DNA of 47,829 nucleotides from an uncultured Bacilli bacterium (GTDB lineage Bacteria > Bacillota_I > Bacilli_A > RF39 > UBA660), in assembly GCA_947632205.1 (NCBI GenBank), contig CANROK010000003.1, positions 1-47,829 of the forward strand, written 5' to 3'. Positions 1-47,829 of this stretch are shown here, in pieces. Every line of letters starts with the position of its first letter. Positions within the stretch are counted from its first letter, which is position 1. The notes beneath the pieces are model-generated. The model had not been told where the DNA came from and searched no databases. It saw only the letters and a program-made list of their open reading frames with translations. The translations under genes were made by a program, and so were the position numbers.

Positions 1-2480
1 ACAACACCTTGCATTGAACCACAATCATGTTCTTTAACGATTATATCTTGAGCAACATCAACAAGTCTTCTTGTTAAGTATCCTGAATCGGCAGTACGTA
101 AGGCAGTATCGGCAGATCCTTTTCTTGAACCATGGGTTGATAAGAAGAATTCAGAAACTGATAATCCTTCCATAAAGCATGATGTAATTGGAATTTCAAC
201 AGTAGTACCATCTGGTTTAGCCATTAAACCACGCATACCAGCAAGTTGAGTAAAGTTGGAAATCTTACCACGGGCACCACTATTCATCATCATGAATATT
301 GGGTTTGTATAATTATCTTTAGATATTTCAGATAAGGCATCTTTAACTTTATCAGTTGCTTCTGTCCAAATTTGAATAACACCATTATATCTTTCTTGTT
401 CAGTAATAAGACCTTTTTGATATTGTTTATTAATTTTATCTACTCTAGCTTTTGCTTCTTTAATAATTTCATCTTTAGCATCACTTCTTACAACATCAGC
501 AGCAGAAACTGTGATACCAGCAATTGTAGAATATTTAAATCCTTGATCTTTTAATTTATCTAGCATTACTGATGTTTCAGTAGTTTTATATCTTTTAAAT
601 ACTTGCGCAATTATTTGACCTAAAGTTTTTTGAACGAATGGACTAGTTGTAGGCATTGCTTTAATTGCTTCTTCTAAGTTTGTTCCCATAGGTAAGAAAT
701 ATTTACTTGGAGTGATACCCTCAATATTTTCTTTAGTACCTTCATTTAAATATGGGAATGAATCAGGTAAGATTTCATTAAATTTAATTTTACCTACTGT
801 TGTAACTAAATATTTATCCATTTGTTCTTCAGTAAATAATTTATGTTTAAATGATCTTACTGGAATAGCAATTCTTGTATGTAAATCAATTTCTCTTCTT
901 TCATATGCCATTAGAGCTTCATTACAATCTTTATAGGCCTTACCTTCATTATTATGTCCTGTTTCTTCCATTGTTAAATAACAATTTCCAAGTACCATAT
1001 CTTGGCTTGGTGTAACAATTGGCTTTCCATCTTTTGGATTTAAGATATTATTAGCACCTAACATAAGAATACGAGCTTCAGCTTTAGCTTCTTCTGATAA
1101 AGGTACATGGACAGCCATTTGGTCACCATCGAAGTCAGCATTGAATGCTGTACAAACAAGTGGGTGTAAACGAATTGCTTTTCCTCCAACTAGTTTTGGC
1201 TCAAATGCTTGAATACCTAATCTATGTAGAGTTGGAGCTCTATTTAACATTACTGGATATTCTGTAATTACATCTTCAACAATATCCCAAACACATTCAT
1301 CTCTTGATTCAATTAATTTTTTTGCTCCCTTAATATTATGAGCAAGTCCCCTTTCAACTAAACCATGAATAACATGTGGTTTAAATAATTCAATAGCCAT
1401 TTCTTTTGGAAGTCCACATTGATACATCTTAAGATTTGGACCAACAACGATAACTGAACGACCAGAGTAATCGACACGTTTACCAAGTAAGTTTTGACGG
1501 AATCTTCCTTGTTTACCTTTTAACATACTAGATAAACTCTTAAGTGGTCTATTAGATGCAGCCGTAATACTTCTTCCTCTTCTTCCATTATCAAATAATG
1601 AGTCAACGGCTTCTTGAAGCATACGTTTTTCATTTTGAACAATGATTGTTGGAGCACCTAATTCAAGTAATTTCTTTAAACGATTGTTACGATTAATAAT
1701 TCTTCTATATAAATCATTTAAATCACTTGTAGCAAATCTACCACCATCAAGTTGAATCATTGGTCTAAGTTCAGGTGGAATAACTGGTAAAACAGTTAAA
1801 ACCATCCATTCCGGTTTATTTCCAGATTCTTGGAAGGCAACTAGAGCATCTAATCTTTTAACAAGACGAATTCTCTTTTGACTTGTTGCATTTTCAAGTT
1901 CTTTTCTAACTTCAGCTATTTCTTTCTCTAAGTCTACTCTTTTTAATAATTCTTGAATAGCTTCAGCTCCCATACCTACTTTAAATGTATTTCCATACTT
2001 TTCATAATAAGCACGATATTCTTTATCAGATAATGTTTGTTTAGCCATTAATGGAACATTTCCTGGATCAATAACAACATAACTAACAAAGTATAATACT
2101 TCCTCTAAGTCTCTTGGACTCATATCTAGGACTAATCCCATTTTTGATGGAACACCTTTAAAGAACCAGATGTGAGAGCAAGGTGCAGCAAGTTCAATAT
2201 GACCCATACGTTCACGACGAACTTTAGAACGAGTAACTTCTACACCACATCTATCACAAATAACATTTTTATATCTTAATCTTTTATATTTTCCACAAGA
2301 ACATTCAAAATCTTTAGTAGGTCCAAATATCTTTTCACAGAATAGACCATCTCTTTCAGGTTTTAATGTACGATAGTTAATTGTCTCCGGTTTTTTAACT
2401 TCACCATAAGACCAACTACGAATTTTTTCAGGTGATGCAATACTAACTTTAATACCTTTAAATTTACTTACATCTATCAT
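1..2480 (-). CDS. rpoC: DNA-directed RNA polymerase subunit beta' (5' part; runs off the window start)
   Basis: Absent from the ORF track because it has no stop in the window. Manual translation from the ATG at 2480 (TAATG overlap with the rpoB stop) gives [38 protein letters not shown]. The catalytic NADFDGDQM motif is encoded near 1117-1143. Confidence 0.99.
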
Positions 2481-5400
2481 TATTCCACCTCTATATCTTC
2501 ATTTTCTAAGTCTTCTGGAAATTCTAAATCATCTAAATCTTCTTCAAATTCATCTTCTTCATCATCATTATATTCACTAGATGCATCAGTTTCAGAATTT
2601 TCTACTTCTTTAAATGGTTCTTCATTATTATCAGTACCTGGAAGTTCAATTTCTTCAATTCTAAATGTATCATCACTATCATCATCTTCTTCAATATCTT
2701 TGAAATCAACCACTTTATCTTCATTATCAATAACTTGAACATCAAGACCTAATGCTTGGAATTCTTTAACTAATACTCTAAAGGATTCTGGTACACCAGC
2801 TTGATTTACAAGTTTACCTTTTACTAATGCTTCATATACTTTAACACGACCAACAATATCATCAGCTTTAACTGTTAATATTTCTTGAAGAACATGAGCA
2901 GCACCATAAGCATATAATGCCCAAACTTCCATTTCTCCAAATCTTTGACCACCAAATTGAGCTTTACCTCCAAGTGGTTGTTGAGTAACTAATGAATAAG
3001 GTCCGGTTGCACGAGCATGTAATTTATCATCAACCATGTGATGTAATTTAACCATATACATTACACCAACTGATATTCTTTGATCGAATGGTTCACCAGT
3101 ACGACCATTATATAATACAGTTTTACCATCAGGATCCATTCCAGCTTCTTTCATTTCTTCTTGAATATCTTCCCAAGAAGCACTATCAAATACTGGCGTT
3201 GCATAATGAACACCTAATTTTTTACCAGCCATACCTAAGTGTAATTCTAGGATTTGACCGATATTCATACGAGATGGAACACCAAGTGGATTAAGCATTA
3301 CGTCAACTGGACGACCATCTGGTAAATATGGCATATCTTCTTCTGGAAGAACTAATGAAATAACACCTTTGTTACCATGACGTCCTGACATTTTATCACC
3401 AATTTGGATTTTCCTCTTTTGAATGATATAAACACGAATTACTTTAGAAACACCAGCAGGAAGTTCATCAGAATTTTCTTTTGTATAAACTTTAACATCA
3501 TGAACTACACCACCAGCTCCGTGTTCAACACGTAGAGATGTATCTCTAACTTCACGCGTTTTTTCACCAAATATAGCATGTAATAATTTTTCTTCACTAG
3601 TAAGTTCTTGCATTCCTTTAGGTGTAACTTTACCTACAAGGATATCGCCTTCTTTTACTTCGGTACCGATTTTAACAATACCATCAGCATCTAAGTTCTT
3701 ACGAGCATCTTCCCCAACATTAGGAATATCTCTTGTAATTTCCTCAGGTCCAAGTTTAGTATCACGACAATCGATATCATAGTGATCTATATGTAATGAT
3801 GTATAAACATCATCTTTAACTAATCTTTCATTTAAGATAACTGCATCTTCATAGTTATAACCATTATAGGTCATGAAAGCAACAGTCATATTTTTACCTA
3901 AAGCAAGTTCGCCACCATCAGTTGAAGGTCCATCGGCAATAACTTGACCAGCATGAACTTTATCACCCTTCTTAACAAGTGGATGATGGTTTATAGCACT
4001 TGATGCATTACTACGTTCAAAATTTGCTAAATGATATGTATCTGTTCCTTGTTTAACTTTTACAACAATCTTTAAGCTATCAGCATATTCAACAACACCA
4101 TCTGCTTTACATACAATGGTAGATCCAGAATCTCTAGCTGCAATCCATTCAACACCTGTACCAACAATTGGTGCTTCACTAGTTAAAAGTGGAACTGCTT
4201 GACGTTGCATGTTAGAACCCATTAATGTACGGTTAGCATCATCGAATTCCAAGAATGGAATACAACTTGTTGTAATAGATACAACTTGACTTGGTGCAAC
4301 GTCTACATAATCGACAACATCTCTTTTAACCATTACGTTATCACCATTATGACGAACTAGTAATTCATCATCAATTATTTTATTATTATCATCTAATTTA
4401 ACTGTAGCTTGGCTTATATACAAATCTTGTTCTTCATCAGCAGTCATATAAACTATTTCATCTTGAACAACACCATCAATAACTTTACGATAAGGTGTCA
4501 TTATAAAGCCATATTCATTTATTTTAGCATAACCTGCTAAACTAGTAATAAGTCCAATGTTTTGTCCTTCTGGTGATTCAATTGGACAAATTCTTCCATA
4601 GTGAGATGAGTTAACATCACGTACATCCATACCAGCACGTTCTCTTGATAAACCACCTGGTCCTAAACTTGATAAACGTCTCTTATCAGTAAGTTCCGCA
4701 ATTGGATTTATTTGATCCATGAACTTAGATAATTGAGATGAACCAAAGAATTCTTTTAAAGCTGCTGTAACTGGTCTTATATTAATAAGTGTTTTAGGAG
4801 TAATATTTTCTACTTCTTGAGTAGTCATTCTTTCACGAATAACTCTTTCCATACGACTTACACCAGTTTTAAATTGATTTTGAATAAGTTCACCAACTTG
4901 ACGAACACGTCTATTTCCTAAGTTATCTATTTCATCTGTATTACCAATATTATCATGTAAATTTAAATAATATGATACGGCAGCATAAATATCAGGAATA
5001 GTAAGTCTTTTTTCTTCAATACTTTGATCATTACCTATTAATTTAATGGTCTTTTTATTATTTATCTTATCATATACTAATAAAGTTTGAATTTTATTAT
5101 ATTCATCTAATTCCATATTAGTAATAGTTTCTTTTAAATTGAAACCTTTACTCATAGCATCTTTTAAGATACTAATATTTTTCTTATCAATAACTGTACC
5201 CTTAGATAATACAACTTCTTTATCTATTTTTACATCTTCTGCTAAAGTACAACCTAGTACTCTTTCACATACATTTAACTTTTTGTTGAATTTATATCTT
5301 CCAACTTTAGCTAAATCATAACGGAATCTATCAAAGAATCTAGTTATTAATTGGTTTTTAGCACTATCAAGTGTTGCTGGTTCACCTGGTCTTAATTTTT

Positions 5401-6112
5401 CATAAATTTCAATTAAGGCCTCATCAGTATTTCTAGTATTATCTTTAAGAATAGTATTTTCTAAATATTCATTCTTGCCAAAAACACTAGTAATATCATC
5501 ATCACTAGATAATCCTATTGCTCTTAAAAATGTTGTAATTGGAACTTTTCTTGTTCTATCAATTCTAACATAAACAACATTTTTAGCATCTGTCTCAAAT
5601 TCAAGCCATGTACCTTTATTAGGTATAACTTCACCTGAGATAATATGACGTCCATTTTTATCCGTTTCCTTTTTAAAGTAAATTGATGGACTTCTTACAA
5701 GTTGTGAAACAATAACTCTTTCAGCACCATTTATAATAAATGTTCCTGCCTCAGTCATTAAAGGCATATCACCTAAGAATATTTCTTGTTCCTTAACTTC
5801 TCCTGTTTCATGAATGTAAACTCTTGCTTGGACTTTTAATGGTGAGGCATAGTTTACCATTCTTTCTTTTGCTTCCTTAATAGAATATCTTGGAGTTTCA
5901 AAAGAATATTCTCCTAATTCCAAAGAAATATTTCCTGTAAATGAAGACACAGGAAATAACTCATCAAAAACTTCTTTAATCCCATTTGTTAAGAAATCTT
6001 GATAACTTTTCTTTTGAATTTCTAATAAATCAGCAAGTTCTAGCGTATTTTTAGATTTTGCAAAGCTTCTTCTTTTACGGTAATCACCGAATTTTAAGGT
6101 CTTATAAGCCAC
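2480..6112 (-). CDS. rpoB: DNA-directed RNA polymerase subunit beta
   Basis: Conserved motifs [25 protein letters not shown] and FFGSSQLS. Start is more likely the GTG at 6112 (behind AGGGGTGA) than the ATG at 6130. Confidence 0.99.
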
Positions 6113-6171
6113 GATATCACCCCTATACATAGTTTTTCATTTAAAAAATATAAATACGTCACCAATTTAAA

Positions 6172-6200
6172 ATTTTATCAAGTATTTTTAATAAAGTCAA
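6172..6200 (-). promoter_or_regulatory. SigA-type promoter for rpoBC
   Basis: Minus strand reads TTGACT-N17-TAAAAT, with a TG extended -10. Confidence 0.65.
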
Positions 6201-6791
6201 CTAATTTTTGGCAGAAATTATATAAAATCCATTACTTTTTTCGACAATTTCACAAGTACTTATATTTTCTAATTGTTTTTTTACGCTTTTAGCACCCTTA
6301 TCTTTTGCTATTACAAACCATAATTCCCCATCTTTATTTAATCTTTCTAAGCCACCTTTTAAGAATTCCATTAAAACATCTTTACCTGCTCTAATCGGTG
6401 GATTAGAAATAATTAAATCATATTTATTCAATACTTTTTCATAGATGTTACTTTCCCACACTTTTGCATCCACTTTATTTATATCAATGTTCATTTTGCA
6501 TAAATGAACTGCTCTTTTATTTATATCAACCATATCTATATGTTTATTTAACATTTTACTTAAAGTTATGCCAATAAAACCATATCCACAACCAACATCT
6601 AAGATATTTTCATATTCTCTTTTTTTATGCTTTAAAAAAGTATTAACTAAAAATAAACTAGCATGGTCTATTTTATTTTTAGAAAAAACACCATTATCAC
6701 TTTTAAACAAAAAATTATATGCACCAAAATTAAAATTTATATCTCTAATTTCACTTTTTAAGTTTTGATTGTTTGTAAAATAGTGTTCCAA
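6201..6791 (-). CDS. Class I SAM-dependent methyltransferase (YbxB/RsmC-like, MTS family)
   Basis: Motifs ILDVGCGYG and ISNPPIRAGK; N-terminal EHYF. Sits directly upstream of rpoB like B. subtilis ybxB. Likely TTG start at 6791 after GGGG. Confidence 0.9.
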   Translation of the reverse strand: MEHYFTNNQNLKSEIRDINFNFGAYNFLFKSDNGVFSKNKIDHASLFLVNTFLKHKKREYENILDVGCGYGFIGITLSKMLNKHIDMVDINKRAVHLCKMNIDINKVDAKVWESNIYEKVLNKYDLIISNPPIRAGKDVLMEFLKGGLERLNKDGELWFVIAKDKGAKSVKKQLENISTCEIVEKSNGFYIISAKN

Positions 6792-6982
6792 TACTATTCC
6801 CCGTTTCTTTTTGTATACATTGAGTATAGCATAAAAGCAACATGGTAACAAGATAAAAATTTTAAAAATTTGTAAATATTAGCGATTTTTAAAAAGGAAG
6901 TTAACAATAAAAATATTTATATATAAGTGTAGGAAGAAATATTGTTTCAAATTCTATTCAAATAATAAGGAGTGATATTAAA

Positions 6983-7939
6983 ATGAAAAATGAAATTATA
7001 TTATTTGAAAATCAAAATGTTAAGTTAGAAGTCAATGTGAAAGACGAAACAGTTTGGTTATCTTTAGAACAAATGGCTAGATTATTTGATAAAGATAGGT
7101 CTGTTATAATAAAACATATAAATAATATATTTAAAGATAACGAATTAGATAAAAAAGAGGTATGTGCAAAATTTGCACATACCACTAAACATGGAGCAAT
7201 TGCAAATAAAACGCAAACTAGAGAATTAGTTTATTACAATTTAGATATGATAATTAGTGTGGGGTATCGTGTAAAAAGCCGAAATGGTGTTATTTTTCGT
7301 AAATGGGCTAATAAAATCATTAAAGATTATATAATAAAAGGTTATTCTATTAATCAAAAAAGATTAGATTATTTAGAAAAAACAGTTAAATTATTAAATA
7401 TTGCAAATAGGGGAAATGATAAATTAACTGGTGATGAAGCAAAAGAAATACTAAATGTTATTGACAAATATTCTAAGGCATTAGATTTATTAGATGATTA
7501 TGATCGTAAAAATTTCAAAAAAATAAAAGGCACCACATGTAAAAAAATTATAACCTATGAAGAATGTATAAATATTATTAATAATTTAAAATTTAATAAT
7601 GCTAGTAAAATTTTTGCTTTGGAAAAAAATCATAATTTTAAATCAATTATTAATGATATTTATCAAACATTTAATGGCAATGACGTTTATCCTAGTATAG
7701 AAGAAAAAGCTGCAAATTTACTTTATTTAATTGTTAAAAATCATCCATTTATTGACGGTAACAAAAGAATTGCTGCAACTATATTTATTTATTTTTTACA
7801 AATAAATAATATTCTTTATAAAAATCAACAACAAATTATAGATAATAATACACTTGCTTCTATAACAATTTTAATTGCTGAATCCAATCCAAAAGAAAAA
7901 AATTTAATAATAGATTTATTACTAAATTTTCTAAATTAA
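6983..7939 (+). CDS. RhuM-like / Fic-Doc fusion protein
   Basis: N-terminal RhuM-type segments (ETVWLSLEQMARLF, YYNLDMIISVGYRVKS, FRKWA) and C-terminal Doc-type motif HPFIDGNKR. RBS AAGGAG. Confidence 0.88.
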   Translation: MKNEIILFENQNVKLEVNVKDETVWLSLEQMARLFDKDRSVIIKHINNIFKDNELDKKEVCAKFAHTTKHGAIANKTQTRELVYYNLDMIISVGYRVKSRNGVIFRKWANKIIKDYIIKGYSINQKRLDYLEKTVKLLNIANRGNDKLTGDEAKEILNVIDKYSKALDLLDDYDRKNFKKIKGTTCKKIITYEECINIINNLKFNNASKIFALEKNHNFKSIINDIYQTFNGNDVYPSIEEKAANLLYLIVKNHPFIDGNKRIAATIFIYFLQINNILYKNQQQIIDNNTLASITILIAESNPKEKNLIIDLLLNFLN

Positions 7940-7961
7940 TTTATATAATTTTTAAACAAAC

Positions 7962-7992
7962 AAAAAAGCTAGCTAATAGCTAACCTTTTATT
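7962..7992 (-). terminator. Intrinsic terminator after the HU gene
   Basis: Minus-strand hairpin GGTTAGCT-ATT-AGCTAGCT (includes G-U pairs) followed by a T run. Confidence 0.55.
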
Positions 7993-8000
7993 TTTACTTA

Positions 8001-8273
8001 TTAATTTAAAGCGTCTTTTAATTTACTTCCAGCTTTGAATGAAGCAACTGTCTTTGCAGGAATCTTTAAAGGTTCTTTAGTTAAAGGATTAATTCCTTCT
8101 CTAGCAGCTCTTTTCTTAGCACTGAAAGTACCAAAGCCAACTAAAGTTACTTTTCCTTCCTTTTTAAGTCCTTTAGTAATCCCTTCAAAAGTAGCATCTA
8201 CAGCTCTAGCTGCTGCAGCTTTTGAAATTTCAGCTTGTTCAGCAACAAATTCTACTAATTCAGTTTTAGACAT
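8001..8273 (-). CDS. hup: DNA-binding protein HU
   Basis: 90 aa, MSKTELV...VTLVGFGTFS...REGINPLT...FKAGSKLKDALN. RBS GGAGG. Follows spoIVA as in B. subtilis spoIVA-hbs. Confidence 0.97.
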   Translation of the reverse strand: MSKTELVEFVAEQAEISKAAAARAVDATFEGITKGLKKEGKVTLVGFGTFSAKKRAAREGINPLTKEPLKIPAKTVASFKAGSKLKDALN

Positions 8274-8433
8274 GTTTTTCTTACCTCCTCATATGTATTA
8301 ACATTATCTATTGTAGGACGTATTGTCCTTACATATTAAGAGTATCAAAAAATATTTATAAAATCAATAAAAAACACACAATATTCACTAATATTATGCA
8401 TTTTTTTATAAAACTTTACGTAAAAACTATCGA

Positions 8434-9912
8434 TTAAAGCACAATTGCTATTAAATTATTACTTCCCTTATTAACTATTTTTGTAACTGTATTTGCAAGT
8501 TTATATCTTGTATTATCTGGCATCATATTTAATTTTGCTTGAATTCCTTCTTGAACAATAACTTCTAAACTACGTCCAAATATTTCACTTTTCCAAATAC
8601 TACTTGGATCAGTTTCATAATCTTTCATTAGATAATTGATTAACTCTTTACTTTGCAATTCACTACCAATAATTGGCTCAAAAGTACTTTCAACATCAAC
8701 TTTCATTAAATGAATACTAGAAGCCAAGGCCTTTAATTTAACGCCATAACGATTTCCTTGTTTTATTATTTCTGGTGTTTCTAATTTCATATCTCTAAGA
8801 GTTGGATAAACAATTCCATAACCAGTAGTTTTAGCTTGTTTTAATGCACTCTTAAGTAATTCTGTTTCTTCCTTACTCTCTTTATAACTCGCAAATATTT
8901 TTAAAAGTGCCGCTTTAGTTGCAGTTGATTCACCCATAAATGATTTTAAAGTTTCATTATAAAGTTCATTAGGACTTTCTAAATTAAGAGTTATTGTTCC
9001 ACTAGCTGTATCAAGTTCACTAATATAAGATTTAGAAATATATGGACTATCTTCAAAATGACTAATTATATAATCAACATCTTTTACTTTATTAACACTT
9101 ATAACACTTTCTTTAATTTTTTCTAAATAATGTTGTTTTATTTCATTATTCATTGGTAAAACATGAACCCATTCTGGCATATTAACCATAATATCCATAA
9201 CTGGAAATTCATATAAAGCTTCTTTTAAAATACTCATAATTTCTTTTTCGTTCATTTTTTCAACATTAATTGGCATAACTGGAACATCATAGGATTCATT
9301 TAAATTACGAGCAAGTTCAACAGTTTCTGTATTAGTTGGATGAACAGTATTTAAAATTACAATAAAGGGTTTACCAATTTCTTTTAATTCTGATACTATC
9401 TTTTCTTCAGCCCCAATATAACTTTCTCTTTTAATTTCACCAAAAGATCCATCACTAGTCATAACTATCCCAATTGTTGAGTGATCTTTAATAACTTTTT
9501 GGGTACCAACTTCTGCTGCTTCCACAAAAGGTATAGCATCAGGAAACCAAGGTGTTTTTACCATTCTTGGATTACCATCTTCGTCTTCATAACCATTAGC
9601 ATCAGGAATAACATAGCCAACACAATCAACTAGTTTAATTGTAGTTTCAAAATTATCCACTCTAATATTAGCACCATTGGAAGGAACAAATTTTGGCTCA
9701 GTGGTCATAATAGTTTTTCCTTCTGCACTTTGAGGAATTTCGTCTAAACATTTCTTTTTATCAAATTCTTCAGTTATATTTGGTACTACTAAATTCTCAA
9801 TAAATCTTTTAATAAAAGTAGATTTACCACATCTAACTGCGCCCACAACTCCTAAGTATATTTCACCATTTCCTCTTTTAGCAATAGAAGATATAATACT
9901 CTCATTTTCCAT
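8434..9912 (-). CDS. spoIVA: Stage IV sporulation protein A (spore coat morphogenetic ATPase)
   Basis: 492 aa with GEIYLGVVGAVRCGKSTFIKRF, TIMTTEPKFVP, VDCVGY, IWKSEIFGRSL and C-terminal LIAIVL. Confidence 0.97.
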   Translation of the reverse strand: MENESIISSIAKRGNGEIYLGVVGAVRCGKSTFIKRFIENLVVPNITEEFDKKKCLDEIPQSAEGKTIMTTEPKFVPSNGANIRVDNFETTIKLVDCVGYVIPDANGYEDEDGNPRMVKTPWFPDAIPFVEAAEVGTQKVIKDHSTIGIVMTSDGSFGEIKRESYIGAEEKIVSELKEIGKPFIVILNTVHPTNTETVELARNLNESYDVPVMPINVEKMNEKEIMSILKEALYEFPVMDIMVNMPEWVHVLPMNNEIKQHYLEKIKESVISVNKVKDVDYIISHFEDSPYISKSYISELDTASGTITLNLESPNELYNETLKSFMGESTATKAALLKIFASYKESKEETELLKSALKQAKTTGYGIVYPTLRDMKLETPEIIKQGNRYGVKLKALASSIHLMKVDVESTFEPIIGSELQSKELINYLMKDYETDPSSIWKSEIFGRSLEVIVQEGIQAKLNMMPDNTRYKLANTVTKIVNKGSNNLIAIVL

Positions 9913-9936
9913 AACTTCTCTCCTTTTTCTACTTTA

Positions 9937-9964
9937 ATGCTATGTTAATATATTTTTTTTATGC
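9937..9964 (-). promoter_or_regulatory. SigE-like promoter for spoIVA
   Basis: Minus strand GCATA-N15-CATAGCAT, about 1 nt shorter than the usual spacing. spoIVA is SigE-dependent in characterised spore formers. Confidence 0.5.
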
Positions 9965-9966
9965 AG

Positions 9967-9995
9967 AAAAAAAGTGTATATTTAAAATACACTTT
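9967..9995 (-). terminator. Intrinsic terminator upstream of the spoIVA promoter
   Basis: AAAGTGTAT-N7-ATACACTTT followed by further Ts on the minus strand. Confidence 0.6.
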
Positions 9996-10152
9996 AAGTT
10001 TGCTACATCCATAGCAATATGTCCGCTGTTCATGTTTTGCTACATGACACTATATAAAAAGTATTTACTTGTTAATTTTTTATAGATGGCTACAAGTAAT
10101 AAAAGCCATCTAGAAATTAAATATTAATCTGAAAAAATCGTCTTGTTAATAT

Positions 10153-11001
10153 CTAGAATTGTAATCTAAGTCCAGATTCTCCATCATATTTTGATGATAT
10201 ACTATATGGATATATAAATACATTTCCTAATCCACCACCACCTAAAGTAAAGCTTAAGGCATCATTTAACGAAGTGTTTTTAACGGCATGTTCATAAGCT
10301 GCAAACAATGTTGGGTGTGTACCAGTTTCATAAATATCACAATCAGTTGTTAGTTCTAGATAGGTTATATCATTATTAACTATGTTCATAGCAAAACCAA
10401 AGCCATTATCAGCTCGTTTTATTCTATCGCCATCCCATTCATAGTCTACAGAATCATATTGGCCATTCCATTTAAATACTTGTTCACCAACTTGAGAGCC
10501 ATTACGAAAGCCGAAATATTCGCCACGATAACCAATTACATCATAAACTCTAGTTGTCGGAATGTATTTCCAAAGTGCCGCAAAAGTCACATGATTATAA
10601 TAATCGCCACCAATAACTGCAAGCTCTATTCTTTTGGCTGTATTTTCAGTATAAGCATGGTCAGAATTGACAAGAGGAGTGGCTACTTCAAAGTTGTTGT
10701 ATTCTTCTTCCGTAATTTCTTTTTCAGTGGCAACATTTAAATGAGAATTATAAGTGGTTTCTAGAAATAATGTCTCTTTTTTTACGTTTTCAAAATTTAA
10801 ATTTTTTAGTTTTTCATATGTTTTTTGATTCATTGTCATTATATAACCTTCAGAATATGCTTTCAAAAAATTATTGTATTCTTCCTCGGTCATAACAACA
10901 CCTTTATTATTGATAATATCTTTTGCATAACAACTACTACTAGGAAAGAAAGCTATAAAACTAACTAACACTAATAATAACACCAAACTAACTTTTTTCA
11001 A
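10153..11001 (-). CDS. Secreted hypothetical protein
   Basis: TTG start behind GGAAAGGAG; signal peptide MKKVSLVLLLVLVSFIAFF...CYA. No family recognised. Confidence 0.8.
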   Translation of the reverse strand: MKKVSLVLLLVLVSFIAFFPSSSCYAKDIINNKGVVMTEEEYNNFLKAYSEGYIMTMNQKTYEKLKNLNFENVKKETLFLETTYNSHLNVATEKEITEEEYNNFEVATPLVNSDHAYTENTAKRIELAVIGGDYYNHVTFAALWKYIPTTRVYDVIGYRGEYFGFRNGSQVGEQVFKWNGQYDSVDYEWDGDRIKRADNGFGFAMNIVNNDITYLELTTDCDIYETGTHPTLFAAYEHAVKNTSLNDALSFTLGGGGLGNVFIYPYSISSKYDGESGLRLQF

Positions 11002-11057
11002 ATCGCTTATCTCCTTTCCATTTTCTATTTTAAATTATTTTGGTAATTTTTGGCAAC

Positions 11058-11093
11058 CTCAATCGCTGAGAATTGCAATTCTCACAAACTGAG
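11058..11093. promoter_or_regulatory. Tandem palindromic operator, 2 x CTCA-N5-TGAG
   Basis: CTCAATCGCTGAG (11058-11070) and CTCACAAACTGAG (11081-11093) are separated by the palindromic 10-mer AATTGCAATT. They abut a TTGCCA-N18-TAAAAT promoter candidate on the minus strand. Confidence 0.6.
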
Positions 11094-11107
11094 AGTTTTT
11101 TAATTTT

Positions 11108-12229
11108 TTATTTTTCAGTAATTAAATTCAAAAAATATTTTTGAATTATGGCCATTATTTCTTGGTAATTATTACATTCACCTATATTACATATTTTTTC
11201 ATCTGTATTTGGGTAGTAATAATAATTTTCAATTTGAACATTAGCACTATTATAAACTTGAACAAACAATTTATCATTATCCAATTTGTATATTATATTA
11301 TAAATGTAATTATTCATTTTATAGTTTAGTACTAATTTATTAATTTCACTAAGATATTCAAAATAATAATTATTAATCTTTTTAATTATTAATCCATCAT
11401 CTGTTTTATTAAAACCATTAGCTAGTAATATAGCTTCAATTTCACTATTAATATCTGATTTAAAACTCATTTCTTTAACATTGGCTTCATTAAATATTTT
11501 ATTGTTAGAAAAATCTAAAATAAAATTTAACTTTGAATCAAATAATTGTGAATCTTTTCCATCTTTATTAATAATTACTCTTATATATAAATTATCAATA
11601 TATTTACTTAAATCGTCCATTTTAATGTAACTATCATAATTAGAAAAACTTATATTATCTAAACTACTATATGTTCTAAGTATAGTTTCTTTTCCATTTT
11701 CTATATAATATAAATCTATATTTATATTTGAATTTGAAATATCTACATTTCTTAATTCTATATTACCTAAATTTAATTCATCTTTAATTTTAGTATCAAC
11801 AAAAATACCATCTATTCCTAAAAATTCATCATTCTCAAAATAGACTTTATAAACTTTAAATTTATTGTAACTATTAATAAAGATGATAGCTATAATTAAA
11901 ATAATTGAAATTATTAACGAACCAATTACAAAATATTTTAATCTTCTTTTACCTTTATTGGTAATTCGATGAAATTCATTAATTACAGCATCAACCACTT
12001 CATCATCTTCATTGTCATCAGCCATTCTTGCTTCGAGCAAATTATGAAATGATACACCAAAATATTTACTAATTAAATAAATCATATCAATATTAGGATA
12101 TGTACTACCATTTTCCCATCTCGATATTGATTTATCACTTATACCTAATTCATCTGCTAACTCTTTTTGAGTTAAATTTCTCTCTTTCCTTAGGTTAGAA
12201 AGAATATCTCCTAATTTATTACCTTTCAT
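11108..12229 (-). CDS. Membrane-anchored XRE-family HTH regulator with large C-terminal domain
   Basis: XRE HTH (LRKERNLTQKELADELGISDKSISRWENG) followed by one TM helix (YFVIGSLIISIILIIAIIFI) and about 250 aa of C-terminal domain. Start probably the ATG at 12229. Confidence 0.88.
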   Translation of the reverse strand: MKGNKLGDILSNLRKERNLTQKELADELGISDKSISRWENGSTYPNIDMIYLISKYFGVSFHNLLEARMADDNEDDEVVDAVINEFHRITNKGKRRLKYFVIGSLIISIILIIAIIFINSYNKFKVYKVYFENDEFLGIDGIFVDTKIKDELNLGNIELRNVDISNSNINIDLYYIENGKETILRTYSSLDNISFSNYDSYIKMDDLSKYIDNLYIRVIINKDGKDSQLFDSKLNFILDFSNNKIFNEANVKEMSFKSDINSEIEAILLANGFNKTDDGLIIKKINNYYFEYLSEINKLVLNYKMNNYIYNIIYKLDNDKLFVQVYNSANVQIENYYYYPNTDEKICNIGECNNYQEIMAIIQKYFLNLITEK

Positions 12230-12244
12230 ACTACACCACAACTT

Positions 12245-12868
12245 TCAAATTTCTTTATTCTTTTCTTTACATCTATCTTTAAATGGACAATTCTTACAAC
12301 AAGGTTTAACACTTTTACAATAATATCTACCAAAGAGTACTAATTGATGATGTAATCTACTCCATTTATCTTTAGGAAAAAAACGCATTAATTTTTTTTC
12401 AATTATTAAAACATCATCATTATTTTTAGCTATACCCAAACGCTTAGATATTCGACTAACATGAGTATCAACAGCAAAAGTTGGCTCATTAAATAAATTG
12501 GCCAAAACAACATTAGTGGTTTTTCTACCTACACCTGGTAAACTTTCTAAATAATTTCTATCATTGGGAACGACACCATTGTAATCATTAATTAAAAAAT
12601 TAGCAATCCCCTTTATATATTGAGCTTTTCTTGTATATGTACCAACCGGTTTTATTATATTTTCAATTGTTTTTAAATCTAATTCACTTAATTCTTTTAA
12701 ATTATATTTAAATAAATTTTTAGTTACTATATTAACTCTTTTATCAGTTGATTGGGCTGATAAAACAGTTGCTAATAATAATTCATAATCTTTTGTATAT
12801 TCAAGTTCACAATGGGGATTTGGAATTATTTTATCTAAATAATCAATTATTTCTTCACTACTTATCAT
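12245..12868 (-). CDS. nth: Endonuclease III
   Basis: LSAQSTD, HhH motif LPGVGRKT, AVDTHV and an Fe-S motif C-X6-C-X2-C-X5-C. Confidence 0.96.
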   Translation of the reverse strand: MISSEEIIDYLDKIIPNPHCELEYTKDYELLLATVLSAQSTDKRVNIVTKNLFKYNLKELSELDLKTIENIIKPVGTYTRKAQYIKGIANFLINDYNGVVPNDRNYLESLPGVGRKTTNVVLANLFNEPTFAVDTHVSRISKRLGIAKNNDDVLIIEKKLMRFFPKDKWSRLHHQLVLFGRYYCKSVKPCCKNCPFKDRCKEKNKEI

Positions 12869-13499
12869 AATTATCTAGCCAATCATACTCCCATATACTA
12901 GTTTCTTCCGTAACTTTATTATTTTCACTTTTACTTTTAAAATAATTTTCCACATCTTCTTTAGTCTTTAATCCTTTTTTATTCCATTCATAAAGTATAG
13001 TATCAATGTATTTTGTATTAGTTGCGCCATTATAAACAGCTTCATCTAAAGCCGCTAAAACTATCTCTTCATTATACATACTTTCACTCCATACTTTAAT
13101 GTGTTCAATTTCATTACTGCGTAAAGGTCTTTGAAATTTATTTTGAAAAATTGTAAAAATATCTTCCTTATTTTTCTTTTTCCTTTCCTTTATCTTTTCT
13201 TCTTCTATACCTTTATAAAAACCATCTAAAGAAATTTTATCTGTTCTTTTACCTAATTCATTTTTATCACTGATGAGTGTTATTAACTTCTTATTTAATA
13301 AATTATTAAAGGCCTCTAAAACAGCTTCATTTTTTATTTTTAATTTATTAGTAATTCTTTCTAAATCAAAAGTTAAATCATCAGCATTAATAAAATATAA
13401 TAATAGTAAAAATTCATGTAATGATAAATTCAATTTACAAGCTTCTTCAATAAAGTCAGTATCAACAACATATTTTTTACTATTACTCATTAATATCAT
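12858..13499 (-). CDS. dnaD: DnaD domain replication protein
   Basis: FQRPLRSNEIE and ALDEAV...KYIDTILYEW (YxxxILxxW). dnaD-nth order as in Bacilli. True start may be the ATG at 13490. Confidence 0.9.
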   Translation of the reverse strand: MILMSNSKKYVVDTDFIEEACKLNLSLHEFLLLLYFINADDLTFDLERITNKLKIKNEAVLEAFNNLLNKKLITLISDKNELGKRTDKISLDGFYKGIEEEKIKERKKKNKEDIFTIFQNKFQRPLRSNEIEHIKVWSESMYNEEIVLAALDEAVYNGATNTKYIDTILYEWNKKGLKTKEDVENYFKSKSENNKVTEETSIWEYDWLDNYDK

Positions 13500-13500
13500 C

Positions 13501-14577
13501 CTATCTATTTAACAAATATTTTTTTAATTCTTTATTATTATTTTTTAATTTACCATTTAAAATTTGATTAATTAAATGATTCTTTATTTTTTTTATTTTT
13601 TCACCTGGTTTTATATCTAATAATGCCATTATTTCTTCACTACTTATTTTTAAATCTTTCTCATGCTGGATAGGTAAATCATTAAATATTTTATTAATTT
13701 TTTTACTATCGATATTAAGTATTTCTCCTGCTACTAAAGATGTATATAATCCATATTGAAACAATGTTTGATTATCAATAATACCTTTCTTAACTATTTG
13801 TCTAATGTTTATTATATTTCTATTTTCTTGTTTTGTAAATGCATAATTTTTAGGAACATCTAACTGAGCCCACATACCACAAATATCTCTAACATAAGTT
13901 ATATCATTATATTTAATATTTAATAAATCTAATATTTGATAATCTTTTAATAATTCTAAACCTTTATAAAAATTTTTACTTAACAATATTTTATTTAATT
14001 CATTTTTTATTCTTATATCTGACAAAGTTTTAACTAACTCATAATTATTTCTAATTTCTTGATCTAAATTTTTATCTATATCAAAATTTAAAACACAAGC
14101 AAATCTTATGGCTCTAAGGATTCTTAAGGGATCTTCTTCTAATTTTTCTTTAATATTGCCATTCATTTTAATTAAATGTTTATTTAAATCTTCAATACCA
14201 TTTACTAAATCAATTACTTTTTCATTTTTATCCATACAAATAGAATTAATTGTAAAATCTCTTCTTTTAACATCTTCTTTTAAATCATTAATATATATGA
14301 GCTCTGTTGGTTTTCTTTTATCATATTTTAATTCTTTACGATAAGTTGTAATATCAACATTATAATCTTTTATTTGTAAATTAAAGCCACCATAATCATT
14401 TGAATTACTATTATTTGGAAATAATTTATGAAGATCTTTGGGTAATGCATTGGTACAGATATCAATATCCTTAACATTAATACCTAATAGATAATCTCTA
14501 ACAAAGCCACCAACAAAATATGCTTCAAAACCAGCTGATTCTATTTTAATTAAAATTTTCTTTAAAATTTTATCCAT
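13501..14577 (-). CDS. cca: CCA tRNA nucleotidyltransferase
   Basis: YFVGGFVRD, DIDI, RRDFTINS and EDPLRILRAIRF. Confidence 0.93.
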   Translation of the reverse strand: MDKILKKILIKIESAGFEAYFVGGFVRDYLLGINVKDIDICTNALPKDLHKLFPNNSNSNDYGGFNLQIKDYNVDITTYRKELKYDKRKPTELIYINDLKEDVKRRDFTINSICMDKNEKVIDLVNGIEDLNKHLIKMNGNIKEKLEEDPLRILRAIRFACVLNFDIDKNLDQEIRNNYELVKTLSDIRIKNELNKILLSKNFYKGLELLKDYQILDLLNIKYNDITYVRDICGMWAQLDVPKNYAFTKQENRNIINIRQIVKKGIIDNQTLFQYGLYTSLVAGEILNIDSKKINKIFNDLPIQHEKDLKISSEEIMALLDIKPGEKIKKIKNHLINQILNGKLKNNNKELKKYLLNR

Positions 14578-14588
14578 TTAACATCTCC

Positions 14589-15407
14589 TTATTTTTGACA
14601 ATGTTCACAATAATATGTACTTCTTCCACCAACTTTAATTCTTTTTATTTTATTATGACAAATTGGACATTCTTGTCCTTCTTTCTTATGAACTAATAAA
14701 TAATTTTGATAAGATCCAGTTACTCCTAAACTTGATGTATAACTTCTAATAGTTGTACCACCATGTTTTATTGCTTCTTTTATAATTTCATTAGCAGATG
14801 ATACAATACTAGCACACTCATCTAAGGAAAGAGATTTAGCATCTCTTAAAGGATTAATTTTACTTTTAAATAAAACTTCATCGGCATAAATATTACCAAG
14901 TCCACTTATAATTGTTTGATCTAGTAAAGCCGTTTTTATTGGCATTGTTTTATTTTTAAATTTATCTTTTAAATACTCTTTAGTTAATTCTTTGCTATTT
15001 GGTTCATATCCTTGTTTTTGAATTTCTTCCGTAGTTTCTAAATCTTCTTTATTGATTAATTTCATTCTTCCAAATTTTCTTGTATCATGATATCTAAGTT
15101 CACTATTATCTAAAAAAGTAATAATAACATGTTCATGTTTATTTATATCTTCTTCATGATTTTTAATAAAAAATTTTCCTTCCATTCTTAAATGACTTAA
15201 TAAATAATATTTATCAAGTTCAAATATTAACCATTTTCCTCTTCTTAATATATCTTTAAAACTATTATTAATTAATATTTTCTTAAATTCTTCTTTATCA
15301 TTTTCAATCATTTTCGAATAAAGGATATTAACATCTTTAATTTTTTTATTTAGTATTTGTTTTTTTAAAGCATTTCTTACTGTTTCTACTTCTGCAATCT
15401 CTGGCAT
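14589..15407 (-). CDS. mutM: Formamidopyrimidine-DNA glycosylase
   Basis: MPEIAEVETV N-terminus (ATG at 15407), HLRMEG, GLGNIYADE and a C-terminal zinc finger CPIC...CEHC. Confidence 0.96.
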   Translation of the reverse strand: MPEIAEVETVRNALKKQILNKKIKDVNILYSKMIENDKEEFKKILINNSFKDILRRGKWLIFELDKYYLLSHLRMEGKFFIKNHEEDINKHEHVIITFLDNSELRYHDTRKFGRMKLINKEDLETTEEIQKQGYEPNSKELTKEYLKDKFKNKTMPIKTALLDQTIISGLGNIYADEVLFKSKINPLRDAKSLSLDECASIVSSANEIIKEAIKHGGTTIRSYTSSLGVTGSYQNYLLVHKKEGQECPICHNKIKRIKVGGRSTYYCEHCQK

Positions 15408-15579
15408 TGTTATCACCACTAATATTGTATCACTTATTATTTTTTTATAAAAGTTAATAATATCTTTTTGACAAAAAAATCTAGTTCATTTCAAACTAGA
15501 TTTTAAAGTTTCAACTTTATACCTTTATATCTTGTTAAGTCAATAAAAGAATATTCTTTTATCTATATTATATATAATC

Positions 15580-15686
15580 ACTTGATAACTTGCAGTATCC
15601 TATTTACAGGAAGTGTAAGTTTTACGCCGACTTATATTTTTGATCAACACTACCTAAGGTATTCCTACTATAGGAATGTCTTTTTT
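15580..15686 (+). ncRNA. Candidate structured small RNA
   Basis: TATAAT at 15573-15578, several stems, and a terminator GGTATTCCTA-CTA-TAGGAATGTC-TTTTTT whose G-U pairs work only on the plus strand. No credible ORF. Confidence 0.45.
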
Positions 15687-15889
15687 AATAATTACTATAA
15701 CTATATATAACAATACTAATATCGTTAATATCAAATAATTCAATTTAATTTAAAATGAAATAAAGATTAGAAATTTGTTAAAATATAAATTTTTTTGAGT
15801 AATGTTTTTGAAAAAATTTATTTTTATATTAAGTATTTTGTAGTATAATGTAAGTAAAATAAATATTGATAGAGACAAAGGTGATTTTT

Positions 15890-16570
15890 ATGAAAAACAA
15901 ATTTAATTTAACAAGAGACCAAAATATATTTATAGCAAAAAGAAATATAGTTGATTATATTTGGAAAAGCGCTAATTTAGAAGGCATTGGAGTAACATAT
16001 CCAGAAACACAAGCAATATATGATGGCGGTATAGTTAATGGACTTACTGTCGATAAAATAATTGCTATTAATAACTTAAAATTTGCTTGGCAATTTATAC
16101 TTGAAAGCGATGAAATTGACTATGATTTTAAAGCATTGTGTCAATTACACAAATTAATATGTGATAAATTAGTTTTGGAACAAAATTTAGGTAAATTAAG
16201 AAGTACACCTGTAAATGTTGGCGGTACTACTTGGACACCTCAATTCCCAATAGAAAGTCAAATCAAAGAAGAGTTAGAAAAATTACTTAATCAAACTGAT
16301 AAAACTAAAACGGAAATAGCGATTGAAGTAATGTTATGGATTATGAGAAGACAAATGTTTATTGATGGAAATAAAAGAGTTGCTATGCTATTTGCAAATA
16401 AAATAATGATAGACAGTGGATGTGGAATAATAACTATTTCACAAGCAAACCAACCAACTTTCTTTGAAAAATTAATTAAATTTTATGAATCTGAAGATAA
16501 TACAAATTTAAAACAATGGATTTATGAAACAAGTATTGATGGAATTGAATTAAATAATAACAATAACTAA
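15890..16570 (+). CDS. Fic-domain protein with degenerate catalytic motif
   Basis: IWKSANLEG and motif QMFIDGNKR, where the canonical HxFx(D/E)GNGR His is replaced by Gln. ATG at 15890 behind AAGGTGA. Confidence 0.88.
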   Translation: MKNKFNLTRDQNIFIAKRNIVDYIWKSANLEGIGVTYPETQAIYDGGIVNGLTVDKIIAINNLKFAWQFILESDEIDYDFKALCQLHKLICDKLVLEQNLGKLRSTPVNVGGTTWTPQFPIESQIKEELEKLLNQTDKTKTEIAIEVMLWIMRRQMFIDGNKRVAMLFANKIMIDSGCGIITISQANQPTFFEKLIKFYESEDNTNLKQWIYETSIDGIELNNNNN

Positions 16571-16686
16571 ATATGAGTTGTATCAAATCAGATCCACAAT
16601 AAAACCAGATGAAACAGCAAGTATCTATGATACAAGTACTATTCTAACAAGTAGTGATAAAATTATAGTATTAAAAGATGGAACAT

Positions 16687-16729
16687 AAAAGAAAAAGAAC
16701 TCTACAATTTACTGTAAAGTTCTTTTCTT
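16687..16729 (-). terminator. Intrinsic terminator of polA
   Basis: Minus strand AGAACTTTACAG-TAAA-TTGTAGAGTTCT followed by TTTTCTTTT, directly after the polA stop. Confidence 0.7.
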
Positions 16730-19307
16730 ATTTAGCATCATACCAATTTATTCCGGTATTTATTTCAATTTTTAAAGGTACTTTTAATTTTACAACATTT
16801 TCCATAGCATCTTTTAATAATTCTTTTAATTTATCTACTTCATCTTCACATGCATCAATAATAATTTCATCATGAATTTGTAAAATCATTTCACTTTTTA
16901 AATTATTTTCTTGCATTCTTTTATATACTTCAATCATTGCTAATTTCATAATATCGGCACTTGACCCTTGAATTGGTGTATTTAAAGCCATTCTTTCCCC
17001 CATTGTTCTAATATGATAATTTGTATTTTTTAATTCTTGAATTTTTCTAATTCTTCCAAACATTGTTTTTACTTCCCCTGTGTTATAAGCATAACTAACA
17101 ATGTCAGTCATATATTTTTTTACTCCTGGATAAAGTTCATAATATTTATCAATAAAATGTTTAGCAGAGGCAGCTGAAATATTTAAGTTTTCTCCTAAAC
17201 CAAAACCACTTATTCCATAAACAATACCAAAAATAACAGCTTTAGCCATACTACGCATTTGTTTAGTTACTTCACTTTCTTTTATACCATGAATATCTGC
17301 AGCCACTTTAGTATGAATATCTTCATTATGAATAAAGGCATCAATTAACTCTTGGCAATCCGAAATATGGGCAAGTATTCTAAGTTCTATTTGCGAATAA
17401 TCAGCACTTAATATTAAATCATTACTAGGGATAAAAGCTAATCTTATCTTCTTACCTAATTCATCTTTTACTGGTATATTTTGTAAATTTGGTTCAATAG
17501 ATGATAATCTGCCAGTTCTTGTTAAAGTTTGATTAAAAATAGTGTGAATTTTTCCATCAGATAAAACATAATCAGGTAATCCTTCAATATATGTAGATAA
17601 TAATTTAGTTAGATTACGAAATTCTAAAACTTTAGGAATTATCGGATGGGTATTTATATATTTAGTTAAAGTTTTACTATCTGTTTTATAACCACGATTT
17701 ATTTTTTTACTTTTTCCTATTTCCATTTTCTCAAATAACACAATACTTAATTGCTTAGGACTTGCTATATTAAATTCTTCACCACTTAATTCGTAAATTT
17801 CTTTACTAATTTGTTCAATTTTTTCAGTTATTTCTTTTTGCATTTTTGCAAGAGGACTTTCATCGAATTTAAAACCATTTACTTCCATATTGGCTAAAAC
17901 TTCAATTAAAGGCATTTCTATTTTATTAAACACTTCTTCTTGTTTAGTTTCTGCAATTTTTTTTAATATTTCATCAGTATAATTATAAATAAAATGACTT
18001 TTTAAGCAAATATTATTTTTTAAATTAACAAAATTATTTTTTTTATCTTCATCATAACTTGCTATATCTATATTATATTTATGCATTAAATTACTAATAT
18101 CTTCACTAGCAGGATAATCAACTAAATAAGATGCCACCATTAAATCACACTTACAATTTAATCTAATATTAAATTTAACTAATATTTTCTTTAAATCATA
18201 TGTTACAATATTTTTATCTTTTATTAAAGGTATGATATTATTAATTAATTCTTTTTTAATAAAATAAGTATTATTTTTATCTGTTATAGCTAAACCCAAA
18301 ATATTACCCTTGTGATAATTTATATCATCTACTTCTAAATAGATAGCAATATTTTGTTCTAATTTTAAAGTTTCTAGATTATCTACTTCAATAATATTTA
18401 AAATATTTTCTTCTTTTATTTCCTTTAATTCTTCTTTTTCATCATTTACTTTTAAATTTTTTAACATAGAATAAAATTCTAATTCTTCATATATTTTTTT
18501 CAACTCTTCATAATGAATCCCATTATATTTAAATTCTTCAAAAGAAACTTCTAAAGGTACTTCTCTATATATAGTGGCTAATTCATAACTCATATAAGCA
18601 TTTTCTTTATCATTTAAAAGTTTTTCTTGCGTTTTACCTTTAATTTCATTTATATGATCATAAATACCATCTAAAGAGCCATATTCTTGTAATAATTTTA
18701 AAGCTGTCTTTTCACCAATACCTTTAACTCCCGGAATATTATCAGATGAATCACCCATTAAAGCTTTTAAATCAATTATTTTAATTGGTTCTATTCCATA
18801 CTCTTGTTTAAAAGATTCATTATTAAAACGTATAAATCCCGTTTGTTTTAATAATTTCATTTCCGTTTCAAAACTTATTAATTGCAGTAAATCTTTATCA
18901 CTAGATACAATTAAAGAATAATATTCTGGATTTTTTTCTGCTATATTTACCACTGTTCCAATAATATCATCGGCTTCATATGGACACATTTCTAAATATT
19001 TTATTCCCATTGCATCAAGTATTTTTCTTGCCATTGGCATTTGTAATTTTAAATCATCTGGTGTTTCACTTCTTCCTTCTTTATAAAAATCATATTTTTC
19101 TTTTCGAAAATTTTTACCAATATCAAAAGCCACCATCATATATTCTGGATTTTCTTCATTAATGATTTTATTTAACATTCCAACAAAGCCATATAAACCA
19201 TTGGTTGGAAACCCTTTACTATTCCGCATAATTGTTCCTGTATAGGCAGTTGCATAATATGAACGAAACATTAAATTATTACCATCTACCAAAACTACTT
19301 TTTTCAA
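16728..19307 (-). CDS. polA: DNA polymerase I
   Basis: 5'-3' exonuclease motifs (VDGN, YEADD, GDSSDNIPGVKGIGEKTA) and polymerase motifs (TGRLSS, DYSQIELR, FGIVYG, QIHDE). TTG start behind AGGTGA. Confidence 0.98.
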   Translation of the reverse strand: MKKVVLVDGNNLMFRSYYATAYTGTIMRNSKGFPTNGLYGFVGMLNKIINEENPEYMMVAFDIGKNFRKEKYDFYKEGRSETPDDLKLQMPMARKILDAMGIKYLEMCPYEADDIIGTVVNIAEKNPEYYSLIVSSDKDLLQLISFETEMKLLKQTGFIRFNNESFKQEYGIEPIKIIDLKALMGDSSDNIPGVKGIGEKTALKLLQEYGSLDGIYDHINEIKGKTQEKLLNDKENAYMSYELATIYREVPLEVSFEEFKYNGIHYEELKKIYEELEFYSMLKNLKVNDEKEELKEIKEENILNIIEVDNLETLKLEQNIAIYLEVDDINYHKGNILGLAITDKNNTYFIKKELINNIIPLIKDKNIVTYDLKKILVKFNIRLNCKCDLMVASYLVDYPASEDISNLMHKYNIDIASYDEDKKNNFVNLKNNICLKSHFIYNYTDEILKKIAETKQEEVFNKIEMPLIEVLANMEVNGFKFDESPLAKMQKEITEKIEQISKEIYELSGEEFNIASPKQLSIVLFEKMEIGKSKKINRGYKTDSKTLTKYINTHPIIPKVLEFRNLTKLLSTYIEGLPDYVLSDGKIHTIFNQTLTRTGRLSSIEPNLQNIPVKDELGKKIRLAFIPSNDLILSADYSQIELRILAHISDCQELIDAFIHNEDIHTKVAADIHGIKESEVTKQMRSMAKAVIFGIVYGISGFGLGENLNISAASAKHFIDKYYELYPGVKKYMTDIVSYAYNTGEVKTMFGRIRKIQELKNTNYHIRTMGERMALNTPIQGSSADIMKLAMIEVYKRMQENNLKSEMILQIHDEIIIDACEDEVDKLKELLKDAMENVVKLKVPLKIEINTGINWYDAK

Positions 19308-19410
19308 TTTAACTTCACCTAACTATATTATATCTAAAAAAGCACACATTTTAAAGAATTTATTTTATACAAAAAAGAAATTAACATATAATTTATTAGG
19401 ATGTGTTATA

Positions 19411-20097
19411 ATGTTTTTAAATTTTTTAAATTTAATTAAAAATATGCTTTTTTTTACCGGTTCTTATGGTAATAATGTTTTTCCTCCTCCCTTGAGTAAC
19501 GAGGAAGAAAATTTATATGTTGATAGAATGTTAAAAGGTGATAAAGATGCTCGGTGCAAACTAATTGAACATAATTTACGTTTAGTTGCTCATATTGTAA
19601 AAAAATTTGATAATAAAAATACTGATACTGACGATTTAATTTCAATTGGTACTATTGGCTTAATAAAAGGTATTGATACATACAAAAAAACACCAACAGT
19701 TAAAATAACAACTTATGCTGCTCGGTGCATTCAAAATGAAATATTAATGTATTATAGGAGTAATAAAAAGAATCAATATACAATTTCCCTAAACGATTCC
19801 ATTGGCTATGATAAAGAAGGTAATGAAATTAATTTAGTAGATATGCTAGAAGATAAAAATGAGGATATTTTAGATACTATCCAAATAAAAGATAATATTA
19901 ATTTATTAAATAAATATATGAAAAAATTAAATAAAAGAGAAAAAGAAATAATAATTAAAAGATATGGTTTAAATAATGAAAAAGAACTAACCCAAAAAGA
20001 AATAGCAGATTATTTAGGTATATCAAGAAGTTATGTTTCTAGAATTGAAAAAAGAGCATTAACAAAAATATTAAGAGAATTTAAATTAAACAAATAA
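19411..20097 (+). CDS. sigK: Sporulation sigma factor SigK (pro-form, uninterrupted)
   Basis: Hydrophobic pro-sequence then NNVFPPPL, LIEHNLRLVAHIVKKF, DDLISIGTIGLIK, TYAARCIQNEILM and GISRSYVSRIEKRAL. Confidence 0.93.
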   Translation: MFLNFLNLIKNMLFFTGSYGNNVFPPPLSNEEENLYVDRMLKGDKDARCKLIEHNLRLVAHIVKKFDNKNTDTDDLISIGTIGLIKGIDTYKKTPTVKITTYAARCIQNEILMYYRSNKKNQYTISLNDSIGYDKEGNEINLVDMLEDKNEDILDTIQIKDNINLLNKYMKKLNKREKEIIIKRYGLNNEKELTQKEIADYLGISRSYVSRIEKRALTKILREFKLNK

Positions 20098-20129
20098 AAA
20101 AATACTGAATTCTTACTTCAGTATTTTTT
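20096..20129. terminator. Bidirectional terminator between convergent sigK and YfcC-like gene
   Basis: AAAAAATACTGAA-N7-TTCAGTATTTTTT inverted repeat. Confidence 0.75.
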
Positions 20130-20131
20130 AA

Positions 20132-21652
20132 TTAAATATAAGTCATTACAGTGAATAATACTAATAGAATAATTAACATTCCAAGAGCAAATATCCAAAT
20201 ATATTTAAACCATGTCTTATAGTCAATTTTTAAATATGATAAACCAACTAACAATAATGCACTAGTTGGAATAACTAATTGTACCCAACCATATAAAGTA
20301 ACAAATATAGTATGAATAATAGTTACATTATCAGCAAAATTATTTATAAAATATGGAGCAATTGTATATGCTGTAAAGTCTAAATATGAATAGAATGTAC
20401 TAGAGATAATTGCTACTAAAGATGTTAAATATGGATTGAAATTAGAACTTATTTTAGCAATTAAATAAGCAATAGTTGGAACATATAGACACATATAGGC
20501 AATAACCATAATTGCAAAAACTCCAATTACAAATAATACTGGTTTTAAAATTTTCTTTAATCCTTCTAAGCAACCATCAATATATTCATCAATTTTTATT
20601 TTACCAACTATTGCTACAATTATTGAAGCAATAATTAAAATAGTAGATAAAACAAATAAATCCCAAGTTCCAAAAGGACCAATATTACTTTGAGATGAAG
20701 GAATAACATAATTTCCTAAAAGGTATCTTACAATTGGAAATTCACCAATTTGTAAATCTAATAACCAACTATGGAAATTACTAAATGCTGTAATACCAAA
20801 TGAATCTTCCCATTTAACAAAGCCCAAAATTACTATAATAAATAAGATTGTTAAACCAATAATTGGTAGTACAATATTTCCTTTCTTTTCTACTTTTTCT
20901 ACTTTAAATGGATCATCATCCATTTCATCAACATTTTTATTTTTCAATACTTTTTTAATATGTAAAATTGTAAAGAAATTAAATAATATAAATCCAATGG
21001 CTGTAATTAAGAAACGATATAATATTCCTTCAGTATTACTTACTGAAAAATAATAATTTATCCAATATAATCCTTCACTACCATAAGTTACACCCATTAA
21101 GCCAACTAATATTGAACCAAATGTTATGACAAAAGCACTTATTTTATCAAGTTTCATTGCAAGAGCAATTGATATTAATAATGGTACAAATGTTAATACA
21201 GCATAAGTATCAGCAAATAATGTCGTCATAACTACAATTAGTAATGAACTTAATATTGCAAATAATATTTCCTTTCCTTTTAATTTTTCAGCTACAGTTA
21301 AAACAAATTTCTTATATCCTTTGCTTTTTGATAAAACACCATAAAAGGCACCAAGAACTAGTAAGAAAATAATTTTATCATGTGCTAAATAAATGGAATT
21401 ATAGATAACATTAGGAATATCTGAAATTCCAAGTGGACTTAATCCTCTTCCAGCAAATTCACTAGAATAGTAAAAACCATTACTTACTTCAAAAATCCAA
21501 GTAAGAGCAAATGCTAAACCAATGAATAAGAAAATCCATTTGGCTAAACTATGTTTCTTAGATTTTTTAACAATAAGAAATCCAGCTACTATTGCTAATA
21601 ATAAAATAACTACTAGACATATAATTCGACCCCAAGTCATTTCTGCTGTCAT
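20132..21652 (-). CDS. YfcC/DcuC-like polytopic membrane transporter
   Basis: More than 10 hydrophobic segments. YfcC-like blocks IFLLVLGAFYGVL...KLKGKE and PTSALLLVGLSYLKIDYKTWFKYIW. Substrate unknown. Confidence 0.72.
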   Translation of the reverse strand: MTAEMTWGRIICLVVILLLAIVAGFLIVKKSKKHSLAKWIFLFIGLAFALTWIFEVSNGFYYSSEFAGRGLSPLGISDIPNVIYNSIYLAHDKIIFLLVLGAFYGVLSKSKGYKKFVLTVAEKLKGKEILFAILSSLLIVVMTTLFADTYAVLTFVPLLISIALAMKLDKISAFVITFGSILVGLMGVTYGSEGLYWINYYFSVSNTEGILYRFLITAIGFILFNFFTILHIKKVLKNKNVDEMDDDPFKVEKVEKKGNIVLPIIGLTILFIIVILGFVKWEDSFGITAFSNFHSWLLDLQIGEFPIVRYLLGNYVIPSSQSNIGPFGTWDLFVLSTILIIASIIVAIVGKIKIDEYIDGCLEGLKKILKPVLFVIGVFAIMVIAYMCLYVPTIAYLIAKISSNFNPYLTSLVAIISSTFYSYLDFTAYTIAPYFINNFADNVTIIHTIFVTLYGWVQLVIPTSALLLVGLSYLKIDYKTWFKYIWIFALGMLIILLVLFTVMTYI

Positions 21653-21761
21653 TTTTTACCTCCTATAAAAATTATAACACTACCATTTATAAAAAAAAAG
21701 CATTTTTGCTTTTTTCTCTTAAATAAATTAAAAAAAGATCTCTATGAGATCTTATACTTTA

Positions 21762-22307
21762 TTAGATTTTATACATTTTTGATTTATTTCTTGTTGCTAG
21801 ATAAGCACCAGCAGCCATTACAACAATTGCACCTAAAGCTATATAAGGTAATGTAGAACCAGTTTTTGGATTTGATTGAGCCGGTGTATTTGGTGTAGCT
21901 GTTTGAAGATTATAACTTACTTCACAACCTGCAGTATCTGATTCTGTATAAGTATAATTTAAAATTCTACCATCCCAAGTTGAAGCAGCACCATTAATAT
22001 GTTTAATAGTTACATTCCAAATTACAGCACCATCTTTTGTAACTTTTTCAATTCCTTTAATTTCCCATTCAAGTGTGGCAGATGGTTCAAGAGTTACGTT
22101 ATCAACAACTGCACCATTTACTGGTGTAAAGGAAATAGTTTTTTCAGTTACACTATCATCACTTATAACAACATTAAATGTACAATTATGTTGTTTGCCA
22201 TTAACTGTACAACTTGGTGGACTAACTAATTGAGTTGTAGCATGTACAACCATTGGAACAAAAAGTGCTATTATAAACATTACCATTATTCCTAAATTTT
22301 TCTTCAT
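21762..22307 (-). CDS. Sortase-anchored surface protein with NPKTG sorting signal
   Basis: Signal peptide ending VHA; C-terminal NPKTG, then a hydrophobic helix and basic tail RNKSKMYKI. Confidence 0.85.
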   Translation of the reverse strand: MKKNLGIMVMFIIALFVPMVVHATTQLVSPPSCTVNGKQHNCTFNVVISDDSVTEKTISFTPVNGAVVDNVTLEPSATLEWEIKGIEKVTKDGAVIWNVTIKHINGAASTWDGRILNYTYTESDTAGCEVSYNLQTATPNTPAQSNPKTGSTLPYIALGAIVVMAAGAYLATRNKSKMYKI

Positions 22308-22432
22308 TTTATCCTCTCCTACTCTCTATTATGTCAACATTATAGCATAAAAATACAAAAAACAACATATTTTTAAATTTTTTTTATTAAAATATGTCAA
22401 ATTGTGTTATTATATATAATAGGAGAAGTATT

Positions 22433-24049
22433 ATGAATAAGTTGTTATTTCAAATTAAAGATAGTAAACTTTTAGTTCAAATAAAAAGACGTTTAAGTAC
22501 TGATCAAAAAAATATTATTAATACTAATGTAATTAGTCAAAACGAATTATTATTTAGTGATGAATATATTACAAGTAATATAAAAATAATGCATAGTTTT
22601 ATTAAAGAATTAGTTAACAATTATAATTTAGATACTTTAGTTATAAAAGAATATAGTATTGCTCCTTTAATATTAGAAGTTATTGGAGGCATTACTAAAT
22701 TAAAAGTATTACAATTACTTGAAGAATCTATTTTAACTTATAAAATATGTGAAAAAATTATTAAAACTAATACTATAAAGTATATATCAGTTTATAATAT
22801 TCCAACATTTTTATTAGAAATGTTAGATAAAGAAAATATAACTGTATCCTCTAGAAACGAAATATTATTTTCTAGTAAATTTATGGCTTATAACAATTTA
22901 GATAATTATTCTGCTATTTATTATAAAACTAAAATAGTTTTAAATTTTCCTTTAATGAAAGATGATGAAGAAGATTTTGAAGCTTTTATTAAAAATAATC
23001 GTTATTTAAAACATATATATATAAATAAAATTAATAAAAATGATTTAGAAAATGTATTAGAAATTATTGATAAAGAAAAATTAAAAAATATTAAAATACA
23101 TGTAGAACAAAATATAAATGACATTGAATTAATTGAATATTTGAAAAAAATAAATAAAAAGAATGCTAAAACAAAGAGAATTCAATTTAAAATTGATTAT
23201 TCTAAAGAATATTTAGAAGACAACCTAATGAGTCAAGTTCAATTAAATACCATTAAATTATGCATAGTAATTTCTCTATTTTTTGTAAGTTCTCTAATAT
23301 TATATGTTTTTTATTCTAATTATGTATCTATGCAAAAAGTTGATAATATTAAAGAAGATATAACATCAGCCATTGCTAATTATGTAGATGAAAATAATTA
23401 TGATGAAGATTCTACCCCAGATAACAACACTGAAAATGATAATGATAATAATTTAGAGCCACCACTAGTAACTGATAAAAAAGAAATAACTAAAGATATG
23501 AAAGCGTTATTAGAAATAAATAAAGATACAGTTGGCTGGCTAAAAGTTAATAATACCAATATTGATTATCCAGTAGTGCAAAGTAAAGATAATGATTATT
23601 ATTTAACACATAATTTTAAAGATGATGAAGATAAAAATGGATGGGTATTTATTGATTATCGAGCTGATATGGAAAATTTAAGTAGTAATACTATAATATT
23701 TGGTCATAACATGTATTATAGTGGTGTTATGTTTGGAACATTATATAAAGTTAAATTTTCAAGTTGGTATGAAAAAGAAGAAAATCAAATAATAGAATTT
23801 AGTAATTTGTATAAAAAAATGAAATGGAAAATATTTTCTATTTATGTAGTTCCAAAAACCACTGATTATTTAATTGCCGAATTTAGTACCAAAGATAATT
23901 ATCAAAAATTCTTAGATATGATAACGAAAAGAAGTATTCATAATTTTAATACCGAAGTAACAACGGATGACAAAATAATTACTTTATCTACATGTACAAA
24001 TAATAGTAAAAGCCGTCTAGTTGTCCATGCCGTGTTATTAGATGATTGA
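22433..24049 (+). CDS. srtB: Class B sortase with long N-terminal extension
   Basis: TVGWLKVNNTNIDYPVVQ, DNDYYL, IFGHNM, TLSTC and RLVVHA (His/Cys/Arg triad). TM helix follows about 275 aa of N-terminal sequence. ATG at 22433 behind AGGAGA. Confidence 0.9.
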   Translation: MNKLLFQIKDSKLLVQIKRRLSTDQKNIINTNVISQNELLFSDEYITSNIKIMHSFIKELVNNYNLDTLVIKEYSIAPLILEVIGGITKLKVLQLLEESILTYKICEKIIKTNTIKYISVYNIPTFLLEMLDKENITVSSRNEILFSSKFMAYNNLDNYSAIYYKTKIVLNFPLMKDDEEDFEAFIKNNRYLKHIYINKINKNDLENVLEIIDKEKLKNIKIHVEQNINDIELIEYLKKINKKNAKTKRIQFKIDYSKEYLEDNLMSQVQLNTIKLCIVISLFFVSSLILYVFYSNYVSMQKVDNIKEDITSAIANYVDENNYDEDSTPDNNTENDNDNNLEPPLVTDKKEITKDMKALLEINKDTVGWLKVNNTNIDYPVVQSKDNDYYLTHNFKDDEDKNGWVFIDYRADMENLSSNTIIFGHNMYYSGVMFGTLYKVKFSSWYEKEENQIIEFSNLYKKMKWKIFSIYVVPKTTDYLIAEFSTKDNYQKFLDMITKRSIHNFNTEVTTDDKIITLSTCTNNSKSRLVVHAVLLDD

Positions 24050-24051
24050 TT

Positions 24052-24083
24052 AAAAAAAATGATTTTTCAAAAATCATTTTTTT
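24052..24083. terminator. Bidirectional terminator
   Basis: AAAAAAATGATTTTT-C-AAAAATCATTTTTTT inverted repeat between convergent genes. Confidence 0.65.
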
Positions 24084-24726
24084 AGAAGTTTGCATCACAA
24101 GTAAATGAAGTTACGGAAAATGTAAATGTTACAGTTTTATCTGCCAATGCATCTTGTATTACATCTTTTTTATTAATAAATCTAAATTGTGCTGTTATAT
24201 TTTGTGGTGATTCTTCGGTTAAACCAGAAAAGCTCCCACTTACATCAAAACCATTTGTAAAATCAGTATTACTATTAAAATCATAATCACTATTATTTAC
24301 CGATAATATTAATTGATCATTTGATTTTCCTTCCATATTTGTAAATGTTGAATATAAATTACCTAACATTGTAACATGTAAAGTAAAATGACAAGTAAAT
24401 GTTCCCGGACCAGTAACAGTTATTGTTCCAATAGCTGGTTTTTCTGTTTGACTTTCAGTTGGTACACCATTAGTAGTAGCATAATAAGTTTTATCTTCAC
24501 CAGCATTCATTAAAAGAGGTCTAGTTAATACTAACGATAAATTAGGACCATTGGCTATAGCGACAGCACCCATTGCTGGAAAAGTTGCACTACCAGTAGT
24601 AGTTTGTGATTTATCTACTGACTCAACTGATATATAAGCAAATGTAGCTCCGATTACTAAAGTTAATAAAGCGACAATAGCAATTATTGAAGGTAATAAT
24701 ATTTTTTTATTATTATTCATTATCAT
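24082..24726 (-). CDS. Secreted protein with SipW-class (TasA/CalY-like) signal peptide
   Basis: N-terminus KKILLPSIIAIVALLTLVIGATFAY matches the GxTxA(Y/F) cleavage pattern. The mature part is Thr/Ser/Asn rich and looks beta-rich. Confidence 0.65.
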   Translation of the reverse strand: MIMNNNKKILLPSIIAIVALLTLVIGATFAYISVESVDKSQTTTGSATFPAMGAVAIANGPNLSLVLTRPLLMNAGEDKTYYATTNGVPTESQTEKPAIGTITVTGPGTFTCHFTLHVTMLGNLYSTFTNMEGKSNDQLILSVNNSDYDFNSNTDFTNGFDVSGSFSGLTEESPQNITAQFRFINKKDVIQDALADKTVTFTFSVTSFTCDANF

Positions 24727-24822
24727 TAACTACACTCCCTTTACTATAAAATTATTATATAATAAAAGCTGGGATACTGTCAAATTTTCAAATTTAAAAT
24801 TTACGAAAATTTACTAAATTTA

Positions 24823-25899
24823 CTAAATATATTTTTCCATTTGTTCTAAATTTAATTGTAATCTTATATTATTTGGATCTAGTTCAAAAGCTTTTTTAAC
24901 ATTTTCATAGGCCTCTTGATATTTTTTTAAATTAAAAGCACATAAACTATTTAAATCATATATAAAACTATTCCAAGCAAATTGTTCATTAATATAACTA
25001 TTACTTTTTTCTTTAATTTTAAAGGCCTCTTGTAAAAGATTATATGCTTCTTCATATCTTTTTTCATCATAATACATAAAAGCTAATTCCACATAACTTT
25101 CTCTTAAATAAGGTGCTTCCAACATAGCTTTTTTATACCATTCTTCAGCTTTATCTCTTTCATTTTTAGCAGTATAAGAACGAGCAATAAAGCGCATTGA
25201 GGCACATCTTTCATCTTTCCAAGTAGCATTTTTTAATTCTAAATGTTTCTTTAAAGTTTCAATAGCATCATCCCATCTTTGATAATGCATATATTCTCTT
25301 CCTAAATAATGCATATTTCGATCATCATAAGGATCTTCTTTTACACTTAATTCCAGTAATGGTAAATAACTACTTCTACTTTTACTAAGATCAGGATGAT
25401 GATTTATAATTATGTTTTCACAAATAATTTCTTTTTCCGGCTTCAAAGGTTTTAAAACTTCATGAACAGGATGTGTCCATTTATACATTTTATTTTTATG
25501 AATTTTATTGGCTAAAAACGTTGTTGCAGGTTTTCCATATTCATCAAATGACCAATTATATGTATATCTTACTCTAGTAATATCATCATTCCAAACTTTT
25601 AATAATTCTTCTTTCCATCCGGGAACAAATTCTTCATCTAAATCGGTACATATACAAATATCATATTCAGAAGGAACCAGATTTAAAGCTTCATTTCTAG
25701 CTACATCAAAACGCCAAGGAATAATTTCTTTAACTGTAACATCTACTCCTTTACTTCTTAAAATATCTACAGTTTTATCAGTTGAGCCAGTATCAAGAAC
25801 TACTATTTTATCTGCATCCTTCATTGAATCAGCCCATTTAGCTGCAAAAATCTCTTCATTTTTTGAAATAGCATAAACGCATATTTTATAATTTTTCAA
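24823..25899 (-). CDS. GT2 glycosyltransferase with TPR repeats
   Basis: ICVYAISKNEE, LDTGSTD, FDVARN, DxD-type TDLDE, PVHE, then TPR-like helices (YLGREY, AEEWYKKA, AFELDPNN). Confidence 0.9.
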   Translation of the reverse strand: MKNYKICVYAISKNEEIFAAKWADSMKDADKIVVLDTGSTDKTVDILRSKGVDVTVKEIIPWRFDVARNEALNLVPSEYDICICTDLDEEFVPGWKEELLKVWNDDITRVRYTYNWSFDEYGKPATTFLANKIHKNKMYKWTHPVHEVLKPLKPEKEIICENIIINHHPDLSKSRSSYLPLLELSVKEDPYDDRNMHYLGREYMHYQRWDDAIETLKKHLELKNATWKDERCASMRFIARSYTAKNERDKAEEWYKKAMLEAPYLRESYVELAFMYYDEKRYEEAYNLLQEAFKIKEKSNSYINEQFAWNSFIYDLNSLCAFNLKKYQEAYENVKKAFELDPNNIRLQLNLEQMEKYI

Positions 25900-26026
25900 A
25901 ATATCACCTAAGATATTTTATGCCAAATTTAAAAACTTGGGTAATAAAAAAATCCTTATAAAAAGGATTTAGTGTTAATTACCCCTGAAAAAATTAACGT
26001 CATATATGTTAGCACATATTTTCTTT

Positions 26027-27127
26027 TTAGTCAAATTTTTTTTGCCTATTTAAAGTATTACCTTTAAAAGATAAGCTATTTAAATGATTTTCATCTTTAA
26101 AAAAGATTCCCAAATTATGAATACTTACAATTAATCTTGCTAAAGCTTGACTATTTTTATAATAAAGTTTTAATTCATCAATAGTTTTTAAACTTAAACT
26201 ATGTAAATTTCTTATATCATATTTTTTCAATTTTTTATAATTCTCTAAATCAATTTTACCATTAATATACAATTCTTCTATTGTAATATTTAAATAATCA
26301 TCTAGCGTATTTAAATTACGATTATCATGTATATTGATAAAATTCAATCCCATAACTTCTAAAGATATTTTAATTACATTTTTTAAATTTGGTTCAAGAT
26401 ATATTTGATTTAAAACATTTTGAAAACTTTGTAAATTAGATAAATTATAACAAATGAAAAATCTTTTTAAAATATCAGCATTATTTTTATAAAAAAACCA
26501 ATACATACTAGAATTAAGAATTGTATCTACATTATTTTTTAAAATAATATTTCTTTTCTCCAAAGTTTTGAGTTCATCAATAAATTTTAAATTTAAATTA
26601 TGAATTACAAATTCTATCTCTTTAATTGATTTATTACTAAGTGTCATTTTAGCCAGTTCATATCTACTAAACATTAATAATTCTCCAATAGTATAAATAT
26701 TATTTTTAATTAATATTCCTTTTATATAATAAGAAAAATTGAATTCATCTATTGTTCTATTACAATATTTTTCGTTAATTGCTACAGAAGATAGTTTATT
26801 TTTATCATTAACAATTAAAATTCTTCGGTATAATAATAACATTATTCTATCTATTTTTTTTAAAATTCTTTGCGTACTTAAATTATATATTTCAGCAAGT
26901 TTAGTACTTGCTAAACGAACACCATTATTTAAAATACCAAAATATTGTCTAATCATTAAAGTTTGTTCTTCATTTAAAGGCATAACAATACTTTTATTAA
27001 GATTATATAAATCATTAACTAGAAAAGAAATTGCTTCATCATAATTTTTATTTTTTATATTATTTTTTTCTAAAAATTCAAATTTTAAATATTTTAAAAC
27101 TTCTTCTTTTGTAACAATTCTTTTCAT
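26027..27127 (-). CDS. Protein with sigma70 region-4-like HTH and RNA polymerase alpha-CTD-like repeats
   Basis: Sigma4-like LNEEQTLMIRQYFGI...LAEIYNLSTQRI; alpha-CTD-like TIDEFNFS...NIYTIGELL...SIKEIEFVIHNLNLKF; second degenerate copy ITIEEL...SIHNLGIFF. Judged by eye. Confidence 0.6.
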   Translation of the reverse strand: MKRIVTKEEVLKYLKFEFLEKNNIKNKNYDEAISFLVNDLYNLNKSIVMPLNEEQTLMIRQYFGILNNGVRLASTKLAEIYNLSTQRILKKIDRIMLLLYRRILIVNDKNKLSSVAINEKYCNRTIDEFNFSYYIKGILIKNNIYTIGELLMFSRYELAKMTLSNKSIKEIEFVIHNLNLKFIDELKTLEKRNIILKNNVDTILNSSMYWFFYKNNADILKRFFICYNLSNLQSFQNVLNQIYLEPNLKNVIKISLEVMGLNFINIHDNRNLNTLDDYLNITIEELYINGKIDLENYKKLKKYDIRNLHSLSLKTIDELKLYYKNSQALARLIVSIHNLGIFFKDENHLNSLSFKGNTLNRQKKFD

Positions 27128-27150
27128 GCATTCACCTCAATTTTTTCTTT

Positions 27151-27178
27151 ATTATACTTTATTTAAATTTTTTGTCAA
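27151..27178 (-). promoter_or_regulatory. Consensus SigA promoter for the sigma4/alpha-CTD gene
   Basis: TTGACA-N16-TATAAT on the minus strand, followed by RBS GAGGTG. Confidence 0.65.
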
Positions 27179-27306
27179 TTAAAAAGTGGATTATTTCCTT
27201 TCTTATTTTTAAGCCCAGCAGTTTAGGAATATAAAAGCCAATATTGGAAACGTTTTTTAACATTTTACCAAATAAAAAAAGGATAAACCTTTTTTTATTT
27301 CATTCA

Positions 27307-27783
27307 TTATCCAGCTGCTGGACCTGTTGGGCCTTCTGGACCTGTTGGACCTTCTGGACCTGTTGGACCCTCTGGACCTGTTGGGCCTTCTGGACCTGTT
27401 GGACCTTCTGGACCTGTTACACCTTCAGGACCTGTTGGACCTTCTGGACCTGTTACACCTTCAGGACCTGTTGGACCCTCTGGACCAGTTACACCTTGTG
27501 GACCTGTTGGACCTTCTGGACCAGTTATACCTTGTGGACCTGTTGGACCAATCGGACCTGTTGGACCTTGTGGTATAGTTAAATTCAAAATAAAATTAGG
27601 TGATGTTCCAGTTATACTAGCGGCAGCCATAGTTCCTGGAGCACCAGTTGTAACAGTACCTATTTGTAATGTTGGCGTCACTCCTCCACCTCCGTTAACT
27701 GGGACAATGCAACAACATGGTTGTGGTCGGTAACATTTATTAAAGTTTTCAATAATACATCTTGCACGTTCAACATTATTCAT
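27307..27783 (-). CDS. Collagen-like protein (BclA-like, probable spore surface)
   Basis: ATG at 27783 behind GGGAGGG; Cys-rich N-terminus (PQPCCC); 28 consecutive G-X-Y triplets; terminator hairpin at about 27273-27298. Confidence 0.88.
27316..27567 (-). repeat. Coding tandem repeat (9-nt period, 18/36-nt super-period) encoding GPT/GPE/GVT triplets
   Basis: Near-identical GGACCTGTTGGACCTTCT units on the plus strand over 252 bp. Confidence 0.95.
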
Positions 27784-27845
27784 TTTTCCCTCCCATTTAT
27801 AAGATATGACCTTATCTTGTAATTGCAAAGTTCAAATGACTATTA

Positions 27846-28964
27846 TTAAATATTTAATTTTTGAATGCTTTCTTTTAAATAATATATAAACTTATCAACT
27901 TCTTCTTTTGTTGTTAAATGTGATAAACTAATTCTAATACTTGATTTAGCCCTCTCAATATCTTTAGTTAATTCTAAAACATTTAAACTAAAATCATTCG
28001 TACTACAAGCAATTTTAGTTGATAAATATATATCATATTCTTCTAATGCATGCATAATTGTTTCAGATTTTATATTTTCAATACTTATATTTAAAATATG
28101 CGGTATACAATTGTCATTACTATTTATTATTATATTTGGAATTTTTATTAATTTTTCTCTTAAATATTTATTTAAATTTGAAACATATTCATAATTTTTA
28201 GATAGATTATCATAAATCAATCTAATGGCTTTAGCAAAAGATACAATTAAAGGATGTGCTGGTGTTCCACTTCGATAAATAGATGTAGATTTACCACCAT
28301 GAATAAGCGGCTCAATTTCTAATTTTTCATTTTTAATTAAAGCCCCAATACCTTTTAATCCATATATTTTATGAGCTGAAATACTAGCTAAATCAACATT
28401 ATCTAAGTTTATATGTATTTTACCTAAACTTTGTGTTAAATCAGTATGAAAAAAACATTTAGGATACTGTTTAATTAATAAAGCAATATCTTCAATAGGA
28501 TTTAAAATTCCAATTTCACTATTAACAGCACAAATACTAACTAAAATAGTATTATCAGTGATTAAAGATTTTAAATTATCAATATCGACTACACCATTAT
28601 GATCACACTTAACATAAGATATTTCAAAACCAAGAGTTTCTAAATATTTTAGTGTTTCATTAATAGAAGAATGTTCATATTTAGTAGTAATTATTTGTTT
28701 ACCTCTATTTTGATATTTTAAACAAATACCCTTTATTGCTAAATTATTTGCTTCACTTGAACTACTAGTATAGATTATTTCTTTATCATTTAATTTTAAT
28801 AATTCTTTTATTTGTTCTGTTGCTTCATTTATTAATTTATCTATTCTTATACCAAGTTTATGTAAAGAATTAGCATTACCTATAAAATCAAGATTTGCTT
28901 TATTAAAACTATCTAATACTTCTTTATTTACCGGAGTTGTAGCACTATAATCTAAATAAATCAT
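27846..28964 (-). CDS. Cysteine desulfurase (IscS/NifS family)
   Basis: IYLDYSATTP, NANSLH, SAHKIYG (PLP lysine), RSGT and catalytic ACS. Confidence 0.93.
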   Translation of the reverse strand: MIYLDYSATTPVNKEVLDSFNKANLDFIGNANSLHKLGIRIDKLINEATEQIKELLKLNDKEIIYTSSSSEANNLAIKGICLKYQNRGKQIITTKYEHSSINETLKYLETLGFEISYVKCDHNGVVDIDNLKSLITDNTILVSICAVNSEIGILNPIEDIALLIKQYPKCFFHTDLTQSLGKIHINLDNVDLASISAHKIYGLKGIGALIKNEKLEIEPLIHGGKSTSIYRSGTPAHPLIVSFAKAIRLIYDNLSKNYEYVSNLNKYLREKLIKIPNIIINSNDNCIPHILNISIENIKSETIMHALEEYDIYLSTKIACSTNDFSLNVLELTKDIERAKSSIRISLSHLTTKEEVDKFIYYLKESIQKLNI

Positions 28965-29031
28965 AATATTTCCTCTTTTCTTAGGAGATTATAACACTTG
29001 AAATACATAAAAAAAAGAGAAAATTTCTCTT

Positions 29032-30477
29032 TTATTGAATAACTGAACAAGTATAACCTAAACCTTCAGTTCCAAAATATTTAACAATTGCTAAATAATT
29101 TTTAATATTATCTTCTCCATAAGTTGTATATAATTCATTATTATCAAATATTTTAGTAATAATTGTAATAGATCTCTCATTATCATCAAATGTTACATCA
29201 CTATAATTAGCAGTTATTCCATCAATAGTAACACTTTTTTCTTCATTGAAATTATTTCTTAAATTATTGTAATCATCAACTGAAGTTATAATATATTTTG
29301 TTATTTCTTGAGTAAGACCACCATAAACATTTAATTCCGTTTCTGAATCTGAAATACTAAAACGATAAGAAACTGTTTTACTGCCTGTTGGATTACTAAT
29401 ATCACTAGTATTAATAATACAATTATAACGGGCTTTAATACTATATTGTGTAACTACTAATTTACTTGTAAAATCACTTGTTTTACCAGAACTATTAGAT
29501 GCTTTAATAGTTATATCATGAACTCCTGGAGTACTTAATTTACTTGTTACTTCATTTGGATCAACAAATTCATAAGTTATATTATCATAATCACTTATAG
29601 CAAAATCTTTAGCATCAGCTTTTTCTCCAGCAATCTTATAGACTGTAACCGGAGTAATTTCAAGTGGTCTATTATCAATTATAGTAATTTTACCCTTTCT
29701 TTTAGTATTACCACAAGTAACAACAAATTCATATATTCCTTCTTTATTTATATTAACTTCACTTATATCTTTTTCACAATTAGTAGCATTTGTACCAGTT
29801 ATTTTGGCATATTTTTCCATTTCTGATGGTAATTCTTCTCCTAAATTAGCTTCAAAATCTAATGTTTCAATTTTGGCTTTATTTCCACCACTAAGAACAT
29901 TACTACTCAATAAGAAATATACTCCGCCACCAATAAGTGCTAATAATACTAATATCAAAATAATAAATAATACTTTATTGCCACCTTTCTTTGGCTTTTT
30001 ATCACTTTCTAAAGATATTGGTGGTGTAGTTCCTACAACAGATGAACTATCAAAACCAGGCATTGGTTGAATTGTTTGGGGATTAGTATATGCTGGTTGA
30101 TTACTTACAGGTTTTGCAGTAGGAGTTACCAAAGTTTCTGGTACTTCTTTTATATTTGCCGGTGTTGGTTCTAATGGTTCTATAGAAACTGATGATCCAG
30201 CATCTGGTCCCAAAGGAGGAATAGAATTATCAGTTGGTGTTGGTATTGCTGTATTATTAACATTATTATTTACAGTTGGATTAGGTATTGGTGTTGGTGT
30301 TTGTGGAACTTCTGAAATTTTTGGTTGGGCTGGCTTATCTAACATTACTGTAAAACCTGGATTTACTGAAGAACCACTATTATTGGGATTTTGTGGTGTT
30401 TGTGGTGGTGTTGGAATTCCATTATTTGGCATTCCATTAGATAAATTATTTGTAGCATTACTATTATCATTATTCAT
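29032..30477 (-). CDS. Single-pass membrane protein with Pro/Asn-rich N-terminus and probable Ig-like extracellular domains
   Basis: About 160 aa of low-complexity sequence, KKPKK plus a TM helix, then beta-rich repeats such as EGIYEFVVTC and PGVHDITIKA. Confidence 0.75.
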   Translation of the reverse strand: MNNDNSNATNNLSNGMPNNGIPTPPQTPQNPNNSGSSVNPGFTVMLDKPAQPKISEVPQTPTPIPNPTVNNNVNNTAIPTPTDNSIPPLGPDAGSSVSIEPLEPTPANIKEVPETLVTPTAKPVSNQPAYTNPQTIQPMPGFDSSSVVGTTPPISLESDKKPKKGGNKVLFIILILVLLALIGGGVYFLLSSNVLSGGNKAKIETLDFEANLGEELPSEMEKYAKITGTNATNCEKDISEVNINKEGIYEFVVTCGNTKRKGKITIIDNRPLEITPVTVYKIAGEKADAKDFAISDYDNITYEFVDPNEVTSKLSTPGVHDITIKASNSSGKTSDFTSKLVVTQYSIKARYNCIINTSDISNPTGSKTVSYRFSISDSETELNVYGGLTQEITKYIITSVDDYNNLRNNFNEEKSVTIDGITANYSDVTFDDNERSITIITKIFDNNELYTTYGEDNIKNYLAIVKYFGTEGLGYTCSVIQ

Positions 30478-30540
30478 TTTATCAAGCCCCTTTAACTACT
30501 ATTGTAATTATATCGTTATTTTTATATTTTTTCAACTACT

Positions 30541-31878
30541 TTAATTATTATTTAAAATATATTCTTTAAATTTATCTCCTTTTTCAGAATAATTTTTAAA
30601 TTGATTATAAGATGATGCTGCTGGTGACAATATACATGCTGTATTTTTTCTTGTAACCTTCTTTGCAATATTACATGCTTCTTCTAAAGTATCAACTAAA
30701 TAAACTTTTTCTTGCGGTAAACTTTTAGCAATCATATGTCCTGTTGTAGGCATACAAATAAAATTTTCTATTTTAGAATTTTTTAAAAATTCAGCAAAGC
30801 CAGCATAAGATATTCCCCGATCAAGTCCTCCAAATATTAATGTTGTTATATTATCTATTGCTTTTATTGCATTTTTAGTGGCCTCAGGTATAGTAGCTAA
30901 TGTATCAACATAATATTCCACATCATTAACTACGCCAATTAATTCTAAACGATATGCCACAGGTTTAAATTGAGAAATGGCTTTAAATGTTAAGTTATCA
31001 TCTAAATTAAGGATTTTACTAACAGCATAAGCCACCATAATATTTTCAAAATTATGCATTCCTTTTAAATTTCTCTCTAAGTTTATATCAAATACTTTAT
31101 CATTTTTATAATATACTTCATTATTTTTTAAAAATACTGTTGCTTCTCTATTTAAATCAATAGTTATTTTTTCCCCTTTAAAATTTTTTTGCTTTATTAA
31201 ATCATTTAAATTTTTATTATCTTGACAATATACCATATAATCTTCACTATCTTGATAAGCAAACATGTGCATTTTTGATTCATAATAATGTTTTATATTA
31301 CCGGCATGATCTAAATGATCTTCAAATAAATTTAAAACAATACCAATATGAGGTGATACATTCATAAATTCTAATTGATGAGAAGACATTTCAATAACAA
31401 TTAAAGTATCATCCTTTATTTCTTCTAAGATTGAAAAAACAGGTATTCCCATATTTCCAGCAACAATCACGTCAAGACCATTTTCGAGTAATATATTGTA
31501 AATAAGCATAGAAGTAGTTGTTTTTCCTTTTGTTCCCGTTACACCAATTACTTTATCTCTTGCAACACTTAACAATAATTCTAATTCAGATGTAATATTT
31601 ATGTTACTTGTATCAATATCTTTTAAAGATATACCCGGTGTCTTAATAACTAAATCATATTTTTCTAGATCTTCTAAATATTTATCCCCATAGATAAAAT
31701 TAACTTTATTATCTAACTTAAATATTTCTTTGAAACTTACATTATCTTTATCAATAATGGTAATATAAGTATCAGGAATATATTTTCTTATAAAATTATA
31801 GGTTGCTTCTCCTTCTCTACCAAAACCTAAAATAGCCACCTTTTTATCTTTAATTAAATCAATAATTTTATTAATCAT
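30541..31878 (-). CDS. murD: UDP-N-acetylmuramoyl-L-alanine--glutamate ligase (MurD2-like by context)
   Basis: ILGFGREG, KTPGI, GVTGTKGKTTT, EMSSHQL, EDHLDH and LSPAASSY. Overlaps the MurL-like gene by 8 nt. Confidence 0.9.
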   Translation of the reverse strand: MINKIIDLIKDKKVAILGFGREGEATYNFIRKYIPDTYITIIDKDNVSFKEIFKLDNKVNFIYGDKYLEDLEKYDLVIKTPGISLKDIDTSNINITSELELLLSVARDKVIGVTGTKGKTTTSMLIYNILLENGLDVIVAGNMGIPVFSILEEIKDDTLIVIEMSSHQLEFMNVSPHIGIVLNLFEDHLDHAGNIKHYYESKMHMFAYQDSEDYMVYCQDNKNLNDLIKQKNFKGEKITIDLNREATVFLKNNEVYYKNDKVFDINLERNLKGMHNFENIMVAYAVSKILNLDDNLTFKAISQFKPVAYRLELIGVVNDVEYYVDTLATIPEATKNAIKAIDNITTLIFGGLDRGISYAGFAEFLKNSKIENFICMPTTGHMIAKSLPQEKVYLVDTLEEACNIAKKVTRKNTACILSPAASSYNQFKNYSEKGDKFKEYILNNN

Positions 31879-33220
31879 TATTTAAAATCTCCTTTAATTT
31901 TATTATATCATTCTCTAATAAACTATTATTATTATCAAAAAAGTGTTCTAAATCGATATTTAAAATCTTTTCATCATAATAATTATCATAATAATATTTT
32001 AATAAATAAGGTAAATTATTTTTATCTAACTTTTTTATTGTTTTAGTAATAGCATAATTTATTTCTTCAAATGTCCCTACGCATTCAAATGGTTTTATAT
32101 TACTTTTACCAAGTAATTCAAGAAACAAAGGTAACATATTTTCTTTAGTAAATAAATCTTCTTTAAAAATAGCAATTAATTCATCTTTATATAAAAATGG
32201 AGATAATAAAGAATAAATAAACAAACATTTAGCACAATTACAACACCAAGTCCAGTTCATATTTTTACTACCTACATTGCAGCTTTTAAAGATATGATGA
32301 AATTTGGGATATTTAGCAAAAATCATGGCTATTTGATATTCGGTAAGGGGTCTTAAAAAAGAATAATATTTAATATCTTTATTTAAAAATTCTTGAGCAT
32401 AATCTTGAAAATCTTTCTCAAATTCATATGATTTAGAATACTGATGGTTAATTTTTTCTCCCAAAATATTTGTCTCATTAGCACTGCTTTCATTAGATAA
32501 TACTATATATTTTTTATTATTTAAATAAGCAGTTAAAAAGGATACAAACGCAACCATAGCTGAAAAAGGTGTATGGCCATTTAAAAAGCCCAAATCATTA
32601 AGTTCTAACAAGTTCTTATCAATAGTTCGATAAACTTTATAAATATCTCTATCTTCATAACCTGCAGCATAAGCACAATTTAACATAACTTCTTTCGGAT
32701 TAATAATTAAACAGCCACTATTTTCTTTACTATATAAATCTAAAGTTACACAAGAATCTTTTCCACCACCTACGGCTATCAAATTACCAGAACCTTTATA
32801 CTCAATAAATTTATCATAATAATTACCATTAAACTTAAAATTAACAAAATCAGCATAATTTAATTTTATTTTATTTTTATAAATTAATTCACTTAAACCA
32901 TAATAATACACCTTTTTAAAAAAATGTTGTTGTTTTTCATTAATTTTTCCACAATTTACAATAATATTAGGTGCTAATGTAGCTTTCCAATAACTAACTA
33001 TTTCTAATAAACCAATATTAAAAGCCAACTTCTCAACAAATTCTTTATCAATATTTTTAATAGCATAAGGAATTTTTATAATATGTTTAAATTCTTTTAA
33101 ATTTATTATTTTATAATCATAGATAATTTCAATATAATTTTCTTCATAATTAATGTTAAATTTATCATAAACAAAAGTATCATATTTTTTTATTTCTTCC
33201 CAAGTTTTTTTATTATTCAT
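31871..33220 (-). CDS. murL: MurL-like UDP-MurNAc-L-Ala-L-Glu epimerase
   Basis: GGGKDS PP-loop, NGHTP, SNESSA, NHQYSKS, SFLRPL, SCN, WCxxCxKC and KPFECVG, as I recall from Xanthomonas MurL. Coupled to murD. Confidence 0.8.
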   Translation of the reverse strand: MNNKKTWEEIKKYDTFVYDKFNINYEENYIEIIYDYKIINLKEFKHIIKIPYAIKNIDKEFVEKLAFNIGLLEIVSYWKATLAPNIIVNCGKINEKQQHFFKKVYYYGLSELIYKNKIKLNYADFVNFKFNGNYYDKFIEYKGSGNLIAVGGGKDSCVTLDLYSKENSGCLIINPKEVMLNCAYAAGYEDRDIYKVYRTIDKNLLELNDLGFLNGHTPFSAMVAFVSFLTAYLNNKKYIVLSNESSANETNILGEKINHQYSKSYEFEKDFQDYAQEFLNKDIKYYSFLRPLTEYQIAMIFAKYPKFHHIFKSCNVGSKNMNWTWCCNCAKCLFIYSLLSPFLYKDELIAIFKEDLFTKENMLPLFLELLGKSNIKPFECVGTFEEINYAITKTIKKLDKNNLPYLLKYYYDNYYDEKILNIDLEHFFDNNNSLLENDIIKLKEILNND

Positions 33221-33278
33221 CTAAAAACCTCCCATATATATTTATTAAAAATATATTCTTTCTTTGATTATAACATTG

Positions 33279-35078
33279 TTATCTGTTTTTTAATAGTTTT
33301 TTATAAAGAAATGATACTATAGAGGCAAATAGTAAAACACCTAATCCAATAATGATATATTTATTATAATCTTGCCATAAATATATTAATTTATTAGATA
33401 AAATATTATTTGGTTTATCATCATCTATTTGATAAAATAAAGTGCTTTTTATGTTTTTTGGGCTATTATTATGCTCAAGTAAATCGCTTTGTTTATCTGT
33501 TTCATTAGTAGCAACTTTAATTGTTAATTGAAATTTATTATCTTTTAAATTAGTTGTGTCAACAAAATTAATGCCATCAATAGAAATATATTGAACATTT
33601 TCTTTCATTTTCATTGTACTATAAGTACCATCTATAGGATAAGATACTCCAAGTTCTATATTATCATTATCTATTATTTTAATTAAAATAGAATATTTAT
33701 CACTATTTATAATTGGTTTATCAAAAATATCTAAAGTATTATAACCAACAAAATTAATTTCACCTTCACCAATTTTAATAGCATTATTAATATTAGATTC
33801 AATACCATTAGCAAAAAACACTTCATATCTTTGATTAATTTTTGGAAAATACATAGCTATTTCTTCTAATTGCTCATTTTTTAAACTTTTTTTATCAAAA
33901 AAATTAATTAAACTGATTTCTTTACTATCTATCTCATATGTTGCATTATAACCTAAATCATCATAGTAATAAGTATAATCTTCGACATCTTTAGAAGCAT
34001 CAAAAAAGCCCACTACACTTTTACAAATATAAATATCATCATAAGAAATATATTCAAAACCTTTATCACCAATATTTAAATATACATTTTCATCATAAAA
34101 AAATATTTCATCTTCACTTATTTCATAAATGCTTGCTAATAATAATTTTAATCTTGCATCATTAATTTCATCAATACTATTAATATTTAAATTAGTTCGA
34201 TAATTAGCATATAATTGTCTTTTTACTAAATCTTTCGTACCAATATTCATAATTTCCCCATAAGAATTTTTAATTATGAATGCCCCATCTCTTGTAGGAG
34301 GATTAATTGATGAAAATTTTTCTTTAGAAATAGTATCATCCCAACCAATAATAGTAACACCATGATTAACATCTTGATTTCCAGGAATTATATCGCCATT
34401 TATATCTTTTCTTGCAAGGCCATTATAATAATTATATTTTCTAAAAACATTAGTATTATCTGCATATACAGATGCTGCCAAAGCTCCATTAGTTATTAAA
34501 TATTCTTTTATATCTTTTATAACATCAGTATTACATGTAGAACCACTACCAATAAAAGCAATAGAGTTTACATCAAATTCAGGATTAACATTTAATATTT
34601 TATCTTCTGATATTGGCTTATTTTCATTATATAAATTAATTAAATCAACAAAAGGTAAAGACACTTCTTCTATAGCACCCCATCCATTCATTAAGTAAGA
34701 TGCCGCTAAATTATAATTTCCCCCAGTATTTGCCTCTCTATTAAATGTTAATCGATTATATTTATAAGTATTTTGAGTAGCTAATTCTAAGTGTGCTTCG
34801 GATAAATCATTATAATAATAATTATTAATTAATAAATTAGATTCAATTGAGGCATTAGTAGCAAAAGCCCAACAAGCATTTGTATTATATTGGTTTTTTA
34901 TAGAAGTAACTAAATCATAATCTTTTAAATTAAAGTAAGTATCATTAACACTAATTGTACCTAATTTTGGATTACTTTTTATAAATTTAAACTTATCTAA
35001 AGCATTAACCCGTAAAATAGGAGTATTAAACATTAAAAAACTAATTAAAATTGTAAATATGAATTGTTTTTTAATCAT
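33279..35078 (-). CDS. C1A papain-family cysteine protease with lectin-like domain and C-terminal membrane anchor
   Basis: KNQYNTNACWAF (Gln/Cys), NHGVTIIGWDD (His) and IIKNSYG (Asn). Signal peptide and C-terminal TM helix with basic tail. Confidence 0.9.
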   Translation of the reverse strand: MIKKQFIFTILISFLMFNTPILRVNALDKFKFIKSNPKLGTISVNDTYFNLKDYDLVTSIKNQYNTNACWAFATNASIESNLLINNYYYNDLSEAHLELATQNTYKYNRLTFNREANTGGNYNLAASYLMNGWGAIEEVSLPFVDLINLYNENKPISEDKILNVNPEFDVNSIAFIGSGSTCNTDVIKDIKEYLITNGALAASVYADNTNVFRKYNYYNGLARKDINGDIIPGNQDVNHGVTIIGWDDTISKEKFSSINPPTRDGAFIIKNSYGEIMNIGTKDLVKRQLYANYRTNLNINSIDEINDARLKLLLASIYEISEDEIFFYDENVYLNIGDKGFEYISYDDIYICKSVVGFFDASKDVEDYTYYYDDLGYNATYEIDSKEISLINFFDKKSLKNEQLEEIAMYFPKINQRYEVFFANGIESNINNAIKIGEGEINFVGYNTLDIFDKPIINSDKYSILIKIIDNDNIELGVSYPIDGTYSTMKMKENVQYISIDGINFVDTTNLKDNKFQLTIKVATNETDKQSDLLEHNNSPKNIKSTLFYQIDDDKPNNILSNKLIYLWQDYNKYIIIGLGVLLFASIVSFLYKKLLKNR

Positions 35079-35164
35079 AATCTCCTACTTTCTATTCTTT
35101 TTATATTATATCACTTATTTAACTTTTTTTTAATATCGTAAATAAATATACAATATTAATCGTC

Positions 35165-35200
35165 AAAAAAATGTCGAAAACTTGTGAGTTTTCAACATTT
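35165..35200 (-). terminator. Original terminator of the nrdD-nrdG operon, now displaced by the IS
   Basis: Minus strand AAATGTTGAAAAC-TCACAA-GTTTTCGACATTT followed by TTTT. Its first 8 nt are the duplicated target. Confidence 0.75.
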
Positions 35201-35377
35201 GGTTCTAGAATTTCTAGAGTGAAGTAAAATTTAAAAGAATATAGGTATATACTAATAAAAAACAGGTATTTTTAATAATAAATTTTTATACCTGTTTTTT
35301 TCTTGTTTTTTTAACTTTTTTATCTTTTTGAAAAATAGCTTTTTTAGAAAAAACTAAAACCATCTAATTTACTATTT

Positions 35378-35572
35378 TTAAGAATTTTTGTTATCTAAAA
35401 TTAAATAAATTATATCTGTTATTTCTTCATCTATTTTGGCAAGTGTTGTAAGTTCTTCTAATTCTTTTCTATATTCTATTATATTTTCTAAATCTATATC
35501 TTTTTTTATCATATTAAATAACATTCTTACTTTTCTTTTATTATTTCTTAATTTGTTTATTATTTCTTCCAT
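35378..35572 (-). CDS. Small helical hypothetical protein carried inside the IS
   Basis: 64 aa with a strong RBS AGGAGGAGG inside the transposase 3' end; overlaps the transposase by 32 nt. Confidence 0.65.
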   Translation of the reverse strand: MEEIINKLRNNKRKVRMLFNMIKKDIDLENIIEYRKELEELTTLAKIDEEITDIIYLILDNKNS

Positions 35573-36845
35573 TTTTAATTCCTCCTCCTAATTGTTTGTT
35601 AAATATATATAATATTCGCTTCCTAAAAAATTTAAAATTTCTATATCCATATCCATTTCTTTTTATTACTTTGATTTTGTTATTTATTCCTTCTGTAAAT
35701 CCATTACTATATCTTTTATCTATAAATGAATTTACTATATATTCTAGCCATCTTTCTATCGTTCCTGATGCTTCTATGAATTCTTCAATTTTACTTTTTT
35801 TACATATATCTATCCAATTTTTTAATTGTACTTCAGCTTCTTCATATACTGCATGATTGATTATATCTAAAAATAACTCTTTTAAATTATATCCTCTTTT
35901 TAATTCATCTGATATTTCTAATATCTCTTTTATAATATCTACTGGTAACATTTTTACTATATGACTATTTTTATATCTTTCTACTTCTACCCACCAATTA
36001 ACATCGTTTCCATATTTTCTCAGCAAACTTACATTCTTTTTATTTTTCAAAAGCTTATATTCTTTACTTTTTTCATTATATGTTTTTTGTAATCTTATTC
36101 TTATTTTATCTAGTGCTTCCATTATATATCTGATATAATGGAAGCGGTCAACAACATATTTTGCTTTTGGGAACATTATTGTTGTGACCAATAGATATGG
36201 TTCGTACATATCACTTATGACGAACTTTACGGAATGTCTATTTTCGGTATATGTAAAATACTGAATTAGATATTCTTTTTTTCTTTTTGGCAATATATCT
36301 AATACTTTTTTATGTATTGGATCATTTATTATAAATGCATATTTTCCTTCTTCTGTATCTGCTTTAAATTCATCAAATGATATTACCATTGGTAAATTCT
36401 TTAAATGTTCTGGTATTGTACTTGTTGCTCCTTCTAATTCTTTCCTTACTATATATTTTGATACATGATTATTTTTTGCTATTGAATCAATGGTTAAATT
36501 ATAATCTAGTAAATTTTTCCTTATTGCTATCTTTACCGCATTACTTATACTTTCATTTTTACTTGTTAAATTAAAATTTTCTGTAAATATCTTATTACAC
36601 TTATAACAATGAAACCTTCTTTTATGTATTATCAAATTAACTTCCTGACCACAACTATCTAAATATTTACTTCTTATCGGTCTAGCATGACAATGTACAC
36701 TACCTGTAAAAGTGTTACATATTGGGCATCTTACTTTTTTCTTTTTACTACACAGTTTAACTTCAATTATTCCTTTCTCTTCTTTTACATTTATTATTTT
36801 ATATTCCTTTCTATTTAATCTTAATAAGGTATAATATTCTTTCAT
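35541..36845 (-). CDS. ISL3-family transposase
   Basis: Zinc finger CPIC...CYKC, FDEF, SDM, VVDRFH and SNGFTEGINNKIKVIKRNGYGYRNF. Confidence 0.96.
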   Translation of the reverse strand: MKEYYTLLRLNRKEYKIINVKEEKGIIEVKLCSKKKKVRCPICNTFTGSVHCHARPIRSKYLDSCGQEVNLIIHKRRFHCYKCNKIFTENFNLTSKNESISNAVKIAIRKNLLDYNLTIDSIAKNNHVSKYIVRKELEGATSTIPEHLKNLPMVISFDEFKADTEEGKYAFIINDPIHKKVLDILPKRKKEYLIQYFTYTENRHSVKFVISDMYEPYLLVTTIMFPKAKYVVDRFHYIRYIMEALDKIRIRLQKTYNEKSKEYKLLKNKKNVSLLRKYGNDVNWWVEVERYKNSHIVKMLPVDIIKEILEISDELKRGYNLKELFLDIINHAVYEEAEVQLKNWIDICKKSKIEEFIEASGTIERWLEYIVNSFIDKRYSNGFTEGINNKIKVIKRNGYGYRNFKFFRKRILYIFNKQLGGGIKNGRNNKQIKK

Positions 36846-36952
36846 TTTTCACCTTCTTTCGTTATTTATCTCTTAATAAGATTAATCTTTATTGTAATAC
36901 TTTTTCTTATTTTTACCACTTAAAAAGAGTGAGATTTTTTCTCACTCTTTTC

Positions 36953-37061
36953 TTCACGCTAGAAATTCTAGTTTTTTTTCAAAAGTTCACTCCAGAAATT
37001 CTTGCTTTTCTTTTTTTAGCTAGCATTTCTCTTACTTTTTACTTCACTCTAGAAATTCTAG
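36953..37061 (+). repeat. Three subterminal copies of the IS end motif
   Basis: TTCACGCTAGAAATTCTAG (36953), TTCACTCCAGAAATTCTTG (36986) and TTCACTCTAGAAATTCTAG (37043, within the IR). Confidence 0.85.
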
Positions 37062-37071
37062 AACCCAACAT

Positions 37072-37635
37072 TTATATATACATTTTTTCTTTTCGTTTAT
37101 ATTTTTCCATGATGCCATCACTTTCCGGTATTAAAATAATTTCACCTTTTTGTAAAGTTTTAGGCACATCAATTAATCTTTGATTTGATGATCCTCTAAA
37201 AAGTAAATTTAAATCTTTTTTTTCTATTTCAAAACGACCATCAACTAAAACATCAAGATATTTAAGTAATTCTAAATAATTTTTATTTTTCTTACCTAAA
37301 TCTAACACTTGTTCATATGTAAAACCCGTATAACACCAAACATTTAAACCAATTTTTTTTGCAAATTTAGCAATTTCTAAAACACTATCAACTTGAAACA
37401 TTGGATCTCCGCCACTTAGCGTTATACCATCTTGTTTTTTCTTTTTTTTAATATCTTCCAGTTCTTCACAAATCTCTTGAACATCATATTCTTCTCCACC
37501 ATCAAAGGCATGAGTACTAGGATTTTGGCAAAAAGGACAATTATGAGAACATCCTTGTGTCCAAATAACTGTCCTTACCCCAAAACCATCAACAACACTA
37601 TCACATTGAAGTGGTGCTGCTAGTCTTATTTTCAT
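37072..37635 (-). CDS. nrdG: Anaerobic ribonucleotide reductase activating protein
   Basis: DSVVDGFGVRTVIWTQGCSHNCPFC (radical SAM CxxxCxxC), SGGDP, VDGRF and FRGSSNQR. Confidence 0.96.
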   Translation of the reverse strand: MKIRLAAPLQCDSVVDGFGVRTVIWTQGCSHNCPFCQNPSTHAFDGGEEYDVQEICEELEDIKKKKKQDGITLSGGDPMFQVDSVLEIAKFAKKIGLNVWCYTGFTYEQVLDLGKKNKNYLELLKYLDVLVDGRFEIEKKDLNLLFRGSSNQRLIDVPKTLQKGEIILIPESDGIMEKYKRKEKMYI

Positions 37636-37646
37636 AATTTAATTCC

Positions 37647-37823
37647 TTAAGCAGCTTTTTCATTAGCAGAAACGCCAGTATGTTTTACACGATCATGTTC
37701 TTCAGCTTTTTTCGCATTATTGAATCTATCAAGTGTACCTACAAGATAACCTGTAATACGACGGATATTTTCAAATCCTACTCCTTCTCCAATAGTTTTA
37801 CATTTTTTAGTATTTGCTTCCAT
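37647..37823 (-). CDS. Stand-alone glycyl-radical peptide of class III RNR (58 aa)
   Basis: MEANTKKCKTIGEGVGFENIRRITGYLVGTLDRFNNAKKAEEHDRVKH... contains the NrdD C-terminal RxxGYL and DRVKH motifs. Own RBS AGGAGG before the ATG at 37823. Confidence 0.88.
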   Translation of the reverse strand: MEANTKKCKTIGEGVGFENIRRITGYLVGTLDRFNNAKKAEEHDRVKHTGVSANEKAA

Positions 37824-37851
37824 AAAATATTCCTCCTCTTTCTTTTCTATT

Positions 37852-40131
37852 TTAGCAATCACATTCTAAGCTATTTATTGTTTCAACCGGAACCCCTTCA
37901 AAATTTCTTCTACCACATCTTGGACATACATCATTAATGACACCAACATATCCACATACTGGATCTCTATCTACTGGGTGATTAACGGCTCCATAACCAA
38001 TATCATTATCATGCATGATACGAATTATTTTTTCAAATGCTTCTACATTATTAGCAGTATCACCATCTATTTCAATATAAGAAATATGACCAGCATTAGT
38101 AAGTTTATGATATTTTCCTTCAATTTCCATTTTATGTTGAATAGTTGTTTTATAATAAACTGGTACATGGAAGGAATTTGTATAATATTCTCTATCAGTT
38201 ACACCTTTAATTTTGCCATATATTGATCTATCAATACCAACAAATCTACCACTTAAGCCCTCAGCTGGTGTAGCAAGACAAGTAAAATTAAGTTTCATTT
38301 CTTCAGAATATTGATCACATTTTTCACGCATATGTGATACAATTTCTAATCCTAACTTTTGGGCTTTATCTGATTCACCATGATGTTCACCAATTAAAGC
38401 TTTTAAGCATTCAGCAAGACCAATAAAACCAATTGATAAAGTACCATGTTTTAATACTTTTCTAATTTTTTGACCTGGCTCTAATTTTTCTGAATCAAGC
38501 CATACATGAGAACCTAGTAAGAATTTAAAGTTTGCTACTGATTTACTACATTGAATATCAAATCTTTGCAGTAATTGACCTTTACATAAATCAAGTAATT
38601 CATCAAGTTCTTTGTAGAAGCCCTTCATATCCGGTTTTTCTCTCGTTCCATCTACTATACCATGTTTAATTCCTAATCTTGGTAAATTAATTGTTGTAAA
38701 TGATAAATTACCTCTTCCTGGTGTAATTTGTTTCTCTGGATCAACAACATTACCAATTACTCTTGTTCTACATCCCATATAAGCTACTTCTGTTTTAGGA
38801 TCCATACCCTTTAAATATGGCTTATTAAATGATGAATCCATAAATGAGAAGTTAGGAAACATTCTTTTGGCTGATACTTTACATGCAAGTTTAAATAAAT
38901 CATAGTTTGGATCACCAACATTATAACTAACACCTTCTCTTAACTTAAAGATGGAAATTGGGAAAATAGGTGTTTCGCCATGACCAAGACCAGCATCAGT
39001 TGCAAGTAAGAAGTTTTTGATAACCATTCTACCTTCTGGAGATGTATCAGTACCAAAGTTTACTGATGAAAAAGGTACTTGAGCTCCGGCTCTACTATGC
39101 ATAGTATTTAAGTTATGAATAAATGCTTCCATAGCTTGATAAGTAATTCTATCAGTTTTAGCCATGGCTTTATCATAACCTTTTTGAATTATTTCTTCTA
39201 ATCTATCACTTGTAATAAATTCTTTAAACATTTCTTTAGGATCAAATTCAATAGTATCTATTTTGTTAATAACTTCAACTATTTTATCAAAATCAACTTC
39301 GCCTAAAAAACCATCTAAATCAAGAAAATCATAGAAAGTTTGTTTTAATTGTTTTCTAAATGTTTTTTTAACGCCTGGAGCCATATAGTAATCAAACATT
39401 GGAATACTTTGACCACCATGTTGATCATTTTGATTGGCTTGAATACAAATAGCTGCTAAAGCTGTATAACTCATAATATCATTTGGCGTTCTTAAATGAC
39501 CATGTCCTGTTGAAAAACCATTTTTAAATAATTTTTCTAAATCAATTTGATTGCAAGTTGTAGTACCCATAGCCAGAAAATCTAAATCGTGAATATGAAT
39601 ATCACCTTCATCATGGGCTCTAGCGTACTTAGCATCCATTAAATAAGCTTTACCAAATTCTTTAGAAACAGTTGCTCCAAAATGAAGCATTGTTCCCATT
39701 GGACCATCACCATCAATGTTAGCGTTTTCTCTTTTAGCATTTTCTTCTTTAGAACTTTTTAGTCCTAATGATTCAATGGCTTTAACAAATTTGTGTTGGG
39801 GTTTACTAAGACCAACAAATGCCTCACGCGATGCTGCTCTTCTTTCCCGATATTCTGAAAAAGATTTATAAACACTTTCGTCTGTTTTTTGAAGCTCTTT
39901 TTCAATAATATCTTGAATTTCCTCAATCCCAATTGTCTTTCTATCTTGATATTCTTTCTCTATTATTTTTATAACTTTTTCTAATATTTTGTTAACAATT
40001 TTTTCATCATAATCTTCGTAAACACTATCAAAGCCCTTTTTAATAGCAATCGCTATTTTTGTGCGGTTAAAAGGGACTCTTTGGCCACTTCTTTTAACTA
40101 CAATTAAATCACTAATTACATCTTCTTTCAT
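37852..40131 (-). CDS. nrdD: Anaerobic ribonucleoside-triphosphate reductase core, lacking the glycyl-radical loop
   Basis: ATP cone VVKRSG, IHIHDLD, YMGCRT, GRGNLSFTTINLPR, TPAEGL, YYTNSFH and GHISY. Ends after DPVC...CPRC with no RxxGY. Confidence 0.96.
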   Translation of the reverse strand: MKEDVISDLIVVKRSGQRVPFNRTKIAIAIKKGFDSVYEDYDEKIVNKILEKVIKIIEKEYQDRKTIGIEEIQDIIEKELQKTDESVYKSFSEYRERRAASREAFVGLSKPQHKFVKAIESLGLKSSKEENAKRENANIDGDGPMGTMLHFGATVSKEFGKAYLMDAKYARAHDEGDIHIHDLDFLAMGTTTCNQIDLEKLFKNGFSTGHGHLRTPNDIMSYTALAAICIQANQNDQHGGQSIPMFDYYMAPGVKKTFRKQLKQTFYDFLDLDGFLGEVDFDKIVEVINKIDTIEFDPKEMFKEFITSDRLEEIIQKGYDKAMAKTDRITYQAMEAFIHNLNTMHSRAGAQVPFSSVNFGTDTSPEGRMVIKNFLLATDAGLGHGETPIFPISIFKLREGVSYNVGDPNYDLFKLACKVSAKRMFPNFSFMDSSFNKPYLKGMDPKTEVAYMGCRTRVIGNVVDPEKQITPGRGNLSFTTINLPRLGIKHGIVDGTREKPDMKGFYKELDELLDLCKGQLLQRFDIQCSKSVANFKFLLGSHVWLDSEKLEPGQKIRKVLKHGTLSIGFIGLAECLKALIGEHHGESDKAQKLGLEIVSHMREKCDQYSEEMKLNFTCLATPAEGLSGRFVGIDRSIYGKIKGVTDREYYTNSFHVPVYYKTTIQHKMEIEGKYHKLTNAGHISYIEIDGDTANNVEAFEKIIRIMHDNDIGYGAVNHPVDRDPVCGYVGVINDVCPRCGRRNFEGVPVETINSLECDC

Positions 40132-40418
40132 ATTACCTCTCCATTACAATTTCATTATAGCAAATCTTTATTCTTAATCAATGTTTTTTTTCAAAAAAAA
40201 GTTAAAAATGTCAAGCAAACTATTTTCGCTTTTTTAAAATTTATTCTTCAAAAAACATTTTATGCAGTTTTCACCTATAGTTTTATTTTTTTTCTAATTT
40301 AAAAATTTTTTTGTTCGTTTTACAATTTAATTTTTGTCAAAATGAGTAAAAGATTTTTTACTATTTTTGATAATGATTTTAGTCAAAAAATGACAATAAA
40401 AAAGATTAGAGGAAAACT

Positions 40419-40889
40419 CTAATCATTTAAAATACTTTTAAGCATTTCTATAACTAAGGAAATTACTTTATTTTTATTATCTACTCTATTTACATATTCA
40501 CATGTATATACTTTATTATAGTAAGTATCTTTATCTTTATCATAAATACTAATATATACTTTATCCATCTCTGAAGTACTATTATGAGGATCTTTTCTAT
40601 TTAATTGACCAGTTACACCAATACCATAATTAGATGCTGAATACATGGCAATATTCTTACTCATTTCCTTTGCTACTTCCATACTATAAACAGTATACTT
40701 ATTTATAATATCTTCACTAACACCCATCTTTATTTTATATTCATTAGAATAAGTTACAGCACTAAACTTAAGTACTTCACTTGCCCCAGGAATATTAGTA
40801 ATGGCATTTACAATACCGCCACCAGTACATGATTCCATAGTACTAATAGTTTTATTTAATTTAGTTAATATAGAAACTATTTCTTCCAT
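40419..40889 (-). CDS. cinA: CinA C-terminal domain protein (PncC-like nicotinamide-nucleotide amidase)
   Basis: ESCTGG, IPGAS, VTYSNEYK and GIGVTG. Confidence 0.88.
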   Translation of the reverse strand: MEEIVSILTKLNKTISTMESCTGGGIVNAITNIPGASEVLKFSAVTYSNEYKIKMGVSEDIINKYTVYSMEVAKEMSKNIAMYSASNYGIGVTGQLNRKDPHNSTSEMDKVYISIYDKDKDTYYNKVYTCEYVNRVDNKNKVISLVIEMLKSILND

Positions 40890-40893
40890 TATA

Positions 40894-43800
40894 TCACTCC
40901 TTATTTATTAATTTTAATTTATTATCTAAAATACTATATAAGTATAACTCAATATTTTCTTTTTGATAATATTTTCTTACATAATCATAATAAATATTTA
41001 GTTGTTTCTCGTATTCTTTATCTTCTATATTTTTTAATTTATAATCTACTATTTTAACCATATCATTGTTTATAACAATTAAATCAATCAAACCATGATA
41101 TTTTATATTATCTTTATTGTATATAAATTCATGTTCTTTATATATTTTACTATCTTTAGTAATATTTAAAGTATTTACTAAATTAGTAATTTTATCATAG
41201 TATGGATTATCCTCTTTAATATTTAAAAAATCTAATTCTTCAAAAGCTTCATGGACTTTTGTACCATATTCCATTTTTTTACTTTCTTCTTCACTAATTA
41301 ACTCAATTACTTTTTTCGAAGCATGATCATTTTTAACTATATTATTTTCAATATTAATATTTTGATAAGTAATTAAACTATTATCAGTTATTTTTTTATC
41401 TTTTATAACTTTATTATCTAAATAATCTTTCGTAATTTTAATATCATCTATATTAATATCTTTAATATATTCTTTTAAATTATTTTGAATAGATATTAAG
41501 AAACTTAAGAAAGAATTATATTTTTCTCTAATATCATTACTTACTAATTCATTGATTTCTTTTTCTTCTTTTTTAAGCGGAGCTACTATAATTATCTTTT
41601 CTTTAGCCCTTGTAAGAGCAACATAAAATAATCTTATTCTTTCACTTATATCATTTAATATATAATCTTTCTTATATAAATCTTTTAATATAGTATAACC
41701 AATACCTTCTTTATAATAAGGAATAATCATTTTATATCTACTAGAATAAACAAATTTATCTTTAATATCTTCTTTATTAAATGTTTTATATAGACCACTA
41801 AAATAACAAACAGGAAACTCTAAACCTTTAGATTTATGAATATTCATTATTTTAACGGCATTACCATTCATCCCATTAACACTATATTTTATTTCATCTT
41901 TACTATTAATAATTGATACTAAATGATTATTAAAATCTTCTAGAGTATAGCCAAAATCACTTAAATTAGAAGCTAAATCTAATAAGTTATCTAATCTAAT
42001 TAAAGCATCTTCAACATTACCAATAAGTATTATTTTATTATAATAATCAAATTCTTTAATTATAAGTTGTAATATTTCATAAATATTTAATTTCTTAATT
42101 TCTTTTACGATATTTAAACATTTATGGTATATTTCTGTTTCATAATAATTTTTATTCTTAACAATATTAAAAATTGTATTATCATCATAACTAAAAAGAT
42201 AAGAACGAGCTACACTTACAAAGTCATATTTAAAAGTATCATCATATTCTTTTTTGGCTATTTTTAAGATTAACTCAATTAAATTATTTAATACTAAAAT
42301 ATCTATTTCACTAGTAAGAGTTCTATCCATATATAAATTAAGAGGAATACCTAAATATTCAAATACTTTTTTATAAGTTTTAAAAGATGAACCTCTATCC
42401 ATGATTATACAGTAATCACTAAATAAAGATGGTCTTAAACATTTCTTCTTTTTATCAACAACTTCATACTTATTATTTATCTTATTTAAAATATCTCTCC
42501 CAATAATAAAACTTTCTATTTCTTCGTTATTAAAATCCCTATTATTATTTTCATAATTTAATATTTCTAATTTATAATCATCCATTCCATTTTTAAGTTC
42601 ATATAGATTATTACCAAAATTCATTTGATGAGCATTTTTATAATCACAACCACCTAGATAATCATCCATAATATAAGAAAAGATTAAATTAATACCAGCA
42701 AGTACTTCTTTCCTTGATCTAAAATTTTTTAATAAATCGATTTTAATACCACCCTTATTTAAATTATAATTATCATATTTTTCTTTAAATATATTCGGAT
42801 TAGCATTACGAAAACCATAAATAGATTGTTTAATATCACCAACCATATAAACATTATTATTTTGAATTAATTTAACAAATTCTTCTTGAATATTATTAGT
42901 ATCTTGATATTCATCTATCATTATCTCTTTATAGTAATTTTTAATTTCTAATCTTATATCTTCATTATCTTTAAGTAATTTAATAGCCATTTTCGATATA
43001 TCACTAAATTCATATAGATCATTATTAAATTTATATTCATCTAACACTTCATAAAATTTCTTAATTATATCTATAATTACTACTAAATAATTTTTAATTA
43101 TAGCAAATGTTTCTTTTATTTCTTCAATATTATTAAATCTTAAATAATCTTCTAATTCTTTTACTAATTTATCAATATTCTCTTTTACATCTTTAATTTC
43201 ATCGCTACCCCTCGGTCTTCTTGGTACATTTAATAAATTATAATATTTATAAATATCATCATATGTTTTAGCACAAATTAAATCATTAAATGACTTAACT
43301 AAAACATCATAATATTCGGGATAGGAAGATGATGATATTAAGATAATATTACTTTCAATATTATTAATTATTTCATATATCATTTTTAAATAATCTTCTA
43401 TATAATTATCAATTTTCTCTTGATTCAAATATCTATCTAAATAATTATTTAAAAAATCATCTCTATCTATTTCATTATCAATATTATTTATAAAATCTAA
43501 AATGGCCTCTTTAATTGCTTTATCATTCTTAATACAAAAATCTTTAATTAAATTTAGAAATAAAGGATCTTCACTTACATAATAATCATCAAAAATATTA
43601 TTTAATATTTCTTCTTTTTTAATTCTAATTAAACTATCATCAACAATACTTAAATTATTAGAAACATTTAATTTATAATTATATTTTTTTACTAAAGATA
43701 AAGTATAAGAATCAAAGGTGGTAATATAAGATGTTTCTAAATAATCAATATTATCTTTTAAATTATCATACTTACTTATTTCTTCTCTTATACGGTCTTG

Positions 43801-43989
43801 CATTTCTTTGGCGGCAGCATTTGTAAATGTTAAAATAAGTAATTCATTTATTTTAATACCTTGTTTTAACTTAGTTATTACTCTTTCACTTAGGACAGCT
43901 GTTTTACCAGAACCAGCACCAGCAGATACAATAATATTACTACCACTTTTATTAATGGCTTCATTCTGTTCTTTAGTCCAATCCGGCAT
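40894..43989 (-). CDS. addA: ATP-dependent helicase/nuclease subunit A
   Basis: SAGAGSGKT, TFTNAAA, DEYQD, GDIKQSIYGFR, HKSKGLEF, YVALTRA and nuclease GLID...VDYK. ATG at 43989 behind AAGGTGA. Confidence 0.93.
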   Translation of the reverse strand: MPDWTKEQNEAINKSGSNIIVSAGAGSGKTAVLSERVITKLKQGIKINELLILTFTNAAAKEMQDRIREEISKYDNLKDNIDYLETSYITTFDSYTLSLVKKYNYKLNVSNNLSIVDDSLIRIKKEEILNNIFDDYYVSEDPLFLNLIKDFCIKNDKAIKEAILDFINNIDNEIDRDDFLNNYLDRYLNQEKIDNYIEDYLKMIYEIINNIESNIILISSSSYPEYYDVLVKSFNDLICAKTYDDIYKYYNLLNVPRRPRGSDEIKDVKENIDKLVKELEDYLRFNNIEEIKETFAIIKNYLVVIIDIIKKFYEVLDEYKFNNDLYEFSDISKMAIKLLKDNEDIRLEIKNYYKEIMIDEYQDTNNIQEEFVKLIQNNNVYMVGDIKQSIYGFRNANPNIFKEKYDNYNLNKGGIKIDLLKNFRSRKEVLAGINLIFSYIMDDYLGGCDYKNAHQMNFGNNLYELKNGMDDYKLEILNYENNNRDFNNEEIESFIIGRDILNKINNKYEVVDKKKKCLRPSLFSDYCIIMDRGSSFKTYKKVFEYLGIPLNLYMDRTLTSEIDILVLNNLIELILKIAKKEYDDTFKYDFVSVARSYLFSYDDNTIFNIVKNKNYYETEIYHKCLNIVKEIKKLNIYEILQLIIKEFDYYNKIILIGNVEDALIRLDNLLDLASNLSDFGYTLEDFNNHLVSIINSKDEIKYSVNGMNGNAVKIMNIHKSKGLEFPVCYFSGLYKTFNKEDIKDKFVYSSRYKMIIPYYKEGIGYTILKDLYKKDYILNDISERIRLFYVALTRAKEKIIIVAPLKKEEKEINELVSNDIREKYNSFLSFLISIQNNLKEYIKDINIDDIKITKDYLDNKVIKDKKITDNSLITYQNINIENNIVKNDHASKKVIELISEEESKKMEYGTKVHEAFEELDFLNIKEDNPYYDKITNLVNTLNITKDSKIYKEHEFIYNKDNIKYHGLIDLIVINNDMVKIVDYKLKNIEDKEYEKQLNIYYDYVRKYYQKENIELYLYSILDNKLKLINKE

Positions 43990-46333
43990 CTTTTTCACCT
44001 TCAATCTCTTTTAAGATAACATAATCTTTTTCTTTTTTAAAACAAATATCTTGAAACTTACAATACTTACAACCAACATCATTTTTATATCCAATTTTTT
44101 TCGGATTTATATTAAAATTAACATCTAAAATATTATTAATGGCATCTTCAATTTTGGTATCTACAATATTTATTAAATTATCCATTTCTTCATTACTTAA
44201 TACTTTACTATTCTTATAAAATTCTCCATTATTTTTACATTTTAAACCTTTAATTAGATTACTATTTTGATAATTACTATCTAAATACTCTAAGATGTTT
44301 TCATCGCTATTTGAGTATCCTTCTAATTTTAATCTTTCTTTTAATTCATCTTCATAACTCTTATCACTTTTATTAATATTTTTATCTAAAATAAATTGTA
44401 AGTAAAAACCAGCAAAAGTAGGATTTTTAAATAAAGTACTATTTTTAACTAAATATAAATAAATAGGTAATTGTAAATTAAAACCATATTCACTATATTT
44501 TAAATCTATATCTTCTTTACCACTTTTATAATCTACTAAAGATATAATAGTTTTATTTTCTAATTCTTTATATAAAATTTTATCAATAAACCCAACAAAT
44601 TTAATATCGATATCTCTCGATTTATCAACTTGAATATATTGTTCTTTCAAAATTTTATCTAAATTAATATTTATATTTTGTTCAGAAATTATCTTTAAAG
44701 TATTTTTAATATCTTCTTTCATTAATTTAACAAAGTATTCTTCTTTTTTAGATAAAACTCTACCACTAGTTTGAATATAATTTTCAATAACCTCATCACT
44801 ATCTAAATTAGAACCAACACACTTAGATAAACAATCATGCAATAAAGAACCAATAAATGATTCGAATAAATCCATTTCTTTTTGTAGTTTTAAAACATTA
44901 CTTAAATAATAACGAAAAGCACATTTATTATAATTATTTATTTGACCATAAGATAAAGATAATCTATTATTTATATATTCTTTAAATGCCTCTTTATCTA
45001 TTTTTGTATATTCATTATTAAAAGAATTATAAGAAATATCTTTAAAACTATTCATTAAAATATTATATTCATCACTAATAATACCATATGTTTCATAATC
45101 ATAGATCATTTTAGCAAGTTTTAATTTATCATAATCGAAAGAATAATGAACTAATGATTCATTTTGATAATGTTCTTTAACTAAGTTTAATTCACTAACT
45201 AAAATAGATGGATAATAGATAGTTTTATTATCTTTTAACTTATAACTTATAACTAAATTTTTAATACTTTTTAATTTGTTAATCGTAGCATTCTTTATTT
45301 CTTTATTAATAACATGACAACTACTTAAATTTAGTTCTTCTTTAATATTATCGGTAAAATAATCTTCATCTTTTATAAATCTTGGAATACTACTAGTTGT
45401 AAAGTTCATTAAAAATATATAATCATCATCATTTACTAAAGCAAAAGTATCTATAATTTCTACATAATTTTGATATTGAAAATTATTAATTTTAGTATTT
45501 TTAAATTCTTGAATCATTATTGTTTTTAAAATATCTAAATCTTTTATATAATTAAATTTATTACAAAGATTAACTATTTTATTTACTATTTCTTCATTTT
45601 CATCTTTAATTAAATTAAGACTATACTCTATACCACGATATAAATTATTTAAAAAAGTTTTACCCATTATATTATTATATAAATTATTATTAGTAGGTAT
45701 ATTTATCGGTAGATGATATAAATTGCTTATTCTTCTTAAACTATTATAGTATTCTTTAGTTACATTCATTAACTTAATATGATTAATATCTATCTTGTTA
45801 TTTAATAACTCAATTATTTTTTCACACACAAAATTAATTTCTGAATCTATATTATTAAATTCATATACTTTACTTATATTATATTTTGGTGCATCTTTGA
45901 TAATTTTAGCATTTATTTCTTTAAATGTCTTTATTTCTAAATTATCAAGGTAAGGATAACCTAAAACAATAATTTGATAATTATTAATACTATCTTTAAA
46001 ATAAGAATTATATATTAAATAATTATTTTTAATTAAATCATCTTTTAATTCTTTTAAAAACTTTAATTTAGAACTTTGATATTCTTTATCATCGATATAA
46101 TAAAGTTTATTTAAATAATTTTCTAATATATCTATTTTTAAATGATATTTATTAAGTAAATAAGGCATACACTCTTTACTATAAGAATAATAATAGTTTT
46201 CCATAAAACTTTTTTTAGAATAAAATTTTATATCTTGAAAAAGATTATTTTCATTTAAATATTCTAATATTTTATTCTTATAGTTTTCTTCACAAATAAT
46301 AATTGTTTTATCTTGAATAAACTTCAAATTCAT
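43973..46333 (-). CDS. addB: AddB-like PD-(D/E)xK nuclease subunit
   Basis: Four Fe-S cysteines (KCAFRYY ... CKYCKFQDIC), GFIDKI, VDYKSG and LQLPIY. Overlaps addA. Confidence 0.87.
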   Translation of the reverse strand: MNLKFIQDKTIIICEENYKNKILEYLNENNLFQDIKFYSKKSFMENYYYSYSKECMPYLLNKYHLKIDILENYLNKLYYIDDKEYQSSKLKFLKELKDDLIKNNYLIYNSYFKDSINNYQIIVLGYPYLDNLEIKTFKEINAKIIKDAPKYNISKVYEFNNIDSEINFVCEKIIELLNNKIDINHIKLMNVTKEYYNSLRRISNLYHLPINIPTNNNLYNNIMGKTFLNNLYRGIEYSLNLIKDENEEIVNKIVNLCNKFNYIKDLDILKTIMIQEFKNTKINNFQYQNYVEIIDTFALVNDDDYIFLMNFTTSSIPRFIKDEDYFTDNIKEELNLSSCHVINKEIKNATINKLKSIKNLVISYKLKDNKTIYYPSILVSELNLVKEHYQNESLVHYSFDYDKLKLAKMIYDYETYGIISDEYNILMNSFKDISYNSFNNEYTKIDKEAFKEYINNRLSLSYGQINNYNKCAFRYYLSNVLKLQKEMDLFESFIGSLLHDCLSKCVGSNLDSDEVIENYIQTSGRVLSKKEEYFVKLMKEDIKNTLKIISEQNININLDKILKEQYIQVDKSRDIDIKFVGFIDKILYKELENKTIISLVDYKSGKEDIDLKYSEYGFNLQLPIYLYLVKNSTLFKNPTFAGFYLQFILDKNINKSDKSYEDELKERLKLEGYSNSDENILEYLDSNYQNSNLIKGLKCKNNGEFYKNSKVLSNEEMDNLINIVDTKIEDAINNILDVNFNINPKKIGYKNDVGCKYCKFQDICFKKEKDYVILKEIEGEKDAGLD

Positions 46334-46335
46334 AA

Positions 46336-47316
46336 TTACTCCATTATACTTTTTTGATAATCTTTAATTAAATTTAATAATTCTTCTTTAGTTTTAGCAC
46401 TACAAATATTATTTTTAATATTTTTGGTATTAGGAAGTCCTTTAAAGAAATACATTAAATGAGTTCGGAGCTCTAATACTCCTAATTTCTCCCCTTTTTC
46501 TTTAATTAATTCTTCAATAATATATTTAATCATATCAATTTTTTCTTTATTAGATACTTCTTTAGGAATTTCACCATTATCTAAATAATTAACACATTCT
46601 TTAATTAGCCAAGGATTACCTAAGAATCCTCTTCCAATCATAACCGCAGTACATCCTGTATAATCTAACATTTTTTTAGCATCATAACAAGATTTAATAT
46701 CGCCATTACCAATAACAGGAATTTTAACCGCCTTAACAACATCTTTAATAACATCTAAAGAAGAAGTATTACTATATCCATCACTTCTCGTTCTACCATG
46801 AACAAAGATAGCACTTGCTCCCGCTTCTTCACATATTTTAGCTATTCTTGGAGCATTAATATTATTATGATCCCAGCCAGCTCTTATTTTAACAGTCACC
46901 GGAACAGAAACAGCTGAGGTAACACTTTTTACAATGGCTCTTACTTTTTCTTCATCTTTAAGTAAACTACTACCAGCATTATTTTTAATGGCTACTTTAG
47001 GAACAGGACAACCCATATTAATATCGATAATATCAGGATGCATATATCTTTCAATTATTTTAGCAGATGCTCCCATAGTTTCTGGATCACTACCAAATAT
47101 TTGTTGCGAAATAGGTCTTTCTTTATCATCCATTTTTAATAAATCATATGTTTTTTTAGATTCATACACTAAAGCTTTATCAGATACCATTTCTCCCACG
47201 ACTAAACCTGCTCCCATATCTTTGGCAAGCATTCTAAATGTTTTGTTAGTAACACCAGCCATGGGCGCTAAAACTACTTGATTTTTTATTTTGACATTAC
47301 CTATATTCCATTCCAT
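46336..47316 (-). CDS. dusB: tRNA-dihydrouridine synthase B
   Basis: LAPMAG, DINMGCP, TVKIR, VHGRT, GNGD and MIGRG. Confidence 0.95.
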   Translation of the reverse strand: MEWNIGNVKIKNQVVLAPMAGVTNKTFRMLAKDMGAGLVVGEMVSDKALVYESKKTYDLLKMDDKERPISQQIFGSDPETMGASAKIIERYMHPDIIDINMGCPVPKVAIKNNAGSSLLKDEEKVRAIVKSVTSAVSVPVTVKIRAGWDHNNINAPRIAKICEEAGASAIFVHGRTRSDGYSNTSSLDVIKDVVKAVKIPVIGNGDIKSCYDAKKMLDYTGCTAVMIGRGFLGNPWLIKECVNYLDNGEIPKEVSNKEKIDMIKYIIEELIKEKGEKLGVLELRTHLMYFFKGLPNTKNIKNNICSAKTKEELLNLIKDYQKSIME

Positions 47317-47395
47317 AAATTCACCTGTTTAATCAATTAAAATTATACTATTTTATATTGTTTAAAACAAGTAAATCTCAAATATAAAATTTGCA

Positions 47396-47424
47396 TTGCT
47401 ATTTTTCTAAAACTTGGGTATAAT
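47396..47424 (+). promoter_or_regulatory. SigA promoter of the antisense RNA
   Basis: TTGCTA-N17-TATAAT. Confidence 0.7.
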
Positions 47425-47430
47425 TAATTT

Positions 47431-47509
47431 AGGAAGCGTGAATTTCACGCCGCCTATTTCTGTGCGACGCTATTAAAGTATTATTTCTAATATTTTAACG
47501 GCGTCTTTT
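47431..47509 (+). ncRNA. Candidate type I antitoxin RNA (about 80 nt)
   Basis: Follows a SigA promoter; 5' hairpin GCGTGAA/TTCACGC; 3' terminator GACGCTATTAAAGTATTA-TTTC-TAATATTTTAACGGCGTC-TTTT. Antisense to the 3' end of a small hydrophobic ORF. Confidence 0.65.
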
Positions 47510-47577
47510 AAAATTATTATAATTAATAATAGTAAAATAATTACTAACAAAAACTTATTTAAGGTTGTTGCTTTCAT
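47473..47577 (-). CDS. Candidate type I toxin, 34-aa hydrophobic peptide
   Basis: MKATTLNKFLLVIILLLLIIIILKDAVKILEIIL behind RBS GAGGTGGTG; below the ORF-track cut-off. Confidence 0.7.
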   Translation of the reverse strand: MKATTLNKFLLVIILLLLIIIILKDAVKILEIIL

Positions 47578-47664
47578 CTTACTTCACCACCTCTCACTTG
47601 GTATTACCCCCCTGAGAAAATGATTCGGCGGCGCCTATTCAACACTTCAAGTTTTTATTAAACA

Positions 47665-47699
47665 GCAAAAGATACCACTTGTAAAGAGGTATCTTTTGT
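47665..47699. terminator. Terminator-like hairpin upstream of the candidate TA locus
   Basis: CAAAAGATACC-N11-GGTATCTTTTG inverted repeat. Confidence 0.6.
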
Positions 47700-47829
47700 C
47701 TTATTTTGTCGAATATTTTAATGTTCATCAGTATCCAAATTAATTTTCTATTTAGATAGTGTAGAATAATTACGGGTGAGAGATTAAAATCAAACACCAT
47801 TAATTAGATTAACTACATAATAAATTAAA

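Follow-up and report, generated by a model that had tools for sequence, protein, structure and literature searches.

A putative two-chain class III ribonucleotide reductase with its glycyl-radical loop encoded as a separate 58-residue protein

Introduction

Can a class III ribonucleotide reductase work when its glycyl-radical loop is made as a separate small protein? The question is raised by a locus in a stretch of DNA of 47,829 nt from an uncultured Bacilli bacterium of the gut (contig CANROK010000003.1; "the window" below is this whole analysed stretch), where an nrdD gene ends without the loop and the RxxGY motif sits in the next open reading frame (ORF). Glycyl-radical enzymes are destroyed by oxygen, which cleaves them at the glycine that bears the radical. 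The one remedy known for this cleavage, the GrcA/YfiD spare part, belongs to pyruvate formate-lyase (PFL). Two reviews, one from 2026 (PMC13450708) and one from 2021 (PMC8683613), describe spare parts as validated for PFL only and name spare parts for other glycyl-radical enzymes as an open question. A sequence-only reading of the window had proposed that the reductase consists of a core and an exchangeable radical-carrying peptide. Here we ask whether the split is real, how it may have arisen, whether the two chains may form one enzyme, and what the split may be good for.

Results

Layout of the locus

The coordinates of the features are given in Table 1. The 759-residue NrdD ends in a cysteine-rich tail. 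As the sequence-only reading had stated, it has no RxxGY, and the radical loop is carried by a 58-residue ORF that lies 28 nt further on in a different frame behind an AGGAGG of its own; the frame offset is 1. The assignment of the third gene as nrdG was likewise upheld by the match of its product to TIGR02491 (156.8 bits, cut-off 126.1); PF13353 was matched with 132.9 bits. The gene nrdG starts 11 nt past the peptide stop.

Table 1. Features of the nrdD-small ORF-nrdG locus, in positions of the window.
Feature	Position	Strand	Details
nrdD core, catalytic chain of a class III ribonucleotide reductase lacking the glycyl-radical loop	37852..40131	(-)	759 aa + stop
nrdD stop codon TAA	37852-37854	(-)	
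ATP-cone domain, core residues 10-99	39835..40104	(-)	PF03477, 56.4 bits vs cut-off 25.8
Finger-loop motif YMGCRT, core residues 451-456	38764..38781	(-)	Cys454 at 38770-38772
Metal-site region, core residues 726-741	37909..37956	(-)	one Cys, then CPRC
Core tail, residues 742-759	37855..37908	(-)	putative decayed copy of the segment leading into the radical loop
Intergenic spacer, 28 nt	37824..37851	(-)	Shine-Dalgarno AGGAGG at 37832-37837, 8 nt before ATG
Small ORF start codon ATG	37821-37823	(-)	
Stand-alone glycyl-radical peptide	37647..37823	(-)	58 aa + stop; RRITGY motif; Gly25 at 37749-37751
nrdG, radical-SAM activase	37072..37635	(-)	187 aa + stop; CxxxCxxC at residues 29-36 (37528-37551)
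Promoter-like site, TTGATT, 16 nt, TG-TATAAT	40154..40181	(-)	22 nt upstream of nrdD start codon
Terminator-like hairpin, then T run	36922..36952	(-)	~120 nt after nrdG stop

The core carries all the hallmarks of NrdD except the glycyl-radical loop. It matched NCBIfam NF005497 with 994.5 bits (cut-off 764) over positions 4-715 of 746, and Pfam NRDD (PF13597) with 619.2 bits (cut-off 26.2) over positions 1-533 of 562. The peptide, on the other hand, matched only the ends of these profiles, positions 699-744 of 746 in NF005497 and 522-562 of 562 in Pfam NRDD. Taken alone, it scored 48.6 bits with NF005497, far under the cut-off of 764, and 33.9 bits with Pfam NRDD, above the cut-off of 26.2. There was no match of the peptide to the glycyl-radical domain PF01228 at E <= 0.1; PF13597 was matched only.

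The Shine-Dalgarno match of the peptide ORF is the best among the three genes. The site scan produced no terminator-like sites between nrdD, the small ORF and nrdG. The promoter-like site upstream of nrdD was the best-scoring one, with 10 of 12 matches, and is a consensus match only (the region had 14 sites compared to 20.0 +/- 4.5 in shuffled sequences). The hairpin after nrdG has a 13-bp stem and a folding energy of -16.9 kcal/mol (z -5.2), and none of 200 shuffles folded as well; it was found by folding and missed by the scan for promoter and terminator sites.

Catalytic core and genomic context

Residues 10-745 of the core aligned to residues 8-708 of the solved NrdD of Prevotella copri (8p23_A, E 1.4e-169), and the peptide profile aligned to residues 707-740, so that core and peptide together cover residues 8-740 of the single chain. 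The YMGCRT motif of the core aligned to the same motif in 8p23_A, and residues M452-V458 were invariant among 14 split cores; Cys454 of this finger loop is presumed to be the thiyl-radical cysteine. In the metal-site region C726, C736, P737 and C739 were invariant among the split cores. Compared to 8p23_A, cysteine is present at three of the four aligned metal-site positions (C726, C736 and C739), while the first one is Asp723, a substitution common to fused relatives in the same family. Two further cysteines are located at the end of the core tail.

A single copy of nrdD was found in the genome, which is 89% complete, so a second reductase may have escaped; in what is assembled, PF02867 (the class I/II large subunit) had no match. 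PF02867 was also not found in 30 of 31 genomes of the genus. Salvage of deoxynucleosides can also sustain small host-associated bacteria. A search of the genome with PF01228 produced 0 matches and thus no other glycyl-radical enzyme. The peptide gene is present once per genome, without extra copies.

Conservation of the split layout

We observed that the small ORF is kept in 21 of 24 genomes of the same genus, with an open frame of 54-83 residues. In a survey of 49 genomes of the family (f1) a match was found in 27, and in 19 of these 27, spread over 15 genera, the peptide lies in an open frame. All 25 split loci examined have a common core end point and a common start codon context, and at each of them the small ORF has its own Shine-Dalgarno site and ATG. 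At the 12 loci of the genus, the core ends at the identical residue and the peptides all begin ATGGAAGCA downstream of a GGAGG-type site; the spacer ranges from 17 to 31 nt, and three loci have frame offset 0, five have offset 1 and four have offset 2. Among 13 loci from other genera offsets 0, 1 and 2 were observed in six, five and two cases, respectively. The gene nrdG follows the peptide directly at 53 of 66 split loci in other genomes. Conservation of the split, of the ribosome-binding site and of the gene order, which the sequence-only reading had singled out for checking, is therefore seen across relatives.

The same reading had called for a check of 37820-37870 for an indel, and contigs from other studies cross this interval without gaps. 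One of them bridges the junction over 417 nt with 0 differences (run X1), another over 200 nt with 0 gaps (run X6). In the strain of run X5 a 1-nt deletion is present at 37843, within the spacer, and both ORFs are still intact.

The median dN/dS of the peptide was 0.112 (25 loci, 245 pairs) and 0.068 within the genus. For the last 15 core codons it was 0.158 in the genus, and for the core body it was 0.087, in line with purifying selection on all parts; all these values are approximate because dS is near saturation (medians 0.8-1.25). We also found 23 columns of the peptide invariant in 24 homologs, including R21, R22, T24, G25 and Y26.

Two rival readings were weighed against these data. An assembly indel or a recent frameshift might have broken a normal fused nrdD and left an artefact or a decaying gene; the source genome is indeed fragmented (115 contigs), and related genera hold fused forms. 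We regard this as extremely improbable: the 25 loci agree on the ends of both ORFs, yet their spacer lengths vary and all three frame offsets occur; the junction is the same in the contigs from other studies; selection on both core and peptide is strong; and 17 profile positions occur in two copies (see below), which a single indel cannot make. One fused protein might still be produced by programmed frameshifting or stop-codon read-through; in favour of this, the frame of the small ORF reaches back without a stop to 37862 and shares 11-12 nt with the nrdD end. The chance of this is negligible in our estimate, given that the overlap has no slippery heptamer, that the offset varies among species, that the spacer contains a second stop at two of the three in-frame loci of the genus (L006 and L007), that a separate ribosome-binding site and ATG are present at every locus, and that the fused product would contain the duplicated segment twice. 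At the level of sequence, the comparisons confirm that the radical loop is a separately encoded small protein in a conserved layout, and not the product of an indel, a frameshift or pseudogene formation.

An intron or an intein at the junction was considered as well and rejected: the spacer has 28 nt, and Rfam had 0 matches at E <= 0.1 over 35000-41500.

Duplicated junction and origin of the split

The split point of the sequence-only reading stood in so far as the core does end without the loop, but the cut is not a clean one. Positions 699-715 of NF005497, 17 in number, are covered by both the core tail and the head of the peptide. With a profile made of 14 fused C-termini, the core aligned to positions 1-83 and the peptide to positions 67-110. 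When the alignment of the core tail is continued gap-free, the tail ends two residues past the equivalent of the radical glycine. Such an overlap suggests that the nrdD 3' end was duplicated in tandem and that the inner copy then decayed.

In a tree of 32 barrels, made with a quick method, a single, weakly supported branch (SH-aLRT 83) took in 24 of the 25 split cores, and the split core L024 grouped with a fused core (93); the tree fits one origin of the split as well as several. Both forms occur side by side within a single family and even within a single genus, in which G089 has the fused and G312 the split form.

Predicted docking of the peptide in the core

The complex model of core and peptide placed the peptide inside the barrel with a score of 0.79, compared to 0.00 for the best control. 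Of 80 solved complexes 58 attained this mark, compared to 2 of 110 mismatched pairs; these counts are only a rough calibration because custom alignments were used. The model runs agreed in at least 93% of contacts, with a partner pLDDT of at least 75. The predicted interface includes core residues 453-455 and 743-750 and peptide residues 8-29, with ≈180 contacts deep in the barrel; in the tail region, core residues 743-750 and 752 are predicted to contact peptide residues 12-17. Docking of the peptide against the cysteine loop YMGCRT, which the sequence-only reading had suggested for modeling, is thus what the model predicts. Since single-chain NrdD structures are solved (8p23, 1h78, 9d3x), the score may reflect likeness to them and does not amount to proof of binding.

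Distribution of the split layout and of unlinked radical proteins

The surmise that the layout may be widespread was borne out: it recurs in records labeled Bacilli, Clostridia, Desulfovibrio, Fibrobacter and others, hence, by record label, beyond Bacillota. Besides the split carriers we found, in other genomes, a separate family of unlinked NrdD-type radical proteins of ~90 residues that occur beside complete NrdD genes. They combine a predicted, apparently new beta-alpha-beta-beta head with the NrdD radical loop, and the loop follows that of the resident NrdD at 27-31 of 32 residues. A word-based search with the 52 N-terminal residues of a ~90-residue protein produced 3 proteins only, and a profile search was needed. 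A Foldseek search of the model of a ~90-residue protein (pLDDT 68.8) against PDB had 0 matches at E <= 0.001, the best one being at 0.061. The position expected of a backup, beside a loop-bearing full-length enzyme, is thus occupied by the ~90-residue family elsewhere, and not by the peptide at this locus.

In the collections searched, ORFs of this kind, with 50-100 residues, carry no source name or are called "hypothetical protein"; there was no source name on the 120 best short homologs, nor on the 21 members listed from 10 clusters.

Discussion

Taken together, the locus very probably encodes a working two-chain class III ribonucleotide reductase, with binding of the chains, activation by NrdG and activity inferred. 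One operon (nrdD core, 58-residue ORF, nrdG) would supply a catalytic barrel without the loop and a small protein that is the loop, the latter translated from its own strong ribosome-binding site. The peptide would insert non-covalently into the barrel, with Gly25 adjoining Cys454 of the finger loop; NrdG and S-adenosylmethionine would place the radical on Gly25, and catalysis would then proceed as in single-chain NrdD. At the origin of the split, a fused nrdD would have had its 3' end duplicated in tandem, and the inner copy would have decayed to the 18-residue tail that may now serve as docking strand for the matching strand of the peptide. With the loop lost and the decayed tail left, the core resembles a genetically "pre-cleaved" NrdD.

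The proposed enzyme shares with single-chain NrdD and its NrdG (8p23; phage T4 1h78/1hk8; 9d3x) the fold, the ATP-cone, the barrel, the finger-loop cysteine, the radical-loop motif, the adjacent activase and, with three of the four cysteines, a putative metal site. It differs in that a second polypeptide, translated from a start codon of its own, carries the radical loop, that the core ends in what appears to be a decayed duplicate of the pre-loop segment, and that the first metal-site cysteine is Asp in this lineage, fused relatives included. The PFL spare parts, GrcA/YfiD of E. coli and Y06I of phage T4, are likewise small autonomous radical-loop proteins that dock into a large enzyme without a usable loop. 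There, too, the large partner retains a strand overlapping one in the small protein, and in PFL with YfiD removal of the strand impairs rescue, as described in the cited part of PMC13450708. In contrast to GrcA/YfiD, the peptide groups by its profile matches with NrdD instead of PF01228, and its partner is a reductase rather than a formate lyase. Since the core has no loop of its own, the peptide would be an obligate subunit inside the operon and, unlike GrcA, not a spare. The split class II enzyme NrdJa/NrdJb of Pseudomonas aeruginosa is also a reductase chain made from two adjacent genes whose products assemble (PMC9669993, in the part citing Crona et al. 2015). The class and the cut point are different there, and no radical-bearing residue is parted from the barrel.

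What the split is good for can be answered with less confidence. The peptide might be activated while free and be replaceable after a cut by oxygen, at the cost of a 58-residue part while the 759-residue core is spared. We consider exchange or repair after oxygen damage plausible, and we put this inference a little below even. The ≈180 buried predicted contacts could slow the exchange of the peptide, and the single peptide gene per genome counts against exchange or repair. Likewise somewhat below even we place a selectively neutral split of the same two-chain enzyme, which fits the same data; the peptide would then be assembled with the core a single time and remain there, without exchange, as long as the enzyme lasts. 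With the loop available from the outer copy, the inner one would have drifted into decay. The duplicated junction is what such a route of duplication and decay predicts, and the mixture of fused and split forms in one family and one genus (G089, G312), the one peptide gene per genome and the large buried interface agree with it as well. Yet the split is kept in 15 or more genera within one family and in records labeled as several phyla, the core tail is under purifying selection (0.158), and among the three genes the Shine-Dalgarno match is best for the peptide; moreover, the unlinked NrdD-type proteins beside complete NrdD genes suggest delivery of the loop in trans. Very improbable, in our judgment, is a role of the small protein as a regulator or decoy for NrdG or as a part of another glycyl-radical enzyme. 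It is small and autonomous like GrcA, and its amount could be controlled apart from the core; the core, however, has no radical glycine of its own, no other glycyl-radical enzyme was found in the genome (PF01228, 0 matches), the peptide matches NrdD profiles only, and its predicted position is the radical site of NrdD.

Beyond the two-chain enzyme at this locus, class III reductases may possess autonomous glycyl-radical proteins as a system of their own that has so far escaped notice, with two grades, split carriers and ~90-residue spare parts; we propose this tentatively and rate it clearly below even. In the first grade, NrdG would radicalise a free carrier of 51-67 residues, which would then dock, be destroyed by oxygen instead of the enzyme, and be replaced. 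In the second grade, full-length NrdD cleaved by oxygen would have true spare parts in the ~90-residue proteins. The sequence-only reading knew of no biochemical characterisation, and our literature search found none either. No description of the split NrdD or of the ~90-residue family was found in print; the sequence sets of the ribonucleotide reductase phylogenies (PMC9531940, PMC9669993) may include split NrdD entries.

For annotation there is a risk that an nrdD without the glycyl-radical domain is taken for a pseudogene, and the organism wrongly scored as having no working reductase. The split enzyme and the unlinked family would make a natural test system for the action of NrdG on a free versus a docked loop, for radical delivery in trans and for repair after oxygen. 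An essential enzyme of DNA-precursor synthesis in many gut anaerobes would have its radical on a separate small protein. The two-grade system, if true, would answer whether spare-part repair exists outside pyruvate formate-lyase, and would account for the survival of oxygen pulses by strict anaerobes that have no other reductase.

Gene organization of the reductase operon

On the minus strand, the window sequence holds three close-packed ORFs, namely an nrdD core, a 58-aa peptide and nrdG. The sequence-only reading had described a core devoid of the radical loop, a 58-aa ORF in another frame with its own ribosome binding site, and then nrdG; the ORFs and the family profiles bear out this layout in every detail. 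The core is a class III ribonucleotide reductase chain (Pfam NRDD, 619.2 bits; NCBIfam NF005497, 994.5 bits with a cut-off of 764) carrying an ATP-cone at residues 10-99, and the third ORF is NrdG (TIGR02491, 156.8 bits, cut-off 126.1). The core covers the profiles only partially (positions 1-533 of 562 in Pfam NRDD and 4-715 of 746 in NF005497); the peptide, in which the radical-loop motif with Gly25 resides, covers the remainder (522-562 and 699-744, respectively). Similarly, on the solved structure of Prevotella copri NrdD (8p23_A), the core spans residues 8-708, and a profile built from the peptides aligns to residues 707-740. The window copy is the only nrdD in its genome. The genes upstream of the operon have no obvious link to the reductase.

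Features of the reductase operon and its surroundings in the window
Feature	Position	Strand	Description
ISL3-family transposase	35541-36845	-	PF01610, 197.5 bits; directly downstream of operon
Repeat, three copies	36936-37061		~19-36 nt with short palindrome; between nrdG and transposase
nrdG	37072..37635	-	187 aa; starts 11 nt past peptide ORF
Radical-loop peptide	37647..37823	-	58 aa; frame differs from that of core
Spacer core/peptide		-	28 nt; AGGAGG 8 nt ahead of peptide ATG
nrdD core	37852..40131	-	759 aa
CinA-domain protein	40419-40889	-	upstream neighbour of operon
UvrD/AddA-type helicase	40894-44004	-	1036 aa; upstream neighbour of operon

Conservation of the split

An artefact of assembly or a frameshift is ruled out by the conserved small ORF, the mixed frame offsets and independent contigs crossing the junction. 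The peptide was present in 21 of 24 other genomes of the genus, each time as an open frame 54-83 aa long. Elsewhere in the class, five matches from other families were fused, with open frames of 614-796 aa. In the 12 genus loci that were read through, own genome among them, the core ended at an identical residue, the spacer was 17-31 nt long with a GGAGG-type site in every case, and the small ORF opened with ATGGAAGCA. Thus, the split and its ribosome binding site proved to be conserved, as the sequence-only reading had asked. The offset between the core and peptide frames was 0 in three of these loci, 1 in five and 2 in four; in 13 additional split loci, which belong to other genera of the same family, it was 0 in six, 1 in five and 2 in two. 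Variable offsets and spacers of this kind are compatible with separate translation but would not be seen in a frameshifted gene. In public gut metagenome runs of other studies, contigs spanned the junction with no gap, which speaks against an indel; in one strain, these contigs carried a 1-nt deletion within the spacer that left both ORFs intact.

We observed that the split enzyme is under selection. By the Nei-Gojobori method, the median dN/dS was 0.112 for the 38 conserved codons of the peptide (245 pairs) and 0.068 for the same codons within the genus, compared to 0.087 for 150 codons of the core body and 0.158 for the last 15 core codons, all rough values given the high dS (0.7-1.25). Finger-loop residues M452-V458 were unchanged across 14 split cores, and 23 columns were invariant among 24 aligned peptides. 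The enzyme is also probably needed by the cell: neither a class I/II large subunit (PF02867) nor another glycyl-radical domain was found in its own genome, which is 89% complete, and PF02867 was present in only one of 31 genomes of the genus.

Predicted complex

Core residues 110-759 and the peptide were modelled together in three runs, along with three controls. The complex scored 0.79 overall (0.80, 0.79 and 0.79 per run) compared to 0.00 for the best control; 58 of 80 solved complexes attained the score mark, as did two of 110 mismatched pairs, a calibration that is rough here because our own alignments were used. At least 93% of the contacts were shared between runs, with peptide pLDDT of at least 75. 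The docking envisaged earlier was recovered insofar as the predicted interface contains residues 453-455 of the finger loop together with peptide residues 8-29, Gly25 among them; since single-chain NrdD structures have been solved, however, this pass expresses likeness to single-chain NrdD and is not proof of binding.

Origin of the junction

The core and the peptide overlap on the NrdD family profile. On a junction profile built from 14 natural fused C-termini, the last 90 residues of the core occupy positions 1-83 and the peptide positions 67-110, so that 17 positions are present twice. In an ungapped extension of the alignment, the core ends two residues beyond the position of the radical glycine, while fused relatives of the same family pass directly from the metal site to the radical loop. 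In the predicted complex, core tail residues 743-750 lie against peptide residues 12-17, which amounts to pairing between both copies of the duplicated segment. In other lineages the core tails are longer. For example, in six Clostridia-labelled loci (L055, L063, L067, L088, L091 and L116) the 40-residue tails resemble a decayed copy of the whole radical domain, several retaining the Gly-Tyr pair; these may be intermediates of duplication and decay, or cores that keep a second loop.

The simplest account of the cut is a duplication rather than a break. The 3' end of nrdD would have been duplicated in tandem, the outer copy would have acquired a start codon, and the inner copy would then have decayed. 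A tree of 32 barrels is compatible with single or multiple origins of the split. One genus (g22) has both forms, one fused and one split nrdD (genomes G089 and G312; loci L028 and L022), and the wide separation of their barrels on the tree suggests operon replacement by transfer.

Distribution of the split form

Among 8000 candidates scored, at least 7993 short homologues (31-102 aa) had E <= 0.001. The best 120 all opened with a Met, followed by a short leader rich in Lys/Glu and then the conserved block; a source name was absent from all of them. A sample of 401 genomes from the class showed the split form in no family but that of the window; within that family, 19 of the 27 matching genomes were split and eight fused. 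A scan of species-representative genomes gave 600 matched stretches, of which 597 could be confirmed. The best 80, ranked by likeness to split peptides and hence biased towards the split form, comprised 66 split loci with the core directly upstream, seven fused genes and seven short ORFs without an adjoining core. At the split loci, nrdG directly followed the peptide in 53 and was not detected by the query used in 10; in the other three, the downstream sequence was too short to judge. Record labels included Bacilli, several Clostridia families, Desulfovibrio, Fibrobacter, Treponemataceae and Anaerobiospirillum, though metagenome-assembled genomes carry labels given by their submitters, some of which seem doubtful. 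The surmise that the layout is widespread thus held, with labels reaching beyond Bacillota.

In family f12, the radical-loop match of eight small single-contig genomes (G131, G141, G210, G217, G266, G287, G308 and G364) fell in a 170-177-aa open frame and contained one TGA, a pattern expected if TGA were read as Trp and NrdD were of the normal fused type.

Four loci (L077, L090, L097 and L099; match at ~3001-3160 in each) each had a short ORF with an NrdD-type radical loop that lacked the ~52-residue head described below. No nrdD or nrdG was found within 3 kb; the neighbours were unrelated (GGDEF-HD, DUF362, a DNA methylase with a Mu GemA-like gene, zinc protease, glycosyltransferase, TatD), and the methylase/GemA-like neighbourhood is possibly a prophage. 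In Eggerthella phage EL753P1 (L128, 1-3149), nrdD ends without the radical loop and has a large intein-like insertion within the finger-loop motif. Downstream come a 102-aa ORF and then a radical-loop ORF, which is annotated as 'hypothetical protein' and, as recorded, is interrupted by a change of frame within the motif.

An unlinked family with an NrdD-type loop

In 14 genomes from other families of the class, we found an unlinked ORF, ~87-97 aa long (loci L035-L047 and L104; e.g., L037:3781-4050:+ and L036:3964-4224:-) made of a ~52-residue head followed by an NrdD-type radical loop. Thirteen of these genomes also encode a full-length fused NrdD. Over the 32-residue loop block, the unlinked protein and the resident NrdD had 27-31 identical residues, lineage-specific variants included (nine genomes). 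Searching 1.84 billion representatives with a profile yielded 2619 matches at E <= 0.001; the best 150 were small without exception, with a median of 99 aa, and the motif was present in 147. The head matched no Pfam or NCBIfam family; its predicted strand-helix-strand-strand fold (pLDDT about 80) had no significant fold match. These proteins look like candidate NrdD spare parts in the GrcA sense.

Discussion

The reading of core and peptide as a two-chain enzyme is well supported. Its closest relatives are the single-chain NrdD enzymes; in function, the nearest parallel is pyruvate formate-lyase with GrcA/YfiD (and T4 Y06I). According to a review (PMC13450708), the large partner of YfiD keeps an overlapping strand that helps docking, a trait predicted for the split NrdD core as well. 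The peptide lies outside the GrcA/YfiD family, having no PF01228 match, and is an obligate subunit, whereas GrcA/YfiD is a spare. The known split class II reductase NrdJa/NrdJb is cut elsewhere, with the radical site not separated.

Whether the peptide also serves as an exchangeable, oxygen-sparing radical carrier is an attractive and testable idea that we hold tentatively. Pyruvate formate-lyase activase takes short peptides as substrates, which would make it chemically reasonable for a free 58-aa protein to be activated. The main rival is a neutral split whose two chains stay permanently assembled. The unlinked family suggests that cells do make use of NrdD loops supplied in trans.

A search of the main text of open-access papers returned no description of a split NrdD or an NrdD-type spare part. 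A 2021 paper (PMC8683613) and the review (PMC13450708) agree that spare parts are validated only for pyruvate formate-lyase. The split reductase makes this openly stated question about glycyl-radical enzymes testable at the bench.
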